64,000 nucleotides of DNA, taken from contig JBMNJO010000001.1 in NCBI GenBank assembly GCA_050951725.1, positions 924,967-988,966 of the forward strand, read 5' to 3'. This stretch comes from Syntrophomonadales bacterium. Its GTDB lineage: Bacteria > Bacillota > Syntrophomonadia > Syntrophomonadales > DTU052. The translations under genes were made by a program, and so were the position numbers. The notes below the pieces were generated by a model. The model searched no databases and was not told where the DNA came from. It worked only from the letters and a program-made list of their open reading frames with translations. Shown here piece by piece: positions 1 to 64,000 of this stretch (position 1 is its first letter; the number at the start of each line of letters is the position of its first letter).

Positions 1-744
1 CAGTTGAACCAGGGCTCCGTTGCTGTCTCCAAACACCAGGTGGTCAACCTGGGCCAGGGCCTGCAGCACCTTTTCCCAGTTTGTTATCCGATTCCTCTCC
101 GCCAGCAGTTCCTCATCCTCACCCTCCACCAGGGCCGCCGCTTCAATCTCGCAGATCTGGTAATCGATAAACTCCATATCCTGGATCCGCTGTCCCATGG
201 TGGCCTGCAGTTCCTCAATGCGGTTGACGGTCGACTTCCATTCGTGGTAGATGTCAGCCAAACGGGGTGCTATTTCTCTGATGTCAGGGGAGAGACAGTC
301 CAGGAACTGTCGGTGAAATCGGGGGTTTAAGACCTGCTGGTTGGCGTTCTGCAGGTGGATGTCAACCAGGTATTCGGCCAGGTTTTTCAGCATGGCCGCA
401 GTGACGGTGCGCCCGTTCACCCGGTTGATGGTTCGCCCCTGAGGGGTAATCTCGCGGCGTATTATCAGGATATCATCATCATCCTCCCACAGGCCTTCCT
501 CCTGCAGGAACTGACACAACGGGGAATCTATCGCTACCTCGAAGACTCCTTCAACCAGGCATTTACTGCTATGGTCCCGGATTACACCTGAATTGATACG
601 CTCACCCACCAGGAGTTCCAGGCAGTCAACAACAATCGATTTGCCGGTGCCGGTCTCCCCGGTCAGGACGTTCAGTCCTTCCCTGAATTGCAACCGCAGC
701 TCATCGATCAGGATCATATTCTTTATGTACAGTTCTCGAAGCAC
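1..744 (-). CDS. recN: DNA repair protein RecN, N-terminal part (gene continues past the left edge)
   Basis: Not in the ORF track because it runs off the window. The reverse-complement translation from GTG at 744 reads MLRELYIKNMILIDELRLQFREGLNVLTGETGTGKSIVVDCLELLVGERI, with Walker A GETGTGKS. It sits downstream of argR, as in Bacillus and Clostridia. Confidence 0.85.
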   Translation of the reverse strand, partial: MLRELYIKNMILIDELRLQFREGLNVLTGETGTGKSIVVDCLELLVGERINSGVIRDHSSKCLVEGVFEVAIDSPLCQFLQEEGLWEDDDDILIIRREITPQGRTINRVNGRTVTAAMLKNLAEYLVDIHLQNANQQVLNPRFHRQFLDCLSPDIREIAPRLADIYHEWKSTVNRIEELQATMGQRIQDMEFIDYQICEIEAAALVEGEDEELLAERNRITNWEKVLQALAQVDHLVFGDSNGALVQL

Positions 745-903
745 AAAAACCAGCTCTTTTACTCTAAGACTTCATTAACCGTGCATTAACAGCAGCAACA
801 AATGAGGCACCCGTTTGTGTGACGCCTTGCCATAGAAAAGGAGTCTTTTCACGGCGTCCGGGCACCGGGAAACTGGTCACGTCAGGCCGGATTCCCAGAT
901 GTT

Positions 904-1353
904 CTACTGCAGTAATGAGCGGAACCGTATCAGTATATCCGGAACCGCTTCCTTGGGTTTAATCACTACAATAATTGTATCATCACCGGCTACGGTTCCC
1001 ACTATCTCCGGTATGCCAGAAGTATCAATATTTGAGGCAACCAGGTGAGCAGAACCTGGTATGGTCTTGAATACCAACAGGTTTTCACTGTCGGTCACCT
1101 CCAGTACCGTGTCAAGAAACACACGCCGCATCCTCTCCATAGAGGACCTGGGAGCCGGGGCATCCGGAAGGGCGTAGTGGTAGCCATCAGGGGTTGATAC
1201 CTTGACCAGTTTCAATTCCTTAATATCACGTGATACCGTTGCCTGGGTCACCAGATAACCCTGGTCCGAAAGGGCCTCACACAGTTCCTCCTGCGTGGAT
1301 ATCTTCTGGTTAGTCACAATGTCACGTATAGCCATATGCCGTCGCGCCTTCAC
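904..1353 (-). CDS. argR: arginine repressor ArgR/AhrC
   Basis: 149 aa. N-terminal winged helix (IRDIVTNQKISTQEELCEALSDQGYLVTQATVSRDIKEL) and C-terminal oligomerisation region (GTVAGDDTIIVV). Confidence 0.9.
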   Translation of the reverse strand: MKARRHMAIRDIVTNQKISTQEELCEALSDQGYLVTQATVSRDIKELKLVKVSTPDGYHYALPDAPAPRSSMERMRRVFLDTVLEVTDSENLLVFKTIPGSAHLVASNIDTSGIPEIVGTVAGDDTIIVVIKPKEAVPDILIRFRSLLQ

Positions 1354-1922
1354 CTTTTACCCCCTTCCAATCTTTGCACCACCACCAACAGCGGGGGGTG
1401 ATGGATCTGATTGATGAATTTCACCTTTAAGACCTCAAAATCCTGCTGATCAAGTTTCCCGGTAAGTGTCACTACTTCCTGGGTTTCCTCCGCCCCTCCC
1501 TCGTGACCGGGATAACAGACGATAGTCATAACCCCTCCCGGTCGGAGGAGATGGACCGCCTTTTCTATGGCCTCCCGGGAACACTCAGCAGTGGTAGCCG
1601 TTTCCCGGGGAGCACCCGGGAGAAACCCCAGGTTGAACATGATGGCTCCTACCGTTGAACTCACGTAAGAGGCCAGGTTGCGAAAGTCTTCCTCATATAG
1701 CTGAACCCGGGCTGACAACCCATGCTTCTCCAGCCGGGCGCGGGTATTGGCGATGGCCCGGGGTGATATATCAAAAGCCAGGACCTGCCCGCCGCTCACG
1801 AGTCCGGCGAGGAACAACGTGTCATGACCATTGCCGCAGGTGGCATCGATCACCGTGTCACTTGGTTTAACCACCCTCTGAATACAGAGGTGGGACAGAT
1901 TAACGGCATTGCGAAAACTCAT
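1350..1922 (-). CDS. class I SAM-dependent methyltransferase (YtqB-like)
   Basis: 190 aa with SAM-binding motif VIDATCGNGHDTLFLA. Start and stop overlap the neighbouring genes by 4 nt. Confidence 0.7.
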   Translation of the reverse strand: MSFRNAVNLSHLCIQRVVKPSDTVIDATCGNGHDTLFLAGLVSGGQVLAFDISPRAIANTRARLEKHGLSARVQLYEEDFRNLASYVSSTVGAIMFNLGFLPGAPRETATTAECSREAIEKAVHLLRPGGVMTIVCYPGHEGGAEETQEVVTLTGKLDQQDFEVLKVKFINQIHHPPLLVVVQRLEGGKR

Positions 1923-2713
1923 AGCTGCAGTTTTTTGCTCAAGACCTCAAGAATACTGTGGTCCTTGAGCTTCACCAGACTGAGCTGGTAGGGAGACCGC
2001 TTTACCTCCACCTCATCTCCGGGCGATACGGTGAGGGTATCCTGCCCATCCACGGTAAGCACTACCTTTTCAGTCTCCGGAATAATGGTTAAGGTGTGAC
2101 TGGCATTCATCACCAGGGGCTTTAAAGCAGGCACGTAAGGACAGACTGGCGTAAGAACCATTACCTGGGCATCGGGCATCATCACCGGTCCGCCAGCCGA
2201 CAGTGAGTAGGCAGTGGAACCCGTTGGGGTGGCACAGATAATGCCATCAGCAACATACCCGGCTACTGGTTTCCCGTCCATCAATACCTGCAGGCGTATC
2301 ATACGGGCAATTCCCTGCCGTAATACAGTGGCTTCATTGAGGGCCTCGCTCTGAAAAATGATGTCATCTCCTCGGCGGGCGGTTATCCGCAACATCATGC
2401 GGTCCTCGAGACGGTAATCCCGGTTGATTATGCGCTGTAAATACTGGTTTAACTCATGGACCTCCAACTCCGCCAGAAAGCCAACTCGGCCCAGGTTTAT
2501 AGTTAAAAGAGGGATCCCCAGGTGACCACACCTGCGGGCGGTCCCCAGGATCGTACCATCCCCCCCGAATACCACCAGAAGGTCAGGGGCGTTGTCCCCT
2601 TCATGCCAGTCGGGGATTACCGTAAGGCCCTGGGATTCCATGGTAAGAGCTACCTCATGGGCCACCCTGCGGGTTGCATCCCGACGGGAGTTTGAGACCA
2701 AACCAACAATCAT
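1919..2713 (-). CDS. nadK: NAD+ kinase
   Basis: 264 aa with the GGDGT motif (VVFGGDGTILG) and typical length. Confidence 0.9.
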   Translation of the reverse strand: MIVGLVSNSRRDATRRVAHEVALTMESQGLTVIPDWHEGDNAPDLLVVFGGDGTILGTARRCGHLGIPLLTINLGRVGFLAELEVHELNQYLQRIINRDYRLEDRMMLRITARRGDDIIFQSEALNEATVLRQGIARMIRLQVLMDGKPVAGYVADGIICATPTGSTAYSLSAGGPVMMPDAQVMVLTPVCPYVPALKPLVMNASHTLTIIPETEKVVLTVDGQDTLTVSPGDEVEVKRSPYQLSLVKLKDHSILEVLSKKLQL

Positions 2714-2783
2714 TTCAAATCTCCTAGTTTATACTATTTGTTCGAAAGCTGTATCTGATTCCACTGCCAGTCATATTTCGCTA

Positions 2784-2976
2784 GTTTGCATGGATAAGTA
2801 TTGGTCGCCAGATTTCGCATAGGCTTCCCTCTGGTTGTCTCACAACCTTAGAGGTATGGTGAATTTGCGTTCATCCTCTCACCCCGGCTATGCGGCTCAA
2901 CACATTTCGTCGTTCACCTTCACAGGGTGTTGCTCCCGTGATCCGTAAAGGCTGCTCAATACTTATGCATTCAAAC
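2784..2976 (+). repeat. structured intergenic repeat, copy E1 (strand tentative)
   Basis: 193 nt in the tlyA-nadK spacer. It is bounded by 20-nt inverted termini, GTTTGCATGGATAAGTATTG (2784-2803) and CAATACTTATGCATTCAAAC (2957-2976). It shares internal blocks with the copies at 23585, 45733, 59571 and 63289. Confidence 0.6.
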
Positions 2977-2981
2977 TACCG

Positions 2982-3806
2982 TCATCCCTGATTTGGTACC
3001 GGCTTATCGAGTTGGTGGTGTGCATCCGCCACCACCCGGGAAAGCATGGCATAATCAACGGTTTCTGTCAGTCCCTTCTTCAGATGGAAGAAGAACTCAA
3101 TGTTCCCATTGGGACCTTTGATGGGCGAATAGCAGGCGTTCACCAGGGCCAGTCCGCATTCCGATGCCTGCCGTGCCACTCGGTGCAAAACCTCTTCGTG
3201 AACTTCTGAACTCTTGACCACACCTTTTTTGCCCACTTGCTCACGTCCGGCCTCAAACTGGGGTTTGACCAGGGCCACCACCTCACCGTCATCGGTCAGC
3301 AGTCCGGCTGCCACCGGGAGAACCAGGCCCAAGGAGATAAAGGCTACATCAATGGTAATGAGGTCCATCTTCTCGGAGAAATCCTCCGGGGTCACGTACC
3401 TTATATTGGTGCGTTCGATCGTAGTAACCCGGGGGTCCTGGCGCAGGCTCCAGTCGAGCTGACCATACCCCACATCGACCGCATAGACCTTACGGGCGTC
3501 GTGCTGCAGGGCACAATCGGTGAACCCTCCGGTGGAAGCACCCACATCCATTACCACCTTATTCGCAAAATCCAGGTCCATTGCCTGGATGGCTCCCAGG
3601 AGTTTCAGCCCCCCGCGGCTGACAAAGTTCGGTCCATCATTGCCCAACACCCGGAGTTCGGAACCCTCGGGTATCTTCTGCCCCGGCTTTTCCACCCTCT
3701 GCCCATCCGCAAAGACCAGACCGGCCAGAATCAGGGCCCGCGCCTTTTCGCGGCTCGGGGCGAAACCCTCCACGTGCAATCTGATGTCAGCCCGTTCACC
3801 CGACAC
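2982..3806 (-). CDS. tlyA: TlyA-family rRNA 2'-O-methyltransferase (hemolysin A-like)
   Basis: 274 aa with an S4-like N-terminus, FVSRGGLKL, and an FtsJ-like SAM motif DVGASTGGFTDC. Confidence 0.85.
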   Translation of the reverse strand: MSGERADIRLHVEGFAPSREKARALILAGLVFADGQRVEKPGQKIPEGSELRVLGNDGPNFVSRGGLKLLGAIQAMDLDFANKVVMDVGASTGGFTDCALQHDARKVYAVDVGYGQLDWSLRQDPRVTTIERTNIRYVTPEDFSEKMDLITIDVAFISLGLVLPVAAGLLTDDGEVVALVKPQFEAGREQVGKKGVVKSSEVHEEVLHRVARQASECGLALVNACYSPIKGPNGNIEFFFHLKKGLTETVDYAMLSRVVADAHHQLDKPVPNQG

Positions 3807-5696
3807 TCATATCCCCCTGACAGCTCTTAATCTTTTTAACTCCGGCCAGCGGTTAACCACCGATTCCACCACTGCGGAGGGCTCAAGACCCACATCCTGC
3901 AGGAGGCGGGTAACCGCCCCATGCTCCACAAACGAGTCGGGAATCCCCATATGCAGGAATTCCACCTCCACTCCTTTCGCATTCAAGGCCTCCGACACCC
4001 CGCTGCCAAAGCCTCCCATCAATACATTCTCCTCCAGGGTAATCACACGCCGGCAATGACTGGCCCAGAAACTGATCATACTCTCATCCAGAGGCTTAAC
4101 GAACCGGGCATTGATTACCGCAGCTGATATCCCCAGATCCCGCAGGTAGTTCGCAGCTTCCCGGGCTATGCTTACGGTTCGGCCAATAGCTATAAGCAGG
4201 ACGTGGTCACCCTCCTGCAGCAACTCAGCCTCACCCGGGCCAATGAAGTCAGGCGTTTCCTTGATATCTATCCCTATCCCGCTGCCCCGGGGATAACGAA
4301 CGGCTACCGGCTGATTGTAATGCAGGGCCGAATCCAGCATATCGTTCAATTCATCCTCGTTGGCCGGGGCCATAACGATCATGTTCGGTATCTGCCGCAG
4401 GTAGGAGAGGTCAAACACTCCGTGATGGGTAGGACCGTCCTCACCCACCAGTCCCGCCCGGTCAATCGCAAAGACTACCGGCAGGTTCTGCAGGCAGACA
4501 TCATGGATAACCTGGTCAAAGGCCCGCTGCAGAAAGGTGGAGTATATCGCCACCACCGGTCTCACACCGCCCCGGGCCAATCCCGCTGCCATGGTAACCG
4601 CATGCTCTTCACAGATACCAACATCATAAAACCGTTTCGGGAATTTATGCGCAAACAGGTCAAGCCCGGTACCGCTGGTCATGGCAGCAGTTATCCCGAC
4701 CAGTCGCGGATCAGTTTCCGCTTTCCTGACCATGAACTCACCAAACACCTGGGTATAAGTTTTGGCCCCAGATTTCAGGGTTTTTCCGGTCGCCACGTCA
4801 AACGGGCCGATGCCGTGGAATACATCCGGGTTCAGCACCGCGGGAGGATAACCTTTTCCCTTTTCGGTTATCACATGGATAAGTACCGGCCCCTTTATAT
4901 GCCGCGCCTTCTGAAACATCACTATCATATCTTCAATATTGTGGCCATCAATCGGCCCTAAATACGTGAACCCCAGTTCCTCAAACACTATCCCGGGCAC
5001 GATCAGGTATTTCACCATATCCTTTATCTTGCCCGCAGCCTTCACCAGATTGGCACCAATCCCCGGAATTCTCAAGAGGGCCTGTTCCACCTCTTCTTTT
5101 CTCCGGGTATATGCCGGGTCCATACGGAGTTTGGCGAGATAACCGGATAGTGCTCCCACATTAGGGGATATCGACATGGCATTATCATTGAGGACCACAG
5201 TAAGATCAAGACCGAGGTGACCGGCATGGTTCATGGCCTCGAAGGCCATGCCTCCCGTCAACGCCCCGTCACCGATAACCGCCACCACCGAATGATGGTC
5301 ATCTCCTAAATCACGGGCCAGGGCCAGTCCGACGGCCGCCGAGATCGAGGTGCTGCTGTGACCGGTATTGAATGAATCATAAGGACTCTCATCCACCCGC
5401 GGAAATCCGGAAAGGCCACGATGCTGGCGCAGGCTGGCCATGCGATTAATCCTTCCGGTGAGCATCTTATGTACGTAGCTCTGGTGGCCCACATCCCATA
5501 TAATCTTGTCCTGCGGCAAGTCGTAAACGTAGTGCAGTGCCAGGGTAAGCTCCACCACGCCCAGGTTGGCTGCCAGGTGACCGCCGGTCCGGGCTACCGT
5601 GTTAACCAGGAGTTCCCTGACCTCCTGAGATAAAACCCTCAGCCGGGCTGGAGGAAGTTTTTTTAAATCCGACGGGTTATTGATATTCTCTAGAAT
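3807..5696 (-). CDS. dxs: 1-deoxy-D-xylulose-5-phosphate synthase
   Basis: The track ORF starts at an internal Met (5558). The upstream in-frame sequence ILENINNPSDLKKLPPARLRVLSQEVRELLVNTVARTGGHLAANLG is the conserved Dxs N-terminus. There is no ATG, GTG or TTG between the upstream stop (5703-5705) and this conserved sequence. ATT at 5696-5694 follows AAGGTGA by 6 nt. Confidence 0.9.
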   Translation of the reverse strand: MLENINNPSDLKKLPPARLRVLSQEVRELLVNTVARTGGHLAANLGVVELTLALHYVYDLPQDKIIWDVGHQSYVHKMLTGRINRMASLRQHRGLSGFPRVDESPYDSFNTGHSSTSISAAVGLALARDLGDDHHSVVAVIGDGALTGGMAFEAMNHAGHLGLDLTVVLNDNAMSISPNVGALSGYLAKLRMDPAYTRRKEEVEQALLRIPGIGANLVKAAGKIKDMVKYLIVPGIVFEELGFTYLGPIDGHNIEDMIVMFQKARHIKGPVLIHVITEKGKGYPPAVLNPDVFHGIGPFDVATGKTLKSGAKTYTQVFGEFMVRKAETDPRLVGITAAMTSGTGLDLFAHKFPKRFYDVGICEEHAVTMAAGLARGGVRPVVAIYSTFLQRAFDQVIHDVCLQNLPVVFAIDRAGLVGEDGPTHHGVFDLSYLRQIPNMIVMAPANEDELNDMLDSALHYNQPVAVRYPRGSGIGIDIKETPDFIGPGEAELLQEGDHVLLIAIGRTVSIAREAANYLRDLGISAAVINARFVKPLDESMISFWASHCRRVITLEENVLMGGFGSGVSEALNAKGVEVEFLHMGIPDSFVEHGAVTRLLQDVGLEPSAVVESVVNRWPELKRLRAVRGI

Positions 5697-5702
5697 GGCT
5701 AT

Positions 5703-6284
5703 TCACCTTCTTCCCTTAAAAAGCTCCATCCCGGTGAGGTTCTCCCACCATCTCAGGACTTCAGCCACTTTAAGGATGATCGAGTTGGCATTATTGATGG
5801 CAATACTCTTGCCTATGGTTTTTCCTCCTACCGTCACCGCCGCAATCAGACTGGTCATCGCTGCTCCCAGGAGTACAGTATCCACAACGGTAAACATGGA
5901 ATACCGGGCATAAAACGTATAAACTATAGAAGCGCCGATGGCTCCACTGAGGGTTCCGGCAATATCCCCCACCACATCGGCAGTTAAATTGGCTACCAGG
6001 TCCGCATTGCGGACAATCCTGACCGCCTGGCTGGCTCCGCGAATCTTCTTGGCAGCCATAGCGTTAAAAGGAACAACATCAGCCGCAGTAGCCGCAGTAC
6101 CGATGGCGTCGGAAACGATACCCGCCACCACCACCAGTCCCAGGGACAAAAAAGAAACAAAAAGATCCTGGACCGCATTGATGATCGACTCCAGGCCGAG
6201 GCTGATGATCAAGCCGGACATAAAGGTAAAAAACGTGATCCACAGGGCTGGTATAAATATGTTGCCTTCGGTGACCCTGGCCAA
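5703..6284 (-). CDS. oapA: OLE-associated membrane protein OapA
   Basis: 193 aa, multi-pass membrane protein with a TTG start, located immediately downstream of the OLE-like RNA and upstream of dxs. It contains a D-x-x-x-D motif (LTADVVGDIAG). Confidence 0.75.
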   Translation of the reverse strand: MARVTEGNIFIPALWITFFTFMSGLIISLGLESIINAVQDLFVSFLSLGLVVVAGIVSDAIGTAATAADVVPFNAMAAKKIRGASQAVRIVRNADLVANLTADVVGDIAGTLSGAIGASIVYTFYARYSMFTVVDTVLLGAAMTSLIAAVTVGGKTIGKSIAINNANSIILKVAEVLRWWENLTGMELFKGRR

Positions 6285-6299
6285 AAATACACTCCCTGA

Positions 6300-6890
6300 A
6301 TAAGTAGAATAAAGCGGAGGTTACCCCCTGAGTAAACGCTGTGACTTAGGTCCAGCAGGTTTTCCCGTTGAACATCCTGCTTGTCGCCAAGCAGGCGGTT
6401 TCCCTTTACGCTCAACCCGTGTTGTCGCCGTACACGAGGCTGGATTACCACTTAGTGCACACTTTAATCCCCAGAGGGTCGTGCCTGGCACACAGTCTAG
6501 GGGATTTCCCCGACAACCTCTACCAATTCTTAGCCTCTTTTGCAGCAGGGGTTTCAGAAGAGGGAAAACGGAACCGTGGCCATCGGTCTCCGTACCTCTA
6601 TAACTCATCCGCCCATACCACTCAAGGCAGGCTACACTGCACCCAGCTTCCTACCAGATGCAGGTTTTCCCGAAGGATTGCTCCTTCGAGCCTCCACGGG
6701 TGGGGGGTCAGTTCCCGCATGCCGTTGCAGGCTGCCCCGGCACCCTTAACTCCCAGCACCAACCCCCAACTGGGCGTTGAAAGCTGACACCAGAATCTTC
6801 ATCGATGTGCCCTATAACGGATTTTTAGGCCCGTCTTCAGAATTGGTGAGATTGACTAGAATACTGCAACCTCCACCCATAATTCTAATT
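6300..6890 (-). ncRNA. ole: OLE (ornate, large, extremophilic) RNA; ends approximate to about 40 nt
   Basis: About 590 nt with only short, mutually overlapping ORFs on both strands. The segment is GC-rich with dense local complementarity. It lies between a promoter and oapA, followed by dxs-tlyA-nadK-argR-recN, which is the known ole synteny. Confidence 0.75.
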
Positions 6891-6931
6891 CATCATTATA
6901 GCATAAACTCATTTCGCTTACATGAAGCCCT

Positions 6932-6960
6932 ATTGTACATCGCCCTGGTTCTGCAGTCAA
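6932..6960 (-). promoter_or_regulatory. candidate sigma-A promoter for OLE/oapA
   Basis: Minus-strand TTGACT (6960-6955), a 17-nt spacer, then TACAAT (6937-6932). A second extended -10, TGcTATAAT, lies at 6903-6895. Confidence 0.45.
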
Positions 6961-6974
6961 AGGAAATGTCTCCT

Positions 6975-7006
6975 AATTTTAAAAGGGCTCTTCTTAGAGC
7001 CCTTTG
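6975..7006 (-). terminator. intrinsic terminator after the EF-G paralog
   Basis: Minus-strand AAAGGGCTCTAAGAAGAGCCCTTTTAAAATT, 6 nt after the stop at 7012. Confidence 0.7.
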
Positions 7007-7011
7007 GTTGT

Positions 7012-9039
7012 TTATTCCTTTTCCCGCTTGGCTTTTTCGATTATTTCCTCCGCCACTTTGGGAGGTGCCTCCTCGTAGTGGTCAAACTCCATCTTGAATC
7101 GGCCACGTCCCTGGGTAATAGATTTCAGGTCAATACTGTAACGGAGCATCTCCTTCAGTGGAACCTGGGCTTTGATTACCTGGTTTTTACCGTGCGGTTC
7201 CATTCCCATGACCCGTCCCCGCTTGCTGTTCAAGTCGCCGATGATATCTCCCATGAACTGTTCAGGCACCTCAACCTCAACATTGCATATCGGTTCCAGC
7301 AAAGCAGGCCGGGCCTGTTCCATGCCCTTACGGAAGGCCAGAATGGCTGCCAGTTTAAAAGCCATTTCTGACGAGTCGACCGAGTGATAGGAACCATCGT
7401 AAAGGATAGCTTTGATATTGGTCACCGGATACCCGGCCAATACCCCTTCAACCATGGCTTCCCGCAGGCCTTTCTCAACAGCCGGGACATACTGCTTGGG
7501 TACTGAACCTCCAAAGAGCTCCTCACCGAAGACAAACTCCTCTTCAGCCGGTTCCATCCGCAGCCACACATGTCCGTACTGCCCGTGTCCTCCGGATTGT
7601 TTCTTGTGTTTGCCTTCTACCTGGACCTGTCCGCGGATGGTCTCCCGGTAGGGTATACGCATCTCGATGGTATTGACGTCTACCCCGAACTTGCGGTTAA
7701 GACGCTCGATAATAATATCGGTGTGGCTCTCGCCCATGGTATGGAGAATGGTCTGTTTGGTCTCGACATTCTTCTCCAACCTGATGGTCGGGTCCTCTTC
7801 CATCAATCTCTGCAGGGCATTGCCCAGTTTATCCTCGTCACCCTTGGCCTTGGGCTCAATAGCAGTACCCAGAGTGGGCTGAGGAAACTCGATGCTCGGC
7901 AGCTCCTGGGGATTATTCTTGACGGTCAGGATATCGCCGGTAGTAGTTACCGAAAGCTTGGCCACGGCAACGATATCACCGTTTTTGGCCTCTGGTACCG
8001 GATGCTGTTCCTTGCCGCGCATGACCAGAATTTGCCCCAGCTTTTCATCTTTTTCCTTGGAAGCGTTATAAACTACGGAATCAGCCTTGATGTTGCCCTG
8101 GACCACTTTGAAGAAGTTCAAGCGCCCAATATAGGGGTCAGCTATGGTTTTGAAGACCAGGGCTGCCAGGGGCTCCTGGGACAGATCTTTATCAGCATTC
8201 GCTGCTGGTGATGCCATACAGTCGACAATAAAGTCCATTACCGGCAGTACTCCAATGTTATTCAGGGCTGAACCACAGAATACGAAGACTACCGCACCTT
8301 TGGATGCGGCTTCCGCAATCCCGACCCTGATTTCTTCCTGAGTCAGTTCCTCTCCCTCCAGGTATTTGTCCAGGAGGTCGTCGTCGCCTTCAGCAGCTGC
8401 TTCGATCAGCTGTTCTTTATAGTTTTCAACCTCATCCAACATGTCAGCAGGAATCTCTTCCTCCCGGTACTTGCCGCTGCCCGGTTCAAAGATGAGGGCT
8501 TTATTCTTCAGCAGGTCAACAACTCCCTTGAAGCCGGCTTCTGCACCGATGGGGAGTTGCAGCGGTACGATGGTACCCGAGAATTTACTCTTAAGATCGT
8601 CCAACACCTTGTAGAAGTTGGCGTTTTCACGGTCCATCCGGTTGATAAAGGCAATCTTCGGTATATCCTGTGCCTCTTCCCAGAACATTTCCGTTTGCAC
8701 CTCAACCCCCGCCGTGGCCGAGACTACTACTAGGGCGCTGTCCGCCACCTTTACTGCCGATCTGACCTCTCCTAAAAAGTCGGCAAAGCCCGGAGTGTCC
8801 AGAATGTTAATCTTGTGGTCCCGGTACTCACATGGTACCAGACTGGTGCTGGTACTGATCTTGCGTTTAATCTCTTCTGGAAAAAAGTCGGATACCGTGT
8901 TGCCGTCATCTACCTTGCCCAGCCTGCTGGTAGCACCAGTGTTGTAAAGCATGGCTTCAGTCAAGGTGGTCTTCCCTGAACCTCCGTGGGCTATGAATGC
9001 TATATTTCTTATTTGTGGGGTTGGGTATACCTTCATCAA
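7012..9039 (-). CDS. elongation factor G family GTPase (EF-G paralog)
   Basis: 675 aa with G1 motif AHGGSGKTTL and DTPG. Domain IV/V-like C-terminus with EF-G length and layout. Confidence 0.85.
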   Translation of the reverse strand: MMKVYPTPQIRNIAFIAHGGSGKTTLTEAMLYNTGATSRLGKVDDGNTVSDFFPEEIKRKISTSTSLVPCEYRDHKINILDTPGFADFLGEVRSAVKVADSALVVVSATAGVEVQTEMFWEEAQDIPKIAFINRMDRENANFYKVLDDLKSKFSGTIVPLQLPIGAEAGFKGVVDLLKNKALIFEPGSGKYREEEIPADMLDEVENYKEQLIEAAAEGDDDLLDKYLEGEELTQEEIRVGIAEAASKGAVVFVFCGSALNNIGVLPVMDFIVDCMASPAANADKDLSQEPLAALVFKTIADPYIGRLNFFKVVQGNIKADSVVYNASKEKDEKLGQILVMRGKEQHPVPEAKNGDIVAVAKLSVTTTGDILTVKNNPQELPSIEFPQPTLGTAIEPKAKGDEDKLGNALQRLMEEDPTIRLEKNVETKQTILHTMGESHTDIIIERLNRKFGVDVNTIEMRIPYRETIRGQVQVEGKHKKQSGGHGQYGHVWLRMEPAEEEFVFGEELFGGSVPKQYVPAVEKGLREAMVEGVLAGYPVTNIKAILYDGSYHSVDSSEMAFKLAAILAFRKGMEQARPALLEPICNVEVEVPEQFMGDIIGDLNSKRGRVMGMEPHGKNQVIKAQVPLKEMLRYSIDLKSITQGRGRFKMEFDHYEEAPPKVAEEIIEKAKREKE

Positions 9040-9115
9040 GTTCCCTCCTTGTTTGTATTCAAGACAGATTTACTTAGTCCACTTCCACAGCAAATCCTCT
9101 TAATTATACCTGATT

Positions 9116-9364
9116 TTACTTACCCTGAAAAATAGAAATTAACTTGTAAATCAAAACCGCTGCAATTATAAATATCACCAATTGCTGTAAAAAAACCAGC
9201 CGCAGGCTGTCCAACAAAGTAAGGACAGTTCCCAGAGCCACCGGAAAGAGGATTGCAGGGCGAAACTGTTCATAGCCCTGGCTCTGACGAAACTTGACCC
9301 ACCGACCCAGGTTGATAATGGCGAAAAAAAGAAGGCAGTTAAGAAGCAGACTTATCCAGAACAT
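9116..9364 (-). CDS. small membrane protein, unknown function
   Basis: 82 aa with two or three hydrophobic segments. It abuts the surE stop. Confidence 0.45.
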   Translation of the reverse strand: MFWISLLLNCLLFFAIINLGRWVKFRQSQGYEQFRPAILFPVALGTVLTLLDSLRLVFLQQLVIFIIAAVLIYKLISIFQGK

Positions 9365-10141
9365 CTAAATGTGGTCCACGTAGTCGTGATAGATCCGCCG
9401 GTATTTTTTCACCATTTCATAATTGGTCAGGTCAAAATGAATCGGTGTCAGGGAAACAAACCCTTCATTAACGGCAGTCACATCACTGTCCGGTTCCTGG
9501 TCCTCTTCAACCACATCTCCGCCCATCCAAAAGTAGGTGTTGCCCCGGGGGTCCCTGCGTTCCTCAAAGACATTCTCGTACTGTCTTCTGCCCAAACGGG
9601 TGACCCGCATGCCCTTGATTTCGGGACGGGGTATACCTGGGACATTGATATTTATTATCGTATCCCGGTCAAAACCGTCCTTTTCCAGTTGGCGACAGAC
9701 CGCACGGGTAAAACGGGCGGCGAAACCATAATCCTCCGGGTCCTCCTCCAGACACAGGGACACAGCTATGGATGGCACCCCCATAATGACTCCCTCCATA
9801 GCCGCTGATACCGTCCCGGAATAGAGAACATCCCAACCCAGGTTGGCCCCTTTGTTGATCCCAGAGACTACCAGATCCGGCGGCCCAGGGAGCAGGGCTG
9901 AAATTCCCAGTTTAACACAATCCACCGGGGTTCCGTAGACCACCCAGGTACTCTGGGCGGCATCGATCCCGTCCACACGTTTGATCATAATAGGGTCAAA
10001 AACGGTGATGCCGTGACCGGTACCACTCCGCTCCCGGTCAGGCGCTACCACGAAGACCTCCGCCATCTCAGCCAGGGTCTCCGCCAGCATATGCAGCCCC
10101 GGCGAATTGAGACCATCGTCATTGGTAACCAGTAACCTCAA
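9365..10141 (-). CDS. surE: 5'/3'-nucleotidase SurE
   Basis: 258 aa. The N-terminus MRLLVTNDDGLNSPGL is the SurE signature. Confidence 0.9.
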   Translation of the reverse strand: MRLLVTNDDGLNSPGLHMLAETLAEMAEVFVVAPDRERSGTGHGITVFDPIMIKRVDGIDAAQSTWVVYGTPVDCVKLGISALLPGPPDLVVSGINKGANLGWDVLYSGTVSAAMEGVIMGVPSIAVSLCLEEDPEDYGFAARFTRAVCRQLEKDGFDRDTIININVPGIPRPEIKGMRVTRLGRRQYENVFEERRDPRGNTYFWMGGDVVEEDQEPDSDVTAVNEGFVSLTPIHFDLTNYEMVKKYRRIYHDYVDHI

Positions 10142-10152
10142 TTAATTCCCTC

Positions 10153-10677
10153 CTAGTCGAAAATCCGGAAATGATTAAGCGGCCAGTATATGAGAAAGGC
10201 CTGACCTTTAAGATGGTCTTCGGTTAACCAGCCATTCCACAGGTGACTGTCGTAACTCATGTTGCGGTTATCCCCCATCACAAACAGGGCGTGCTCCGGT
10301 ACTTTGACCGGCCCATACTCGTAATTGGGGGGCTCTGCTATGTATGTTTCCTCCAGAGCCTCATCGTTAACCCATACCTTGCCATCCTTAACCTCTATTT
10401 TGTCTCCTGGCACTCCGATGATGCGCTTAATGAAGTCGTCTTTCTGATTTATGATGGCCGGAGGTTCAAATACCACGATATCCCCGCGCTGCGGCTCCTT
10501 GAAGTAGTAGATGAATTTGTTAACCATTACCCGGTCACCCACCTGAATGGTCGGCAGCATCGAACCTGAAGGAATCCACCGGCCTTCGATGACAAAGGTA
10601 CGGAGGATCATCGCCAGAAAAAATGCCACCACAACTATGCCGATAAACTCTTTTAGGAGACCCCTGAACTGGTTCAT
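10153..10677 (-). CDS. lepB: signal peptidase I
   Basis: 174 aa with an N-terminal TM segment, the SGSMLPT serine box, and the GDNRNMSYDS box. Confidence 0.9.
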   Translation of the reverse strand: MNQFRGLLKEFIGIVVVAFFLAMILRTFVIEGRWIPSGSMLPTIQVGDRVMVNKFIYYFKEPQRGDIVVFEPPAIINQKDDFIKRIIGVPGDKIEVKDGKVWVNDEALEETYIAEPPNYEYGPVKVPEHALFVMGDNRNMSYDSHLWNGWLTEDHLKGQAFLIYWPLNHFRIFD

Positions 10678-10693
10678 AAATTAATCCTCCATA

Positions 10694-10879
10694 TTATATC
10701 TCATAAATACTGACGGTCATCTTGCCTGTTTCCCGGTCTTTGGTCAGCCCAAACATGAGCTTCTTGGACTTCAATGTCTTATTGAGAAAATCCACTACTC
10801 TGATCAATTCCGGACTGCCGTCAAAGGTCTTTTTAGCCAGTAGTTCCAGTTTCCCCGAATCTTCCGGAGCCATAAACAC
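10694..10879 (-). CDS. small hypothetical protein
   Basis: 61 aa ORF co-directional with lepB. No family recognised. Confidence 0.35.
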   Translation of the reverse strand: MFMAPEDSGKLELLAKKTFDGSPELIRVVDFLNKTLKSKKLMFGLTKDRETGKMTVSIYEI

Positions 10880-11035
10880 TCTCCTTTTATATTTTATAGA
10901 ACACCCCGTAATCTTAAAACCGGCTTTCGGTGCCGGTCAGGATTATCAAACAGAGTTGTATGTCTGTAATAGGCCGGACAGCACCGTTTCCCCGGATTAC
11001 AGGCCAGCCAGCAGCGGGATGGCAACTACACCGTT

Positions 11036-11596
11036 CTAATTGCCTCTTATCAGTGCCAGGGCCTCAGCCCGCGATGCGGGATTGGTTTCGAATATTCCTC
11101 TGACCGCCGAGGTAATGGTAAGGGTGCCTGGTTTTAGCACCCCCCGCATGGTCATACACATGTGCTCGGCCTCAATGACCACGATAACCCCCCAGGGCTG
11201 CAGGCGCTCGTTGATGGTGTCCGCTATCTGGGAGGTCAGCCGTTCCTGTACCTGAAGGCGACGGGCAAATCCCTCAACTACCCGGGCCAGTTTGCTGAGT
11301 CCGGTGATCTTTCCTTTGCGTGGTATATACGCCACATGGGCCCTGCCATAGAATGGTAAGAGGTGGTGCTCACACAAAGAATATAGAGGTATATCTTTTA
11401 GCATTACCATCTCATCATGGGACTCGGTGAACATGACTTCAAGGTACTGACCAGGGTCCTCATGGATGCCCTTACATATCTCTTCATACATCCTGGCCAC
11501 CCGGCTGGGTGTGTCCCTCAGTCCCTCGCGCCCGGGGTCCTCCCCCATGGCCTCAAGGATCATGCGGACGGCCTGGGTTATCTTTTCATTATCCAT
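11036..11596 (-). CDS. folE: GTP cyclohydrolase I
   Basis: 186 aa with the CEHHLLPF motif and HMCMTMRG. Confidence 0.9.
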
Positions 11597-11855
11597 ATCA
11601 TTATCTCCAGTCTTGGTTCATTAAAATGGTGTATATGCTGTTTCTGCTATTCCAGTATCGGAGTTCAGACTACCCCTAAATTCTATCATTAAATTGAGGG
11701 AGCGCAAATCAAGAACGAGCCGCTCCTCATCATGGCAACTGGGCGATTAACATTCATTCCGCGTTGGTTCCCTGCGAAAACAGATAACCCGTAAGGTTGG
11801 GTGCAGAATTATGCAGGAGTCTGTGCATGGTGTTAACGCCTGTTATCTTTCATTA

Positions 11856-12947
11856 TTAGTCTGCTCTTACCCTGCATAACAGTATGTTTTTCTCATTTTC
11901 ATAACTGTAATCGCAGCTCTCACTGCGGCTCCGGATAAGCACCTGTCCGAGTTGATCATCCTGGCTCCCGGTTTCAAGCGGATTTAATGGAATCCCGGCG
12001 CTCTCAACGACCAACTCCAGATTACCGCTCTTCTCGGAGTAAGCCAGACTGACTGTAATATCTGAGAAATCCTGCTGCAGGACCAGGATCTCTTCGACCA
12101 GCAAGAGTACATTCCCGCAGACCCGCCTGGATAGGAGGTGTTTTTCACAAAAAGCCTGGATTTCGCCGTTCATGCCATAAAGATCGTAGTCCTCACTGGT
12201 AATACGGCAGCGAAGAGTGCGCACCCGGTTGATGAAGGCTCGGGTTTTTTCTTTCTGTGGGTTTTCAAACAGCTCTTCGGGGGTACCCTCCTCATAGATA
12301 ATACCTTCATCCATATAAAACACGCGGGTAGCCAGATTCTGGGCAAACTCCATCTCGTGAGTGACAATAACCATGGTCATCCCTTCTTTGGCCAGGCGTC
12401 GGATAACCGCCAGCACCTCACTGACCATCGTCGGGTCCAGAGCTGAGGTGGGCTCATCAAAAAGCATGACCTCCGGCTCCATCGCCAGGCAGCGGGCAAT
12501 GGCTACCCTCTGCTTCTGTCCGCCGGAGAGCTCATCCGGAAAAGCATTGGCCTTTTCGGCCAACCCGACCATTTTCAGCAGTTCCATGGCTTTGATGCGC
12601 GCATCGGCCCGGCTCCGTCCCAGGAGCTTTATAGGCCCGATGGTCAGATTATCCATAACAGAAAGGTGAGCATACAGGTTGAACGACTGAAAAACCATGC
12701 CCATCTTCTGGCGTATCCTTGCCACATTGGTATCCTTGTCCAGCAAGGGAACCCCGTCAATGTATATTCTGCCGCCACTCGGTTTCTCCAGCAGGTTGAG
12801 GCAGCGCAAGAGAGTACTTTTCCCGGTGCCTGAAGGTCCAATAATCGCAACAATCTCACCTTTATGGATCACGCTGTTCACGTCCTTCAGCACTTCCAGA
12901 TCACCAAACCTCTTACTCAGGTGTTCAATCTTAATCATTGCTGACAC
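11856..12947 (-). CDS. amino-acid ABC transporter ATP-binding protein with a ~120-aa C-terminal extension
   Basis: Walker [10 protein letters not shown], signature LSGGQKQR, Walker [11 protein letters not shown] and H-loop VTHEM lie in residues 1-240. There are about 120 extra residues after the NBD. Confidence 0.85.
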
Positions 12948-15918
12948 CTCCTACCGGACGGTTCCTTTTCGGGTCAGTTTTTATGGCCAGATAATCCAAT
13001 ACCAGGCCCAGTAACCACGCCATGAGGAAGTAGAGTATGGCCACCATTATCAGGGGGAAGAACGCATCAAAGGTGCGGCTGCGGATAATATCACTGGCCT
13101 TAGTCAGGTCCTGTACTGCTATATAACCAACCACCGAGGTCATCTTCACCATAGAGATGAACTCACCCTTGTAAACAGGAAGCACCTGCCGTATGGCCTG
13201 CGGCATTATTATATACAGGAAGGTTTGCAGTTCGGTGAAGCCACCGGCAATGCCGGCTTCTCTCTGTCCCTTATCCACACTCTCGATGGCGGCGCGGAAC
13301 ATCTCGGAGACATAGGCCCCAAAGTTCATGGCAAAGGCAATCACTGCGGCAATAACCGGTTCAATGTTTACCGAGGCAAACACCACATAAAAGACTATCA
13401 TCAGAAGCACCAGCACCGGAATTCCCCGCAGGACGGAGATATAAACCCGGGCAAACCCCTGCAGGAACTTGTTCTTCGCCATCCGCATGTAGCAGATCAG
13501 GGCCCCCAAGAGGGTACCAAAAATTACCGCCAGGACAGATATCAGCGCGGTAACCTTCAAGCCATCTATTATGAGCTGATAGCGATCCTCCACAATAATA
13601 TTATTGTAAAAACTGTTGCCAACCCGTTGAAGAATAGATTCAGGTTTACCTGCTTCATTCTCGCCGGCATCCTGGCCGGCAATATTGTCCTTATGGGCAA
13701 TCACCGCAGTCTTGAACTCCAGATATTTGTCAGAGAAGTCTATGGTCTGAGCCCTCTCCTCTGTTATTGCGATACCATCGGCTATCATATCAACCTTGCC
13801 CGAGGCCAGGGCTGCGATCAAGGACCCGAACTCCATAGTCATTATCTCCAGAGGATACCCTTCATAGGCTGCAAACCGCTGGATTATCTCAATGTCAAAG
13901 CCGACATACTCATTGTTCATGACCGCCACATATGGAAGGTCACCTACCGCCACCCCCGCAACCAGTTTCTCACCGGTTCTCGGGTTATCAAACTTCGGCA
14001 TGACAGCCTTCTCTGGATCATTCTCCATCCAGCGCTCGTATACCTCATCATAGGTGCCATCGGCCCGTATCTCTTTTAGAAAGTTATTAAATTTCTCCCG
14101 TAACTCAGGGTTATTCTTGCTGAATCCAATTCCCAGGTCCTTGGTGAACACATCATCGGTTACGATCCCGATATCAGGATTGTTTTTTAGCAGTACCTTG
14201 GCTGAGGTATAATCGAGCATGGCCGCGTCGATCTTGTTGCTCTTAAGGGCCAGAATCATGTCTGAAGTACCTTCAAAGCGGTATATTTTGGCTTCAGGAT
14301 ACCTCTCGGCGATAAAGGCATCGAATATCGTCCCAACATATACCCCTACCCGTTTATCGGCTATATCATCAAGCTCTGACATCTTGTTGGAGTTACCCTG
14401 AGCTATGTTCTTTTTCAGAGTTAAGAAAGAAGCCCCTAAATCGTAATATGGATCGGAAAAAGCTATCTCTTTTTGGCGCTCCTCTGTCATCATCAAGCTG
14501 CTGGAGATCATATCAATCTTATTGGTGGACACTGCGGCGATTAAGCTGCCGAATTCCATATCCTGAAACACAAGTTCCTTGCCCAGATAGGCGGCAAACC
14601 TTTGGTCAAGTTCAGCATCGAACCCGATCAATTTTTTATCCTTGACCGCCATGAAGGGAAGTCCCGAATCACTGGCTATTCCAACAATCAGTTTCCCATT
14701 GTTACCGGAGTTCTCGATTACCGGCATTTCGGTAGATCCATCGGTCATCCAGCGTTTAACCATATCATCATAGGTGCCATCAGTTTTGATTTCCTGGAGG
14801 AAACTATTAAATTGTTCACGCAGGGCCTGGTTATCCTTGTTAAATCCCATCCCAATTGGAACTGAGTAGACCACATCACCGAGCATGGCCAGATCCGGGT
14901 TTTCTCGGATTAATCTCCGCAATAATTCATGGTTTATCAAGGCCGCATCAACTTTGTCGCTTTTGAGGGCAATTAACAAATCGGTAATATTCTTGTACTG
15001 CAATAGGCTGGCGTCGGGGTAATTAGCATTGGCATAGGTATCGTGGACCGTGCCTAATAGCACCCCGATACGTTTGTCTCTTATATCATCAACGGTCCCC
15101 AACTGAGCACTGCTGCTGTCAGTTGCAGATTGGTTGTCATCCCGGACCAGAGCGGCAATTCCCCCTGCGTAATAACTCTGGGTGAACAATACCTGTTTCG
15201 CCCTCTCTTCAGTAATGGATAATCCCGCGCCAATCATATCCACCTTGCCGGACACCAGAGCCGGGATCAGGCCGCCAAAATCCATGTTTACCACTTCGAG
15301 CTGCATATCCAGTTCCTGAGCTATGTAGGCAGCTAGTTCAATGTCAAAACCTACAATCTGGTGATTACCGTCCATGAAGGCCATTGGCTCGGTAACTGCC
15401 GCAGTTCCGAATCTTAAAGTGCCATTATCCCCGATGAGTTCAATATCCGGCATCGGAGCCGGCGCACCTCTTTCGGGAAACCAGCGCGTCATCATCTCGT
15501 CATAGGTACCGTTAACCCTTAGTTCATCGATGACTCTATCCGCCGCTGTTTTTATTTCCTGATCGTCAAGTCTCACCGCGAACCCGTAGTTGTCCTCAAC
15601 CAGAACTTCTGGCAATACTGTTACCCCTTCATTTTTACCAGCGATGTTTTGGAGGACGGGTTTATCATAGGCTGCAGCGTCTGCTTTGCCCTCTTTAACT
15701 GCTATAGCACAATCCAGAACCGTATTGTAATAAGTCAACTCGGCGTCTGGAAACCTCTCCCGCACAAACTGGTCCGCAATGGTACCGGTAGGCACAGCGA
15801 AGGTCTTGCCGCCCTGAAGCATCGATAAATCCGTTATAAATCCTTTCTCTCCACCGCATCCCAGCAGCGACAGAGCAAAACAGAGTATTAGGATGATCCC
15901 AACCACTTTATTTCGCAT
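12931..15918 (-). CDS. fused lipoprotein / multi-substrate-binding-domain / amino-acid ABC permease
   Basis: Start moved to [23 protein letters not shown] (AAGGAG RBS; lipobox LLGC). There are repeated PBP type-3 modules (GFDIEL...SGKVDMI...TEERAK) followed by a His/Glu/Gln/Arg-type permease TMD at the C-terminus. Confidence 0.8.
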
Positions 15919-16163
15919 AGCAACACTCCTTATCATTTGGCTCGGAAAATCTTTATCAGAAATGCACCTAAACGGCAATAAAGCTATCCTTGTTCATTCG
16001 ACAGGCGTTTAATATTCTCCTTCGCAAATGCCATTGAATGGTAAAGATAGTTCCATGATTAACCCACAACTTCTGGTTTGCCGCATAGCCTCACTAGCAG
16101 GAACTGGATGTACAGGTTGGGGACTGATAATCATGCCGCCAGACCTGGCGCTTTATGAGCAGT

Positions 16164-16190
16164 CAAAAAAACACCCGTTGACAGGTGTTG
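16164..16190 (-). terminator. intrinsic terminator closing the small-peptide transcription unit
   Basis: Minus-strand AACACCTGTCAACGGGTGTTTTTTTGA. Confidence 0.6.
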
Positions 16191-16401
16191 ATTGAAGAAC
16201 AAAAGATTATTCAGCAGATTCAAATGCGGTTGTTGGAGAGGTCAAAATCGACGAGTTCGCGATTTACATTTTGTTGTTGCCCGAGGTATATGCAAAAATA
16301 TAGGGATGGTACATGAATTTCGCCTTCCTACCATCCCCACATTCGTAAGGCTTTTTCCCGACATGGGTCTTAAGACGATATGTCAGCCCATTTAATAAAA
16401 A

Positions 16402-16539
16402 TCAGGACTTGTTACCGTCATATATACTGTTTACTCCGTATTTTCCTCCAACTTCCTTACCGCCTGATGCCTTTTCCAACTCAGTATCGGTAAGTATCAC
16501 AGTCCCGTTCTTGTCCTTGTCCTTATCCTTATCCGGCAC
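16402..16539 (-). CDS. 45-aa peptide with a double-glycine-type leader (candidate secreted or modified peptide)
   Basis: Below the ORF-track size cutoff. GTG start 5 nt after AAAGGGGTGA. Translation: MPDKDKDKDKNGTVILTDTELEKASGGKEVGGKYGVNSIYDGNKS. A TATAAT lies at 16582-16577. Confidence 0.5.
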   Translation of the reverse strand: MPDKDKDKDKNGTVILTDTELEKASGGKEVGGKYGVNSIYDGNKS

Positions 16540-16974
16540 TCTGATCACCCCTTTCGTTTAATCTCATCTTAATAAGATTATACGATAATTATTTGGAAGT
16601 AGCTCAAACGGCTTGAGAATAAAATACATTTCCGCCTTATAGATGGGGTTATTCCATATATTAATAGCATTGAAATGTTTACACCATATCGTCAATTCCG
16701 TCCAACTTAGTGAGAATATCTTTGGATGCAACTCTTGCACCGAATTCATTTATCTGGAAACAGGCGGGTTGAAAACGACTTGGCAAAAGAATCAGGTGAA
16801 AGAGTCTCCTTGACCCGTACCTGGAATGGTGCCAGAAAAACATTACAGACCCTTACAATCGGAAGACCTTTTGAGAGAATGGAATTCGGATATCTTCGAT
16901 GATATCGCCGTTCATCCGGTTGCCGTGTCGGGACCCTTCAGGCCCGAGGAACCAGAGGTTAATGATTTATAACA

Positions 16975-17622
16975 CTATCTTATATTCGTTACCACGCTTT
17001 CACCGTTTCTGATTTCTATATGGCAGGCAGTGGATCCGGCATCAGCCAGGTGCTGGTTGTGGGTGACCATGATCACCTGGCGGTCAAATGAATTGCACAC
17101 AGCATTCAGGAACTCCGCCACCTGACGTACATACTGTTCGGAAACGTGTTTGCCAGGTTCGTCCAGGATCAGGGGGCCGCCGAGGGGGGGACGGCTGGTT
17201 TCCAGAAGAGCTACACGCAAAGCCAGGGAAATAACATCAACAATTCCGCCTCCCCGAGAGTCACGCGGATCATTCTGTACCACCTGTTCTCCGCCATAGG
17301 TCGAGGAAACAGAAAATTCAGCCTCGGACCTCTCGGCGCGTTCCTCAAAATCAATATGAAAAACGTGGTCACTCTCAAATATCATCTTCAGGGCGTTGGT
17401 TACCAGCCGTTCCATGGTTTCCTTGGACTCACGGCGGGCATAATCGCCGGCCATGCTGAACAGCCTTGCCACCTGGCGCAGCGTTTCGACCTGGTTTTTT
17501 AGATCGGCGATCCGGGCCTCCTTCTGCTGTTTCTGGCCCTGGAGGCTGTCGCGCTGGCCTTTGCGCCGGTTGAGATCATCACGAAAACTAGCCACACTTT
17601 TTTTCAGGGCAGCGTGTTCCAA
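16975..17622 (-). CDS. Rad50/SbcC-like ATPase, C-terminal piece (signature motif, Walker B, H-loop)
   Basis: 215 aa with a TTG start 1 nt after the upstream stop. Coiled-coil N-terminus, then SRGGGIVDVISLALRVAL, LILDEPGKHV and VIMVTHNQ. Confidence 0.8.
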   Translation of the reverse strand: MEHAALKKSVASFRDDLNRRKGQRDSLQGQKQQKEARIADLKNQVETLRQVARLFSMAGDYARRESKETMERLVTNALKMIFESDHVFHIDFEERAERSEAEFSVSSTYGGEQVVQNDPRDSRGGGIVDVISLALRVALLETSRPPLGGPLILDEPGKHVSEQYVRQVAEFLNAVCNSFDRQVIMVTHNQHLADAGSTACHIEIRNGESVVTNIR

Positions 17623-17623
17623 A

Positions 17624-17890
17624 TCACCATCCCACCTTTTTCAGGTACTGCATGGGTATCAATTCCTCAATCCTTTTAATCAGGGAGTCCATTTCCATCC
17701 GAATCTCCCGGATACGGGCATCAAGTTCTTCGGGTTGGCAACCCAGGTCCTCTATACGCTGGTGGACCTGCTCCAGGTCTTTCTTCAGCACCTCGTATCG
17801 GGCCAAGGCCCGGTTCCGGTCATTGCTGGCGTCTTTTAATGCTTTCTCCAACTTCTTAATACGGGCATCGTAAGATTCTTTTTCCAACAA
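17624..17890 (-). CDS. 88-aa coiled-coil protein (middle piece of the split Rad50-like protein)
   Basis: Heptad-rich sequence (KKLEKALKDASNDRNRALARYEVLKKDLEQVHQRIEDL). TTG start after GTGGGGGTG. Confidence 0.6.
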   Translation of the reverse strand: MLEKESYDARIKKLEKALKDASNDRNRALARYEVLKKDLEQVHQRIEDLGCQPEELDARIREIRMEMDSLIKRIEELIPMQYLKKVGW

Positions 17891-18028
17891 CTACACCCCC
17901 ACTTTGGAAAGATGGTTATTATTTGTCGCCCCTTCCAAGGGGCTCTCTTCCTTTACTCCGAATTGTTTATGTTTATGATCACCTGCTGGATATTATATCC
18001 ACGAAAAACAGGTCATACATGGTTTTTT

Positions 18029-19360
18029 CTATAAGATCTCCCGGCGGATACGGGCAATGGTGTCCTGGTTTATCTCGGCGAAACAGGTGGGACATCTCCC
18101 GGCATTCTGCAGGAGGTCACCGTATTCGTCAGCAAGGGTTCGGGCCCGTAAATCGACCTTCTCCAGTTCCTGCTGGGCCTTCTTAACCCCCTCCTCAGCT
18201 TTATGCCAGTTGCCAATGATGTTCTGAAATAATCCCAGACGCGTTAAAAGCGTTAAGGAGTCCTGAATCGCTTGTTCCGCTCCGTCAAGATCTTCCAGTG
18301 ATGCAATTATGGCTGCATAATTCTTCATTTCCTCTGATTTCTGCTTTCGTTCTTTCTCCAGTCCTGCCAGTTCCTTGCGGGTGGCCTGTAACTCAAAGCC
18401 CTCCTGTCTCAGGGTCTTCATCTTATCCAGGTACTCCTCAGTCTTTTCCAGTCCCTGGGTAGAGTCGATAGTCAGGTCACAGATCTTCAGTTCTTCCAGG
18501 GTATGGTTTCGCTGTTGCTGCAGATTACGGATCTCCTCCAGTACGCGCATCAGCCTGGCTATCTCCGCCTGGTTTGTATAGGCCTCATCAAGATGATCGA
18601 GCTGCTCCAGGGCCTCCTTGATTTCTGTCATCTGCTGCCGGGTTTGTCTCAGGGTATTCCGTGCCTCTTCCAAGATCCTGACTTCCCGGTCCAGTTCCGA
18701 GAACCGCTTCAGCAACTGTTCCAGGCTTTCCAGCCGGGTCTCCTCCTCTTCCAGATTGGCATAGTTCTGAAGCTGCTGGTCCAGTAACTCGATATCACCC
18801 TCTAAACGGCTGATCTCGTGAAGTGCCTGGGAGGTATCCCTCAGAGTGTCGCGCTGGGCGGCGTCAATGATGTGCAGGTTGGCCATGCGGCCCAGGATCT
18901 TGGAACGGGTGGTACCTGACTCCTCGAGCAGGAAAGGGGCCTCCAACTGGCTGGCCAGGTTTATCTCCACCGCCCGGTCACGGTCGATGACCAGTTTGGA
19001 GATGTCCAGGGCCTTTCTTACCTCCAAGGGCACTTCCTTGTTGAACCGTTCAAAAACCAAGACCTCCTCGCCCGGGACCTCCAGGATATACCGGTTGACC
19101 CGGCTGCTCTCATCACGGATTCTCTCCACTGCCACCCCGTTGCTCAATTCCACCCGTACCTCGCACCGGGTCTCACCAACCCTGATAAAGCCGGTACCTC
19201 TAGGTTCATTATAAACCAACCAGCGCAGGGCGCGGACAATGGCAGACTTCCCCTGATCAGAGGGACCAACGATTATGTTAAGCCCCGGAGTGAACTCAAA
19301 GTCTGTTTCCCGGTGAGACTGGAAGTTCCTCAGTCGCAGTCTTTTTATGTAGGTCTTCAT
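18029..19360 (-). CDS. Rad50/SbcC-like ATPase, N-terminal piece (Walker A, coiled coil, zinc hook)
   Basis: 443 aa with Walker A GPSDQGKS, a Q-loop region QLEAPFLL, a long coiled coil, and a C-terminal hook GRCPTCFAEI. The ATGA start overlaps the mre11-like stop. Confidence 0.8.
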   Translation of the reverse strand: MKTYIKRLRLRNFQSHRETDFEFTPGLNIIVGPSDQGKSAIVRALRWLVYNEPRGTGFIRVGETRCEVRVELSNGVAVERIRDESSRVNRYILEVPGEEVLVFERFNKEVPLEVRKALDISKLVIDRDRAVEINLASQLEAPFLLEESGTTRSKILGRMANLHIIDAAQRDTLRDTSQALHEISRLEGDIELLDQQLQNYANLEEEETRLESLEQLLKRFSELDREVRILEEARNTLRQTRQQMTEIKEALEQLDHLDEAYTNQAEIARLMRVLEEIRNLQQQRNHTLEELKICDLTIDSTQGLEKTEEYLDKMKTLRQEGFELQATRKELAGLEKERKQKSEEMKNYAAIIASLEDLDGAEQAIQDSLTLLTRLGLFQNIIGNWHKAEEGVKKAQQELEKVDLRARTLADEYGDLLQNAGRCPTCFAEINQDTIARIRREIL

Positions 19361-20346
19361 CGCAAATCTCCCCGTCCCAGAAGTGATTCTTCCGCCTCAG
19401 CGATTCGTCTCAAGGCCTCCAGGCGGACCTCCTCACTAAGGTTCTCCGCCTTGGCCAGTTCGCTTATTATCTGACCGACATTCCAACGTCTCAGTTCTGT
19501 GGCTTCCTTTACCTCCCGGGTGAAACTCTCCATCGCCAGAACCCGGGTCTCCATCTCCTCCACCCGGGTGCGGTCCAGGACCTCCTCTCCTGGAGGTGCT
19601 GACTGCAGGGGGATCAAGCGGCAGTTCACCGCCCCACCTGTAAGGTCAATCAGTGCCACCTTCACTTTCCGCTCAATCTCCCGGTGATGGTTGCTGAGGC
19701 GGACCAAGGCCCCCGGGTTCACATAGTGACGGTCTCCCCGCTGAAGGGCGCCATAACCCAGGTGATAGTGCCCGGAAAGCACCAGGTCGGCACCAGAGTT
19801 CCCCAGATCATCGATCAGGGTATAATCACCCGGGAACTGCTGTCTATCAAGCAGCATCCCGTGAATCAGGTGTATGGTAAGATCGCTCTCTGTATCCTTC
19901 TCCACGCAGTAGTCCAGATGGCGGGGACGCCGGTCAATATCCAGATGATACGGCTGCCCAATGAGGCAGGCCCTGATCCCGCCAGCCTCCAGCCTCACAC
20001 TCTCAGAAGGTCCTAACAAGCGGAAAAATCCCATCCGAGCTGTGAAACCCAGCACGGTACGCGGCAGCGTCTGCAGATTGCCGCCAAAAATGTCGTGGTT
20101 TCCAGCAACCCCATAGAGAGGGACCCTGAGCTCCCGTATTATCTCCAGAAAATCAGCGGCCACAGACAGTGCCGGATTCGGAGTATCAAAAAAGTCTCCC
20201 CCATGCAGCACATAGTCAACCTGGTAGTCATTGGCCAGCCTGACTACTTCCGCCAGCTTTTCTTTCAAGGCAGACAGCAGATTGTCCTTCCGGTTGACCG
20301 GTGAATTCCCCCGGAAATGTGAATCCGTAAAAAACAAAATCCTCAT
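19357..20346 (-). CDS. Mre11/SbcD-like metallophosphoesterase nuclease
   Basis: About 329 aa. Phosphoesterase motifs DSH, GGDFFD, GNHD and GHYH, plus a helical C-terminus. Confidence 0.8.
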   Translation of the reverse strand: MRILFFTDSHFRGNSPVNRKDNLLSALKEKLAEVVRLANDYQVDYVLHGGDFFDTPNPALSVAADFLEIIRELRVPLYGVAGNHDIFGGNLQTLPRTVLGFTARMGFFRLLGPSESVRLEAGGIRACLIGQPYHLDIDRRPRHLDYCVEKDTESDLTIHLIHGMLLDRQQFPGDYTLIDDLGNSGADLVLSGHYHLGYGALQRGDRHYVNPGALVRLSNHHREIERKVKVALIDLTGGAVNCRLIPLQSAPPGEEVLDRTRVEEMETRVLAMESFTREVKEATELRRWNVGQIISELAKAENLSEEVRLEALRRIAEAEESLLGRGDLR

Positions 20347-20609
20347 CAAACTACACCCCTATACATATGGGACACGGGGACAGGTGCCCTGTCCCGCTTT
20401 TGCCCTACTAATTCGGGGACACCCTAATGAATCTCCATTTGGGGGACATCATACTAAATTTTCTATTACTTGAGGAAAGAGAATTTGGTATGGCGTCCCC
20501 CAAATAGACACCTCTATCAAGTAGAACGTAAACCTGGCTCCCCACTCCAGACAAACCGTCCTCCGTTATTGATTCTCACTACAACGCACGGCTTCCTCCC
20601 TCTTTACAT

Positions 20610-22463
20610 CTAATTCCGTGTAGGAAGGCGGTAGACCGTTACAAAGACGTTGTCTTCTTTTACCAGTTCCCCCTTCTGCACCATCTGCCCCAGCAGGCTG
20701 TTGATCTCCGCCCGGCTCATGGGCGTACCCCGCCGCTCCAGTTCCTGCAGGACATCGTTAATGTAGGTTTCATTGAGCGGCAGGTATTTCGTAAGTACCG
20801 ACCGGAACTCGCTGGCCCGGGAATCGGCCATCACTTCAAGCTCATCAAAGGGGTTGTCCTGGTGAGGACTGCGGGTTTTGGCGGCCCTGATTCTGACTGC
20901 CACGGTTCGCCCCACGATCGGTGATGAAATAAAGCCGTAACCGGAGGTAAGGTAGGGCAGACGCCGGATTTCTTCGCGACCCAGGTCAGTTTCTTCACTT
21001 ATAACCGACAGGTCCATGGATCTGACGGTGCGGAAGATAATCTTGGTATTGAGCTGGGCATTTATCGTATCATCTAGCAGGGCCGGCCGCTGACTGGCCA
21101 GAACCAGGAACACTCCGTATTTTCTGCCTTCCTGAGCGATTTCCCGGAACTCACGCAGTGAGGGAGAGGAATGATCACCTTTGGGCGCAAAGTTGTGAGC
21201 CTCATCAGTTACCACCAGGAATGGAGGAAAACTTGCGGCCGACTGCCCCTTCTGCAGGGCATCCCGGTATTCCCGCCGTTTACCATAGAGGTTTCGCAAT
21301 ACATATGAGGCATACACCCGCAACATCCTGATCGAGCCCCGGATCACGGTAACCTGCTGGTTTCGCAGTCCTTCCTCTATCCGGGTAATCCCGGCCTCGT
21401 GAAAGATACCTTCCCGTTTCAGGCTGTAGAGTCTCCAGCGGACTGCCCTCAGGCTGGCAGGTTGGCCCACCTGGTTCTGCAGGACCTTAAGCCGTTTCCA
21501 TTCCCGCTCCCGCTCCGGTCCACTCCCCCGGTTGAAGAACTCCTGCCGGTAGTCAGCCTCGTTATTCTCCAGCAGTCCGATCAGGTTGTCCAACCGTTCG
21601 GCAAAGGTGGTTAAACTGTCCTTTTTCAGGAGTACCGCCCGGGCGGCTGATTCCATGGCTTCACTGAGCGGGCTGACCGCTCCCAGCAGGTTGCACAGAT
21701 CACCCTCAGTAAGCATATCGAACCGTACCCCGATGTCCTGTCCCACAGTCAGGATCTGAAAACAGGAATCAAAAGACTCCTTAAAACCAGCAGGCAGGTC
21801 AGGCAGAAGCGGCTCAGAAAAACTCATCTCGTAGTGCGGGTCAAATACGATAACCGGCAGTCTCTTCTTCATGAATTCCTCAATCAGCACCCGGACCCCA
21901 AATGACTTGCCGGAACCGGACCCGCCAAAGATCCCGATGTGGGGATAGTCCTGCATGCTGCGGTAATCCAGCAGGAAAGGTACCCCCTGCTGCTCCACCA
22001 TCTTTCCCTCCTGAAACAGAGGGGCCAGGTGGCGTAAATAATCCGGTAGCGTCGGGTCCAGGGTCTCCGTACCCAGTATGACCCCCAGGGCCATAGACCG
22101 TTCCGGTTCCGCCTGCAGCAGAAGGTCCGCCACCTCCGTAAAATCAGGGACCCGGGCGCAAGACCCGGTTTTGACAGGATAGAAGAGCTCGCTGATGACC
22201 CTGATTTTACCCAGGTAAACTGTATCCCGCTCCAGTTCGTATCCAACCGCCTGCAATGCCGACACGATCTCGTGCCCCATCAGATACGGGGAACCCTCAT
22301 CAACCAGCGGCACCAGGGGATTAAGGGAGTAGGTCTCCACCACCTCGCCTACCGCGGTTTCCGGAGTATGCCCCTCCATGACCAGGAGCTCATTCAGCCG
22401 GAAAGGCCGGTCCTTACTGGCCACCCAGACATCTCGTTCATTGGTCCTCCCCACGACCTGCAC
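20610..22463 (-). CDS. HerA-like (FtsK/HerA superfamily, DUF87) ATPase
   Basis: 617 aa with Walker A GGSGSGKS, Walker B VVTDEAHNF, the LASQRP motif, and a winged-helix-like C-terminus. Confidence 0.8.
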   Translation of the reverse strand: MQVVGRTNERDVWVASKDRPFRLNELLVMEGHTPETAVGEVVETYSLNPLVPLVDEGSPYLMGHEIVSALQAVGYELERDTVYLGKIRVISELFYPVKTGSCARVPDFTEVADLLLQAEPERSMALGVILGTETLDPTLPDYLRHLAPLFQEGKMVEQQGVPFLLDYRSMQDYPHIGIFGGSGSGKSFGVRVLIEEFMKKRLPVIVFDPHYEMSFSEPLLPDLPAGFKESFDSCFQILTVGQDIGVRFDMLTEGDLCNLLGAVSPLSEAMESAARAVLLKKDSLTTFAERLDNLIGLLENNEADYRQEFFNRGSGPEREREWKRLKVLQNQVGQPASLRAVRWRLYSLKREGIFHEAGITRIEEGLRNQQVTVIRGSIRMLRVYASYVLRNLYGKRREYRDALQKGQSAASFPPFLVVTDEAHNFAPKGDHSSPSLREFREIAQEGRKYGVFLVLASQRPALLDDTINAQLNTKIIFRTVRSMDLSVISEETDLGREEIRRLPYLTSGYGFISSPIVGRTVAVRIRAAKTRSPHQDNPFDELEVMADSRASEFRSVLTKYLPLNETYINDVLQELERRGTPMSRAEINSLLGQMVQKGELVKEDNVFVTVYRLPTRN

Positions 22464-22481
22464 TGAATAACACTCTCCCCT

Positions 22482-23462
22482 CTACAGCCCGCGTCGCTCG
22501 CGGTTGGCAGTAAAAAACCTCTCCCTCACCAGAGGATCCAGACCGTTCATTATCACCGTTTCCATGGATTTACGGGTCAGCCTGACCTCCCGGTCGACCA
22601 GATCAAGCCACGCTGGAATGCCCCTACCCTGGGAAGGGGTTAACGAATAGATTAGATTCATAGCTGGCAGCAGGAACTCCCCCTGCTCCGCCAGGAAGTC
22701 ACAGGCAACTGCCTGGGGTGTGCTGCCCATACGGGCAAACACTGTGGTATAATTCCGCTTGATCGCGCTCTCCCCACCCAGAGCCACCATTTCACCCACC
22801 TCAAGGAGCCCGAACAGGAATTCACGATCATATATACGCAGACCCGGCACCTCCAGCCCGGTCAGTGAACAGAGCTCAGCAGTGGCGACCTCTTCGATCA
22901 CCCCGACCAGTATACAGTTGTGAGTTCGAGCCTCACTGACCAGTAACTCCCATTCGGGAAAGCGGTCAAACAACAAAAAGCCCCCATCAAGCATGATCAT
23001 GAAGGGCTTAAATGTTTGCAGGGCGTTCAAGGCCAGTCTTATTTCCATGTGAGCCATCTTCTCGCCCATCAGGCGGCGGTATGCCTCACTATCCTCCAGC
23101 CGGTTCTTGACGGCGAACTCACTTACTTCCGTGCTCAGTTCAGGATCAAAAGGGCAATAAATCTCGGAACCACTCAACTGGTTAGGTTCACCCTTGATAC
23201 TTCCCTTGGCCAAGGCCTGAACCAGGCAGACGGTATAAGGATAAAGGCCTCCGTAATCAGCCCGTGAGCCATCGACGGCTATCAAGGTCCGTCCCCCGGT
23301 CAACTCTACAATTTCCCAACGGTTAAGCCGCTGCAGAAAGCCGAAATCTGCAAGCATACGCAGTCTCTGGCGCCGGGTTTCCAGGGAAGGACAGAGGGAA
23401 TCACGATGGAGGAAATATTCGTTCAGGCGTCGGGTGGCGGCGAGAACCTCGTGGTTTAGCAT
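22482..23462 (-). CDS. NurA-like nuclease
   Basis: About 326 aa with acidic motifs IAVDGS, IMLDGGF and GVIEEV. It lies directly upstream of herA with an 18-nt gap. Confidence 0.7.
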   Translation of the reverse strand: MLNHEVLAATRRLNEYFLHRDSLCPSLETRRQRLRMLADFGFLQRLNRWEIVELTGGRTLIAVDGSRADYGGLYPYTVCLVQALAKGSIKGEPNQLSGSEIYCPFDPELSTEVSEFAVKNRLEDSEAYRRLMGEKMAHMEIRLALNALQTFKPFMIMLDGGFLLFDRFPEWELLVSEARTHNCILVGVIEEVATAELCSLTGLEVPGLRIYDREFLFGLLEVGEMVALGGESAIKRNYTTVFARMGSTPQAVACDFLAEQGEFLLPAMNLIYSLTPSQGRGIPAWLDLVDREVRLTRKSMETVIMNGLDPLVRERFFTANRERRGL

Positions 23463-23584
23463 TTTCAACCTCGCCCGGATTTTTCCTTATTATATATTAA
23501 CCTCCGACCCCGTTCAATTACCTGCTAAACACCCAGGGACGTTAAGTCATCATGAGATGAAGCTGTTCAGCTTGCAGGGAAACT

Positions 23585-23810
23585 TAAGCATGATTCCCCG
23601 CGAAAACCCAGGAGGCGGTTGGCGTAGCATGGTAGCAACGGTGAAGGCTCACGGCGAAAGGGGGCGAGCCCCATGGACGGGGCGAGAGGGCCACTGAACA
23701 CGGACATGAATTGGCCCGGTGCCCCATTCGTCGTGAGACAAGCAGTTGGTGTTGCCCATGTGAAGTCTGGCGACGAATATTTATGCATCCAAACTCCGAA
23801 TCGCAACTTT
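23585..23810 (-). repeat. structured intergenic repeat, copy E2 (strand tentative)
   Basis: Shares the GTTTGGATGCATAAATATTCGTCGCCAGACTTC terminus and internal blocks with the other copies. It is bracketed by a perfect 13-nt direct repeat, TTGCAGGGAAACT, at 23572-23584 and 23811-23823. Confidence 0.6.
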
Positions 23811-23910
23811 TTGCAGGGAAACTATTAACTCGTTTGCAAACGCAGGAGCCAAGCTCATTCGATTGCTGGACGAGCCGGATGAACGGATGGTGTCCAAAAA
23901 GGAAGGACGG

Positions 23911-24369
23911 CTACTTGAGCATTATTCTGGTACCAACCGCTAACAAGGCGACCCCCAACAGGTCGATCCAACGAAACGGGACTTTTTCCATCCCCATGAT
24001 CCCAAAACGATCGATCATAACCGCCGTCAGAATCTGGGCGAAGATGATGCCCGTCGTAGCATTACCCACCCCTATCTGCGGCATGCTTTTGACCACCCCG
24101 AAGATGATGATTACGTTCAGCAACCCGCCCAGGTAGACATACCACGGCGCCTCGCTGCCCTTGGCCAGCCCGCCAAAACCCGTTCCCGTTACCAGAATTA
24201 CACCCACAACCGTAATCAGCCCAATTATGTGCACCACCAGCGTGGACTCCCATAAACCGATCACCTTGCCCAGCACACTGTTCATGGTTCCCTGGACTGC
24301 CATGGCAGCCCCTGCCACCATCGCAATAATCAGATAGGTCCAATTCAATGAAGTCACCTCTTCAGACAA
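23911..24369 (-). CDS. DMT-superfamily membrane protein (DUF606/YdcZ-like)
   Basis: 152 aa with five hydrophobic helices and a YdcZ-like sequence pattern. Confidence 0.6.
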   Translation of the reverse strand: MSEEVTSLNWTYLIIAMVAGAAMAVQGTMNSVLGKVIGLWESTLVVHIIGLITVVGVILVTGTGFGGLAKGSEAPWYVYLGGLLNVIIIFGVVKSMPQIGVGNATTGIIFAQILTAVMIDRFGIMGMEKVPFRWIDLLGVALLAVGTRIMLK

Positions 24370-24526
24370 TATAGATTAGTGTGTCATGGCGGTATAGCGT
24401 TTATTCGTACCTTTTCCCTGGAACGGATTTGGACTCCTTCGCAGAAATGTTGAAGGCTCTGCCGTAACTAACGTGCAGAGCCGAGTTGGAACCAAATTCT
24501 GTGGCGATGGTCTGGAAAGCGAAGTC

Positions 24527-25303
24527 CTATCTCATCTTCACTGCATCAATTACCCTTTTGAAGGCCTCGGAAATCAAAGTGGAATCCATCCCAATCGGGA
24601 TATACTTAAAGCCCTCACGAGCTCTCTTTCTGGCTTCGTCTGCCGTATTGCAGTAAATTCCTGGTATCTTGCCATACTGCTCACAGACCTTGACTACCCT
24701 GTTGGCGGCTTCCTGAATCTGCGGACTCCCCACCTGACCTGGTATCCCCATCGATTGGGAGAGATCAAATGGTCCCAGGAAAATTACATCCACTCCCGGA
24801 ACCGCCGCAATCTCTTCCAGGTTTCTCAGCCCGATTACATTCTCACAGTGGACCACTACCATTGTCTCCTCGTTTTCGCGCCTGAAGTAATCGAATATCG
24901 GGACCAGACCGTAATCAGCGGAACGCGGGAAGGCCACACCACGCATCCCTTGCGGGTGATACTTGGCTCGCTGTACCGCCAGTTGTGCCGAGGCAGCATC
25001 ATTAATCTGGGGTACCTGGACCCCGTGAGCACCCACGTCCAGGCTGCGCAGGATTATAGTCTCTGAGTTTTCGGTAACCCGGGTTATCGGCGTCATTCCC
25101 GTTATCTGTGCAGCCCGGATCAGGTTCACCGTGGTTTCGGGGGACATATAACCATGCTCAATATCAAGAATAACGAAATCGAATCCTGCCAACCCGCAGA
25201 TCTCGACGATATCGGGGGAGTTGTTGCAGATTAGAGTGCCAAAACACGGTCTTCCTTCATAGAGTTCTTTCTTCAGCCGATTATTGAACATATTGAGATT
25301 CAC
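24527..25303 (-). CDS. HpcH/HpaI-family aldolase
   Basis: 258 aa TIM-barrel aldolase pattern (DFVILDIEHG, GAHGVQVPQI, FLGPFDLS). Confidence 0.75.
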   Translation of the reverse strand: MNLNMFNNRLKKELYEGRPCFGTLICNNSPDIVEICGLAGFDFVILDIEHGYMSPETTVNLIRAAQITGMTPITRVTENSETIILRSLDVGAHGVQVPQINDAASAQLAVQRAKYHPQGMRGVAFPRSADYGLVPIFDYFRRENEETMVVVHCENVIGLRNLEEIAAVPGVDVIFLGPFDLSQSMGIPGQVGSPQIQEAANRVVKVCEQYGKIPGIYCNTADEARKRAREGFKYIPIGMDSTLISEAFKRVIDAVKMR

Positions 25304-25449
25304 TGGTTTCTCACTGGTGTTGAGTGGAGAACCTTATGCCGCCTCTGTCACCAATGGAAACGCAGTTGTACACCTTCCTTTTAGCACTATGTATTGTTAT
25401 AGTTTAATCCTACCGTAGGTTAAATACAATGGACTGTAGTCAAGCAGGT

Positions 25450-26163
25450 TTAGAGAAAGGTTGCCACCAGGATGACCGCTATTCCCAACAAGCCCCCTAT
25501 GTACCGCCAGCGTGAGTTGGTTCGCTGCGCTTCCGGCCATAACTGGCGGAGCACCAGGTATACCATAACCCCGCTGGCCAGGCCCATGAAAAACCCAAAA
25601 TAGTGCGGCAGGACTGAAACCGCCAACTTTCCTAACAGGAACCCAATAGGGGTTACCACCCCGACTGCCAGGATCTCCAGTCCCACCTTCATCTTGGCTC
25701 TGCCACCCATCAAGAGTGGTGCAGCTATGGCCATTCCCTCAGGGATATTATGGATACCAATCCCCAAAGCAATCGCCGCAGCAGTTCGGGTGCTGACCTC
25801 GTAGCCAAGAGAAATGGCCATACCCTCGGGGAGATCGTGGAGTGCAATTCCCAGCATGATCAGATAACCGATGCGGACCATACGGTGGCCATTTCCAGTA
25901 CCCCGGGAGTTGGTAATCATACTGATCAGGGCGATTAAGGCTGCTCCAGCGAAAGCCCCAAAAATAAATCCTCCCCTACCGCCGCTGACCAGAACCGAGG
26001 GAATTAGGTCAAATACAACCACTGCAACCATAACCCCGGCGGCAAGACCCAGGAAAAATGACAGTTCTTTCCGCTCTATCCTCGAACGAAGAAAGACCAA
26101 AACCGCCCCCAGGAAGGTGCAGACCCCTGCTGCCACGCTGTAGCTGAAACCGCTCAGTACCAT
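25450..26163 (-). CDS. ZIP-family metal (zinc) transporter
   Basis: 237 aa, polytopic, with duplicated HDLPEGMA / HNIPEGMA motifs. Confidence 0.8.
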   Translation of the reverse strand: MVLSGFSYSVAAGVCTFLGAVLVFLRSRIERKELSFFLGLAAGVMVAVVVFDLIPSVLVSGGRGGFIFGAFAGAALIALISMITNSRGTGNGHRMVRIGYLIMLGIALHDLPEGMAISLGYEVSTRTAAAIALGIGIHNIPEGMAIAAPLLMGGRAKMKVGLEILAVGVVTPIGFLLGKLAVSVLPHYFGFFMGLASGVMVYLVLRQLWPEAQRTNSRWRYIGGLLGIAVILVATFL

Positions 26164-26306
26164 AAAAATAACCCGCCTTGTTTTTTTAAAACTTATGGCG
26201 GGTTGTGCTATCTGATGTTAAAAATCGCACCGGGTTTCCGGCGCAGATCAGCAGACATATAGCAGGCTGTTATAATCCAGGCCGGCTTTGGAGCCGGAAA
26301 CATTAA

Positions 26307-27068
26307 TCAGGACAGCCCCACAAACTCGGCAATTATCCGGCTGAGCTCGTCCGGGGTCTCTATCATGGTCATATGCCCGGCCTTTTCTATGGTCGCCAGT
26401 TGCGAACCCTTGATGCTGTCGTGCAGGAAATTGGCCAGTTTCACCGGAGTCATTTTGTCATCCAAGCCCACAACAATTAAGGTGGGCAGGTTTATCTCGT
26501 CCATTCTCTGGGTAACGTCGAACACACTGCACGCCAGGAAGTCCTGGTAGAAGGTGTACACTGGAACCTCAGCCTGACTCGCCATGAACTCCTCAATCAT
26601 CGCCGGATCGCACTGAGGAGAGAAGGACAGCCTGACAAAGGCCGGGTCCTGACGGCCTTCTGCCAACGCCTCCAGTAATGCAGGTGCGACTCTCATCCGG
26701 GCTCCAGCGCCAACAAGCACCATCCCGTCGATTACTCCGCTGGTGTCCAGGGCCACGGTAAGCGTGATGGCTCCACCCATCGATTGGCCCACCAGGTACA
26801 ATGGCCGGGGAGCATCAATAACCCGGATGAACTCCGCCACCGCCCGGGCATATTCCCCCACATCACTAACCGGCTGGCCTCCTGACTGGCCATGTCCGGG
26901 CAGGTCAACCGCATATCCGGCAAACCCGTCTGGCAGGTTTTCCATCTGACGGACCCAGAGGCTGTGATCGGCTCCCGCACCGTGGACAAAAACCAGGCTG
27001 CCCCTGGCTTCCGGCGGCCGGTTAACCGCATAAAACATATCTTCTCCCCGGACCTTGATCTTCGGCAT
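26307..27068 (-). CDS. alpha/beta hydrolase
   Basis: 253 aa with an HG oxyanion region (FVHGAG), nucleophile elbow GQSMGG, and C-terminal AGHM. Confidence 0.8.
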   Translation of the reverse strand: MPKIKVRGEDMFYAVNRPPEARGSLVFVHGAGADHSLWVRQMENLPDGFAGYAVDLPGHGQSGGQPVSDVGEYARAVAEFIRVIDAPRPLYLVGQSMGGAITLTVALDTSGVIDGMVLVGAGARMRVAPALLEALAEGRQDPAFVRLSFSPQCDPAMIEEFMASQAEVPVYTFYQDFLACSVFDVTQRMDEINLPTLIVVGLDDKMTPVKLANFLHDSIKGSQLATIEKAGHMTMIETPDELSRIIAEFVGLS

Positions 27069-27100
27069 TTGAACTCCCCTCCTTGTTAATCTGGATGTTC

Positions 27101-27316
27101 CTAAAGTTCGCCGGTGACTTCGTAACCGGCCTCCTCAATGCTTTTCTTCATGGCCGGCAGATTGACCTGGGCCTCATCATATTCGACGGTGACTGTGCCC
27201 TGGCTCAGATTCACCTCAGCCCGATTTACACCTTTCAAGGCCAGCAGCGAATCCTCAACCGCCCGCTGACAGTGATTACAGCTCATACCGGTAACTTTCA
27301 ATTGTTTTACACTCAT
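27101..27316 (-). CDS. copZ: heavy-metal-associated (CopZ-like) metallochaperone
   Basis: 71 aa with the GMSCNHC metal-binding motif. Confidence 0.85.
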   Translation of the reverse strand: MSVKQLKVTGMSCNHCQRAVEDSLLALKGVNRAEVNLSQGTVTVEYDEAQVNLPAMKKSIEEAGYEVTGEL

Positions 27317-27569
27317 CCTGCAAATCTCCTATCGATTTTGTTAAAGTCTCACGGTTAAACAGAATTTCAACAACTGGTGAAAATATCCTTTATTCCTGAT
27401 CAGGTTCGGTTCCAGCAAATACTTGTCCCCATTCAATGGAAAAAGGGCACGGTATAATGTCAGTCTGATTAATAAGCCTGATATGTATACCGTGCAAGTA
27501 AACGATCAAGCTGGATTTCTCCCTCTGCCGTACCAGCCATACGAAAGCCTGCAGCTGACGCCCTGCCTC

Positions 27570-28226
27570 CTAGGCAGACTGGATCTTCTTCAGGATAAAC
27601 TCGACGCTGCGGGCTATGAGAGCCGCAGCCTCAGCCCTGGTCAGCGTATCATTGGGGCGGTAGTATTCCGCCGTCTGAACAATACCGTTTTCCGCAAGCC
27701 ACTTTACGTCCTTTTCAGCCCAGTGATTTACCAGGTCCTTAAACACCTTTACCTCCTCCTTAAACGTGGCGGTAAACCTGTCCGGGGACTGGTACTGTTT
27801 TATCATCTGGTTTATATCATATCCTGGCAGTTCAAAACGCGGCCTATCCTTTAGGGTTTTAAAATCGCCCCCCCATCGCAGGCCCAGTGATTTGCCCAAC
27901 TGGCCCACTCTGTCATACAGGTCAAGTCGATTCCACGTAACCTTTCCATTCAACATGACCGCAACATCAAAGGCCAAACCCCAGCAATGCATACTATAGG
28001 GATACCGTACATTGGTTACAATGTTTCCGCTGGCGGTCCTTCCCTGCGCATACAATGCATCCTGTTCCTGCCGGGTACGCAGGGTCTGGGTAATAATAAT
28101 TTCGATACCGTTTTGCCGGGAAAGGTCGATAAGTTGTCTGCAAAGAGTCCGAAGCTGGGGATGTAAGAGTTCGATGTCTCTCAATTGCAACCCTCCTCGC
28201 AATTCAGGTCCTCTCATCATAAACAA
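27570..28226 (-). CDS. peptidase M15-like cell-wall hydrolase with a C-terminal SLH domain
   Basis: 218 aa. The SMHCWGLAFDV and WGGDF...DRPRFEL blocks resemble LAS/M15 peptidases. The C-terminus FKDLVNHWAEKDVKWLAENGIV resembles an S-layer homology domain. Confidence 0.65.
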   Translation of the reverse strand: MFMMRGPELRGGLQLRDIELLHPQLRTLCRQLIDLSRQNGIEIIITQTLRTRQEQDALYAQGRTASGNIVTNVRYPYSMHCWGLAFDVAVMLNGKVTWNRLDLYDRVGQLGKSLGLRWGGDFKTLKDRPRFELPGYDINQMIKQYQSPDRFTATFKEEVKVFKDLVNHWAEKDVKWLAENGIVQTAEYYRPNDTLTRAEAAALIARSVEFILKKIQSA

Positions 28227-28452
28227 TAACTGGGATGGTGCTAATACGAGTAGTTTTTGCCCATTTACTACCTCTATGCCAATTATTTCCCATGACCAGC
28301 CTGCTCACTATTTTATTCATTACCGTACGATAGAGTTCCTGTAGCGATGTTCCTGGAAAATTTATTGCGGCTCACATCCTCGTTTTCAAACTGGTTCTGA
28401 CGGTAATATTCCATACATTTTGGCCATACTTTTAGGCAAGGAGGTGTATAAG

Positions 28453-28821
28453 ATGGTGCGTAGAATTGCCGGAGAGTTTCGTGGTCTTCTGGTTGCTCTG
28501 ATATCTGCTGTCATTATCGGTTCCATTCTGGCAATGGTCGTTTACTGGACTCCATTGCGGGAAACATTGCTGGACCCCCTGGCTGATTTCACTCTTATGC
28601 TGGGCGTATTCATTGGAGGCTGGTATTCCGCCCGACATTATGGCAACCGGGGACTCCTCCGGGGCATGGCCATCGGTCTGATGTTCTTCGTATTTGTATT
28701 CCTGGCGACTCTGATCTTCAATCCCGCCTTGGTCTCGTTCGGCTCCATAATTAAAGACCTGGCCTTGGGAATTGTCTGCGGCGGTTTGGGGGGTATTCTG
28801 GGAGTGGGGATGTCCGATTAG
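28453..28821 (+). CDS. small integral membrane protein (TIGR04086/YrzE-like)
   Basis: Start moved to the ATG after AAGGAGG. About 122 aa with four hydrophobic helices. Confidence 0.55.
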   Translation: MVRRIAGEFRGLLVALISAVIIGSILAMVVYWTPLRETLLDPLADFTLMLGVFIGGWYSARHYGNRGLLRGMAIGLMFFVFVFLATLIFNPALVSFGSIIKDLALGIVCGGLGGILGVGMSD

Positions 28822-28925
28822 AAAGGTTATAAGAAGCTGATTAACCACATGGCAAGGCCAACAAATAACAGGATTACCCCGGCTATTAAAACAAAGGAAC
28901 AGTTTCTTACCAGTGTTGTTCCCTC

Positions 28926-28954
28926 CCAAAATAAGAGGAGTAGCATGCTACTCC
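28926..28954 (-). terminator. probable terminator downstream of the DinG-like gene
   Basis: Perfect 18-nt palindrome GGAGTAGCATGCTACTCC (28937-28954), followed on the minus strand by TCTTATTTTGG. Confidence 0.4.
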
Positions 28955-29079
28955 TAGCCGATTAGTTTAGACAGAATCTTTCGGAGAAAATTGGGAACCC
29001 GGAAATAATAGACACGCAAGACCTTCACCCCTCTGGCTTTTGGTTTATTATACTGATAAGGCACCCAAAAGGTTCATAC

Positions 29080-31605
29080 TCATTTTGGATCTCTGAACCA
29101 TTTTCTCAGTTCTGGTTCCAGATCGTTATAGTTGATTTCAATTATATTCTGCATCGGCATGCTGTCACGAAAGAGGATGCTGTAGTGGCGTCCGGCCGGG
29201 GGAAGGCAGAAGCGCCGGTCAAGTATCACCACCACCCCGGAATCAGTCTCACTCCTGATCAGGCGGCCGATTCCCTGCCGGAATCTTATTACGGCTTCAG
29301 CCAGCGAATACTCTTTAAATGCATTCCTCCCCTGTTTGGACAGGCGCTCCGTCCAAGCCTCTGCCAGGGGTTCAGTAGGAGGACGAAAAGGCAGGCGGGT
29401 CAGAACCAGGCAGTTCAGCATGTCGCCTGGCAGGTCGACTCCTTCCCAGAACGTCTCCGAGCCCAGGAGGATACCGTCCGGCCTGCCGGATAGTTTGGCG
29501 ATGAGCGTGCTGTAATCACCATCCAGATACTGACATATCATGCGTTCCGATAGATCAGGGCCCTCGTCCCGCAGTAGGCTGGCGGTCTGCAGCAGGAGGC
29601 TGCGGGCGGTGAACAGGACCAAAGTGCGCTTGCCGGTCGTCCGGGCGATGGTCTTGACGCACCCGGCTATTAATTGAGCATACTGTGAGCTTCCGGGCTC
29701 GGCCAGGTTGCGAACCGCCAGGGTACGGCAGTTGTGTTCATAGTCAAAGGGGGAGGGGGATACCCACTCCCGGACAAGCTCGGGATCCAGACAGTCGAGA
29801 CCCAAACGTCTTTTTATATATTTGAAACTACGACCTACAGTAAGAGTGGCTGAAACCAGTATCAGGGACTTCAACCCCGGATAAAGCTGCTGGTTAAGCT
29901 CCGATCCGATATCCAAAGGCGCAGCGGCAAGGGAGGATAACCCGCGGGGTTCACTCTCCATCCAGACTACTTCCTCTTCACTTCCCAGCTCTACACTATC
30001 ACCAATAAGCCATAAATCATTAGCCATGTCCCGCACCTCGCCACTGAGTCCATATATTGTCAATCCCTCTTCCGAGTCGGGTATCATATCAACCAATTCC
30101 TCCAAGGACCGCTGCACATTACGCAGGGCCCCGGCTACCTCCCGGCAACCCTGGCAGAGCTCGGGAACCGCTTCCATGTCTGGTTTAATACGTCGAGGGC
30201 CCAAGGAACCAGGCACCGTGGCAATGTCACACAACGCCAGACCGTGAATGGCCTGGCGCGTTAGATCCACCAGCCTTACGGTTTCCATCAATTCCTGCTT
30301 ACACTGATGATAACGGGCCTTTAATGATGCCAGGTAACCACGCTCAATCCCGTTTCGTTTCTCGGAGAGCTTTGCTAAAAGCCGCAGGCCCTCTTCCACC
30401 GCGAAAGAAACGCCCAGTTTCTCGAAAGCAGTACGGTCAAGGTTATGGGCCTCATCAATGATAAGGCGCTGATACGAAGGCAGGATATGTCCTCCCGTGG
30501 CCATGTCGCTTAGGAGCAGGGCATGGTTGACCACGATGATATCGGCCTTGTTGAGTTTCCTGCGGGCGGCAAAGAAGTAACACTGCTGATGCCAGGGGCA
30601 GAGGTTACCGCCGCAGCCATGGCGCTGGCAGCTAACCTGCTTCCAAAGGGAGGTGCCCTGATTGTCCCATCTCAGTTCCTGGAACTCACCCTGTCCTCCC
30701 CGGGCCAGCCATAAGCAGAGTCCCACCAGCAGACGCCGCTCCTCGACGGTCAGATCATCCGGATTGTGCTTGAGAAAGTGCCATCGGTGCAGACACAGGT
30801 AGTTGTCCCTGCCATAGGCAATGCGCCAGGTAAAGGAGACCGGCAGGAACTCGGTCAATAACGGCAGGTCCTTTTCCGCCAACTGGCGCTGCAGGGCCTT
30901 GGTCCGGGTGGCGATAACCACCTTTTGGCCGTTGGCTGCTGCCCAGTAGACAGATGGGATCAGGTAGGCCAGGGTTTTACCTACCCCGGTACCGGCCTCA
31001 GCCAGCAGAAACTCGTCCCTTTCAAACGCTATGCACACCTCACGGGCCATTGACTCCTGCTCGGGACGATAGCAGTATGATTCCATTATCCGGCTTAAGA
31101 CGCCCGCAGGTCCCAGGATATCTAACACCTGATCGCGGGAAAACTCGGAAACCGGCTCATATTTCCGTTCAGGACGGGACAATTCACGGTAATTATGGAC
31201 CGTATCCAGGATCAGCCCCTCACTGGCCGCATCCAGGAAATCCCGCACAGGATCCCCCATGGGAAGGATGGGCATCGTCTCCTGCAGGACTGAAAGATCC
31301 AGCCGGCGGGCCTCCTGCCATAGTTCCTGTAAAACCTGAATCCAGTCGGCACCTCTACCATTCCCGACCAGTCCGTTCCAAGCCTGGTCAGGCTTCAGCA
31401 CACTCCACAATTCCGAAAGAAAAATGTGCTTTCCCGGTGCCAATACCAGCAGGGGCTGACCGGGGTGGTTCTGAACCAGGTGTAAAGCATGACGGGGCAC
31501 ACTGTCCTTGGCGGGCATGACCTTCAATTCACCGTTCTCGACTATAAAAGCGGTTGTTTCCAGGCCGCGGCTGTCCATCTGTTTGAGCAGCAGAATAAGC
31601 TCCAA
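29080..31605 (-). CDS. DinG/XPD-family ATP-dependent DNA helicase (Fe-S type)
   Basis: 841 aa with Walker A AGTGVGKT, the DEAH box IIDEAHNL, a four-Cys cluster (CLHRW...CQRHGCGGNLCPWHQQC), and C-terminal helicase motifs. Confidence 0.8.
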   Translation of the reverse strand: MELILLLKQMDSRGLETTAFIVENGELKVMPAKDSVPRHALHLVQNHPGQPLLVLAPGKHIFLSELWSVLKPDQAWNGLVGNGRGADWIQVLQELWQEARRLDLSVLQETMPILPMGDPVRDFLDAASEGLILDTVHNYRELSRPERKYEPVSEFSRDQVLDILGPAGVLSRIMESYCYRPEQESMAREVCIAFERDEFLLAEAGTGVGKTLAYLIPSVYWAAANGQKVVIATRTKALQRQLAEKDLPLLTEFLPVSFTWRIAYGRDNYLCLHRWHFLKHNPDDLTVEERRLLVGLCLWLARGGQGEFQELRWDNQGTSLWKQVSCQRHGCGGNLCPWHQQCYFFAARRKLNKADIIVVNHALLLSDMATGGHILPSYQRLIIDEAHNLDRTAFEKLGVSFAVEEGLRLLAKLSEKRNGIERGYLASLKARYHQCKQELMETVRLVDLTRQAIHGLALCDIATVPGSLGPRRIKPDMEAVPELCQGCREVAGALRNVQRSLEELVDMIPDSEEGLTIYGLSGEVRDMANDLWLIGDSVELGSEEEVVWMESEPRGLSSLAAAPLDIGSELNQQLYPGLKSLILVSATLTVGRSFKYIKRRLGLDCLDPELVREWVSPSPFDYEHNCRTLAVRNLAEPGSSQYAQLIAGCVKTIARTTGKRTLVLFTARSLLLQTASLLRDEGPDLSERMICQYLDGDYSTLIAKLSGRPDGILLGSETFWEGVDLPGDMLNCLVLTRLPFRPPTEPLAEAWTERLSKQGRNAFKEYSLAEAVIRFRQGIGRLIRSETDSGVVVILDRRFCLPPAGRHYSILFRDSMPMQNIIEINYNDLEPELRKWFRDPK

Positions 31606-31742
31606 ATAAATCCTCCCCCGGGCACCTCCCCCGGCGGTCTTTGTATAAGCCAGCCTTCAACGTGGCCTTTATGTATCCAAAAAGCAGAAGTTGGCGGAAA
31701 AGATTCAGGATGGGAATTTGACAGGAATAACTCTGGGACACT

Positions 31743-32057
31743 TCAAGCCCTATTCCAGATGCAGGGGGTAATGCTCTTCTGGTTGCCATCACGTATCAGG
31801 TGATACACCCCACTGATCTCAACACCGCCCTCACGCAACACCTGACAGGATTCCTCAGCATCTGCGGGCTTGATTTTAAGGGACAGGCCGCAGCTGGTGC
31901 TTATCTCCCGGGGGGTTGGCATGACCACGAACTCACGGTTGGCCGCCTTCATTAATTTCTCCCCCTTGAGGGCTCCTGAGGTGGATGCAAACGTAATCAC
32001 ACAATAATCATTCAGTTTAATAAGATTCCCAATGCCCGATAGCGAGGACTCAGTCAA
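31743..32057 (-). CDS. DUF3343-family small protein
   Basis: 104 aa; the pattern VITFASTSGALKGEKLMK...VMPTPREISTSCGLSLKI is typical of DUF3343. Confidence 0.6.
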   Translation of the reverse strand: MTESSLSGIGNLIKLNDYCVITFASTSGALKGEKLMKAANREFVVMPTPREISTSCGLSLKIKPADAEESCQVLREGGVEISGVYHLIRDGNQKSITPCIWNRA

Positions 32058-32640
32058 GTTCTATCTCTCCTACTATATAAAAAGTACCTTGAGTGGTGGC
32101 GATAACCTTGTCTTCACATACCACCTCGGCACTGGCAAAGTAAAGGTGTGATCCGATCCGGTCAACCCTTCCCCGCCCAACCATCTCCTTGCCCATGGGG
32201 GCAGTGGTGAAAAAGTTAATACCGTAATTAACCGTAACGCCTTTTTTGCCAGTAGTTCGCACTGCATTAGCCATGGCGGCGTCCGCGAGAGTTGACACCA
32301 GGCCTCCATGGGTAATGCCCAGAGGGTTGCCATGCTCATCTCGAGTTTGAACTGCCATCTCGACCCAGCCGGGCCCTAAAGTCTTGGTAGTAATACCTGT
32401 TAAAAGGTAGAATGGCGCTTTGGAATTTGTCTCGGTAATAACAGCAAACAATCTCTCATCAATGCCTTGATTGGATGGAATCATTTCCCGGTTGGGCCTC
32501 CTTTGCGAAATGTTAACTATCACGATTATAAGGTACGCGAGAAGCAGGGGCAAGAATAAGCCCCTGATAAATCCAGCCAAGAGGTTGTCGGTGAGTGCAG
32601 ATATGGGACTGAGACCCCTTTTCAAGCAGGATTCCGTCAA
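32050..32640 (-). CDS. PaaI/hotdog-fold thioesterase, possibly with an N-terminal membrane anchor
   Basis: The C-terminal 140 aa has the hotdog pattern (NPLGITHGGLVSTLADAAM). The start is uncertain: TTG at 32640 or ATG near 32484. Confidence 0.65.
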   Translation of the reverse strand: MTESCLKRGLSPISALTDNLLAGFIRGLFLPLLLAYLIIVIVNISQRRPNREMIPSNQGIDERLFAVITETNSKAPFYLLTGITTKTLGPGWVEMAVQTRDEHGNPLGITHGGLVSTLADAAMANAVRTTGKKGVTVNYGINFFTTAPMGKEMVGRGRVDRIGSHLYFASAEVVCEDKVIATTQGTFYIVGEIELD

Positions 32641-33086
32641 GTATCTTACACAACCTCAGGCTGAAAAGGTTATAATTGTCCGCCATCGTTTGGTTATGCT
32701 AAACTTAATTCAACTTCCCAGCAACCCCGCAGAGCCACTATTCTCGAACTTGACCTGGCACTACATCTTCTGGGAACTTAACTGTTTTGGTCTTCAGGGA
32801 TCCTGAACCCCCGATGTGCATATATCTTCTAAGAAAAGACGCAGCAAACAACCGCCAATGAAGTGGTAGGCTTTGATTCAATGATCCTGCTGACACTGCA
32901 GCCTGTACGGGTAGAGTTTCCCAACCTCAAACATTTATTGCGGGGTCTACATCCCGGTCAATATCAAGTCCATTTGAACACTTTGGTGTTCGCACAGACA
33001 GATTTGTCTTAATTAATAAGACCGTAATTTGAACAGATCTGTCATGTGCCTCATATTATTTTTGTTGTAACAAGGGGGGGTCATAC

Positions 33087-34022
33087 ATGAAGGACAAACG
33101 GATGACTTTAAAAGAAGCAGTGAGCAAGTTTACCTGGGATGGGTGTTCCCTGAACATCGGCAGCATATGTGCCCGTGAACCTATGGCGGTTGCACATGAG
33201 ATCATTCGCCAGGGCAGAAAAAACATAACTTTTATAACTGATACTACTTCTGACCCGGCGGAATTGATGGTTGCGGCTGGTTGCTTCAGTCGAATTGAGG
33301 CTGCTTATATTTGGATTGGGGTAGTCGGCCAGGGTTATAATATCCGGCGAGCGGTAGAAGAAGGGATTCCCAATCATATTGAAATCGAGCCCTATTCGAA
33401 CTATACCGCGGGACTTCGTTTGATGGCAGGATCGATGGGGCTTCCCTTCCTCCCCACCAAATCGCTCCTGGGCAGCGATATTATTAAGTATAATCCAAAA
33501 ATAAAAGTAATCGATGATCCCTATGGCAGCGGACCAATTGCGTTGGTGCCAGCAGCCACTCCCGATACCACCTTTATTCATGTCCAACGATCCGACATGG
33601 CGGGCAACTGTCAGATATGGGGGATGTTGGGCAATGATGATTTTGCCGCCAAGGCCTGTAAAAATGTGGTTATCACCTGTGAAGAGATTGTTCCCACCAG
33701 CGAGATACGAAAAATTCCCAACATGACCGTTATTCCAGAATACGCTGTATCAGCAGTAGTGGAGCTGCCATTTGGTTGTCATCCTTTATCCTTAACGGGA
33801 TGCTATTGGATGGATAATCCCTTCCGCCAGACATTTATTCAAGCCTCAAGGACCAGAGAAGGGGTTATGGCCTGGTTGGATGAGTGGGTTTATCAGGTAG
33901 AGGACCATCAGCAGTACCTGGATAAGGTAGGGCGTGACCGTTTAGCAAAAATTCAGGAATTGGAACAGGACAACTGCATGATTCCCGAGATAATATCGAG
34001 AACGAGGGAGGGGTTGTTTTAA
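33087..34022 (+). CDS. CoA-transferase subunit A (glutaconate-CoA-transferase-like)
   Basis: 311 aa family I CoA-transferase alpha pattern. The stop overlaps the start of the beta subunit. Confidence 0.75.
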   Translation: MKDKRMTLKEAVSKFTWDGCSLNIGSICAREPMAVAHEIIRQGRKNITFITDTTSDPAELMVAAGCFSRIEAAYIWIGVVGQGYNIRRAVEEGIPNHIEIEPYSNYTAGLRLMAGSMGLPFLPTKSLLGSDIIKYNPKIKVIDDPYGSGPIALVPAATPDTTFIHVQRSDMAGNCQIWGMLGNDDFAAKACKNVVITCEEIVPTSEIRKIPNMTVIPEYAVSAVVELPFGCHPLSLTGCYWMDNPFRQTFIQASRTREGVMAWLDEWVYQVEDHQQYLDKVGRDRLAKIQELEQDNCMIPEIISRTREGLF

Positions 34023-34891
34023 TGAAGAAATACGCTGATAAATATACAATTTCGGAAATGATGGCAGCTGTTTGTTCGTTGCAGCTCAGCAATGATGATG
34101 TAGCTTTTGTCGGAGTTGGAATTCCGCTGATGGCCGGTGCAGTTGCGGCCGCTACCCATGCTCCCGAGGTTACCATAGTTTATGAAGGTGGGGGCGTGGG
34201 GGCCAAGAGTCGCAGGATGCCCTGGACAATTTCCGATACGCCAACCACAGACAATGCGTTGGTTGCAAGTTCAATGAACCGGATTTTCAGTGATCAGCAA
34301 CGGGGTTTCATCACCGTAGGAATTATTGGCGGCGCGGAAATTGATAAATACGGTAACCTGAACACTACAGCCATCTTTGGCAAGGACGGAAGCTATGATC
34401 ATCCCCAGGTAAGATTACCGGGCAGCGGCGGAGCCAATGATATAGCTTCTTCTGCCCAGCGAACGGTTATTGTTATGCGCCTCCAGAAGGGTAAGTTTGT
34501 CAATAAGATAGATTTTATCACCAGTCCCGGTTTTCTGTCCGGTCCCGGTGCACGGGAGAAAGCCGGCCTATTAGGCGGTGGACCCAGTGCAGTTGTAACC
34601 GACCGCGGCCTCTTCAAATTTGATGAAGAAACCAAAGAAATGTATTTGGACGCCATATATCCAGGAATGACCGTCGAACAGATCAAGGGATTCATCGACT
34701 GGGATTTAAAGGTATCCCCCCAATTATATGAAATGGAGCCTCCCACTGAGGAACAGATTGCGATTATGCACACCCTGGATCCGATGGGAACTGTTTTGGG
34801 CAGTAAGTCCTTGAAGGGCGGGATAGTTCCCTTCGATGTATACTACGATTCTCTGAAAAAGTCGTATCAGAGCCGGACACTGTCTCTGTAA
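34022..34891 (+). CDS. CoA-transferase subunit B
   Basis: 289 aa with the beta-subunit pattern (VYEGGGVG, GGAEIDKYGNLN, GSGGANDIA). Confidence 0.75.
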   Translation: MKKYADKYTISEMMAAVCSLQLSNDDVAFVGVGIPLMAGAVAAATHAPEVTIVYEGGGVGAKSRRMPWTISDTPTTDNALVASSMNRIFSDQQRGFITVGIIGGAEIDKYGNLNTTAIFGKDGSYDHPQVRLPGSGGANDIASSAQRTVIVMRLQKGKFVNKIDFITSPGFLSGPGAREKAGLLGGGPSAVVTDRGLFKFDEETKEMYLDAIYPGMTVEQIKGFIDWDLKVSPQLYEMEPPTEEQIAIMHTLDPMGTVLGSKSLKGGIVPFDVYYDSLKKSYQSRTLSL

Positions 34892-34976
34892 ATATGCTAA
34901 TCAACTACCAGGAACCCCATAATTAATGAGGTGGGGACTACCGGAACACTCCCCGACCTTTATCTATGTAATAAAT

Positions 34977-35010
34977 GAGAGAACCCGAGGCAATTGGGTT
35001 CTCTTTCGTC
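34977..35010 (+). terminator. intrinsic terminator after the CoA-transferase genes
   Basis: GAGAGAACCC-GAGGCAATT-GGGTTCTCTTTCGTC. Confidence 0.6.
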
Positions 35011-35065
35011 ATAAAAAGTGTTTACATATCTCTCACTCATTTTCTATTGAGGGAAATGTGGGAAC

Positions 35066-36259
35066 CTAAACCCGTCTAAAAACGGCAAAAACCTGCAGGG
35101 GAAACCCTGAATCGTCGGCCACCAGCTTTACCCGATCCGCGTCAGGCAGTCGTTGGACAACCTCTGGAGGCAGGTAGTCAAAAAGCCTCATTTCCACCAG
35201 TTCCAGGCCGCAGCTTTGGAACAGGTCCGAAAGGCTGGCCGGTTCCCAGTGATGCAGGTGCAGCATGGCGGGGAAAGTAGCTCCCCGTGAATCCTCCTCG
35301 AGCCTTTGATACAGCTCACCGTTGGTATTTGGGACCGTGACAAATACCAGGGCGCCGGGGCGGGTTACCCGGGCAAACTCCCGGATCACCGTGGAGGGAT
35401 CATAGGTATGCTCCAGTACATCCAGGCATACTATGACATCAAATGTTTGATCGGGAAAGGCAAGACTGTCAAGGCTGCCCTGGATAAAGCTCAACTGTTC
35501 CGGGCGATCCTGCAGGAGACCCTCCCTGATGGATGCCCGGCTACCGCTGAAGATCTCCCCCATCTCAGTTTCAATCAGGCTTAGTACCCGGGGTAAAAAC
35601 GAGTGCTTACCCCTCTGCAGCAGGCTGGCCATACCCTGGGCCCGGTTCAAACGGGGCCGACAGGCGTCAATACCAGTAACTTCCAGGTGCTGACTCATCA
35701 ACAGGGAGGCAAACCCTGCTCCGCAACCGGCATCCAGGACACATCCCCGGAGTTCCCTGACCTTGGGGTATACCAGATCGAGGAATGAATACTCCCCACC
35801 CGAGGAGAAGTTTATCAGGGCGATGATCTCGTTGAAGGCAAACAGGTCCTTTTGCTTCAAAGACGGAGCCTGGTTGTTCCGGAACCAATTCCGGGCCTCG
35901 CGCTGCTCAATTAAAATCGGGATCAGTTCCTCGACTTCCGAGATACCATAGTAATCCATGGCCCTGGTCTTCGCCGCCAACGGCAGCCGTTCCCAGGCAT
36001 ACTGAATGAAGAAGGGATAACAGACATTACTGCTGTCATCAAACATGATGCAGTGAGCCGGATCCTGCTGGCGAATATCCGCCATGATCTCATAGAATGC
36101 CATCTGAAACTCCAGGCCCTCTTCATCACTTCGTTTAAACATACCGGCCAGGTTACGCGCGTTCTGCTCCAGACCGGCCGGCAACAGTGCGGTTACCCGG
36201 GCCGCGATATCCGGAATGGTATGGCTCAGGTAGTAATCAAGAAACCGCTCCAGAATCAT
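35066..36259 (-). CDS. SAM-dependent methyltransferase with an N-terminal domain of unknown function
   Basis: Start moved to MILERF (GGGGTGA RBS). The C-terminal half has VLDAGCGAGF and DVIVCLDVLEH class I motifs. It is the last gene of the glucan cluster. Confidence 0.75.
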   Translation of the reverse strand: MILERFLDYYLSHTIPDIAARVTALLPAGLEQNARNLAGMFKRSDEEGLEFQMAFYEIMADIRQQDPAHCIMFDDSSNVCYPFFIQYAWERLPLAAKTRAMDYYGISEVEELIPILIEQREARNWFRNNQAPSLKQKDLFAFNEIIALINFSSGGEYSFLDLVYPKVRELRGCVLDAGCGAGFASLLMSQHLEVTGIDACRPRLNRAQGMASLLQRGKHSFLPRVLSLIETEMGEIFSGSRASIREGLLQDRPEQLSFIQGSLDSLAFPDQTFDVIVCLDVLEHTYDPSTVIREFARVTRPGALVFVTVPNTNGELYQRLEEDSRGATFPAMLHLHHWEPASLSDLFQSCGLELVEMRLFDYLPPEVVQRLPDADRVKLVADDSGFPLQVFAVFRRV

Positions 36260-36420
36260 AAATTCACCCCTGCTCTTTTGTTTTATAACCTTTCTATCTT
36301 GTAAATTCCTTGGTTCCACAAAGACCAGGCAAGTCCTGGTATTGTTCAGCCACACTCTTAAGCCAGCCTTACCCGGTCCGTTCCATCGCGCCCGGTAAGA
36401 ACTTAAAACGTCAGTGCCAG

Positions 36421-38880
36421 TTATACCAACTGCACGAAATGGCTGTATTCATCGCGTTCCGGGCCATTCCCCAGGCACCAGCTGAGTTCAGCCTGAAAGG
36501 ATACCTGGCCGCTGGTTACCGCCACATAAGGCCTGATCAGCAACCCGGAAGCATCATAACTCAATTCACTGTGGGTGGGGAACACATGCCCCCGGTAATA
36601 GCTCTTCACTGCCGGTTCAACCACCACCCGTACTATAGCCTGGCCGGACGCGATCTCCCAGAACAGGGCATTACGCGAGGCTGTCCCCCGGCCGCTCACC
36701 GTTTCGCAGACATAGGCAAGTTTCCCAGGACGCGGACAGCGGTTTATTTCACTCCGGTATGTACCCCTTTCAATCTCCGGACGCAACACCTCATAATTTA
36801 CCTCACTGGTTTCACCCTCTATACCCAGCCAGGATACCGGCTGCAGTTCCCTCTCATCTGAAGGCACCATGGAGGTCACCAGTTCCGGTGCCAGGTACAG
36901 CTCTCCGCACTCACCATCGATAACCTGGACCTCAACCGACATAACAAGTGATGCCTCGCAAATATGAAAGGTCTTCCGCACCCTAAGCCTAAGGCACTCA
37001 CCGTCTTTAATAATGGAAGGAGAAGCCTCCAGGCTGATAACAATCTTATCCCCGTGGGTTTCCGTACTGACAAGCCGGTAACCGGGGGTTTCCTGATCCA
37101 GAGGCACCCACTTTTCATCCTCCCGGGTGGCAAACGTAAGCCCCATACTGTTACGGCATCTCTCCACCCGTCCCCCTTCCGGGTAGAACTCCTCCGTAAG
37201 ATCGGAATCAGTTTCAGTGAAGATCAGGGAGTGAGTGATAGCCAGCACCTCACTGTACGCTACCGGGAAGAGCATCTCCTTTTCCAGGTAACTCAGGAGT
37301 TCGGCAAACCCCAACTCCTGTTGTGACACACCCTGGTGGAATACCACCTGCCCCTTCCGCACGTGGACCACCACTGTCTGACGCGCGGTACGCACGATAA
37401 CCTCATCCTCGCCATCCATATCCCAATCCCGAACTTCAACAACCGGCAAACCGCCTGCCTGACCTTTGATCTTCTCAATGGCCAGGTCTGCCAGCCTCTC
37501 CGCCAGTTCCAGATAAGCGAGGCCCTGTAAATCGAAATAGGCACACGAACCGTAAGATGGGTGTCGGCTCGCCCAGCGCGGGTCTTCCTGGTAGGCCAGG
37601 TTCCTTACTCGCTGGATAACCCGGTACGCTCGCACCATCTCCTCCGAATGCCTGATCGACAGAAGTTCCTGGATGAGCTTAAACCGGTGAGGTGAGTCAA
37701 GGACCACATCGCGCAGAAGCAGCCGGGAAAGTCCAGGCAGCTCCAGATCACGCAGGACCAAGCGGTCGAGTTCCTGCATCCTGCGTTCCAGGTCCCGCTG
37801 CCGGGCCATAGCCCGACGCAGCCGTTCATCACCGAAGGTCACTCCCCGAATCCCCCGCCGGGCGGTCCAGTTCTCCCATTCTGCATATGAGCGGCTGGTA
37901 GCTGCCGGGTAGGTATCGAGAAAGCCCTGTCGCTCAAAGTAAGATCTCAGGCCGCAGAACTGCAATTCCGGGTCTTCCAGGACCAGTCGAAAGAACTCCT
38001 TTAGCCAGGCGGTATCTCCCCGGGGATCCTTGCTCCACTGCCCGAACTTTTCGGCATCCTCAAAGATCACAATCACCGGTTCCAGGTCCTTGCCCAGCCG
38101 ACGGGCCATCCTAATGGATTTCTCGGCCGCATCCTTCAGGTAAAAAACGTACTGCCGGGGTTTTATTATGCTGCGATCCCCATCCCCAAAAGACTGGCGT
38201 TTTAACAGGCGGTAACGAAACTCAGAATGCACCGGCAGGACAAAGAACTCCTGTCCCCCGATCTCATCGCGCAGGCCATAGAACAGGATCTCCGGCGGGA
38301 GATGGGAAACCGTAGTGCGGGCATGAGGATCATCAAACCCGAAATGTTTGCGGCAGTAATCAAATTGACCACCCGGATAGTTAAAGTGAGGCCCAAAGAA
38401 GGTCTCAGCATCCAGGTAGAGGAGAGGCGCCGCACCGACCAGCCGCGCTGCCACCGCCAGGTTGTAGAGCACCCATTCCCCGGCCTCCCTTTCCACCACA
38501 TGGATACCCTCCCACTCCAGGGCGTTAACCCCCAACAAGCGGGTGGAGATGTTAGCATACTCACGGACCTGAAACAGGATGTCATCAGGACGCGCAGACA
38601 ACTGGGCAAAGGCCTCGTCAGCCAGTCCCCCTATCAGGCCGAAACCATCCTTTCTTAGCATGGCCCTTAAACGCTCCAGGTAACTCGGTTTCTCATGGGC
38701 CAGCCAGAGAAGGAGCGGTCCGGAAAAGTGAAGGTTTATGTAAAACCCGGGGTCTGCAGCCATGCCTTCCAACAGTTCAATCCAGGGCAGGTAAGAGTTT
38801 TTAAAAACCTCTTCGCGGGTATGATGCAGCTGAAAATGGGGCTGGTGAAAATGAGGACAGAAGGCCACGTTTACTTTCAC
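36421..38880 (-). CDS. glycoside hydrolase family 57 protein (large, DUF1925/1926-type)
   Basis: 819 aa with a GH57 N-terminus (FCPHFHQPHFQL) and a long C-terminal beta-rich region. Confidence 0.75.
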   Translation of the reverse strand: MKVNVAFCPHFHQPHFQLHHTREEVFKNSYLPWIELLEGMAADPGFYINLHFSGPLLLWLAHEKPSYLERLRAMLRKDGFGLIGGLADEAFAQLSARPDDILFQVREYANISTRLLGVNALEWEGIHVVEREAGEWVLYNLAVAARLVGAAPLLYLDAETFFGPHFNYPGGQFDYCRKHFGFDDPHARTTVSHLPPEILFYGLRDEIGGQEFFVLPVHSEFRYRLLKRQSFGDGDRSIIKPRQYVFYLKDAAEKSIRMARRLGKDLEPVIVIFEDAEKFGQWSKDPRGDTAWLKEFFRLVLEDPELQFCGLRSYFERQGFLDTYPAATSRSYAEWENWTARRGIRGVTFGDERLRRAMARQRDLERRMQELDRLVLRDLELPGLSRLLLRDVVLDSPHRFKLIQELLSIRHSEEMVRAYRVIQRVRNLAYQEDPRWASRHPSYGSCAYFDLQGLAYLELAERLADLAIEKIKGQAGGLPVVEVRDWDMDGEDEVIVRTARQTVVVHVRKGQVVFHQGVSQQELGFAELLSYLEKEMLFPVAYSEVLAITHSLIFTETDSDLTEEFYPEGGRVERCRNSMGLTFATREDEKWVPLDQETPGYRLVSTETHGDKIVISLEASPSIIKDGECLRLRVRKTFHICEASLVMSVEVQVIDGECGELYLAPELVTSMVPSDERELQPVSWLGIEGETSEVNYEVLRPEIERGTYRSEINRCPRPGKLAYVCETVSGRGTASRNALFWEIASGQAIVRVVVEPAVKSYYRGHVFPTHSELSYDASGLLIRPYVAVTSGQVSFQAELSWCLGNGPERDEYSHFVQLV

Positions 38881-38943
38881 TTAAGGTACCCCCTCAACAA
38901 CGATATTGGACGCGAGTGCTTAACAGACAGGAATAACGGGATT

Positions 38944-40521
38944 CTATCTAGCAACGGTCAAAAAGAGGTCATCCTCCTCTTCCACCCTTTTCATCCATTC
39001 GATCGTTTCCGGGATGAACTGGTTTATCCTGACCATTTCCGTCAGACGCACCAGCTTGCCGAAGTGCTCCAGAAACCGGCGCACCGCGTAGTCACGGGTA
39101 TGGTTATTGGTTACCATAAAGAACCAGTCGCTGCTCTCCATGAGCATCAGTTCCTTAACCGCCTGGTTTCTGGCCCGAGTAATGAGATCACCTCCGGAAA
39201 TGCCGGCAATGCTCTCCAGTTCCCGGCGCGCCTTGCTGATGGTTTCCCACATCCAGGCCGTCTCCGGGTTAGACCACCCAAAGTGCTTACCCCCGGTACC
39301 CCAAGATGACTCCAGCACCTGGGCCTCAGGAATCGAATCCATCTCCTGCAGGACCGTACCCGGCAAGACCATCCGCCAGTGATCCCGTCCCGAGATCAGC
39401 CGCACCAGTTCCTCCAGCCAGTCTACCCCTTCCCACCACCAGTGTCCAAACAGTTCGGTATCATAGCAAGCCACGATCAGTGGTTCGGAATAGCCCAACC
39501 GGTCGGCTTCCCGGGCTATACCCTCAATCGTATCCATAAAATGAGCAGCATGCCTCTTTACAGTCTCCTGTGCCTGGTGGCGGTCATAAACAAGTTTACA
39601 TTCGGGATTTACGTCTCGTCTGGTCACCCGCCAGTACTTGAGGCCGGAACCCGGGAGCTGTTTATGAAAATCCCGGTAATAGGCATCACCAGGATAGCCG
39701 TAATCCTTGGACCATACCTGCAGGCTGACCATGGTATTGCGGCCGAAAACCCCCATTGATCGATCTTTGACACGATAGGGACTGTAGGTGGAAAGACCAG
39801 TTTTTTTGTACTCTGAGTTATCCGTTTCCGGGGTCAGGTGGTACCCGGAAAAGGTTTGGGCGGGCCTGCCCCCTTCGATGGCGTGGCCATCGACAAAGAA
39901 GTATCTGATGTTATGTTGCTCCAGGACCTCTTCAATGCCCTGGCTATAACCGCATTCAGGCAGCCAGAAGCCCTGAGGTTCGTATCCCAGGTGTTTGACA
40001 AAACACTCCGTTCCGGCAGCTATCTGTCGTTCCAGGCTGGTCCGGTCTTCAATTAACGGCAGGTAGGCATGGGTACCAGCGGTGGCCAGGATATCGAGGG
40101 GCACCCTCTGACTGAGACCCTTTATCACCTCGATCAAATCCCCACCGAACTCCGCAACAAAGCTGCGGCGGATATCCTGATAGAACCGGCGGTAATCAGC
40201 AGCCACCCGGGCCAGATCCTTTTGTCCCCGGGCCATAAAGGAGCGCTCATCAGCAGACGCCTGACCTTCACATGATTTCAGATATTCGATAAACCCGTCC
40301 CGAAGGTATTCTGATTGCAACTGCTCCATAAGAGTAGGGCTGAGGCTCAGGGTGAGCGGAGCAGAAATCCCGTCATCCAAGAGGCCCTGCCAGGTCTGTA
40401 ACAAGGGGATATAGGTTTCTGCCATGGCCTCAAACAGCCATACTTCTCCAAACGGCCATCGGCCCTGGCGTTTGACGTAAGGCAGGTGGCTGTGCAGGAC
40501 CAACATCAGTCTCGGACTCAT
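38944..40521 (-). CDS. GH57-type 1,4-alpha-glucan branching enzyme
   Basis: 525 aa. The N-terminus LVLHSHLPYVKRQGRWPFGEVWLFEAMAETYIPLL is the GH57 branching-enzyme signature. Confidence 0.8.
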   Translation of the reverse strand: MSPRLMLVLHSHLPYVKRQGRWPFGEVWLFEAMAETYIPLLQTWQGLLDDGISAPLTLSLSPTLMEQLQSEYLRDGFIEYLKSCEGQASADERSFMARGQKDLARVAADYRRFYQDIRRSFVAEFGGDLIEVIKGLSQRVPLDILATAGTHAYLPLIEDRTSLERQIAAGTECFVKHLGYEPQGFWLPECGYSQGIEEVLEQHNIRYFFVDGHAIEGGRPAQTFSGYHLTPETDNSEYKKTGLSTYSPYRVKDRSMGVFGRNTMVSLQVWSKDYGYPGDAYYRDFHKQLPGSGLKYWRVTRRDVNPECKLVYDRHQAQETVKRHAAHFMDTIEGIAREADRLGYSEPLIVACYDTELFGHWWWEGVDWLEELVRLISGRDHWRMVLPGTVLQEMDSIPEAQVLESSWGTGGKHFGWSNPETAWMWETISKARRELESIAGISGGDLITRARNQAVKELMLMESSDWFFMVTNNHTRDYAVRRFLEHFGKLVRLTEMVRINQFIPETIEWMKRVEEEDDLFLTVAR

Positions 40522-40526
40522 CTGAC

Positions 40527-43031
40527 CTAACTCCCAACCTGTAGTTTACCCTCCAGAAACCGCAGCTGATTGATCATGCTGACATAATTTCTGGTTATTT
40601 CATTGGCTTTCTCCAGAGAAGAAGCCTCGGTATATATGGTAAAGAGGGGTTCCTCATCATCCGGAAGTACCAGACTCCATCCCTCATCGTGCAGGATCTT
40701 TATCCCCTCCGTCAATTCAAGCTGATCATCCTTGAACTTTTCGAGCAGCATCCTCATCACCCGGGCCTTTTCATCAGCCGGAATGTGGACCTCCTGGCGG
40801 TCCAGGTAAAAGTTGGGCATTGTGCTGACCAGGCCGGACAGGCTCAGGTTCTCGCGTCCCATCAGCTCCAGTATCTTGACCAGAGAGGATATGGCATCGC
40901 ACATTATCTGAAACTCTGGCATCTCATCTCCTTCAAACAGGACCTTGGTCTCGGTTACCCCGGTCACGATCAACCCCGTGTTCACCTCCTGGGCCTTCAA
41001 GACCAGTCCGTCATACTCGTGGGCCAGCTTCTCTATCACCCGGGGAGCCGCTACCGGCACAGGAACCGCCTGCCGACGGGTAAATTTCAGCAGCAGGAAA
41101 CATACCAGGATAACCATCTGTTCATCAGTAATCACTTCGCCCTTTTCATCAATCAGGACTAAACGGTCAGCGTTCTGATCAATCAAGACCCCCATATCAG
41201 CATGGTTCTTGATCACCGTCTCCTTCAGGATCTCAATACCCCCGGCAATGTCCTCCAACGTCTTCACGCCACAGCCTTCTTCCAAGCCCTCAGGGGTGAT
41301 GATCTGGCACCCGATTCGGCTCAGCAGAACCGGTAAAAACGAGGTAAAATTCCGCGCATCATAGTACAGGGCCACTTGGAATCGGGCATCACTGATCACC
41401 CTGAAGTCGGTTGTATGCATGACACCCTCGATATACTGAGCAATGACATTGGAAAAGAAGACGGTTTCCCCCACTCCTTCAGCATCGGTGCGGGCGAAAG
41501 CCTCCCGGGTAAAGATGTTTTCCAGCTTGCGCCGGGTATTGGCATGGATGTTGAGGCCCCGTCGGTCAAAAAACTCCACCAGCAAAGCAGTATCATCATC
41601 CGGTGACTGGCGGATCTGTACCCCGCCATCAGCCTGCAGCAACCGGGTGGTATACCTGACAATCCCAGAGGTGGCCATTCCCAGGTCATAGACATTCACT
41701 CCAGTGGAAAGCACCCCGGCCGAAAAAGCTCGCTTGAGCATCTTGGAGGCGTTCAGGCTGTCACACCCGACCGCAACTGACTTGCCATCACCAAGCAGGG
41801 TACCATAGGCGGCACCCAGTTTGGCCAGAAATTCTGGGGTGATCTCCAGATTGATCAACCCGGAAACCCCCCGGGCACCAAACAGGAATTTGGACATCCG
41901 CGTGCCCCATATAACATTAGAACTTACATTGGAACCCTGTTCAATGTTCTTCTCCGGCCAGATTCGCACATCCATGCGGACAGTGCTGTCAGCACCCAGG
42001 ACCGAGTCATCACCGATCACCGCCCCCTCCAAAACCGTGTTGTGCCCTTTCAAGACCGCATTGTTGCACACCACTGTCCCGCGCAATTCAGTCTTTCTGC
42101 CGGCGAAGACCTTGTTCCAGAGGATGCTCCTTTTTAGTGATACCCCCTCATTAAGGGTCGAGCCTTTTCCGATCACAGAATAAGGCCCTACCGTGACGCC
42201 TCTTTTGATATGACTGCCCTGACCGATATAACAGGGGGCCTCTATCCTGGCGTCCGGGGGAATCGTTGCTCCTTCCCCAATATACACGCCATCCCGGACC
42301 TGCGGTGCATCGATATTAACCTTTACCAGTCCGTTGAGGATATCGTAATTGGCCTGACGATATTGCTGTATCCCACCGATATCACACCAGTATTCCGGGC
42401 ATAAGGTAGCATAGAGCCGCTGTTGCTTAGCCATAAGAAGCGGAAAAAGATCCTTGGAAAAGTCAAATACCTGTTTATCCTCAAAATAATCAAATATCTC
42501 TGGTTCCAGGACATAGATCCCGGTGTTGGCCAGGTCGCTGAAGGCAGCCGCCCAGCTTGGTTTCTCCAGGAACCTGGTAATGCGCCCCTCCTCATCAGTC
42601 ATCACGATCCCATACTCCAGGGGGTTATCAACCCGGCTCAAGGCCAGAGTGGCGATAGCCTCCTTTTCCTGGTGAAAACTGACCACCCGGCTCAGGTCGA
42701 TATCAGTGAGGGTATCCCCGCTGATGACCAGAAAGGTCTCATCCAGGTACCGGCGGGCATTGCGCACACTGCCGGCTGTTCCCAGCGGGAACTCCTCTAC
42801 AAAGTAGCGCATCTTGACGCCGAATTGCGATCCGTCTCCAAAATGCTGGCTAATGGCATTCGGCAGGTAGAACAAGGTTACTATTATCTCTTCGAATCCA
42901 TGTTTTTTTAAGAGCTCTACTATATACTCCATAACCGGACGATCCATTACCGGGACCATCGGTTTGGGTTGTTTACAGGTCAAAGGTCGAAGCCGGGTAC
43001 TCTCACCCCCGGCCATTATTACCGCTTTCAT
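40527..43031 (-). CDS. sugar-1-phosphate nucleotidyltransferase fused to a left-handed beta-helix and a PGM/PMM-like domain
   Basis: 834 aa with N-terminus [18 protein letters not shown], hexapeptide repeats, and a C-terminal alpha-D-phosphohexomutase-like fold. The expected TASHNP loop reads IRQSPDD. Confidence 0.75.
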
Positions 43032-44221
43032 TATCCCACCCCATCTTTCTCGGCTTTACGAACCAGCCTGAAATACACCTGGGAGGTCAGCCTGGTGATC
43101 TTGTCCCAGTTGTACCGGTCCTTGATTACCTGCAGGGCCTGGAACCGTAAGCGGTTGGCCAACCGACTATCAGAAAGGATTCTTATCAGGGCCATAGCCA
43201 GCCCCTCCTCATCCAAGGGAGCGAACTTGAGCCCGGTTTCCCCATCGTTAACGATCTCCGCCAGTCCCCCCACATCACTCACTACCACCGGCGTACCGGA
43301 TGCCATGGCTTCCAGAGCCACAATCCCAAACGGCTCATAAAGGCTGGGGAAGACCGCCACATCTGCCCGGTGATAAATCCGGTCCCTCAACTCATCACTG
43401 ATATAGCCGGCAAACCAGATCCTCTCGCTCAGGCCCAGTTCGCAGGCCAGTTCCTGCAATTCCATTCCCTGCGGTCCCCGTCCGGCAATGACCAGCTTGG
43501 CAGCCGGTATCTCCTGGGAGACCTTAAGAAATGCTCGTATAAGGCTGGCCACCCCCTTTTCGGGCACCAGTCTTCCAATATAAAAAATGACCTGATCCTG
43601 GTCATCAATTCCCTCAAACCTATCATCCAGGGAGGATTCATTTAACTGATACCGGTTCATGCTGGCCCCGTTCGGTATAACTGCGATCCGCGATGGGTTG
43701 GCATTAAACAGGCTCTCTATTTCATAGCGCATGTAGTTGCTGCAGCAGACGATACGCTCGGACTCCAGAACCAGGTTCCGTTCGATATCATGGATCTCCT
43801 TTTGCATCGGATTATGCAATCCCAGGTTGCGTCCATATTCGGTGGCATGGATAGTCGACACCAGCGGAATGTTAAGCACCCGGCTGAGTGACCTTCCCGC
43901 GTAACCGACCAGCCAATCATGGGCATGAATCAGATCGAATCCCCCCGCCTGGTAGTCGAGCCTGATCCCTTCGCGGATAAGGTCGCTGTTGAAGCTGAAT
44001 ATCCAGGACTTAAACCTGGTGGAACTGGTGAGAGGGCTGCCTACGCGGTATACCCGGGCTCCCTGCGATTCCTCATAGGCGGCACAGCCTTCCACCAAAG
44101 GTGTCAGTATATGCGCTTCAACGCCATAACCCGCCAGACGTTGTGATAACTCATAGACATGCCTGCCCAGTCCGCCGATAACCTGCGGAGGAAACTCCCA
44201 GCTGAGTATCAGTACTCGCAA
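43031..44221 (-). CDS. GT4-family glycosyltransferase (alpha-glucan/glycogen-synthase-like)
   Basis: Start moved to TTG ([12 protein letters not shown]) after AAAGGGGGAAAG. The E-x7-E region [14 protein letters not shown] is present. Confidence 0.8.
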
Positions 44222-44337
44222 ATAACTTTCCCCCTTTGATTTCCTATTAAGTTCCACAATTCCATCCCCTTCTCCTTCTGTACAATCCCAATTCTTTTCT
44301 GTAGAATGAGACCATCAAGTTTGTGGGGGGCTAAAAC

Positions 44338-45639
44338 ATGAGCAGAACCGATAGTTCCGTTGCTTTCTCTCCGGCGGAAAGCCATAAGCAGCCGGAGTCC
44401 ATGATCAGGGATAGGGGCCTGGCTGCTTCCGGGTACCGGAAGATTGAGTGGGCCAGCCGGCATATGCCAGTACTTAACCTTCTGCAACAGGAATTCCAGG
44501 CCACCAAACCCCTCGAGGGTTTAAGGATTGGCCTGTGTCTACACCTGGAGGCCAAAACTGCCCACTTCGCACAAACTCTTAAGAAGGCAGGCGGCCAGAT
44601 TTTCGCCTGTGCCAGCAACCCTCTCTCCACCCAGGACGACGTGGTAGCCGCACTGGTCGACAGCGGGATAACCACTTTCGCCTGGCACGGTGCCACTGCC
44701 GAGGAATATGACACACACCTTGCAGCTACTCTTGACTGCTGGCCAGATGCCGTAATTGACGATGGTCAGGACCTGGTAGCCATGCTGCACAAGAACCGCA
44801 AAGAACAGGCCCGGGGTATAATCGGCGGTTGTGAAGAAACCACCACTGGTATTCATAGACTCCGATCCATGGAACGGGAAGGCCTCCTGCTTTTCCCCAT
44901 GATAGCTGTTAATGACGCATATATGAAGTACCTTTTTGACAACCGTTATGGAACCGGGCAGTCTGTATGGGATGCCATCATGCGCACCACCAACCTGGTG
45001 GTAGCGGGCAAGACGGTGGTAATTGCCGGCTATGGGTGGTGTGGTAAAGGGGTTTCCATCCGTGCCAAGGGACTGGGAGCCAAGGTAGTAATCACCGAGA
45101 TTGATCCCATAAAGGCCAACGAGGCTATCATGGACGGGTTTACTGTTATGCCCATGAGTGAGGCCGCTCCGCTGGGCGACGTGTTCATAACCGTTACCGG
45201 TAACATAAATGTTATCCGCGAGACTCATATCGAGCGGATGAGGGATGGAGCCATTCTTTGCAACGCCGGGCACTTTGATGTTGAGGTAGCCAAACCGGAC
45301 CTCGATAAACTGTCTTCTGCGAAAAGAATTATCCGCAACAATATAGAAGAATTCACCCTAAAGAACGGGCGGCGGGTATACCTCCTGGGTGAAGGCCGTC
45401 TGGTCAACCTGGCTGCAGGTGACGGTCACCCTGCCGAAGTAATGGACCTCAGTTTTTCTCTTCAGGCCCTGTCACTCATTTACCTGATTCAGAACCACAA
45501 GTCACTCGGGCCCAAGGTTTACAATGTCCCGGCCCAGATTGATCAAAAGGTCGCCAACCTGCGTCTGAAGACCTTGGGAGTGGAGATTGACCGGCTTACT
45601 CCCGAACAGGAAGCTTACCTGGCAAGCTGGGAAGTCTAA
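44338..45639 (+). CDS. ahcY: adenosylhomocysteinase
   Basis: 433 aa with KIEWASRHMPVL, the NAD-binding GYGWCGKG, and the HFDVE motif. The start may be the internal ATG at 44401. Confidence 0.9.
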   Translation: MSRTDSSVAFSPAESHKQPESMIRDRGLAASGYRKIEWASRHMPVLNLLQQEFQATKPLEGLRIGLCLHLEAKTAHFAQTLKKAGGQIFACASNPLSTQDDVVAALVDSGITTFAWHGATAEEYDTHLAATLDCWPDAVIDDGQDLVAMLHKNRKEQARGIIGGCEETTTGIHRLRSMEREGLLLFPMIAVNDAYMKYLFDNRYGTGQSVWDAIMRTTNLVVAGKTVVIAGYGWCGKGVSIRAKGLGAKVVITEIDPIKANEAIMDGFTVMPMSEAAPLGDVFITVTGNINVIRETHIERMRDGAILCNAGHFDVEVAKPDLDKLSSAKRIIRNNIEEFTLKNGRRVYLLGEGRLVNLAAGDGHPAEVMDLSFSLQALSLIYLIQNHKSLGPKVYNVPAQIDQKVANLRLKTLGVEIDRLTPEQEAYLASWEV

Positions 45640-45653
45640 TCATTGAACCAATA

Positions 45654-45690
45654 AGGGAGGGGCAGATTCTGGCCCTCCTTTTTTTGCCGT
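45654..45690 (+). terminator. intrinsic terminator after ahcY
   Basis: GGGAGGGGCAGATTCTGGCCCTCCTTTTTTTGCC. Confidence 0.65.
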
Positions 45691-45732
45691 TTTGTGCCAC
45701 TGATTACCCTGCCAAAAGTAATAATCTCTTAC

Positions 45733-45790
45733 GTTTGGATGCATAGATATTCGTCGCCTGACTTCGCATGATGGAACACCATCCAAAAGG
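45733..45790 (+). repeat. structured intergenic repeat, truncated copy E3 (one terminal module only)
   Basis: GTTTGGATGCATAGATATTCGTCGCCTGACTTCGCATGATGGAACACC matches most of the terminal ~50 nt of copy E2 (by-eye alignment). The similarity then stops. Confidence 0.5.
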
Positions 45791-45917
45791 GTTTCGCCCG
45801 AGGAATCACCGATGCCTCCCGTTTACAAAGAATAACATTATACAAACCGTGGAATTTTGGAATCCTATCCTTCAGGAACAGTTATCACTACATTCATGGT
45901 TACGGGAGGCAGAGGAC

Positions 45918-46841
45918 TTGAATATACGCAAATCTTGGCTCTTATTTGCAGCCTTGGGATTGATCATCGGTATTGCATATACGATGACCAGCTGGTTCCC
46001 TGGAACACCCCAATCCAAGCCATTTCAATCCGGAATGGAAGCAGGACCTGGTAAACACTATACCCTTGGCGACACTACCGGCCGGACTATCCTGCAAACC
46101 GGTTTCCCGGTTGCCGTGGGAGATGAATTCATTGATGAGGACAACACTCGTTACCGAATTTCCTCTTTGGATGGATGGAACGGAACCATGGAGCGGGTAA
46201 TTGAGAAGAAGCCAGCCAGAAAAGGTCTTACCGCCATTATCGAAGGGGCGCAGCCCGTTCAGGCCGAAGCAGAGCCGCCACCGAGGGTCGCTATCTACTG
46301 CACTCACTCCGACGAATCATATAAGCCTTCCCAGGGTAAGACATCAGAGCGCGGCGGTGGAGCGATATTCCGGGTGGGCTATGCTCTGGCTTCCAGCCTG
46401 GTCGATGATGGCATTACCGTTGACCAGAGTTTTGCGGCACACGATCCCCATGACATTAACGCCTATTCACGTTCCCGACGCACCCTGATGCAGCTCCTGA
46501 AGGATGGTCCCACAGCCGCCTTTGATGTGCACCGGGACTCAGCTCCGGCCGAGGCCTATCTCACCTACATCACTGGAGTTGAATCAGCCAAAGTAATGAT
46601 TGTAATCGGGCGACAGAATCCCAACATGAACGCCAACATGGCATTTGCTGAACGGGTTAAGAAACGTGCTGATGAAATGTACCCGGGCCTGATCCGCGGG
46701 ATATTCATTGGACGGGGCAGCTACAACCAGGACCTGTTCCCCCGGGCCCTGCTGTTCGAAATCGGCACTTCGGAGTTACCAGAGCAATACGCACAGAACG
46801 CCGCCCATTGCCTGGGTGACGTCCTCGGCACCCTACTATAA
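45918..46841 (+). CDS. spoIIP: stage II sporulation protein P
   Basis: The IYCTHSDESY motif, an N-terminal TM segment, and a SpoIIP-like C-terminal domain. The start is tentative (TTG after GGGAGG); the track ORF begins at 45768. Confidence 0.75.
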   Translation: MNIRKSWLLFAALGLIIGIAYTMTSWFPGTPQSKPFQSGMEAGPGKHYTLGDTTGRTILQTGFPVAVGDEFIDEDNTRYRISSLDGWNGTMERVIEKKPARKGLTAIIEGAQPVQAEAEPPPRVAIYCTHSDESYKPSQGKTSERGGGAIFRVGYALASSLVDDGITVDQSFAAHDPHDINAYSRSRRTLMQLLKDGPTAAFDVHRDSAPAEAYLTYITGVESAKVMIVIGRQNPNMNANMAFAERVKKRADEMYPGLIRGIFIGRGSYNQDLFPRALLFEIGTSELPEQYAQNAAHCLGDVLGTLL

Positions 46842-47120
46842 ATACGTAGGCTTGGAATCGCGGCGCGGGAATTCCCATCTCTTTAGAGGATAGAATGAAA
46901 GCGCCGTCATCTTTCCCCGCCTTCATCATTGGATAACTTCCACAGAAACATTTTCGGCAGAGACGGGCTGATCTTCCGGAGTCTCTCGGAAGCCCCATCC
47001 CCTTTGAGTTACGGGAGTTACTATCCTTTTGAGACAACTATGAACGAAATCGGTTGGCGCAAAGACGACCCGGACCGACCCTTCGGTTCGCCGAATATTA
47101 TCTTCCTGGGGATGCCCCCT

Positions 47121-47549
47121 TTAGCTCCCTTCTTTCCCCACGACTTGGACATAAACATTTCTGGTGCGAGGGCCATCGAACTCGCAGAGAAAGATACCCT
47201 GCCAGGTTCCCAGAACCAAACGGCCTTCACTGATGATAAGGTTTACCGAAGGCCCCACCAAACTGGCCTTGATATGTGCATCCGAATTTCCCTCGGCATG
47301 CCGGTACTGAGGGAGATTGGCCGGGGCGATGTCTGATAAACCCTTCAGCAGGTCGTGTTTGACACTGGGATCAGCGTTTTCATTTATGGTGACAGCAGCA
47401 GTAGTATGGGGCACAAAAACCGTAACCAACCCGTTTACTACCCCATTCTTTTGAGTAATTCGCTTAACCTCAGGAGTGATATCGATCAGGTCATTTCGAG
47501 TTCGCGTACCTACCACAAAACTCTCCAAATATCTTACCTCCCTTTTCAT
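47121..47549 (-). CDS. yjbQ: YjbQ/UPF0047 family protein
   Basis: 142 aa with the PHTTAAVTINENADPSV and EGNSDAHIK motifs. Confidence 0.85.
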   Translation of the reverse strand: MKREVRYLESFVVGTRTRNDLIDITPEVKRITQKNGVVNGLVTVFVPHTTAAVTINENADPSVKHDLLKGLSDIAPANLPQYRHAEGNSDAHIKASLVGPSVNLIISEGRLVLGTWQGIFLCEFDGPRTRNVYVQVVGKEGS

Positions 47550-47587
47550 TTCCCGGGATTACGAACCTGTGACCAAATAGCACCATT

Positions 47588-48421
47588 CTATGCAGATTGC
47601 TTTTGGCTTTCCACAACAGCAACTGCCTGGCTGATATCATAAACCAGATCCACCAGGTGCGTACAGCCTGATGAATATCCGAGATCTTTGGCAATTTCCT
47701 TCTTGGTCATACCGGTAAGACTCTGGCCCACCAGCTTTGCCAACAGTTCCGAGTTCTCAAAGCAGACCCTGTCTGGGGCCCGCAGATAATTACCCGTGGA
47801 TTCCCTTATGGTGCCATCCGATTCAGCTACGATATTCACCGTCAGTTCATGGAATGAATCAACGAAGTTCGCATTAATCAACATGCGGTTCTCAGAACTG
47901 TTTAGAATGTTGGTGGATTTCATGCGATTATACAACGAGTTGCCGCGAACGGCTCCACCTATGTAGTCCATCCACGGTTGAGCAACGCGATCAAGATTGG
48001 TATAGTAGCGGCAACTGTTTTTAAGGGTTTCATTCCAGTAGTCATCGTACTCTCTCTCTGAAGCATAACCTCTCTCCTGGTAGACAAAGGTTTCGGCTTG
48101 CATAAGACCTCTTGCACACTCAGCTAAGAGTTCACGCGCCAGTCCTCCCCCCTGTTCACCAACCTGCTGTTTCAAAACCGGCCCAATATGCATAAATGCC
48201 TCGATACCCTTTAGCTCGGGCACCTGAAAGCATCCCTTAAGAGTCTTATCGGGCGACCGATATACCTCCCACCAGGCATCCTTTATATTAAAACTTGCTA
48301 CCTCAACCTGCAGCATGCCTGTTGCCTCGACATCAGTAGTCAGGTACACACACTGTGACCATAGTTCGTCATCCCTGCGGAGAACCGTCGTAAAGTAGTT
48401 GGCATGATAGATACACTGCAA
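47588..48421 (-). CDS. hypothetical protein, possibly DUF2889
   Basis: 277 aa with a TTG start. The C-terminal RAPDRVC...GCTHLVDL pattern resembles DUF2889, recalled from memory. Confidence 0.45.
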   Translation of the reverse strand: MQCIYHANYFTTVLRRDDELWSQCVYLTTDVEATGMLQVEVASFNIKDAWWEVYRSPDKTLKGCFQVPELKGIEAFMHIGPVLKQQVGEQGGGLARELLAECARGLMQAETFVYQERGYASEREYDDYWNETLKNSCRYYTNLDRVAQPWMDYIGGAVRGNSLYNRMKSTNILNSSENRMLINANFVDSFHELTVNIVAESDGTIRESTGNYLRAPDRVCFENSELLAKLVGQSLTGMTKKEIAKDLGYSSGCTHLVDLVYDISQAVAVVESQKQSA

Positions 48422-48468
48422 CCAAGAACACCTCCAAGTATTGCTTCGTAGTAAGGACTTGCCTCACG

Positions 48469-48506
48469 CTTTCTTAATCTTTCTTTTTTGGTCTATCTTT
48501 CCCCTT
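48469..48506 (-). promoter_or_regulatory. conserved promoter-proximal motif, copy 1
   Basis: Minus-strand AAGGGGAAAGATAGACCAAAAAAGAAAGATTAAGAAAG, ending 47 nt upstream of the 48421 start. Confidence 0.5.
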
Positions 48507-48565
48507 CATTCGAACACGCATTTTCCCAGTTTAAGTCGACTATATCATACCTTAAGGTGTACGAA

Positions 48566-49891
48566 TTACCTTACGAGGTTCATTTTCTTCGCGGCATATC
48601 TCAGCTCGTCGCGGAAGTCCGGGTGAGCAATAGAAATGATGGACTCAACCCTTGACTTTATGCTCTGGCCTTTAAGTAAAACCGCCCCGTACTCGGTAAC
48701 CACCCAGTGAACCTCGGTGCGAGGTGTCGTCACGAAACTGCCCGGGTATAACTGCGGTACAATTTTGGACTTCCTCTCCCCCTTTTTATTGACAACGACT
48801 GATTCCGTACAGATGAAAGACTTCCCTCCTTTGGACATCCAGGCTCCCTGAACAAAGTCAAGCTGCCCTCCGGTAGATGAATACTGGACTGGTCCGATGG
48901 ACTCTGAAGCACATTGACCGGTAAGATCAACCTGGAGCGTAGCATTAACCGATATCATATTTTCATGCTGCGCTATAACATATGGATTGTTAACCATACC
49001 ACAGCCATGCATCTCAACCAGCGGATTCTCATGCACAAAATCATAGATCTTTTGAGTGCCCTCAACAAAAGCTCCTACCCACTTATGAGGCATGAAGGTC
49101 TTCTTTGTACAGGTAATGACCCCGGCTTCATACAGATCCAAGAATACATCGGAAATGACCTCCGAATGGACCCCAAGTTCCCGTTTATCCATAAGGTATC
49201 GACCAACCGCACCTGGAATCCCCCCGACTCCGAGCTGCAGTGTAGCCCCATCGGGAACCATTTCCGCCACATATTGCCCAATCATTTCCCATTCTTTCTT
49301 CATCGGGGGTGTCGGTTCTTCAACCAGAGGGATGTGGTGTTCTGTTATAACGTCAACCTCCGATATATGAACTTGATTATTGCCGTGGGTCCGGGGCATA
49401 TACCGGTTGACTTCTACAATAAGCAAGCGCCGATGCGGATTGGATTTTGCCATGTCCCAACCAATGTCAACGTTTACCCCGAGGCTAAAAAAGCCATGGC
49501 GGTCCATGGGGGATACCCGCAACAACGCAACCTGCACCGGACGCAATCCTTGAATCGATATTCTTTGCAAATCACCTAATTTCACTGGGGAGTAAGTGAA
49601 ATAACCTTCTTTAATTCTTTCTCTTTCCTCCCAAACAAAAAGGGAATCATATTCAATTTTATCTTTGATCTCAGGATCCATAAGCGACATACCAGCAGCC
49701 AGACTAGCCGCCAGAATTGTTGGTTTATGAAGTTTTCGTTCCTTAACCCGTTTAACAATGGCTTCATACAATCCCACCGGTTGCCCATTGGAAAGTGCCG
49801 TACTGATGACTTCCCCATCACGGATCATTGCTGTCGCATCATCTGGTGTCCTCAGCTTGGCCTGGTACATTTGCTGCCATCGGTTATCCAT
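48566..49891 (-). CDS. acetyl-CoA hydrolase/transferase family protein (4-hydroxybutyrate CoA-transferase-like)
   Basis: 441 aa with typical family length and motifs (LQLGVGGIPGAV, SSTGGQLDF). Confidence 0.75.
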   Translation of the reverse strand: MDNRWQQMYQAKLRTPDDATAMIRDGEVISTALSNGQPVGLYEAIVKRVKERKLHKPTILAASLAAGMSLMDPEIKDKIEYDSLFVWEERERIKEGYFTYSPVKLGDLQRISIQGLRPVQVALLRVSPMDRHGFFSLGVNVDIGWDMAKSNPHRRLLIVEVNRYMPRTHGNNQVHISEVDVITEHHIPLVEEPTPPMKKEWEMIGQYVAEMVPDGATLQLGVGGIPGAVGRYLMDKRELGVHSEVISDVFLDLYEAGVITCTKKTFMPHKWVGAFVEGTQKIYDFVHENPLVEMHGCGMVNNPYVIAQHENMISVNATLQVDLTGQCASESIGPVQYSSTGGQLDFVQGAWMSKGGKSFICTESVVVNKKGERKSKIVPQLYPGSFVTTPRTEVHWVVTEYGAVLLKGQSIKSRVESIISIAHPDFRDELRYAAKKMNLVR

Positions 49892-49937
49892 GCTCTCCCT
49901 CCATCAGCTAAAGTCATTTTATATTTGATTTTCGTAT

Positions 49938-49975
49938 TGTTCTTAATCTTTCTTTTCTGGCCTACAATTCCCCTT
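49938..49975 (-). promoter_or_regulatory. conserved promoter-proximal motif, copy 2
   Basis: Minus-strand AAGGGGAATTGTAGGCCAGAAAAGAAAGATTAAGAACA, ending 46 nt upstream of the 49891 start. It matches copy 1 at 31 of 38 positions. Confidence 0.5.
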
Positions 49976-50315
49976 TATCAGCCCTGAATTGGCCACTTCC
50001 ATGAAGCTCCTTTTTTGATTTTTTACTAAGCGTGTAACGAATCAATGGTTTCCTGGTTCAGAATTAACATCCGGCGAATGTTTTTTCGGTGCAGTCGTTT
50101 AATTCCTTTGCTGTTGTTTCCATTGCTTATTGTATCTTAATGGACATTTCCAATATTGACAATATGATGCAGGATTTTACCGTTTTCCGGAGAATTAACA
50201 ATTATTTAAATATTGCGGACAATCTGCCAGGGGGGCGAAAGGGGATGATTAACTTGTTCTTGCCTGTCTAAGAGCACCAGCCAATTGTCTATTGACGGGA
50301 GGAGGAATCAACAAG

Positions 50316-52268
50316 ATGACACTTAAAGTTGTTCCAAATACTGACTACAGAATTCAGTGGTTGGATTTATGGCACGATTACATCCACACCGTGCCCCAGA
50401 TGTTTTACCATTCGGTTAGGCATCACGGCGATCGTAATGCACATTTATACTGGAAAGATGATCACTGGACGGCTTTGAGCTATCAAGACTTTGCGGTCAT
50501 TGCTGAAGAAATTGCAGCTGGTCTCATCAGCCTGGGAGTAAAAAAGGGGGACAATTTAGTAATCATGTCCCTCACTTGCGCTGAATGGGGCTGGGCCGAT
50601 ATGGGGATAGAGCTGGCCGGAGGCTGCACCACCACGATTTTTCCGAGTCTGGGGAAAGATGACGTTACATATATTATTAACCATTCACAGGTCTCCTACG
50701 TGTTCGCCGGCAATCCGGATATAGCCTCCATGATCAATTCCTTACGTTCTGAACTACCTACCCTTAAAGGCATCATTTGCTTTCACGGACTGCAATCAGG
50801 CGATGGCAAAGACCTGTTTACATTAGATGACATACGAACAGCCGGGAAAGAGTTTCTGACTAATAATACTACAGCACTCAAAGTAAGGATAGCCAGTATT
50901 ACCCCGGATGATGCCGCTACCACTGTCTATACATCCGGCACCACCGGAAAGCTTAAAGCGGTCAGGTTATCTCATGGCGAAGTAACCGGCGGGCTCTGGC
51001 GCTGCCTGAGAAATCAAATGATGGGCAACATCGGTTTTACCACTGAGGATGTATATCTATCGGTTATGCCCATGGCCCATATTATGGAACGTACTTACGG
51101 CATGTTCTGTATTATGGCCGTAGGGGCATGCCTGGCTTGGGGAAGAGGTCCGACCATGGTTATTCAGGATATGCAGGAGATTAAACCAACAATTATGGTT
51201 GTGGTTCCAAGGATGATGGACCGGATCTTGAAAGGACTCCGCCAGGTTTTTGCCGCTACCCCGGAAGGCGCCAACCTCTGGGATTGGGCCATCGATGTCG
51301 CCATGCGAGCCGTTGATGCCCGTATTGACAAAGACGGTACCTTTGATGCGAGTCTCGACTTTTTGGACGAACTGACCGGAGAAATCAGAGAGGAATATAT
51401 TAAAGCTAAAGAAGCAGTTTTTGATAAAGTACACGCTGCTATGGGCGGACGGTTTCGTTGCTTTGCTTCTGGCGGAGCTGCCATTCTTCCTGAACTTCAC
51501 AAACCGTTTCTGGGAATGGGGTTCTTTGTAGCCAACGGCTACGGCCTGACTGAAACCCTTTGTGGTGTAGCAGTTGGACGTGGCACCTCTGTCAAAGTTA
51601 GCTGGAATGCACCGATCGCTCCCGGACTTGAATGGCGACAGGATGATGACGGTGAACTGTTGCTAAGAGGCATTGGAATCATAAAGGAGTATTACAACGA
51701 TCCTGAGTCAAATATGGTTTGTTTTACCGAAGATGGGTTCTTCAGAACCGGTGATATAGTGGAATTTGATGATCATGGTATCATGCGCGTCGTTGACAGA
51801 AAAAAAGAAATCATTGTGATGGACACTGGTAAAAATGTGGCTCCAGCCAAATTAGAGTCCCTAATCATGCAGAACATTCTCATTGATCAAGTGCTTATCA
51901 TTGGTGACGGCAGGAAATATATCACCGCGCTTATCTGTCCGAACTGGGATGAAATCATCAAGCTCTGCGATGCGAAAGGTATATCCTATGCAAAAGACCA
52001 GTTGCGTTATGAAATCGTCAACGGACTGTCTGTCTGCGTAGAAGTGGGACCAGATCTCGCCGGCAATGAATTCGTTAATCAAATTGTCGCCAAAACGGTC
52101 ACATCGGCCAATCAGGAACTGGCAGACTTTGAACAGATAAAGAAATTTAAAATTCCCCGCAGAAAATTCTTACAAAGATTTGGAGAACTTACCCCTACAT
52201 CTAAGACTAAGCGCAGAATTATTTCGACCAATTTCGCAGCTGATATTGAGTCGCTCTATCAAGATTAA
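50316..52268 (+). CDS. long-chain fatty-acid-CoA ligase (AMP-forming)
   Basis: Start moved to the ATG after GGGAGGAGG. It has the AMP-binding motif YTSGTTGKLK and TGDIVEFD. Confidence 0.85.
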   Translation: MTLKVVPNTDYRIQWLDLWHDYIHTVPQMFYHSVRHHGDRNAHLYWKDDHWTALSYQDFAVIAEEIAAGLISLGVKKGDNLVIMSLTCAEWGWADMGIELAGGCTTTIFPSLGKDDVTYIINHSQVSYVFAGNPDIASMINSLRSELPTLKGIICFHGLQSGDGKDLFTLDDIRTAGKEFLTNNTTALKVRIASITPDDAATTVYTSGTTGKLKAVRLSHGEVTGGLWRCLRNQMMGNIGFTTEDVYLSVMPMAHIMERTYGMFCIMAVGACLAWGRGPTMVIQDMQEIKPTIMVVVPRMMDRILKGLRQVFAATPEGANLWDWAIDVAMRAVDARIDKDGTFDASLDFLDELTGEIREEYIKAKEAVFDKVHAAMGGRFRCFASGGAAILPELHKPFLGMGFFVANGYGLTETLCGVAVGRGTSVKVSWNAPIAPGLEWRQDDDGELLLRGIGIIKEYYNDPESNMVCFTEDGFFRTGDIVEFDDHGIMRVVDRKKEIIVMDTGKNVAPAKLESLIMQNILIDQVLIIGDGRKYITALICPNWDEIIKLCDAKGISYAKDQLRYEIVNGLSVCVEVGPDLAGNEFVNQIVAKTVTSANQELADFEQIKKFKIPRRKFLQRFGELTPTSKTKRRIISTNFAADIESLYQD

Positions 52269-52296
52269 TACCGAGCACTACAATCCTTCTGTTATT

Positions 52297-52334
52297 AGGT
52301 CCCCTCCTGCCGCAGGAGGGGACCTGAGTTTTGT
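52297..52334 (+). terminator. intrinsic terminator after the acyl-CoA ligase
   Basis: AGGTCCCCTCCTGCCGCAGGAGGGGACCTGAGTTTTGTG. Confidence 0.75.
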
Positions 52335-52412
52335 GTAAAATGCGCAGTACTATGATCACTATAATGTCTCTCATGATTCTTACCTCGATATGCTTATTAA
52401 TCCGTATTTTTC

Positions 52413-52575
52413 TCAAATTGACCGTATGAAAGATCCGACTACAGCCGCAAAGCGCTCTGGCTGGTCTAAGTGAACGCTGTGGCCAGCATCCCGGATTTGT
52501 TCTGCCTGAAGTCTTGGATTAAGACCTTGCAGCTCTTTGGCAACTTAATTCTACCAAGCAGTTGCGCCCATGTCC
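52413..52575 (-). pseudogene. C-terminal remnant of an alpha/beta hydrolase
   Basis: The minus-strand translation AKELQGLNPRLQAEQIRDAGHSVHLDQPERFAAVVGSFIRSI* matches a typical hydrolase C-terminus (the GH...P motif). It is preceded by an in-frame stop. An LLGRIKLP segment lies in another frame upstream. Confidence 0.5.
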
Positions 52576-52749
52576 TTTTCACATTAGGAGGCGACTCAAA
52601 TTTGCGAAACTTATTGTAACCTTATCCCAATTCTGTGGAGATCTTCGGCTCTCAATCAGGTTTAAGGCTTCAACTGCTCTATCAACGTTCGAATTCATCC
52701 GGATAAGGGTTAGAATATAGATATAAATACCCGGAAAGGATGCGATCTG

Positions 52750-53430
52750 ATGACGGTTAAGATATGTCCGCAGGTATACCAGGTGGGAGGAGATGGTCTG
52801 TCCCACCCACATGATTGCTGTGTTTATCTGGTGGAAGCAGAAAATGATTTGGCCTTGATTGACACCGGAGCAGGCAAGGGGACCGGACGAATACTCAAGA
52901 ATATTGAAAGCTGCGGCTTTTCTCCTGACAATGTTCGCTATATTCTGGTCACCCACGGACATATAGATCATATCGGAGGATTGAAGGAACTGAAGGAAAA
53001 GACCGGCGCTGCAGTTGTAGCCCACAAATTGGAGCTTGATGCTATAGAAAACGGCAATCCCCGTCTAACAGCCGCCGCCTGGTATGGAGTAAAATACAAG
53101 CCGGTTAAGGTTGACCGGGTCATCAAAGAGGATAATGAAACCCTTACAATGGGTAACACGGAATTTGTATTCCTACATACCCCTGGTCACACTCCAGGCA
53201 GCCTGTCTATACTCTGTCAGGGTGGTGGTCTGAATGTGCTGTTCGGTCAGGATATTCACGGCCCTTTTAACAGGGAATGGGGCTCAGATATGAAGGAATG
53301 GCGCAGTTCAATGCAGCGACTGCTCACCCTTAATGCCGACATACTCTGTGAAGGTCATTTTGGGACTTACGAACCGGCTTCGTCTGTACGTCAATATATT
53401 GAGTCTTATTTGCGACAGTATAAAAGATGA
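52750..53430 (+). CDS. MBL-fold metallo-hydrolase
   Basis: 226 aa with THGHIDHIGG and HTPGHTPGS motifs. Confidence 0.85.
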   Translation: MTVKICPQVYQVGGDGLSHPHDCCVYLVEAENDLALIDTGAGKGTGRILKNIESCGFSPDNVRYILVTHGHIDHIGGLKELKEKTGAAVVAHKLELDAIENGNPRLTAAAWYGVKYKPVKVDRVIKEDNETLTMGNTEFVFLHTPGHTPGSLSILCQGGGLNVLFGQDIHGPFNREWGSDMKEWRSSMQRLLTLNADILCEGHFGTYEPASSVRQYIESYLRQYKR

Positions 53431-53732
53431 CATTCTCCATCACTCCAGACAATGCGTATAACGAAGTAGCTACGCGTTGTCGGTAACCCAACTGCGAACA
53501 AGGCCCTGCGCTCACCACAAACGTAGAACCACCAAAAATGGAATTTCGCAAGAAATAAAATAAGCCGCATTTCTGCAGCTTACGTACTATATATCTGCCA
53601 CCCGTTTTGCCACTCACCCGCCACCATGCTAACAAACAAGTGCGGATACTACGGGATTCGTGTGGAATGTGTCTCCCAGTATTTTATTATCCTTTACAAA
53701 TGCCTGAATATTGGCGTTTATCAACCTTAAAT

Positions 53733-53807
53733 TGGTGCGCCCGGCAGGAATCGAACCTGCGCGCCTGGCTCCGGAGGCCAGCGCTCTATCCTCTGAGCTA
53801 CGGGCGC
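53733..53807 (-). tRNA. tRNA-Arg (anticodon CCG), CCA encoded
   Basis: Minus-strand GCGCCCGTAGCTCAGAGGATAGAGCGCTGGCCTCCGGAGCCAGGCGCGCAGGTTCGATTCCTGCCGGGCGCACCA. Cloverleaf with a 7-bp acceptor stem, anticodon loop CTCCGGA, and a GGTTCGATTCC T-arm. Confidence 0.95.
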
Positions 53808-53889
53808 TTACCGAGATATTATATCACCACCGGATGCGAAGGTCAAAGTGTATCGTCATACATGTTGACTAATATGCTTCACCTGTCAT

Positions 53890-54501
53890 CTACCGCTGCC
53901 AGAATCGTTTCTGGACCATTCGCATACCGATATAACCAACAATGCATATTGCAACCAGTAAGGCCAGAGTGGTATAAATATCCTCCGTCGCCACCATTCG
54001 GTTACCCAGGCCGGTATAGATAATGGCCGTTGGTATTTTACCAATTGCTGAGGCAGAAATAAAGATCCAGGCCGAAATACCCGAAATACCTCCGACAAAA
54101 TTAATCAGCGGTGTAGGTACCACCGGAAATATCCGGGCAATAACAATGCCCCAGAAGCCCAGAAATGGAGTTACCTCCCTCAGGTCATGTTTAAACCAAC
54201 GTTTTAACCGGATATGCAACCATTCCCACCCGGTAAGACGAACCATGTAGAAGGCAAAACAGGCTCCGGCCAGTGCCCCCGACCAGGAAAGGAAGAACCC
54301 TTCCCAAAAGCCGAATATGATTCCGGCGGCACCCGCCAAAATAAAATAAGGGAAAACCGGCAACGCTGCCTGTATTGCAAAGAGGATAAAGGCCACCAGA
54401 GGTGCCAGTAATCCATACCCTCTTAAATAATCGACTGCTGCATGCACATTGGTAAAGTCCACTATTTTGTTGTCATCTCCGCTAAAAGAGTGTTCAGCCA
54501 T
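53890..54501 (-). CDS. TVP38/TMEM64 (DedA-related) membrane protein
   Basis: 203 aa, polytopic, with RIFPVVPTPLINFVGGISGI typical of the family. Confidence 0.7.
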   Translation of the reverse strand: MAEHSFSGDDNKIVDFTNVHAAVDYLRGYGLLAPLVAFILFAIQAALPVFPYFILAGAAGIIFGFWEGFFLSWSGALAGACFAFYMVRLTGWEWLHIRLKRWFKHDLREVTPFLGFWGIVIARIFPVVPTPLINFVGGISGISAWIFISASAIGKIPTAIIYTGLGNRMVATEDIYTTLALLVAICIVGYIGMRMVQKRFWQR

Positions 54502-55232
54502 TGCAGGGTAATCTGCTCCCGCAACGGCTGATGCTCGGTAAACCGGTGATCAGCCCCCGGTACGATATGAACCTCTACCGCACCCACGGCCTGCTCTCCT
54601 AAAAACCTGGCGTTTTTGGGATCAACATCAGTGTCGTTTTCCCCGTGGACCACCAGCAGTGGGCGGTCTTTCAGGGCTTGCAGGTATTTAACAAAATCAT
54701 GCTGTAACAGGTCCTTAGCAAAACCAGGCCCTAGTGTAAAGGTACCTTTGTCATCTTCAAAAACCATAGGACTCGTGGGCAATACCAGTCCATGCGAGGC
54801 AGACTGCAAGAACGTCTCCGTTAGAAATACCGGTGCCGACCACAGTACCACAGCTCGAACCCGCGGTTCCCGGGCACTGGCTACCAGTGCTGTGCTGCCG
54901 CCAAAGCTCCTTCCTAACACAATCAAGGGACTCTTATCACGTTCCAATGAGTGCTCAATCACTGCCTGCAGGTCGTAGGCCTGGCGTGACAGGGTCATAT
55001 CGGAAAAGCTGCCCTCACTTTCCCCACTACCGGCAAAATCAAAAGCCAGAATGCTCCCTCCCATGGCAGTTACCTTTCGGGCAAAGCTCTCAATCCGTCC
55101 TGAGTTCTCTTTGGCTCCCCGGAAGCCATGGGCCACCACCATTTGAAACCGGGGTTGACTGGCTGGAAGAAACAGCAGACAGGCCAGCCTGCAGCCCTCC
55201 TGATTGGGGATTAAGTATTTGTCATAGAACAT
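54462..55232 (-). CDS. alpha/beta hydrolase
   Basis: 256 aa with HGFRG, nucleophile elbow GRSFGG, and C-terminal GADH. Confidence 0.8.
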   Translation of the reverse strand: MFYDKYLIPNQEGCRLACLLFLPASQPRFQMVVAHGFRGAKENSGRIESFARKVTAMGGSILAFDFAGSGESEGSFSDMTLSRQAYDLQAVIEHSLERDKSPLIVLGRSFGGSTALVASAREPRVRAVVLWSAPVFLTETFLQSASHGLVLPTSPMVFEDDKGTFTLGPGFAKDLLQHDFVKYLQALKDRPLLVVHGENDTDVDPKNARFLGEQAVGAVEVHIVPGADHRFTEHQPLREQITLQWLNTLLAEMTTK

Positions 55233-55243
55233 TTGACCGACTC

Positions 55244-55429
55244 CTACATGGGTTTTTTCGGCTTCATCTGGTTATCTGATTCGTACCTCACCCGATGACT
55301 GCAGATATCACACACATAGATCATTTTGCCGCGTTCGTCCTCTTCTGCTTCCTCAAGCCTCCGATAATCCTTGTGATCCCGAGGAACCTCCGCCTTCTTA
55401 CCACATAACGCGCATCTTGCAACAACCAC
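55244..55429 (-). CDS. YlaI/DUF2197-like zinc-ribbon protein
   Basis: Start moved to the GTG after AAGGGGAGGAG. 61 aa with CALCGK...CDICSHR. Confidence 0.6.
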   Translation of the reverse strand: MVVARCALCGKKAEVPRDHKDYRRLEEAEEDERGKMIYVCDICSHRVRYESDNQMKPKKPM

Positions 55430-55751
55430 AATTACTCCTCCCCTTAATTGTTTTCCATTAGACCATTGCCGGCCTAACCTCAACCAGTACGGCTGGCAAG
55501 AGTATCCGGTCGGATAACTAAACAACTCCAATAAATGCAGATCTGTCTGCGTCCAACTCTATCATCTACGTATGCGCCTGCATTTATGGTTACGTCCTGT
55601 GGCTGCTATTACTACCTTGTGTCTGCAGACAACTGACCTATATGCCTTACCTCCCAATGGGTGACCAGTATCGACCAGTCAATGTACTGTAGTTCCATAA
55701 TAAACCTGATCTCATAGTCACGGGTGAAGCGGAACAGGGTAAGTCACATCG

Positions 55752-56060
55752 CTATTCCTCAGTAATCTTTTTTATAAATGTAACCTGGGCGTAATTAAAG
55801 ATGGCGGTTACGTTTCCATCCGCATCATAAAGATTGGTGGTTGTCTGACCGCCAATGAATACAGTTGTATCCTCCCCCAATCTCAGACCTCTCATATAAC
55901 CCTGCAGCTTGTTCCCGTCCCGGAACGAAATTTCGACCTTGACTAACGGAGGCAATTCCTGGTTATCTCCAATCTCTGGCAACTTCCAGTCGGTGCATCC
56001 TCCTACAAACAGGCATATCAAAATTATCCCTGCAACAAGGAATACGAGCTTTTTTTTCAA
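55752..56060 (-). CDS. small lipoprotein, unknown function
   Basis: 102 aa with a signal peptide and lipobox (LFVGGC). Confidence 0.6.
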   Translation of the reverse strand: MKKKLVFLVAGIILICLFVGGCTDWKLPEIGDNQELPPLVKVEISFRDGNKLQGYMRGLRLGEDTTVFIGGQTTTNLYDADGNVTAIFNYAQVTFIKKITEE

Positions 56061-56062
56061 GT

Positions 56063-58507
56063 TTACCTCCTGAAGTGGCTTCTGCCCGGAGTATGGTTTA
56101 TCCGCCGCAGTTTTTCACGCCGCCGGGGTTCCCCCCACTCCCGCAGACGGCGATTTACCAGATAATGCACACTATCTCTGGTAAACTCTCCGTTGGGTTC
56201 CATTTCACCGGCCTTTATACCCATAAGTATTTCGATCCCCTGATCGACGTTGTCGATGGCCCAGATGTGGAACTGTCCTTTCCGCACCGCTTCTGTAATC
56301 TCTTCATCCAGCATCAGGTTCTCGACATTTCGGCGGGGTATCATCACTCCCTGCTCTCCAGTAAGACCTCTTCTCTTACAGACCTCGAAATACCCGGATA
56401 TTTTCTGATTCACTCCGCCAATCGGCTGTATCTCCCCATTCTGGTTGACGGAACCGGTTACTGCAATACCCTGCTTGATCGGGACTCCGGCCAGACTTGA
56501 TATAATTGCATATAATTCTGCACTGGATGCACTATCCCCTTCAATGCCCTGATAAGTCTGTTCAAAGGTTACACTGGCCGACAGGGACAGAGGCTTATCC
56601 TGTGCATACTGGCCTCCCAGATAACCACCAAGGGTCAAGACCCCTTTGGTATGTATGGTACCGCTCATGCGCACCTCGCGTTCAATGTTCACAACCCCTT
56701 TTTCACCCATAAAGGTTTTGGCCGTGATCCGCGAAGGCTTGCCAAACATGTGATCCCCTATGGAATATACAGCCAATCCGTTGATCTCTCCCACCCGTTC
56801 ACCGGTCACCTCAATCAGAATCTTGCCGTCTTCGATCGCTTCCATGATCTTGTCTTCCAGCATATTGGAACGATAAACCTTCTCTTTGAGTGCTTGCTCC
56901 ACATCCTCGGCCTCAACCAGCTGGTGGTTGTTGTACCGGGCCCAGGTTGCCGACTCCAGAATTATGTCACGTATCCGGTTGAAGGTGATACTAAGTTTTC
57001 GTTGGTCTTCCGCCAGCCAAGTGCCGTAGTCAATTACCCTGGCAACTGCCTTGTTGGTGAAATGAGGCAGATTGTCCTTGCGACAGGTGGTACTGATGAA
57101 GGAACAGTATTCATTGATATGTTCCAACTCCCGGCTCATCTCGGTGTCGAACTCGACCTTGATTTTAAACAGCTTGCCGAAGTCTTCATCATGCATCTTC
57201 AGCAGGTAATAGACGAAAGGCTCACCGATAATGATGACCTTCAAATCGATCGGGATCGGTTCTGGCTGCAGGGTTTCCGCGCCTCCGAGGCTCAGGGACT
57301 TGTATAGACTCTCAATAGCTGCCTCCCGGTTTTTGAGCACCCGTTTCAGGGTGTCCCAGACCATGTAATTCCGGATAAGATCAATAAAATTCAGGATAAG
57401 GTAGCCACCATTGGCGCGGTGTATAGCTCCGCCCCTGATCTTAGTAAAATCTGTGGATAGAACCCCGAATTCACCTTCGTATTCAATGGTTCCAAACAGA
57501 TTGATAAAGGTGGGATTGGTTTCAACGACCACCGGTGCCTCAGTGCGGTCCGAGTTGTCAATCACCAGGTTTATCCTGTAGCGCCGCATGGCATGCCTTT
57601 TGTCAAGCCGCTTGAAAAGAATCAAGGGGTTCTGGCTCTCCTCCTGTTCGACGAAGAGCTCCAGGTTTTCAATTATATCGCGTTGCATCTCTTCCAGATG
57701 GATGACTATCTGCTGAAAATCCCGGTAGTTGTCATACAAGACAAAGAAAAGCGGGGCGATTGCGCCCCGGGCAGTTTCCTGTTCCAGGAGCCGCAGGCTT
57801 TCCTTTATTCCCCGTTCTAATTCCCGGTACTGTCTGATACCTTCATTGATTAATTCCTGAATAACCCGTCCCCGTTCCATCAGTTGAAATTTTTGCTTCT
57901 CATCCAACTCCTCGAATTCTTCGGGAGTAATTGGATGTCCATCTTTCAAGGGCACACTGGCAAACCCGTTCTGGCTTCTGGTGATAGTAAACCCCCGCTG
58001 CCGGGCTTCCTGTTCGGCATTGGCGTAAAGTTTGTTCGTCTTTTCGTAGAACTCCGTCAGTATCTGGTTTTTCTCCAACTCATAATCCTGTCCGTTAAAG
58101 ACCTTGGCCAACACCTGTTTGACCTTGTGGATCATGCCATCGATGTCGCGAACCAGCTTCTTTCCCATACCTCCAGGCAGACTGATGGCCCGGGGACGGT
58201 CGGGATCCCGAAAATTGAAGACATAACACCAGTCGTTCGGTACTTCACGGGTACTTGCTTTCTTTTTGGCCATATCACGTGCCAGGGTAGTCTTCCCGGT
58301 ACCCGCAGGACCGCACAGGAAAAGGTTGTAGCCGTGATAAGGAACATCCAAACCAAACTGCAAGGCCTTGATCGCCCGGTCCTGGCCAATAACACCCTTT
58401 AAAGGTTCAATTTCCGATGTATCCTTGAATGGTAAATGCTTAATATCACACATTTTTCTCAACTGATCTGCATTCAGTTCCAGGTCGACCCTAGTCAGAT
58501 TTATCAC
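56063..58507 (-). CDS. Lon-like AAA+ protease
   Basis: 814 aa with Walker A GPAGTGKT, an inserted helical region, and a C-terminal Lon S16 proteolytic domain (GDSASSAELYAIISSL). Confidence 0.8.
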   Translation of the reverse strand: MINLTRVDLELNADQLRKMCDIKHLPFKDTSEIEPLKGVIGQDRAIKALQFGLDVPYHGYNLFLCGPAGTGKTTLARDMAKKKASTREVPNDWCYVFNFRDPDRPRAISLPGGMGKKLVRDIDGMIHKVKQVLAKVFNGQDYELEKNQILTEFYEKTNKLYANAEQEARQRGFTITRSQNGFASVPLKDGHPITPEEFEELDEKQKFQLMERGRVIQELINEGIRQYRELERGIKESLRLLEQETARGAIAPLFFVLYDNYRDFQQIVIHLEEMQRDIIENLELFVEQEESQNPLILFKRLDKRHAMRRYRINLVIDNSDRTEAPVVVETNPTFINLFGTIEYEGEFGVLSTDFTKIRGGAIHRANGGYLILNFIDLIRNYMVWDTLKRVLKNREAAIESLYKSLSLGGAETLQPEPIPIDLKVIIIGEPFVYYLLKMHDEDFGKLFKIKVEFDTEMSRELEHINEYCSFISTTCRKDNLPHFTNKAVARVIDYGTWLAEDQRKLSITFNRIRDIILESATWARYNNHQLVEAEDVEQALKEKVYRSNMLEDKIMEAIEDGKILIEVTGERVGEINGLAVYSIGDHMFGKPSRITAKTFMGEKGVVNIEREVRMSGTIHTKGVLTLGGYLGGQYAQDKPLSLSASVTFEQTYQGIEGDSASSAELYAIISSLAGVPIKQGIAVTGSVNQNGEIQPIGGVNQKISGYFEVCKRRGLTGEQGVMIPRRNVENLMLDEEITEAVRKGQFHIWAIDNVDQGIEILMGIKAGEMEPNGEFTRDSVHYLVNRRLREWGEPRRREKLRRINHTPGRSHFRR

Positions 58508-58563
58508 TCCTTCATAAAAGCCGGTTTCATAATGATTCCAATTCCTATTCTACTGCGATGATT

Positions 58564-59388
58564 TTAAAAAGTGTATCCCATGCCGCTCCCGCCTTTGCTG
58601 ACCCTGGTTCCCAGTTCCCCGTATATCTGCGCGGCAGCGAAAAAGCCGGTGCAGTGGCTTACGGCAATTGTCTCCATATCGTATGACCGAAGTTGGTCAA
58701 TAGTCTTTCTCATCCTTGCTTCGTTGGCATTGATAAGATGGGTCCCTCCAATCCAGGCCTTGATCCTGTCAACCCCGGTCAGCGTCCTGGCATATTCTAT
58801 AGTGTTGATCATTCCAGCATGGGCACATCCACTTATTATGATAAGACCGTCAGGATGCTTGATAAAAAGGGCCTGGTCGTCATCGAAATTGTCGGTTTCC
58901 ATCTTTCCATCCACCTCAACACCAAAGTTCCCACCGGTGTCTTCAAAATCATTGGTACGGGGTATGGATCCGGACAGGATAACCCCCGGCATCAGTTCAA
59001 CCGGGCTGTCGTTGTACACCAGGTTGGCACCTTTCTTTTCCAGTTCCTCTGGTCGAGGCATGCCGATAAAGATCCTCTGATCACCGGCCAATGAGTATTT
59101 GGGTAGGGGAGCTTTACTATGTATATATACATCTCTGGGCCCCAGATATTCGAGGACCGGTGGCAATCCTCCGACGTGGTCAAAATGACCGTGACTGATG
59201 GCTATGAGTTCTACAGCCTGGGGTGGTATTTGCATCGTCTTTAGGTTTCTGACCAGGCCATCCGCCATGCCCGTATCAAATAGTATTCCCCGACCGTCAA
59301 CTCTAACCAACATCCCCAGACCATATTCGCCTACTACGCCGGGAATTGGAGTCGAGTTCTCTATGAGAACAGTCACGTCTACCTTCAT
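58564..59388 (-). CDS. MBL-fold metallo-hydrolase
   Basis: Start moved to MKVDVTVLIENS (GGGGGAATGGTGG RBS). It has the SHGHFDHVGG motif. Confidence 0.8.
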   Translation of the reverse strand: MKVDVTVLIENSTPIPGVVGEYGLGMLVRVDGRGILFDTGMADGLVRNLKTMQIPPQAVELIAISHGHFDHVGGLPPVLEYLGPRDVYIHSKAPLPKYSLAGDQRIFIGMPRPEELEKKGANLVYNDSPVELMPGVILSGSIPRTNDFEDTGGNFGVEVDGKMETDNFDDDQALFIKHPDGLIIISGCAHAGMINTIEYARTLTGVDRIKAWIGGTHLINANEARMRKTIDQLRSYDMETIAVSHCTGFFAAAQIYGELGTRVSKGGSGMGYTF

Positions 59389-59570
59389 CCACCATTCCCC
59401 CTTTCTGTAGTAATGATACCTTAATTTCCCGGAAAGCACACCCCCTTCCTGCTGTACCAGACAGGCGGGAACTACGGTCAAAGTGGGACAGGGAAACAGG
59501 TTCGCTGACCTGCTTTTCCGAAAGCAGCAGGACTGTAACAGGTACTTTCCGATTAAATCTTGAGTCTAGA

Positions 59571-59773
59571 GCCTGCGCAAAATTCCGGTGAGCGGACGTT
59601 GTATCCGAACGCCGCCGCACCCTGCTGAGCGACGGTGGAAATCAACCAAGCGACAGGACGCGAGATAAGTTTTTGTGACATGGACGAATAGAAGGAGTGA
59701 TGCTCGCCACCTGAACCTGAGCATTTGGCGTTACCAGTGCAGGACCCAGGAACGAACGGAATTTGCGCACGCC
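59571..59773 (-). repeat. structured intergenic repeat, copy R4 (strand inferred from wobble pairs)
   Basis: 203 nt. The terminal arms GCCTGCGCAAAATTCCG and CGGAATTTGCGCACGCC pair with each other. It is closely similar to copy R5 throughout. Confidence 0.65.
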
Positions 59774-59854
59774 GCTGCACATGAAGCCAGCTGTAGTCCT
59801 CCGCCCAGCATTCAATATTGAACAGTGAACTCGTCCCCTGTCCCACCTGCTGGT

Positions 59855-61870
59855 CTACCGTGAGAGGTTTTTCCACCAGTCCAACAGTTTCTGAATGCGG
59901 GGAATGGTTTTGCTTTCGTCGGTGGTATCTTCGTTCCCGCCCAACCAGTTTTCCCAGTTCCACCAGTAGTCCTGTTCCTGGTGCTCGTAACAGATTTGCT
60001 GGGGTTCGCTGCCGGTTAGGAACGCGGCTTCTATAGTGCGGGGACAGTTTTCGGTGGCAATCAACCCGGTATCAAGGTCAATCCGGGCCCTTACAATTCC
60101 CTGGGGTACCCTGAACTCCGATCGGGGCTGGTCTTCGAGAGCGGCCCCCATGAAACGGGCCCAAATAGGGCCGGCTATTCTGCCGCCGGAAAGGCCCACC
60201 GACCTGGCCTGTGAGTCATATCCCACCCATACGGCACAACTTAGTAACGGGGTATAACCGACAAACCAGGCATCGCGGTATTCCTGCGTGGTTCCGGTCT
60301 TGCCGGCTGAGGGACGTCCCACAGTGGAAGCCAAGTGAGACCCGGTTCCCCCGGACTGCATGACACCGGTAAGCATATCTGTGGTAATATAGGCATTTTG
60401 CGGGCTGATTATCTGCTCGGTTTGAGGCTCATTGGTTTCCAGGACCCGACCGTCAGCATCGGTCACCTTGAGAACAGCCACCGGTGTGACCAGTCGTCCA
60501 TCATTGGCGAACACTCCATAAGCAGAGGCCATCTCCAAAGGGCTTACCTCTGAGGTACCCAAAGCCAGTGACAAATATGGTTTTATCGGCCCCTCAAACC
60601 CAAATTTTCTGGCATGTTCGGCGGTCCTTTCCGGGCCTACCGCCTCATTTAACCTCACCGAAACAACGTTGTCGGAAACCATAATTGCTTCCTTCAAGGT
60701 GAATGGGCGGTAATGATACCCCTCATCTCCATAGTCAGTCGGCGCATAATCTGGTGCGCCCTTCTGCGGAAAACTCACTGGTTCACACATTATCATGTCA
60801 GCCGCAGTCAGACCCACATCGATGGCTTTGGAATAGAGGAATGGCTTGAATGCAGATCCCGGCTGCCGTTTGCTGTCCACCGCCCGGTTAAAAGGTGCGG
60901 TAACAAAGTCCCGTCCCCCAATCATCGCCCGAATATGGCCATTACTGGGATCAACCGCCACCAGGGCTGCCTGCAGCTCGTCGTTCTGGCTGGACAAGAC
61001 CTCATCATATGCTTGCTGCGCTTTTCGCTGCATGTCCAGGTCCAGGGTAGAAAAGACCCTCAGTCCCCCTCCGTAAGCCACAGCCGCCCCATACTTTTCT
61101 ACCAGATAATCGGCCACCATTTGTGAAAAATAGGGGGCGTCCCCACGGAGCGCCCCAGTTTTACGGTACTTCAGTTCCTCAGCGACGGCTGCTTCTTTCT
61201 CTTGCTCTGTAATAAACCCGAGTTCAACCATCTGGCTGAGTACCACCTGCTGCCTGGTCTTGGCGTGTTCCGGATAGCGATAAGGATCATAATAACTCGG
61301 CCGCCGCGGGATAGAGGCGATGATAGCACTTTCTGCCAGGCTCAGCTCCCGGGCCGGTTTGCCGAAGTAGGTTCTGGCAGCGGCCTCTATGCCGGTGGCT
61401 CCCTGTCCAAAGTAGATGGAATTAAGGTACATGGTAAAAATCTCATCCTTTGAAAAACGCCTCTCGAGGGCCATGGTATAGAACAGTTCTTTGAATTTGC
61501 GCACAAAGGTCCGCTCATGAGTCAAATACAGATTTTTAGCGGTTTGCTGGGTGATGGTGCTGCCACCCTCGGTCACCCGCCGGTTCTTGATGTTTACCCA
61601 GGTGGCTCGGGCCAGGGCCCGGGGATCAATCCCGATATGACTGTAAAAATTTCGGTCCTCGGTGGCGATGAATGCCTTTTCCACATAATCCGATATCTCG
61701 TCTAGACTAACCTGGTTTTGATTTTGGGGGTTTAGGCTTTTGATCTCCTGCCCATTGATATCATAGAGGATTGAGGGCTCTGGCATCCGCAGTCCCGGAA
61801 GTCCCCAATTGAACCCCAGGATGGCAACCAGTCCCAACAGCAGGATGATAACCAGTATGATTCTTTTCAC
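59855..61870 (-). CDS. class A penicillin-binding protein (PBP1A: transglycosylase/transpeptidase)
   Basis: 671 aa with an N-terminal TM segment, GT51 motifs (EDRNFYSH, GGSTITQQ), and transpeptidase motifs SAFKP and KTGTT. Confidence 0.9.
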   Translation of the reverse strand: MKRIILVIILLLGLVAILGFNWGLPGLRMPEPSILYDINGQEIKSLNPQNQNQVSLDEISDYVEKAFIATEDRNFYSHIGIDPRALARATWVNIKNRRVTEGGSTITQQTAKNLYLTHERTFVRKFKELFYTMALERRFSKDEIFTMYLNSIYFGQGATGIEAAARTYFGKPARELSLAESAIIASIPRRPSYYDPYRYPEHAKTRQQVVLSQMVELGFITEQEKEAAVAEELKYRKTGALRGDAPYFSQMVADYLVEKYGAAVAYGGGLRVFSTLDLDMQRKAQQAYDEVLSSQNDELQAALVAVDPSNGHIRAMIGGRDFVTAPFNRAVDSKRQPGSAFKPFLYSKAIDVGLTAADMIMCEPVSFPQKGAPDYAPTDYGDEGYHYRPFTLKEAIMVSDNVVSVRLNEAVGPERTAEHARKFGFEGPIKPYLSLALGTSEVSPLEMASAYGVFANDGRLVTPVAVLKVTDADGRVLETNEPQTEQIISPQNAYITTDMLTGVMQSGGTGSHLASTVGRPSAGKTGTTQEYRDAWFVGYTPLLSCAVWVGYDSQARSVGLSGGRIAGPIWARFMGAALEDQPRSEFRVPQGIVRARIDLDTGLIATENCPRTIEAAFLTGSEPQQICYEHQEQDYWWNWENWLGGNEDTTDESKTIPRIQKLLDWWKNLSR

Positions 61871-62262
61871 GTTATCCCTCCTCCAGGAGAGTTAATTCTG
61901 GTGTAATACCGATATGCAATCAGGCCGCAGGCCGACATTGCATTACGATGCCATCTCACAGCCCTGTCTATATTATAAGGTAAATATTCCCATTTATCAC
62001 CTGGGATATCCCAGAATCATTATTGACTGCCATTGTTTATTTTTGTTTTAAAACCATTACCGTTGACTATTATCGATCATCACGCGTATAGTAAAATGTG
62101 GACCGCAAGGTGACGATATCGTATAAGGATGGTGGTTTGAGTGGACCCCTGGCCAGACCGATGGCTTGAACAATCTCTTTATATAACAACATTTATTTTG
62201 GGGGGGTAACTCAATCTTCACCTGACGGTTTTGCCCTCCCGTAAAAAGGAGGGTTTGTTTAT

Positions 62263-63237
62263 ATGATCAAGACCTATTTTTATAAGCATGCCGATAATTC
62301 CATGTATCATGACGTCGACCTTTCTCTTTTGGATGTTCTCCTTTCTGACCAGGAAAACCTGTTGTGGATCGACCTCTATGACTGTTCGGTTCAGGAACTG
62401 ACTTATATCGGCAAGGTATTCAGTTTCCATCCCCTGGCCCTGGAGGACTGTCTCCAGGAGAGCCCGCGCGCCAAGGTTGACCACTACGAGGATTACAGTT
62501 TTTTCGTATTCCACGCCATGAAGTACAACGAAGAGGCTGAGGATGACGAGATAACCAGCATTGAACTGGATGTATTCCTGGGCACCAATTACGTGGTGAC
62601 CATCCACCCCACCGCACTCTACGCGGTCGGCGAAATCGCCCGGGTAAGCCTCAGGAAACCGGAAATGATGAACCGGGGACCTGATTACCTCCTCTATAAT
62701 ATTGTTGATAAATTGGTTGATGATTATTTCCCCATCGTTGAGCGATTGGGGGAGAGGATTGATGAACTGGAAGACGAGATGTATGTACACCCGGCCAAAG
62801 AGATTACGGAAGAAATTATGGCCCTCAAACGCTCCATTATCCTCTTACGAAAAGTTGTAATCCCGCAGCGCCGGATACTGGCCAATGTCAACAACCGGTA
62901 CTCATTTTCGGTTAGCGACGAGAACCGCCCCTATTACTATGACCTGGTGGAGCACCTGGACCGGATTATCGACGCCTCGGATGCCTACCGGGATCTGGTT
63001 AACGGCTCGATCAACACCTACTATTCAGTAGTATCCAGCCGTACCAACGAGATCCTGATGGTGCTGACAGTTATCTCCACCATCATGATGCCTCTGACCT
63101 TCATCACCGGACTTTACGGCATGAATGTCCATATCCCGGGACAGGATAACCCTTACTACTTCTGGTACATCGCGCTCGGCTGCGTCACCCTCATAGCCAC
63201 CATGCTGGCCACCTTCCGCCGCAAAAAATGGATATAA
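62263..63237 (+). CDS. corA: CorA-family magnesium/cobalt transporter
   Basis: 324 aa with the YGMN motif followed by two C-terminal TM helices. Confidence 0.9.
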   Translation: MIKTYFYKHADNSMYHDVDLSLLDVLLSDQENLLWIDLYDCSVQELTYIGKVFSFHPLALEDCLQESPRAKVDHYEDYSFFVFHAMKYNEEAEDDEITSIELDVFLGTNYVVTIHPTALYAVGEIARVSLRKPEMMNRGPDYLLYNIVDKLVDDYFPIVERLGERIDELEDEMYVHPAKEITEEIMALKRSIILLRKVVIPQRRILANVNNRYSFSVSDENRPYYYDLVEHLDRIIDASDAYRDLVNGSINTYYSVVSSRTNEILMVLTVISTIMMPLTFITGLYGMNVHIPGQDNPYYFWYIALGCVTLIATMLATFRRKKWI

Positions 63238-63250
63238 GAAATGGGACAGA

Positions 63251-63276
63251 GGGACAGATCTACTGTCCCATTTTTT
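63251..63276 (+). terminator. intrinsic terminator after corA
   Basis: GGGACAGATCTACTGTCCCATTTTTT. Confidence 0.8.
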
Positions 63277-63288
63277 GCTGCAGCTAAG

Positions 63289-63499
63289 GCCTGCGGTAAA
63301 TTCCGGTGAGCGGATGTTGGGTCCGAACTGTGCAACACCCTGCGAAGCTGAAGATGGAAAGCAGCCGAGCGACACGAGGTCGCGAGATAAGCCTTTTAGA
63401 CATGGACGTCGATTAGGCGGGGTGCTGCTTTCCACCTGAATCTAAGCAGTTGGTGCTGCCAGCGCAGGACCCAGGAAGCGAACGGAATTTACCGCAGGC
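63289..63499 (-). repeat. structured intergenic repeat, copy R5 (best preserved; strand inferred from wobble pairs)
   Basis: 211 nt with a perfect 17-bp terminal stem, GCCTGCGGTAAATTCCG / CGGAATTTACCGCAGGC. An internal 14-bp helix joins 63352-63365 and 63424-63437. Confidence 0.7.
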
Positions 63500-63622
63500 C
63501 GACGCGCGCGTAACCAGTAAACTCCCCGCACCAAGAAAACGGAAACAAGGGATCCAAGCCCCTTGCTTCCATATCCTGCATTGCATCACGGGGACAGTCC
63601 CCGTGATGCAGTTTGCTTCCGT

Positions 63623-64000
63623 TTATCCTCTTTCCCACTGCAGTATTCCCCGGGTTATAACCTGAGCCATGCGGTAGATCATGCTCAGCCGGCCCTGGTT
63701 CAGCTGTCCCGTTGAACGCAGGCTGTGGATCACCTCCACTTTTCCCACGATGGAGATATGGCCTACCAGGGGCAGTCGTTTGCGCAAGGCCTTGCCCGGA
63801 TATACTCCGCAGTTCTTTAACTCGATAATGCCTATCTCTTCGCTTTTGCCTGCTGACGCGTCGATGGCCAGTTCCAGAAAACCCGGATGTTCCTTTTGTA
63901 TCATCTCAATCCTGTTCCTGAGATTGCGGGCATGGATCGGCTGATCCAGGGTACCGTACACCGGCAGGGGGCACCCGGCCTCGACCAGCATGGTACCCAC
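63623..64000 (-). CDS. yyaC: sporulation protein YyaC-like (GPR-family protease fold), C-terminal part; the gene continues past the right edge
   Basis: VYGTLDQPIHARNL and AIDASAGK match the YyaC pattern (GTL..PVHA.N; DAclG). Confidence 0.7.
   Translation of the reverse strand: MGTMLVEAGCPLPVYGTLDQPIHARNLRNRIEMIQKEHPGFLELAIDASAGKSEEIGIIELKNCGVYPGKALRKRLPLVGHISIVGKVEVIHSLRSTGQLNQGRLSMIYRMAQVITRGILQWERG

Follow-up and report, generated by a model that had tools for sequence, protein, structure and literature searches.

Bacterial miniature inverted-repeat elements (MITEs) are represented by the Correia elements of Neisseria, RUP of Streptococcus pneumoniae, and the ERIC/IRU elements of enterobacteria. 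In the IS3/IS911, IS30, IS21, and IS256 families of insertion sequences, IRR–spacer–IRL junctions occur as circle junctions or in tandem dimers. As described by Weinberg et al. (2010, PMC2864571), the structured RNA motif TwoAYGGAY (Rfam RF01731) has two AYGGAY loops and a P1 stem, which the supplement calls "often very large, e.g. 24 base pairs".

The locus described here lies in a window of 64,000 nucleotides (the whole stretch of DNA that was analysed) from a Syntrophomonadales bacterium and occupies the spacer between nurA and a ydcZ-type exporter gene. The initial annotation of the window had drawn attention to a perfect 13-nt direct repeat that encloses one copy, E2, of a structured repeat family, and had read it as a duplicated flank of the kind that a target-site duplication or an insertion by recombination would leave. 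E2 is an old, damaged copy of a previously undescribed MITE-like family; no paper combining Syntrophomonadaceae with miniature inverted-repeat elements was found in the literature. Comparison with intact relatives indicates that E2 is probably a MITE-like element, that one copy of the 13-nt repeat (copy A) is its own tip, and that the repeat as a whole is not a target-site duplication. The locus thus holds the remains of a common kind of mobile element, with a single detail that is unexplained. The features are collected in Table 1.

Table 1. Features of the E2 locus and family copies, in positions of the window
Feature	Position	Strand	Description
E1	2757..2983	+	decayed family copy, HMM E = 2e-55
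E4	11768..11840	+	short degenerate fragment, left terminus GGTTCCCTGCGAAAAC; weak match, E = 0.09 to 1
nurA	22482..23462	-	326 aa; Pfam NurA; exact protein in public assemblies
nurA core promoter	23489..23517	-	predicted by consensus scan; -35 TTGAAC 23517-23512, 17-nt spacer, -10 TATAAT 23494-23489
Repeat copy B	23572..23584	-	apparent solo duplicate of the E2 left terminus, outside the element
Spacer ATGCTTA	23585..23591	-	7 nt, from the E2 right terminus to copy B
E2	23592..23823	-	decayed 232-nt non-autonomous inverted-repeat element, MITE-like
E2 outer right terminus	23592..23609	-	reads GGGTTTTCGCGGGGAATC; from alignment to L036
Structured core	23620..23768	+	two adjacent hairpins inside a long closing stem
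Inner left repeat	23769..23794	-	reads GTTTGGATGCATAAATATTCGTCGCC; taken for the element's terminus in the initial annotation
Repeat copy A	23811..23823	-	read as E2's own outer left terminus AGTTTCCCTGCAA; from alignments and family HMM
ydcZ-type DMT exporter gene	23911..24369	-	neighbour upstream of nurA
E3	45702..45864	+	shortened copy; left terminus GATTACCCTGCCAAAAG, right terminus ends GGAATC

The repeat family in this and related genomes

Species-representative genomes were scanned with a pattern of the inner repeat. The 19 loci that matched came from three Syntrophomonadaceae MAGs, one of which accounted for 12; several copies lay at contig ends in a fragmented MAG. Metagenome scans gave no locus with a first pattern and a single locus (L036) with a second, the latter in the metagenome of the closest relative, where the family occurs elsewhere. 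An intact copy searched by blastn against plasmid and phage collections gave no match. These copies established the true boundaries of the family in Syntrophomonadales genomes, which matter for its annotation. Beyond the GTTTGGATGCAT repeat (GTTTGRATGCAT), conserved sequence runs about 30 nt further outward on both sides, and this extension to the outer termini was present in twelve copies of one MAG and in copies from three other sources, so that the GTTTGGATGCAT repeat is internal. Of the outer inverted termini, the left one reads GATTCCACTGCAAAAAG (also GATTCCACTGCAAAAAGGTATAATTCGCAG) and the right one TTTTTGCAGTGGAATC. Intact copies carry GATTCCACTGCAAAAAG and its complement at their two ends, with a terminal stem of 16 bp, and measure about 269 nt; the copies overall span 217 to 270 nt and are non-coding and dispersed. 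The single-stranded DNA of an intact copy folds from end to end into one hairpin, inside which lie two stem-loops (z = -9.1).

With the outer termini as boundaries, 11 copies from other genomes were examined, and 10 of them proved to carry AT-rich flanking duplications of 5 to 7 bp (mostly 6 bp). In a fixed register, five were perfect at six positions, namely, AATCTT (L008), ATAGAT (L016), ATGATT (L017), AAGAAG (L018), and AAGAGT (L009). Two others matched at five of six, AATAAT/AATTAT (L015) and AAACTT/AAGCTT (L036), and the remainder were the 7-nt ATATTCT (L014) and ATAATAG (L007), both in an adjusted register, and the 5-nt AAAGT (L019). When the left and right flanks of different copies were paired as a control, at least five of six positions agreed in only 1.8% of pairs. 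No 13-nt flanking repeat was found at any of the other copies. Furthermore, three copies harbour another small element, which is nested within them and bounded by a 6-bp duplication of its own (GCCTGT/GCTTGT). The proposal that the family is, or was, mobile gains support from these flanking duplications, from the location of copies at contig ends, from the nested element, and from the absence of the family from four related spacers that are described below. The doubts that had accompanied the duplicated-flank reading from the outset, namely, that 13 nt is too long and that other copies show no such flanks, proved justified by the comparison across the family.

In the source genome, at least five family copies or fragments lie within about 83 kb. 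Flanking duplications were not found at E1 and E3, but a fifth copy of the same genome, E5, has one (AAAAAA/AAAAAC). A second repeat family, related to the E family, occupies positions 59543-59790 and 63261-63500 of the window. An OLE RNA lies at 6301-6888 and, with the NCBI name of the NurA protein, assigns the window to a Syntrophomonadales MAG.

E2, the 13-nt repeat, and the nurA spacer

Positions 3 to 227 of the family HMM align to 23821-23602 of E2 (E = 5e-66), and pairwise alignment gave 87% identity between E2 and the L036 copy, whose source is the closest related species. The left tip of E2, AGTTTCCCTGCAAAAAG, corresponds to GATTTCCCTGCGAAAAG in L004 and to GATTCCACTGCAAAAAG in the MAG copies, while its right tip (Table 1) corresponds to GGGGCTTTCGCCGGGGAATC in L036. 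E2 departs from intact copies in several ways. First, an internal deletion of 31 nt, with its junction at 23609/23610, has removed the inner right repeat and left the outer right terminus in place, and a further 4 nt are missing relative to L036. Second, the outer tips have diverged from each other and match at 9 of 17 positions or, with one indel allowed, at 9 of 11 core positions. Third, E2 folds far less stably than an intact copy (z = -1.7 vs. z = -9.1). Fourth, E2 has no flanking duplication of its own, as GTTAAT stands on one side and ATGCTT on the other (GTTAATA vs. ATGCTTA at 7 nt).

The 31-nt deletion accounts for the way in which E2 had first been perceived. One of its ends had been described as nearly identical to E3 and similar to E1, and this holds: the complement of 23757-23794 matches E3 (45733-45770) at 35 of 38 positions, and the inner repeat matches E1 (2783-2812) at 26 of 30. 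The other end had been called degenerate, which is also correct in light of the 31-nt deletion, but the repeat that was recognised is internal rather than the true terminus. Only one good "terminus" was visible in the initial annotation because the deletion had removed the inner right repeat of E2.

The 13-nt sequence TTGCAGGGAAACT occurs exactly twice in the window, both times on the + strand, at 23572-23584 and 23811-23823; these coordinates were reproduced exactly, as was the interval of 226 nt, in which E2 is contained, between the two copies. A 13-mer pair is by itself not rare in 64 kb. Two exact direct pairs of 13-mers 50 to 400 nt apart are present in the window compared to 0.37 expected, and 23% of simulated Markov-1 windows contain at least one such pair. 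The non-random part is the position. An exact copy of the tip this near the far end would be expected at about 1e-6 by our estimate (about 60 positions × 4^-13), and no solo terminus lies within 60 nt of any of the 15 other family copies, which leaves E2 alone among 16. The repeat is not an assembly artefact, because the spacer sequence is the same in four JGI contigs (L020-L023) and an independent low-coverage ENA contig (L037) retains both 13-mer copies.

The two copies of the repeat differ in their relation to the element. When E2 is aligned with every family member, copy A, AGTTTCCCTGCAA, takes positions 1 to 13 of the outer terminus and is homologous to GATTCCACTGCAA or GATTTCCCTGCGA of other copies. 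Copy B is identical to the left tip of E2 at 13 of 13 positions, and the identity ends exactly there, with AAAG following the 13-mer in E2 and GCTG following copy B. With the reverse complement of the right tip of E2, it shows only a partial match. It does not abut the element but lies 7 nt outside the right terminus. A 13-nt target-site duplication, as first proposed, would explain why a perfect repeat brackets the recognisable part of E2. In such a duplication, though, copy A would be flank and would not align with the 13-nt tips of all family members, copy B would not stand 7 nt off the other terminus, and the 13-nt length conflicts with the family duplication of about 6 bp. Taken together, these observations make a target-site duplication, or a duplicated flank, highly improbable as the source of the 13-nt repeat.

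The genomic setting of E2 was compared with that in related lineages. In the window, nurA is the first gene of a nurA-herA-mre11-rad50-like cluster and is followed downstream by herA, a gene for an Mre11-like phosphoesterase, and a gene for a Rad50-like ATPase. The next closest NurA proteins share 73-77% identity with it, and four related lineages keep the hpcH-ydcZ-nurA-herA synteny (with mre11). The ydcZ-nurA spacer measures 448 nt in the source genome vs. 89, 129, 212, and 228 nt in the relatives, and the family HMM detected no homology in these four shorter spacers. A search for empty sites had been suggested: the four related spacers are without the element, but they are too diverged to yield an exact empty site, and alignment is confined to the ydcZ end and the 50-60 nt or so that precede the nurA ATG. 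All contigs of the same species that span the spacer carry E2, and the NurA cluster at 90% identity contains, besides this protein, just two fragments, both encoded on a single low-coverage contig with the same structure. On these comparisons of spacers, E2 appears to be a lineage-specific insertion. Several likenesses of the flanks were considered and rejected. Those between the flanks of E2 and the promoter regions of relatives (TCCAGCAATCG...; GAGTTAAT vs. GAGGTTAAT) and that between ATGCTCAAGT at the ydcZ stop and ATGCTTAAGT next to E2 in the window are at chance level, as judged by Smith-Waterman scores against shuffled controls (p ≥ 0.05).

The position of the element relative to nurA bears on the possibility that the two 13-mers are regulator sites of nurA or ydcZ, or part of a conserved regulatory feature, and that their link to E2 is incidental. 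From the nurA ATG at 23462, E2 ends 129 nt upstream and copy B 109 nt upstream, in agreement with an earlier estimate of about 120 nt for the end of the element. The nurA promoter, mapped relative to the element by consensus scan, is predicted 75 nt downstream of E2 and is intact, and the four related spacers show the same -35/-10 arrangement and spacing; for annotation, the nurA promoter is untouched by the insertion. Both 13-mers lie upstream of this promoter, with copy B 55 nt upstream of the -35 hexamer, as regulator sites might. Yet none of the four related spacers holds a copy of the 13-mer within 3 errors although the core promoter is conserved in them, one of the two copies is part of a mobile-element tip, and a spacing of 239 nt is atypical of operator pairs. 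Regulator sites are accordingly very hard to credit here. By the same result, relatives that carry both repeats without the element, which had been named as a sign against insertion, were not encountered.

Origin of the solo terminus

The left tips of the five copies in the source genome are all different, those of E1, E3, E4, and E5 reading GATTCCACTGCCA, GATTACCCTGCCA, GGTTCCCTGCGAA, and ATTTATCCTGCGG, respectively. Since the tips differ and copy B agrees with E2 at every position, copy B is best regarded as a local duplicate and not as a generic tip-like target or an independent insertion. On the minus strand, the layout is ...GAGTTAAT / AGTTTCCCTGCAA AAAG...E2...GGGGAATC / ATGCTTA / AGTTTCCCTGCAA / GCTGAAC... 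This succession of a right end, 6-7 nt, and a left end is that of head-to-tail abutted ends, the order expected of a tandem copy or a circle junction.

The reading we favour, with a probability that we set a little short of even, is that the solo tip is the relic of a second copy that once abutted E2. It agrees with the spacer, which opens with ATGCTT, a hexamer that resembles the target duplications of the family in length and in its A-N4-T form, and with the perfect match of copy B to the tip of E2 in a genome whose tips differ. Abutted ends also occur elsewhere in the family: in L015, just 6 nt separate a full copy from the TGGAATC end of an older copy that has collapsed, which provides a partial analogue. 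Several points weigh on the other side. ATGCTT does not recur on the left of E2, and the reading therefore has to invoke at least one additional event, for example, recombination or a deletion next to E2. Nothing of the second copy is seen beyond 13 nt: the flanks are unique sequence, in which the family HMM detects no homology. Finally, the argument comprises one full case and one partial analogue, as one of 16 copies has a solo terminus. A likeness between the right flanks of E2 and L036 (ATGCTT.. vs. AAGCTT..) was not accepted as a shared flank and was attributed to the A-N4-T target preference.

The history of the locus probably runs as follows. A MITE-like element spread in Syntrophomonadaceae, and E2 is one of its decayed copies. 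A transposase supplied in trans would bind the outer termini and insert the element at staggered cuts 6 bp apart. An autonomous partner might be 1-2 kb long, bounded by GATTCCNCTGC...GCAGNGGAATC, and flanked by a 6-bp duplication. In the source lineage, one copy entered the ydcZ-nurA spacer upstream of the nurA promoter, and this copy, E2, has since lost 31 nt including the inner right repeat. E2 may once have been adjoined by another copy, in tandem or abutted, or by a circle-type junction, of which all but the first 13 nt were then deleted. No transposase-bearing element with the same termini was detected in the roughly 500 kb examined, in which inverted terminus pairs 0.5-4 kb apart amounted to noise, and no transposase was found by Pfam among the 24 ORFs of the window that were scanned.

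The second option of the initial annotation, an insertion by recombination, can be given a concrete form, in which a circle carrying the junction right end-ATGCTTA-left end recombined by a Campbell-type or microhomology-based event with a solo 13-nt left tip, the relic of an older copy that was already present upstream of nurA, and so left a 13-mer on each side. Such an event would account at once for the perfect 13-nt direct repeat, for the lack of a 6-bp duplication around E2, and for a spacer that has the length of a duplication but is unlike the left flank (GTTAATA vs. ATGCTTA). It would need, however, a pre-existing 13-mer identical to the incoming tip, whereas the tips in this genome all differ and no such 13-mer is present in the related spacers. 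In addition, 13 nt is very short for homologous recombination, and there are no known circular intermediates for the family. We consider a recombinational origin unlikely.

A local templated duplication, in which the E2 hairpin stalled replication and a template switch or slippage re-copied the 13 nt at its base to the far side, is an explanation that we likewise doubt, and to the same degree. Intact copies form a very stable end-to-end hairpin, as noted above, and the presence of a single short patch with no other trace of a second copy is what such copying would leave. But slippage at hairpins usually deletes sequence between repeats and does not create repeats, two precise switches would be required at joints that offer little microhomology, and the location of the patch at exactly one duplication length from the right tip would be left unexplained. 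As a 13-nt repeat around a hairpin-forming stretch of 226 nt, the present arrangement is itself a plausible substrate for slippage deletion, and the locus may therefore be unstable.

Whichever event produced copy B, the locus carries a lesson in method. A perfect direct repeat around an element may consist of the element's own tip and a stray duplicate, and this becomes visible only when intact relatives are aligned.

The structured core and comparison with known systems

In E2, the two hairpins of the core carry the loops ATGGAC (23673-23678) and ACGGAC (23700-23705) on the + strand, and the loops of the MAG copies are ATGGAC and ATGGAT. A consensus fold over 11 copies contains 68 pairs, 9 of which show compensatory double changes. 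The strand with the AYGGAY loops folded better as RNA in all 11 copies, and the consensus gave -79.7 vs. -64.5 kcal/mol; this asymmetry is weak evidence, as the 11 copies are related. RF01731 (TwoAYGGAY) was the best Rfam match, on the same element strand, for E2 (21.5 bits), for the intact copy L015 (22.3 bits, a partial match to the model), and for the second family (25.4 bits at 63317-63473). The gathering score of the model is 43 bits, and no Rfam family reached its gathering score in the E2 region.

The E family resembles TwoAYGGAY in its two adjacent AYGGAY-loop hairpins under a very long closing stem. It differs in that all scores fall below gathering and in that some copies, E1 and L001, are without the loop motifs. 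Furthermore, the Rfam motif is not described as a transposable element with flanking duplications. The likeness is an architectural resemblance, and membership is not established. Even so, the likeness of the core suggests that the orphan TwoAYGGAY motif may be carried by a mobile hairpin element or may itself be one, and this possible link between a MITE-like family and an orphan Rfam motif is one reason why the locus matters. A stronger version, in which the E family and the second family are mobile carriers of TwoAYGGAY-class RNA and the E2 relic is the fossil of a circular or tandem intermediate, seems quite improbable to us. The full text of a bioRxiv preprint of September 2026 (10.64898/2026.09.22.753630) has 56 occurrences of AYGGAY, 14 of reverse transcriptase, and 24 of cDNA. 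If this preprint ties TwoAYGGAY RNAs to a reverse transcriptase, the repeats could be copied via RNA or cDNA and not by a DDE transposase, and what look like inverted termini would be no more than the base of the RNA's closing stem. No reverse transcriptase was found by Pfam among the 24 ORFs of the window.

Compared to the IRR-spacer-IRL junctions of insertion sequences, E2 has the same head-to-tail ends and a spacer of a few bases with the length of the target duplication. Unlike those junctions, it retains only 13 nt of the second end, its left flank is without the matching 6 bp, no circle or dimer has been observed, and no transposase family is assigned.

Compared to the named bacterial MITEs, the E family exhibits several features of its own. 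First, its target duplication is about 6 bp and AT-rich, unlike Correia and RUP elements, which duplicate TA. Second, its termini are two-tiered, with an outer repeat of about 17 nt and an inner repeat of about 18 nt set about 13 nt apart. Third, its core contains two AYGGAY-loop hairpins. Fourth, no autonomous partner of it was found in the roughly 500 kb examined. In its remaining features, the family follows the bacterial MITEs: its members are small (about 230-270 nt) and non-coding, with inverted termini and short target duplications; they are present in many dispersed intergenic copies and appear to vary in presence or absence between related genomes; the whole element forms a long hairpin; and decayed and internally deleted copies, such as E2, are common. 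The anatomy of the family is that of a MITE, and it is from this anatomy only that a transposase is deduced.

Loss of the inner right repeat and the ends of E-family copies

A fifth E-family copy of the window's own species (E5) is bounded by AAAAAA and AAAAAC and, like the decayed copy upstream of nurA (E2), lacks the inner right repeat. The deletion spans 25 nt in E5 and 31 nt in E2. The two deletions have a common left breakpoint, a hint that a subfamily without the inner repeat may itself have moved. Besides E2, the sole case of abutted ends seen is at L015, a locus in a Syntrophomonadaceae MAG, where a collapsed remnant and the left end of an intact copy are 6 nt apart. The window's only exact 13-mer direct pair other than the one around E2 is GCAGGTTTTCCCG, at 6355 and 6660, both within the OLE RNA.

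At the right end of E1, the last base of the inner repeat is 2977 and the stop codon of an FtsJ/TlyA-like gene on the minus strand (2982–3806) occupies 2982–2984, so that an outer right terminus at its expected place would run into the 3′ end of this gene. Either that terminus is missing from E1, or the insertion reshaped the C-terminus of the FtsJ/TlyA-like protein.

Features of E-family copies and of other elements in the window
Feature	Location	Strand	Remarks
E5, fifth E-family copy of the window's species	L038 19677–19885	-	~8 kb past the window's right end
Collapsed E-family remnant	L015 654–697		inner repeat and last 7 nt of terminus
Nested small element	L009 4186–4266; L014 2275–2355; L019 2051–2131		~85 nt; inside E-family copies
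OLE RNA, full length	window 6301–6888	-	484.6 bits
Inverted repeat	window 20434–20464 and 20478–20508		31-nt arms, 84% complementary; in herA–mre11 spacer
Second structured repeat family, two copies	window 59543–59790 and 63261–63500	+	

Features within intact and composite copies

Intact MAG copies carry a perfect TATAAT (GGTATAATTCGCAG) at positions 19–24 of the left arm (e.g., L015 720–725), but CCCCCAATTACG stands at the matching place in the right arm; this asymmetry is kept between MAG copies. E2 has TTGCGATT at the left-arm position. The left-arm TATAAT of intact copies could be an inward-facing –10 box.

Three E-family copies, all from one MAG, contain at the same position a small element that is distinct from the E family, with termini CCTGGATTCC...GGAATCCAGG and a bordering 6-bp duplication (GCCTGT/GCTTGT). 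This arrangement suggests one of two histories: a second MITE that uses a transposase of a similar kind, or a single nesting event after which a subfamily spread.

Other structured sequences in the window

The herA–mre11 spacer (20350–20609) is approximately 260 nt long in the window species, compared to 0 to 57 nt in related lineages, and may represent one more small insertion, specific to this lineage, in the same operon. It contains GGGACAG-type motifs, and similar motifs (59480–59500, 63240–63270) adjoin a second structured repeat family.

The two copies of this second family are approximately 75% identical and are closed by a long-range stem, GGCCTGCGGTAAATTCCG...CGGAATTTACCGCAGGCC. Both are intergenic with housekeeping-gene neighbors: a metallo-beta-lactamase-fold gene and a PBP gene for one, CorA and a DUF1256 gene for the other. 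Part of their core is common to the E family: the E-family GCTTCGCAGGGTGTTGC recurs here as its reverse complement, GCAACACCCTGCGAAGC. Compared to the TwoAYGGAY RNA motif, the second family gives a sub-threshold match of 25.4 bits against a gathering score of 43.

Follow-up and report, generated by a model that had tools for sequence, protein, structure and literature searches.

In the window, by which we mean the whole 64-kb stretch of DNA that was analyzed, a 466-nt spacer separates a class A PBP gene (PBP1A; transglycosylase and transpeptidase by Pfam; 59855-61870, minus strand), whose 3′ end points towards the spacer, from the gene of an MBL-fold hydrolase (Pfam Lactamase_B; 58564-59388, minus strand). 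The spacer holds R4, a degraded copy of a ~220-nt rod-shaped RNA element, placed by the covariance model R1, which has R4 in its training set, at 59568-59778 of the plus strand (155.8 bits). An earlier note, made from the sequence, had bounded the element at 59571-59773, which was nearly right, as the model is slightly wider, and its distance of 183 nt from R4 to the MBL start codon (59388) was exact. The terminal stem (P1) that it described, GCGCAAAATTCCG / CGGAATTTGCGC, does exist: by sequence and alignment pairing, the 5′ arm GCCTGCGCAAAATTCCG (59571-59587, plus strand) pairs with the 3′ arm CGGAATTTGCGCACGCC (59757-59773, plus strand), leaving one bulged A.

A remnant of the conserved tip of the element, comprising the inner stem and two hairpins, lies at 59638-59707 (plus strand). 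It was matched by the core model R2, built without R4 and without the third copy of the window, Rx, at 33.7 bits (E 2.4e-6); many of its pairs are non-standard, and 3 nt are deleted in two places. In the alignments, hairpin 1 survives as GCG-ACAGGA-CGC (59650-59661, plus strand), where a 3-nt deletion shortens the stem from 5 to 3 bp and the GGA of the loop is kept. Hairpin 2 survives as GAC-AUGGA-CGA (59677-59687, plus strand), where the loop sequence AUGGAC is present, GUC, the 3′ strand of the stem, is deleted, and the tandem G.A is gone (UGA to UGU).

Smaller features surround R4. Perfect 11-nt inverted repeats, GTGGGACAGGG / CCCTGTCCCAC, at 59483-59493 and 59836-59846 flank the entire R4 insertion, and a perfect 7-bp hairpin, CTGCTTT-TCCG-AAAGCAG (59510-59527), lies in a ~40-nt stretch upstream of R4 that is missing from N1 and M1, two copies in related genomes. 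A 28-nt block immediately ahead of the MBL start codon (59409-59436; AGTAATGATACCTTAATTTCCCGGAAAG on the plus strand) is nearly invariant in all relatives, distant ones included, and contains the inverted repeat TTTCC-N-GGAAA. This block may be the MBL gene's own operator or promoter region, and its position between R4 and the start codon suggests that the MBL control region is proximal to R4. The exact MBL-fold protein was recovered on Logan contigs, seven of which are 100% identical to the window while one (L066) differs by one mismatch. Beside Lactamase_B, the protein has a weak precomputed Pfam match to Anti-Pycsar Apyc1 (PF23023), and homologues are named dihydropterin-related synthase in some sources.

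Copies in the window and in related genomes

Within the window, blastn with 59541-59800 as the query returned a single match, R5 (63289-63501, 76-77.9% identity, E 4e-31), and nhmmer supports the homology of R4 and R5 (E 1e-75 and 1e-82). The close relationship reported by the earlier note is therefore well founded, and the sequence blocks that it quoted are all in place in both copies and occur as a cluster nowhere else in the window. R5 is a structurally intact paralogue (63286-63505, plus strand; 252 bits with R1 and 101.6 bits with R2), which starts 12 nt past the terminator-like hairpin of corA (62263-63237, plus strand) and is followed by the terminator of a convergent DUF1256 gene.

The covariance model run with filters off also found Rx, a third and divergent element (R1, 23629-23760, plus strand, 23.6 bits), which R2 matches over its full model length (23656-23729, plus strand, 31.8 bits, E 7.5e-6) and whose loops are AUGGAC and ACGGAC. 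The Rfam model TwoAYGGAY matches the same place (23620-23768). Rx sits in a lineage-specific insertion of ~360 nt (23550-23910) between ydcZ and nurA, and the site is empty in close relatives (L110-L114). The insertion also contains TTGCAGGGAAACT twice, at about 23571 and 23811, and GGA motifs are frequent in its 3′ part, at about 23860-23910 (UGGAC, CGGAU twice, AGGAA, and AGGAC).

Outside the window, a metagenome scan gave 21 loci, of which one was genuine (L084) and the other 20 were chance matches. L084 comes from a related organism and covers the syntenic corA-PBP1A-MBL-LonC region; its 696-nt PBP1A-MBL spacer holds two tandem copies, M1 and M2, that are 96% identical to one another. One intact copy, N1, occupies the PBP1A-MBL spacer of L105, among the contexts of MBL homologues, and a 60%-identical copy, S1, lies between a VTT-domain gene and tRNA-Arg, ~5 kb off, in L100/L101. 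These four intact relatives (M1, M2, N1, and S1) all come from Syntrophomonadales metagenomes. Three further contigs (L093-L095) start within a copy that lies 115 nt ahead of the MBL gene.

The element is missing from the MBL-upstream spacer in six genomes (L092, L103/L104, L097, L100, L107, and L108), which keep the MBL gene and whose spacers are short (about 60-196 nt) or otherwise element-free. In L092, a ~30-bp perfect hairpin fills the empty site in place of an R4-type element. The more distant MBL-synteny loci (L107-L109) and the nurA-synteny loci (L110-L114) yielded no additional copy. A scan of genomes, one per species, with the pattern GGTGAGCGGA-N130-160-GGACCCAGGAA gave three chance matches, all without nhmmer support, in MAGs of Actinomycetota and Acidobacteriota; three patterns run against viral contigs gave chance matches only, and blastn against phage and plasmid collections gave no match. 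The family is probably small and restricted to the Syntrophomonadales lineage.

The duplicated unit apparently extends past the terminal stem on both sides, by ~47 nt upstream (TGGGACAGAGG...) and by ~40 nt downstream. In L084, a terminator-like hairpin with a T-run (GGGGACTGGTTCTCTCCCC ATTTT; 4418-4434, minus strand) separates M1 from M2, and the hairpin and T-run CCCATTTTTTGCT ahead of R5 resembles this separator and may thus be part of the duplicated unit and not of corA. The Logan assemblies L063, L065, and L066 break inside R5 (window 63345-63353) and L093-L095 begin inside the element, a hint either that those genomes hold more copies of this kind or that the long palindrome was hard to assemble.

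None of the copies was found to be preceded by a sigma-70-type promoter, nor was there a promoter motif common to all of them, and a terminator-like hairpin lies downstream of M1 only. By eye, an extended −10-like site (TGgTATAGT) is seen ~50 nt upstream of S1. The motif GGGACA-N17-TnnnAT recurs ahead of R5, M1, and N1, with GGGACAG-type motifs before R5 at 63243-63269, a recurrence that may only reflect recent common ancestry.

Other identities of the element were also considered. The overlapping ORFs (136, 205, and 191 aa) have no Pfam match, and a coding reading was rejected because M2 and N1 carry a frame-breaking 1-nt indel relative to M1 and R5. An intrinsic terminator was rejected as well, the U-tract after the rod being missing on both strands, and 6S RNA, SRP RNA, riboswitches, T-boxes, HEARO/omega RNA, and retron ncRNA are absent from the Rfam matches even at E ≤ 10.

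Fold, covariation, and strand

R5, M1, and S1 fold independently into one common shape, with z-scores of −7.4, −8.7, and −5.5. When intact, the RNA forms a long rod of helices P1-P4, at whose tip a three-way junction bears two short hairpins with GGA-containing loops. The loop of hairpin 1 follows A(G/C)GA(G/C), being AGGAG, AGGAC, or ACGAG in the intact copies, and that of hairpin 2 follows AUGGA(C/U/G), being AUGGAC, AUGGAU, or AUGGAG, above a tandem G.A. The enclosing inner stem P4 and the UGA...GAA beside hairpin 2 are present in R5, M1, M2, N1, S1, and Rx. Fixed loop and junction nucleotides include CGAG on the 5′ side and GAG on the 3′ side of hairpin 1, as well as UGA...GAAU on both sides of hairpin 2, followed by GG(G)GUGC. 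M1, M2, and N1 each keep 72 of the 74 consensus pairs, R5 keeps 70, S1 63, and R4 51.

In a model-guided alignment of five copies, 90.4% of the cells are paired and 20 of the 74 pairs are compensated on both sides, compared with 6.2 ± 1.9 in shuffles (0 of 500 reaching the observed value) and 0-4 with the partners slid, 19 pairs are compensated and 94.6% of the cells paired when R4 is left out, and 9 of 20 pairs are compensated in a tip-only core alignment that includes Rx (2.2 ± 1.1 in shuffles), all these being counts from few sequences in alignments fitted to the model, with most of the signal coming from the long branch of S1 and from Rx. Covariation, which the earlier note had proposed to seek by covariance modelling with more copies, is thus supported, with 19-20 compensated pairs where shuffles give about 6. 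The stem of hairpin 1 takes the forms GCGAC/GUCGC, GGAC/GUCC, and GCCCC/GGGGC; the inner stem of hairpin 2, GAC/GUC and GCC/GGC; its outer stem, GCC/GGC and GUC/GAC; and the inner stem of the rod, GCAGC/GCUGC and GGGGC/GCCCC.

Four of the five intact copies favour the plus sense of the window by 11-18 kcal/mol. The minimum free energies are −124.7 (sense) vs −106.8 kcal/mol (antisense) for M1, −128.3 vs −109.7 kcal/mol for M2, −123.1 vs −112.4 kcal/mol for N1, and −101.0 vs −84.1 kcal/mol for S1, while those of R5 are about equal (−111.7 vs −113.6 kcal/mol). The consensus pairs of the intact copies hold 17 G.U against 7 A.C (3 A.C against 1 G.U in R5 alone), and every Rfam TwoAYGGAY match, like the conserved GGA loop motifs, is in the plus sense. 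The G.U pairs, the folding energies, and the Rfam matches favour a family RNA that would be read from the plus strand of the window, antisense to PBP1A and MBL. The same sense is antisense to both flanking genes for R4, M1, M2, N1, S1, and Rx.

These results also bear on whether the elements are MITE- or REP-like non-autonomous mobile DNA palindromes without an RNA function, R4 being an old insertion, which we judge unlikely. MITE- and REP-type palindromic repeats include bcr1 of the Bacillus cereus group, ERIC, and Correia elements. The R4 family shares with them an intergenic location, a length of about 100-250 nt, terminal inverted repeats (the 17-bp one resembling a TIR), a patchy presence in relatives, and a predicted RNA fold. 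Every copy is an insertion relative to related genomes, the location shifts between close relatives, L084 shows a tandem duplication, and several Logan contigs end within the element. However, comparing the flanks of R4, R5, M1, M2, N1, and Rx with empty sites revealed no target-site duplication, no transposase gene lies nearby, and the phage, plasmid, and viral collections hold no match. In the DNA compared, the copy number is low: there are three copies in 64 kb, 75% identical or less, and two in ~33 kb of the L084 genome (loci L084 and L110), with none in 65.6 kb of L110 and L112-L114. The pairing is strand-asymmetric and divergence is compensated down to 60% identity, as S1 keeps 63 of the 74 consensus pairs through compensatory changes. 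The strand asymmetry in the folding energy of S1 is as expected for selection on RNA rather than on DNA, and the loop and junction nucleotides are conserved while the stems vary.

Erosion of R4

R4 is the most degraded of the copies compared. Its lineage-specific changes number 36, of which 27 fall in paired and 9 in unpaired columns, against 5-12 in R5, N1, and M1, so that 18% of the paired and 12% of the unpaired columns are changed. Relative to the majority of its intact relatives, 26 of its pairs are changed, of which 23 are broken, 2 compensated, and 1 a wobble; one of the compensated changes lies in P1 (consensus G-C to C-G, alignment columns 11/208). Five of the 13 pairs of P4 are non-standard. 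Threaded through the consensus, R4 reaches only −28.8 kcal/mol, where close relatives reach −105 to −121 kcal/mol, its own plus-strand fold barely beats shuffles (z −1.9), and at E ≤ 10 it matches neither TwoAYGGAY nor any other Rfam family. The stem differences from R5, read by the earlier note as compensated, are therefore mostly losses. The inner helix GGTGG/CCACC is present in R4 as the note said, but is not an R4 innovation: it is ancestral, common to M1 and N1, and R5 is the mismatched copy. R4 is most likely a decaying paralogue.

The loss of structure has not removed the GGA motifs, of which R4 has 8 in 211 nt, the highest density among the three copies of the window, and 2 on the other strand, so some binding activity could persist. 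By comparison, the hairpin 1 loop of R5 is ACGAG, its GGA lost despite an intact structure. It is quite unlikely, in our judgement, that R4 is still functional in a remodelled form, in which the rod, opened by mutation, would expose its 8 GGA, R4 serving as a less structured, GGA-rich decoy or as antisense to the PBP1A-MBL intercistronic region. The plus-strand density, which amounts to 9.5 GGA per 250 nt where the window mean is 3.97 ± 2.07, and the retention of GGA in both tip loops speak for such a role, but coding sequence in the window reaches comparable counts (up to 13 per 250 nt), the distribution of changes over paired and unpaired columns bears no sign of selection, and no promoter was found.

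The earlier note had placed R4 on the minus strand, arguing that an A.C mismatch in a helix CAAGC/GCTCG becomes a G.U wobble on that strand. These letters are present, but they form no helix of the family: in the other copies, CGAGC falls in the junction and in the 5′ strand of hairpin 1, and the segment said to pair with it is part of the long inner stem. Since the pairing is found only in R4 and joins segments of different helices, the argument rests on chance pairing. Taken alone, R4 does fold slightly better on the minus strand (−73.0 to −75.2 kcal/mol, z −3.0, vs −68.6 to −68.8 kcal/mol, z −1.9, on the plus strand), and its consensus pairs hold 7 A.C against 3 G.U. Together with its place between the two minus-strand genes, after PBP1A and 183 nt ahead of the MBL start, this would fit a functional minus-strand RNA acting in cis as a 5′ leader or intercistronic element of the MBL transcript, which is nonetheless very unlikely, as the intact copies favour the opposite strand, antisense to MBL, by energy, G.U pairs, and Rfam matches, the element is missing from the spacer in six relatives that keep the MBL gene, homologous copies are found in three spacers elsewhere (after corA, next to tRNA-Arg, and between ydcZ and nurA), the helix CAAGC/GCTCG is not conserved, and the nearly invariant 28-nt block sits between R4 and the start codon.

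Likeness to known RNAs and proposed role

At Rfam gathering thresholds, the whole window yields only OLE RNA and one tRNA, and nothing at R4 or R5. The OLE RNA is full length (6301-6888, minus strand, 484.6 bits, E 4e-139), which is consistent with an anaerobic Firmicute source. Below the thresholds, TwoAYGGAY (RF01731) is the best Rfam match by score in all intact copies, over model positions 1-168 and on one strand, with 25.4 bits for R5, 27.4 for M2, 24.4 for M1, 20.8 for S1, 27.9 for N1, and 21.5 for Rx, a range of 20.8-27.9 bits for the intact copies, all of it short of the 43 bits that Rfam sets for gathering. Known from Clostridiales, gamma-Proteobacteria, and human gut samples, TwoAYGGAY was discovered bioinformatically (Weinberg et al. 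2010, PMC2864571). It was put forward as a CsrA-binding sRNA of Clostridia, acting through its two GGA loops, and its tandem G.A has also been remarked on (PMC4333381).

Like TwoAYGGAY, the R4 family has a long enclosing stem, two neighbouring tip hairpins with A(Y)GGA(Y) loops, a tandem G.A beneath the second loop, and similar junction nucleotides (A-AGCA ... GG-UGC), and it occurs in Clostridia-type Firmicutes with no single downstream gene. Unlike TwoAYGGAY, it has in hairpin 1 a 5-nt loop (AGGAG, AGGAC, or ACGAG) and not AYGGAY, Rx excepted (AUGGAC and ACGGAC), so that two adjacent AYGGAY loops were found neither in R4 nor in the intact copies other than Rx. At 220 nt the element is also longer, and it has a 17-bp terminal stem and three more helices. 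The R4 family is thus best called a TwoAYGGAY-like variant, which would work as that class does but, by the Rfam score criterion, is not a member of RF01731.

The Csr and Rsm sRNAs (CsrB, CsrC, RsmY, and RsmZ; clan CL00106) offer a second comparison. CsrA binds with high affinity to GGA in a short loop closed by AC/GU-type pairs, the consensus being RUACARGGAUGU. The R4 family likewise presents GGA in short hairpin loops with such closing pairs, as in GAC-AUGGAC-GUC and GCGAC-AGGAG-GUCGC, and its GGA sites, ~30 nt apart, would suit one CsrA dimer. M1, M2, N1, S1, and Rx each have two loop-exposed GGA sites and R5 has one, and the elements carry 6-9 GGA in the sense direction vs 2-6 in antisense, a modest enrichment. 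In contrast to the Csr and Rsm sRNAs, which have 5-22 repeated sites, the rod of the R4 family has only two loop-exposed sites, and it has neither a GacA/UvrY-type promoter nor a clear terminator. A tblastn search with the CsrA of E. coli and B. subtilis found no csrA in the 64-kb window or the syntenic loci, and our literature search found nothing usable on csrA in Syntrophomonas.

Another two-hairpin RNA, Bacillaceae-1 (RF01690), has a reverse complement that matches the CsrA-binding motif (PMC4333381). In L105 it gave a weak match (137-199, plus strand; 18.8 bits, E 0.44), antisense to the N1 core. This match falls far short of the threshold, its strand is the opposite one, and Bacillaceae-1 lacks the long rod.

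We consider it likely that R4 is a decayed paralogue of a small family of ~220-nt structured plus-strand RNAs in the Syntrophomonadales, TwoAYGGAY-like in their tip, of which the intact copies would most likely be trans-acting RNAs that bind a protein of the CsrA type. On this model, the intact RNAs would act in trans by holding one dimer of a CsrA-like protein that recognizes GGA loops, each tip hairpin binding one subunit and the rod providing stability. The PBP1A-MBL spacer is apparently the older locus, as relatives carry intact copies there. R5 is 89% identical to M1 and R4 only 77%, though R4 occupies M1's locus; read most simply, R4 would be the decaying copy at the older locus: once the intact copy R5 had been established behind corA, R4 may have lost constraint and begun to decay.

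For annotation, this means that R4 should be labelled neither as an MBL leader nor as a functional minus-strand RNA. TwoAYGGAY has been an orphan class since 2010, the sole functional idea being that of a CsrA sponge in Clostridia, and the locus adds a divergent TwoAYGGAY-like branch missed by the Rfam threshold. The branch offers an extended rod, clear compensatory evolution, and a history of gain, duplication, and loss that is readable in close relatives. It also provides a compact set for a comparison of CsrA binding, with intact copies, one that has lost a GGA loop, and one that has collapsed structurally.

The known antagonist of CsrA in Firmicutes is a protein, FliW, and we know of no sRNA sponge of CsrA that has been validated in this phylum. 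A bolder reading, which we hold as a tentative and rather doubtful possibility, is that the intact R5, Rx, M1, M2, N1, and S1 form an unrecognized, lineage-specific family of CsrA-titrating sRNAs in a Firmicute order, with R4 as its fossil. If true, it would mean that such sRNA genes duplicate, move among intergenic spacers, and decay, and it would give Csr control an sRNA arm where only the protein antagonist FliW is established.

Follow-up and report, generated by a model that had tools for sequence, protein, structure and literature searches.

The window, by which we mean the whole 64,000-nucleotide stretch of DNA analyzed here, carries a long palindromic repeat, R5 (63288-63500, + strand), in the gap between yyaC (DUF1256) and corA. 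The facing terminators of these two genes flank it, and no sigma-70-like promoter was seen at R5. R5 is a well-preserved copy of its family and is complete by both sequence and fold. More specifically, it is closed on the + strand by P1, a perfect inverted repeat of 18 bp (63288-63305 with 63483-63500); an earlier note on this DNA had likewise called this terminal stem perfect but had counted 17 bp. P1 is followed inward by P2 (63317-63325 with 63465-63474), P3 (GCAACACCCUGC at 63332-63343 with GCAGUUGGUGCUGC at 63446-63459), a tandem G.A (63350-63351 with 63438-63439, UGAA/UGAA) and P4 (63352-63365 with 63424-63437). The last of these had been described as 14 matched base pairs; the helix is present, with 13 Watson-Crick pairs and one A.C. 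The tip carries two hairpins on the same strand. Hairpin A (63369-63383, GCGAC-loop-GUCGC with the 5-nt loop ACGAG) is the GCGAC-loop-GTCGC hairpin already reported for R5, while hairpin B is composite (63391-63418) and displays the loop AUGGAC at 63402-63407. The MFE is -107 kcal/mol on the + strand (shuffle mean -69, z -7.7) and -108.9 kcal/mol on the - strand (shuffle mean -63, z -10.6), and none of 200 shuffles gave as stable a fold as R5. Directly downstream lies a non-palindromic 3' tail, GGCCGNCGC...CTCC.CCGCACC (63501-63545, + strand), which alignments show to be common to R5, to a second copy, R4, and to a solo fragment in a related locus, L098. The homology among these three extends past the hairpin on both sides, by about 28 nt on the 5' side and by about 45 nt on the 3' side. 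Accordingly, the repeat unit is not exactly equal to the palindrome, and its boundary lies outside the hairpin.

We searched the window with a covariance model made in this analysis (R1; 136 positions, 41 pairs), which recovers four core-bearing copies: R5 (141 bits), E2 (91 bits), R4 (74 bits) and E1 (62 bits). R4 (59571-59774, + strand) is a decayed R-type copy with 78% identity to R5 over 213 nt (E 3e-41); it has a 3-nt deletion in each tip hairpin, its P4 is broken, and its MFE is only -68.6. A 107-aa gene called across R4 in the extended locus, L001, is an example of a spurious ORF. The other copies belong to a second type, E. E2 (23590-23823, + strand) carries the outer inverted repeat GATTCCCCGCGAAAAC / TTTTTGCAGGGAAAC and exposes the hairpin loops AUGGAC (23673-23678) and ACGGAC (23700-23705), also on the + strand. 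E1 (2784-2976, - strand) lies in the spacer between a tlyA-like gene and the NAD-kinase gene; its terminal inverted repeat spans 25 bp with 88% complementarity (GTTTGNATGNATAAGTATTG), its tip is degenerate, and a remnant of the outer repeat persists at 2756-2772. E3 (45701-45808, - strand), also of the E type, has an internal deletion that removed the three-way-junction core and left the two outer inverted repeats and one inner arm in place. A further E-type copy, E6, was found 8.6 kb past the window end (L001:19646-19881), and neither E2 nor E6 has a left arm to its inner repeat. No new copy was found in the 8.6 kb beyond the left window end. E1, E2 and E3 are mutually homologous (nhmmer E-values from 1e-13 to 1e-7). 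In total, about 82 kb of this organism holds six copies or remnants. The multi-copy family reported earlier is thus real, as nhmmer homology and a single covariance model that finds all copies both indicate. Among its proposed members, R4, E1 and E2 stand as core-bearing homologues and E3 as a deleted copy; the tentative one at 11700-11850 was rejected, as it shares just a 17-nt match to the outer repeat.

One genome per species was scanned with a two-block pattern, which gave 24 loci; eight of them contain real elements, all in Syntrophomonadaceae or unclassified Bacillota MAGs. These include L059, L065 and L068 (Syntrophomonas spp. and a Syntrophomonadaceae MAG), L072 and L073 (Syntrophothermus sp. 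UBA1445), and L061 and L080 (Bacillota MAG130). The metagenome scan adds L083, L092 and L087 together with a longer variant, L085/L086. Both pattern scans combined yield about 12 usable new copies, the other matches having arisen by chance, and the new copies originate from Syntrophomonadaceae MAGs or from metagenome contigs without taxonomic assignment. As for the window itself, its PBP1A has its nearest proteins in Syntrophomonadaceae MAGs, and the locus is otherwise found only in JGI and Logan metagenome contigs. A scan of viral contigs with a conserved 17-mer gave 51 matches, which we judged to be chance because they have no further similarity to the element. By blastn, R5 had no match among plasmids and phages, and an E-type copy had none among plasmids. 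The copies in this organism all lie between genes. Overall identity between the R and E types is about 50-65%, and the two are joined by nhmmer cross-matches that include further copies (e.g., E6 with L073 at 8.7e-8 and R5 with L068 at 5.4e-6); R1, as a single model, recovers both. Judged by these homologies, the R and E types are one family.

A full copy, read on the strand that is + for R5, is a long rod in which the terminal inverted repeat, P2, P3 and P4 lead to a three-way junction. The elements measure roughly 190-280 nt, and their terminal inverted repeats range from 17 to 25 bp across full copies. P3 (GCAACACCCUGC / GCAGUUGGUGYUGC) is near-invariant and is interrupted by two bulges, A and UU. 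The tandem G.A of P4 is confined to the R type, reading UGAA/UGAA in R5 and CGAG/CGAG in a set of near-identical R-type copies (hereafter R' copies); E-type copies have Watson-Crick pairs where the R type has the tandem G.A. The tip is formed by the three-way junction with hairpins A and B, whose loops follow the pattern A-Y-GGA-Y. Loops of hairpins A and B, respectively, are AUGGAC and ACGGAC in E2, AUGGAU and CUGGAU in E6, AUGGAU and ACGGAU in L065, ACGGAU in both hairpins of L059, ACGGAU and AUGGAC in L085, AGGAG and AUGGAU in the R' copies, AGGAG and AUGGAG in L096, and ACGAG and AUGGAC in R5, where hairpin A has lost the GGA. E-type copies possess an extra inner repeat, GTTTGGATGCATAAATATTCG, and an outer repeat that is shorter and hairpin-forming, GATTCCNCTGCNAAAA / TTTTNGCAGNGGAATC, which also stands alone beside L065. 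From a comparison of E6 (CCTGCGAAAACTTC) with R5 (CCTGCGGTAAATTC), this outer repeat appears to correspond to P1 of R5.

The fold is maintained by compensatory change. From 12 copies RNAalifold predicts 27 pairs, and compensated changes occur in 13 of these. Across 15 distinct copies, 76.5% of the cells form standard pairs, compared with 30-53% when the 3' partner is slid by 1-3 columns. Both sides have changed in 25 of the 41 pairs against 13.2 in column shuffles, a count of 25 being reached in none of 500 shuffles, and the covariation score is 0.283 against 0.115 in shuffles and at most 0.125 when slid. These statistics are optimistic, because the alignment holds about 15 copies from few lineages and was fitted to the model. 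Individual helices can be followed as well: between R5 and the R' copies, P1 differs at four positions, each compensated on the partner arm, and P3 of the divergent copy L096 contains two compensated pairs. The RNAalifold result and the 25 of 41 double-changed pairs thus bear out the view that the helices vary in sequence and stay complementary.

The minus strand of R5 had been favored as the functional sense; our analysis does not support this. All Rfam matches described below fall on the strand that is + for R5, i.e., the strand that carries the AYGGAY loops. In 13 of the 15 copies, all except R4 and R5, this AYGGAY strand has the more stable fold, with a margin of 2-22 kcal/mol. The GGA loops are unique to it, as are the tandem G.A pairs, mismatches that are able to stack. 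G.U and A.C occupy 14 and 31 cells, respectively, on the AYGGAY strand, a count that does not favor this strand, in an alignment where the E-type hairpins are partly misaligned. The argument for the minus strand had rested on R4 and R5, the two stability exceptions.

With respect to known RNA families, an Rfam scan of the window at gathering thresholds reports an OLE RNA and a tRNA only, and TwoAYGGAY (RF01731) was not found in this gathering-mode scan of the whole window. Scanning the whole locus in E-value mode lost weak matches through the filters and the size of the search space, and narrow scans in E-value mode (E up to 10) were used for L059, L065, R5, E2, R4 and L080. For four diverged copies, RF01731 is the best Rfam match, covering the full model (1-168) on one strand: L059 (37.9 bits, E 8.8e-5), L065 (26.5 bits, E 0.035, the sole match listed), R5 (25.4 bits, E 0.09) and E2 (21.5 bits, E 0.52), the match of L059 alone being significant. 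R4 and the R' copy L080 have no Rfam match whatever at E up to 10. Since all scores lie below the gathering score of 43 bits, no copy qualifies as a member by Rfam's rule. None of the six narrow scans, at E up to 10, matched the HEARO, IS605-orfB, retron, group II RNA, riboswitch or ribozyme models.

The likeness to TwoAYGGAY extends to its defining anatomy. TwoAYGGAY is described with two terminal AYGGAY loops and a P1 that commonly reaches a very large size, e.g., 24 bp (Weinberg 2010 supplement), with a tandem G.A in a stem (PMC4333381), and with several copies in one genome, that of Psychromonas ingrahamii (NC_008709); a Psychromonas TwoAYGGAY sequence gave no blastn match among plasmids. 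The motif has been rated 'probably an RNA, not cis-regulatory', and RF01731 is placed in the Rfam clan of Csr-Rsm protein-binding RNAs (CL00106). The family described here shares the three-way junction, the two adjacent hairpins with A-Y-GGA-Y loops, the very long closing stem and the tandem G.A, and it too occurs in Clostridia in several copies per genome without a fixed gene neighborhood. Two adjacent hairpins that each carry an AYGGAY loop are present in E2, L065 and L059; in R5 hairpin B alone carries one (AUGGAC). The large closing stem is represented by the 18-bp P1 of R5 and the 25-bp repeat of E1, and the tandem G.A by R5 and the R' copies. At the junction, TwoAYGGAY reads GCA|AG-hpA-UAAG-hpB-CUGG|UGC and E2 reads GGGGC|GAG-hpA-CGAGAG-hpB-CGG|UGCCCC; the similar letters are ..GC|(G)AG before hairpin A, (G)AG between the hairpins and CGG|UGC after hairpin B. 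The family also departs from TwoAYGGAY in several respects. Its copies score 21.5-37.9 bits against a gathering score of 43 and two copies are unmatched, hairpin A of the R type has the 5-nt loop A(C/G)GAG, and the P3 block (GCAACACCCUGC / GCAGUUGGUGYUGC) is not in the Rfam consensus. Furthermore, the rod is lengthened here by inverted-repeat modules (the E type having both an inner and an outer repeat), and copy gain, loss and decay are documented here.

The element family had been presented as one that could not be classified. This does not hold, given that RF01731 is the best match of four copies, significantly so for L059, and that the defining anatomy is shared. A significant hit to a known RNA family, which would have overturned that description, is largely supplied by L059 (37.9 bits, E 8.8e-5), although the score falls below the gathering value of 43. 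The R5 family is a diverged variant of a known orphan motif and not an unclassifiable RNA, and we consider its kinship with TwoAYGGAY likely.

We also compared the sites of the copies among genomes. The R' copies are 89-96% identical and have unrelated flanks; two of them occur in one MAG (L061 and L080) and two on one contig (L083 and L092), and L072 and L092 represent the same locus in two genomes. Orthologous regions were available from relatives whose PBP is 69-88% identical (L094-L098). At the R5 site, the gap between yyaC (DUF1256) and corA measures 385 nt in the window and 29 nt in L098, where it is empty; the extra block amounts to about 330 nt, other hairpins included, and its insertion boundaries are not clean. 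At the R4 site, the PBP-to-MBL gap measures 373 nt in the window; it is empty in L095 (91 nt) and L096 (66 nt), and in L098 it contains no more than a 3'-end fragment of 26 nt (GAAGCGAACGGAATTTACCGCAGGCC) that is oriented the opposite way. The E6 site, between the genes for RNase J and a DnaD-like protein, has no element in L094-L097, and L096 has its own diverged copy at another site (17699-17881). The genes that flank the 12 other copies are unrelated housekeeping genes (e.g., purN/purH, acyl-CoA dehydrogenase, Ku, TrkH, ABC substrate-binding protein). Relative to its neighbor genes in this organism, one copy is sense, four are antisense and one is convergent. Over all loci, the AYGGAY strand is sense to co-directional neighbors in four cases and antisense in nine. 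Because orientation to the neighboring genes is mixed, a single cis-regulatory role is unlikely, as the earlier note had concluded.

Together, these comparisons demonstrate that copies of the family are acquired, lost, multiplied and worn down in the manner of a non-autonomous mobile repeat. It has features of MITEs, namely terminal inverted repeats and many copies with presence/absence between relatives. The ends of R' copies have the form CTAG...CTAG, and TA...TA borders E1, which represents either a TA duplication or part of the repeat; since every R' copy has a conserved CTAG at each end, we gave up reading CTAG/TATAG as target-site duplications. Direct repeats of differing length accompany E2 (13 nt) and L065 (10 nt). 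No transposase, RT, TnpB, IscB or integrase domain was found in window ORFs of at least about 90 aa, in agreement with the absence of a mobile-element gene reported before, and no autonomous parent with the same ends and a transposase was found in the window or in the flanks of the 12 other copies. The earlier opposition of a selected fold to a MITE is a false dichotomy, for covariation is found here together with empty sites, dispersed copies at 89-96% identity and decayed copies. We think that the family probably proliferates as a mobile repeat, which would be spread in trans by a function encoded elsewhere, presumably a trans-acting enzyme.

A plain MITE, i.e., a deletion derivative of a DNA transposon that is moved via its terminal inverted repeats by a transposase elsewhere and has no RNA role, would leave the hairpin as a by-product of palindromic origin and would make TwoAYGGAY itself such a repeat. 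The long terminal inverted repeats, the highly similar dispersed copies, the empty orthologous sites and decayed copies, the mixed orientation with unrelated flanking genes and the terminator-flanked zone of R5 with no promoter found are all consistent with it. CTAG...CTAG in R' copies and TA...TA in E1 also fit a TA duplication in a CTAG target, as is seen in IS630-type elements. However, a transposase needs the ends alone, and yet it is the junction, the loops and P3 that are most conserved between subfamilies of about 50-65% identity; internal helices covary, and such arm-to-arm compensation is unexpected from transposase recognition alone. Target-site duplications are absent at R5, R4, E2, L059, L068 and L085, with no consistent duplication at the other E copies or in the family at large, no element combining the same ends with an ORF was seen, and R4, R5 and the L098 fragment are homologous to one another beyond the inverted repeat as well. 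Weighing these points, we regard a plain MITE as unlikely. The lack of a consistent duplication and the tails beyond the palindrome would be explained, along with the strand-specific folding, if the fold were recognized as a single-stranded DNA hairpin by a recombinase or an HUH-type enzyme, as with attC sites, REP/RAYT and IS200/IS605 ends. One strand does fold better in 13 of the 15 copies, and the E-type copies are nested in a shorter hairpin repeat (GATTCCNCTGCNAAAA / TTTTNGCAGNGGAATC) that is solo beside L065. The E-type inner ends GTTTGGATGC...GCATCCAAAC resemble attC cores, for which the consensus is RYYYAAC/GTTRRRY, but have one extra base (GTTTGGAT/ATCCAAAC). Unlike attC sites of integrons, the copies stand isolated among housekeeping genes without an integrase, form no cassette array and measure 190-280 nt as opposed to 60-140 nt; they are also 5-10 times as long as REPs. 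As no integrase, HUH, TnpA or TnpB domain was found in the window or beside the 12 other copies and the Rfam models of IS605-orfB and HEARO stayed unmatched at E up to 10, we consider a single-stranded DNA element improbable.

A purely RNA-based reading, in which each copy is its own transcription unit and encodes a trans-acting CsrA-titrating RNA, would agree with the rating of TwoAYGGAY as 'probably an RNA, not cis-regulatory', with its proposed role as a CsrA sponge and with the terminators on both sides that isolate R5 from its neighbors. No promoter-like site was seen at R5, however, and the near-identical R' copies lose homology at the hairpin ends, so that no conserved promoter travels with the element; in addition, many copies are decayed (R4, E1, E3). 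Stand-alone sRNA genes thus seem to us a poor prospect. The explanation that we prefer, and hold to be probable, is a proliferating non-autonomous hairpin repeat with a TwoAYGGAY-type junction core under one-strand selection. Structured bacterial MITEs and palindromic repeats, such as ERIC, Correia elements and bcr1 from the Bacillus cereus group, are parallels by description, with no known sequence similarity; they are likewise about 100-300 bp, intergenic, palindromic and multi-copy. Those elements are polymorphic for presence or absence, and in some cases compensatory changes have preserved an RNA fold. In contrast to them, conservation here lies in an internal three-way junction that a motif of other phyla has as well, and there is no defined target duplication.

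If the AYGGAY strand of a copy were transcribed, the rod would display two GGA-loop hairpins about 25-30 nt apart, a geometry and sequence preferred by the CsrA dimer, from which CsrA binding or titration is predicted. The CsrA SELEX consensus is RUACARGGAUGU with the GGA in a hairpin loop (PMC4347634), and hairpin B of R5 reads ACAUGGACGU against the ACARGGAUGU portion of this consensus. TwoAYGGAY itself was proposed by Gardner and Eldai as a CsrA-binding sRNA of Clostridia (PMC4333381). CsrA binding is the leading hypothesis at the RNA level and the sole functional one with literature support, and we offer the CsrA step as a tentative possibility. A search of roughly 0.4 Mb of DNA turned up no csrA gene, a result that has no bearing on the whole genome. 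Like CsrB, RsmY and RsmZ, the copies carry GGA in hairpin loops with flanks near the CsrA consensus, their binding being a prediction, and the spacing of the two sites per molecule suits one dimer. They differ from these RNAs in having two sites per copy instead of many, and in being a dispersed repeat, as opposed to one or few regulated genes, without a promoter or terminator signature. The CsrA antagonist known from Firmicutes, FliW, is a protein.

TwoAYGGAY has been an orphan motif since 2010, and the only functional idea proposed for it is CsrA binding in Clostridia, a group from which no Csr sponge RNA is known. The diverged branch described here widens the TwoAYGGAY alignment and adds many compensated pairs. 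It suggests that a TwoAYGGAY motif can act as an amplifying and decaying repeat, and the statement that the motif has 'no consistent gene context' is to be reread in this light. L059, L065, E2 and R5 are copies suited to binding and expression tests. For the annotation of Syntrophomonadaceae MAGs, these hairpins of 200-280 bp are to be treated as repeats that may break assemblies and create spurious ORFs. Finally, TwoAYGGAY-class structures might be the cargo of a self-spreading element, or the conserved junction might be the recognition structure of an undescribed mobilization machinery, both of which we put forward as long shots. If true, a mobile module that seeds two-site CsrA-type hairpins between genes could rewire or buffer post-transcriptional control wherever these hairpins are transcribed.

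An exact 13-nt direct repeat, TTGCAGGGAAACT, lies on both sides of E2 (23572-23584 and 23811-23823), an E-type copy of the TwoAYGGAY-like hairpin family (23590-23823) that carries an outer inverted repeat but lacks the left arm of the inner one, and it overlaps the right outer inverted repeat. The E-type copy of a Syntrophomonadaceae genome (L065) is flanked, in element orientation, by a 10-nt direct repeat, ATTACTTTTT, at a similar position, and beside this copy we found a stand-alone mini-hairpin that consists of the outer repeat alone. Together, the direct repeats at both copies and this mini-hairpin suggest that E-type copies are located within a shorter REP-like hairpin. A longer E-type variant was found on metagenome contigs L085 (9598-9904, minus strand) and L086, in which about 100 nt of extra hairpins are inserted between the near-invariant helix P3 and the junction while the ACGGAU and AUGGAC loops are retained.

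About 80 nt away from R5 (63288-63500), a 14-bp perfect palindrome, TGCATCACGGGGAC/GTCCCCGTGATGCA, was located at 63582-63610, and on an unrelated metagenome contig (L083, ~515-540) an R-type copy (R') is immediately adjoined by a near-identical hairpin, GCATCACGGGGACTTTCCCCGTGATTC. These hairpins may represent a second family of small hairpin repeats, either co-traveling with the element or targeted by it. R4 (59571-59774) is bracketed by GGGACAG-type inverted repeats, GTGGGACAGGG and CCCTGTCCCAC (59483-59493 and 59836-59846), 342 nt apart, and the same motif makes up the corA terminator beside R5 (63243-63269). At the R4-orthologous site of L099, a relative whose PBP is 88% identical, there is a different long palindrome (~3360-3470), near-perfect over about 105 nt and composed of repeated GACACAAGGGGAC units. 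In public annotation, a 107-aa ORF is called across R4 on the minus strand (7291-7614 of L001, the same locus, corresponding to about 59550-59870 of the window); it has no Pfam match and is probably a false gene prediction that results from the repeat.

The gene adjoining R5, corA (62263-63237, plus strand), has yyaC (DUF1256) on one side and the PBP1A gene on the other. At this site corA is present only in the window organism and its closest relatives L098 and L099, whereas it is absent from the orthologous regions L094-L097; corA is therefore a lineage-specific gene insertion adjoining R5.

Elsewhere in the window, a stretch of about 1 kb (15979-16974) upstream of the gene for an ABC transporter with fused solute-binding and permease parts contains no ORF of at least 70 aa and no Rfam match. 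Within the Rad50/Mre11/HerA/NurA-like gene run (18029-23468), the Mre11-like phosphoesterase gene (19357-20349) is separated from the HerA-like gene (20610-22463) by a spacer with an inverted repeat (20434-20508; 31-nt arms, 84% complementary, 13-nt loop). This repeat is unrelated to the TwoAYGGAY-like family. Finally, a full-length OLE RNA (RF01071, 484.6 bits; 6301-6888, minus strand), adjoined by a CNNM-like membrane-protein gene (5703-6284), marks the host as an anaerobic Firmicute.
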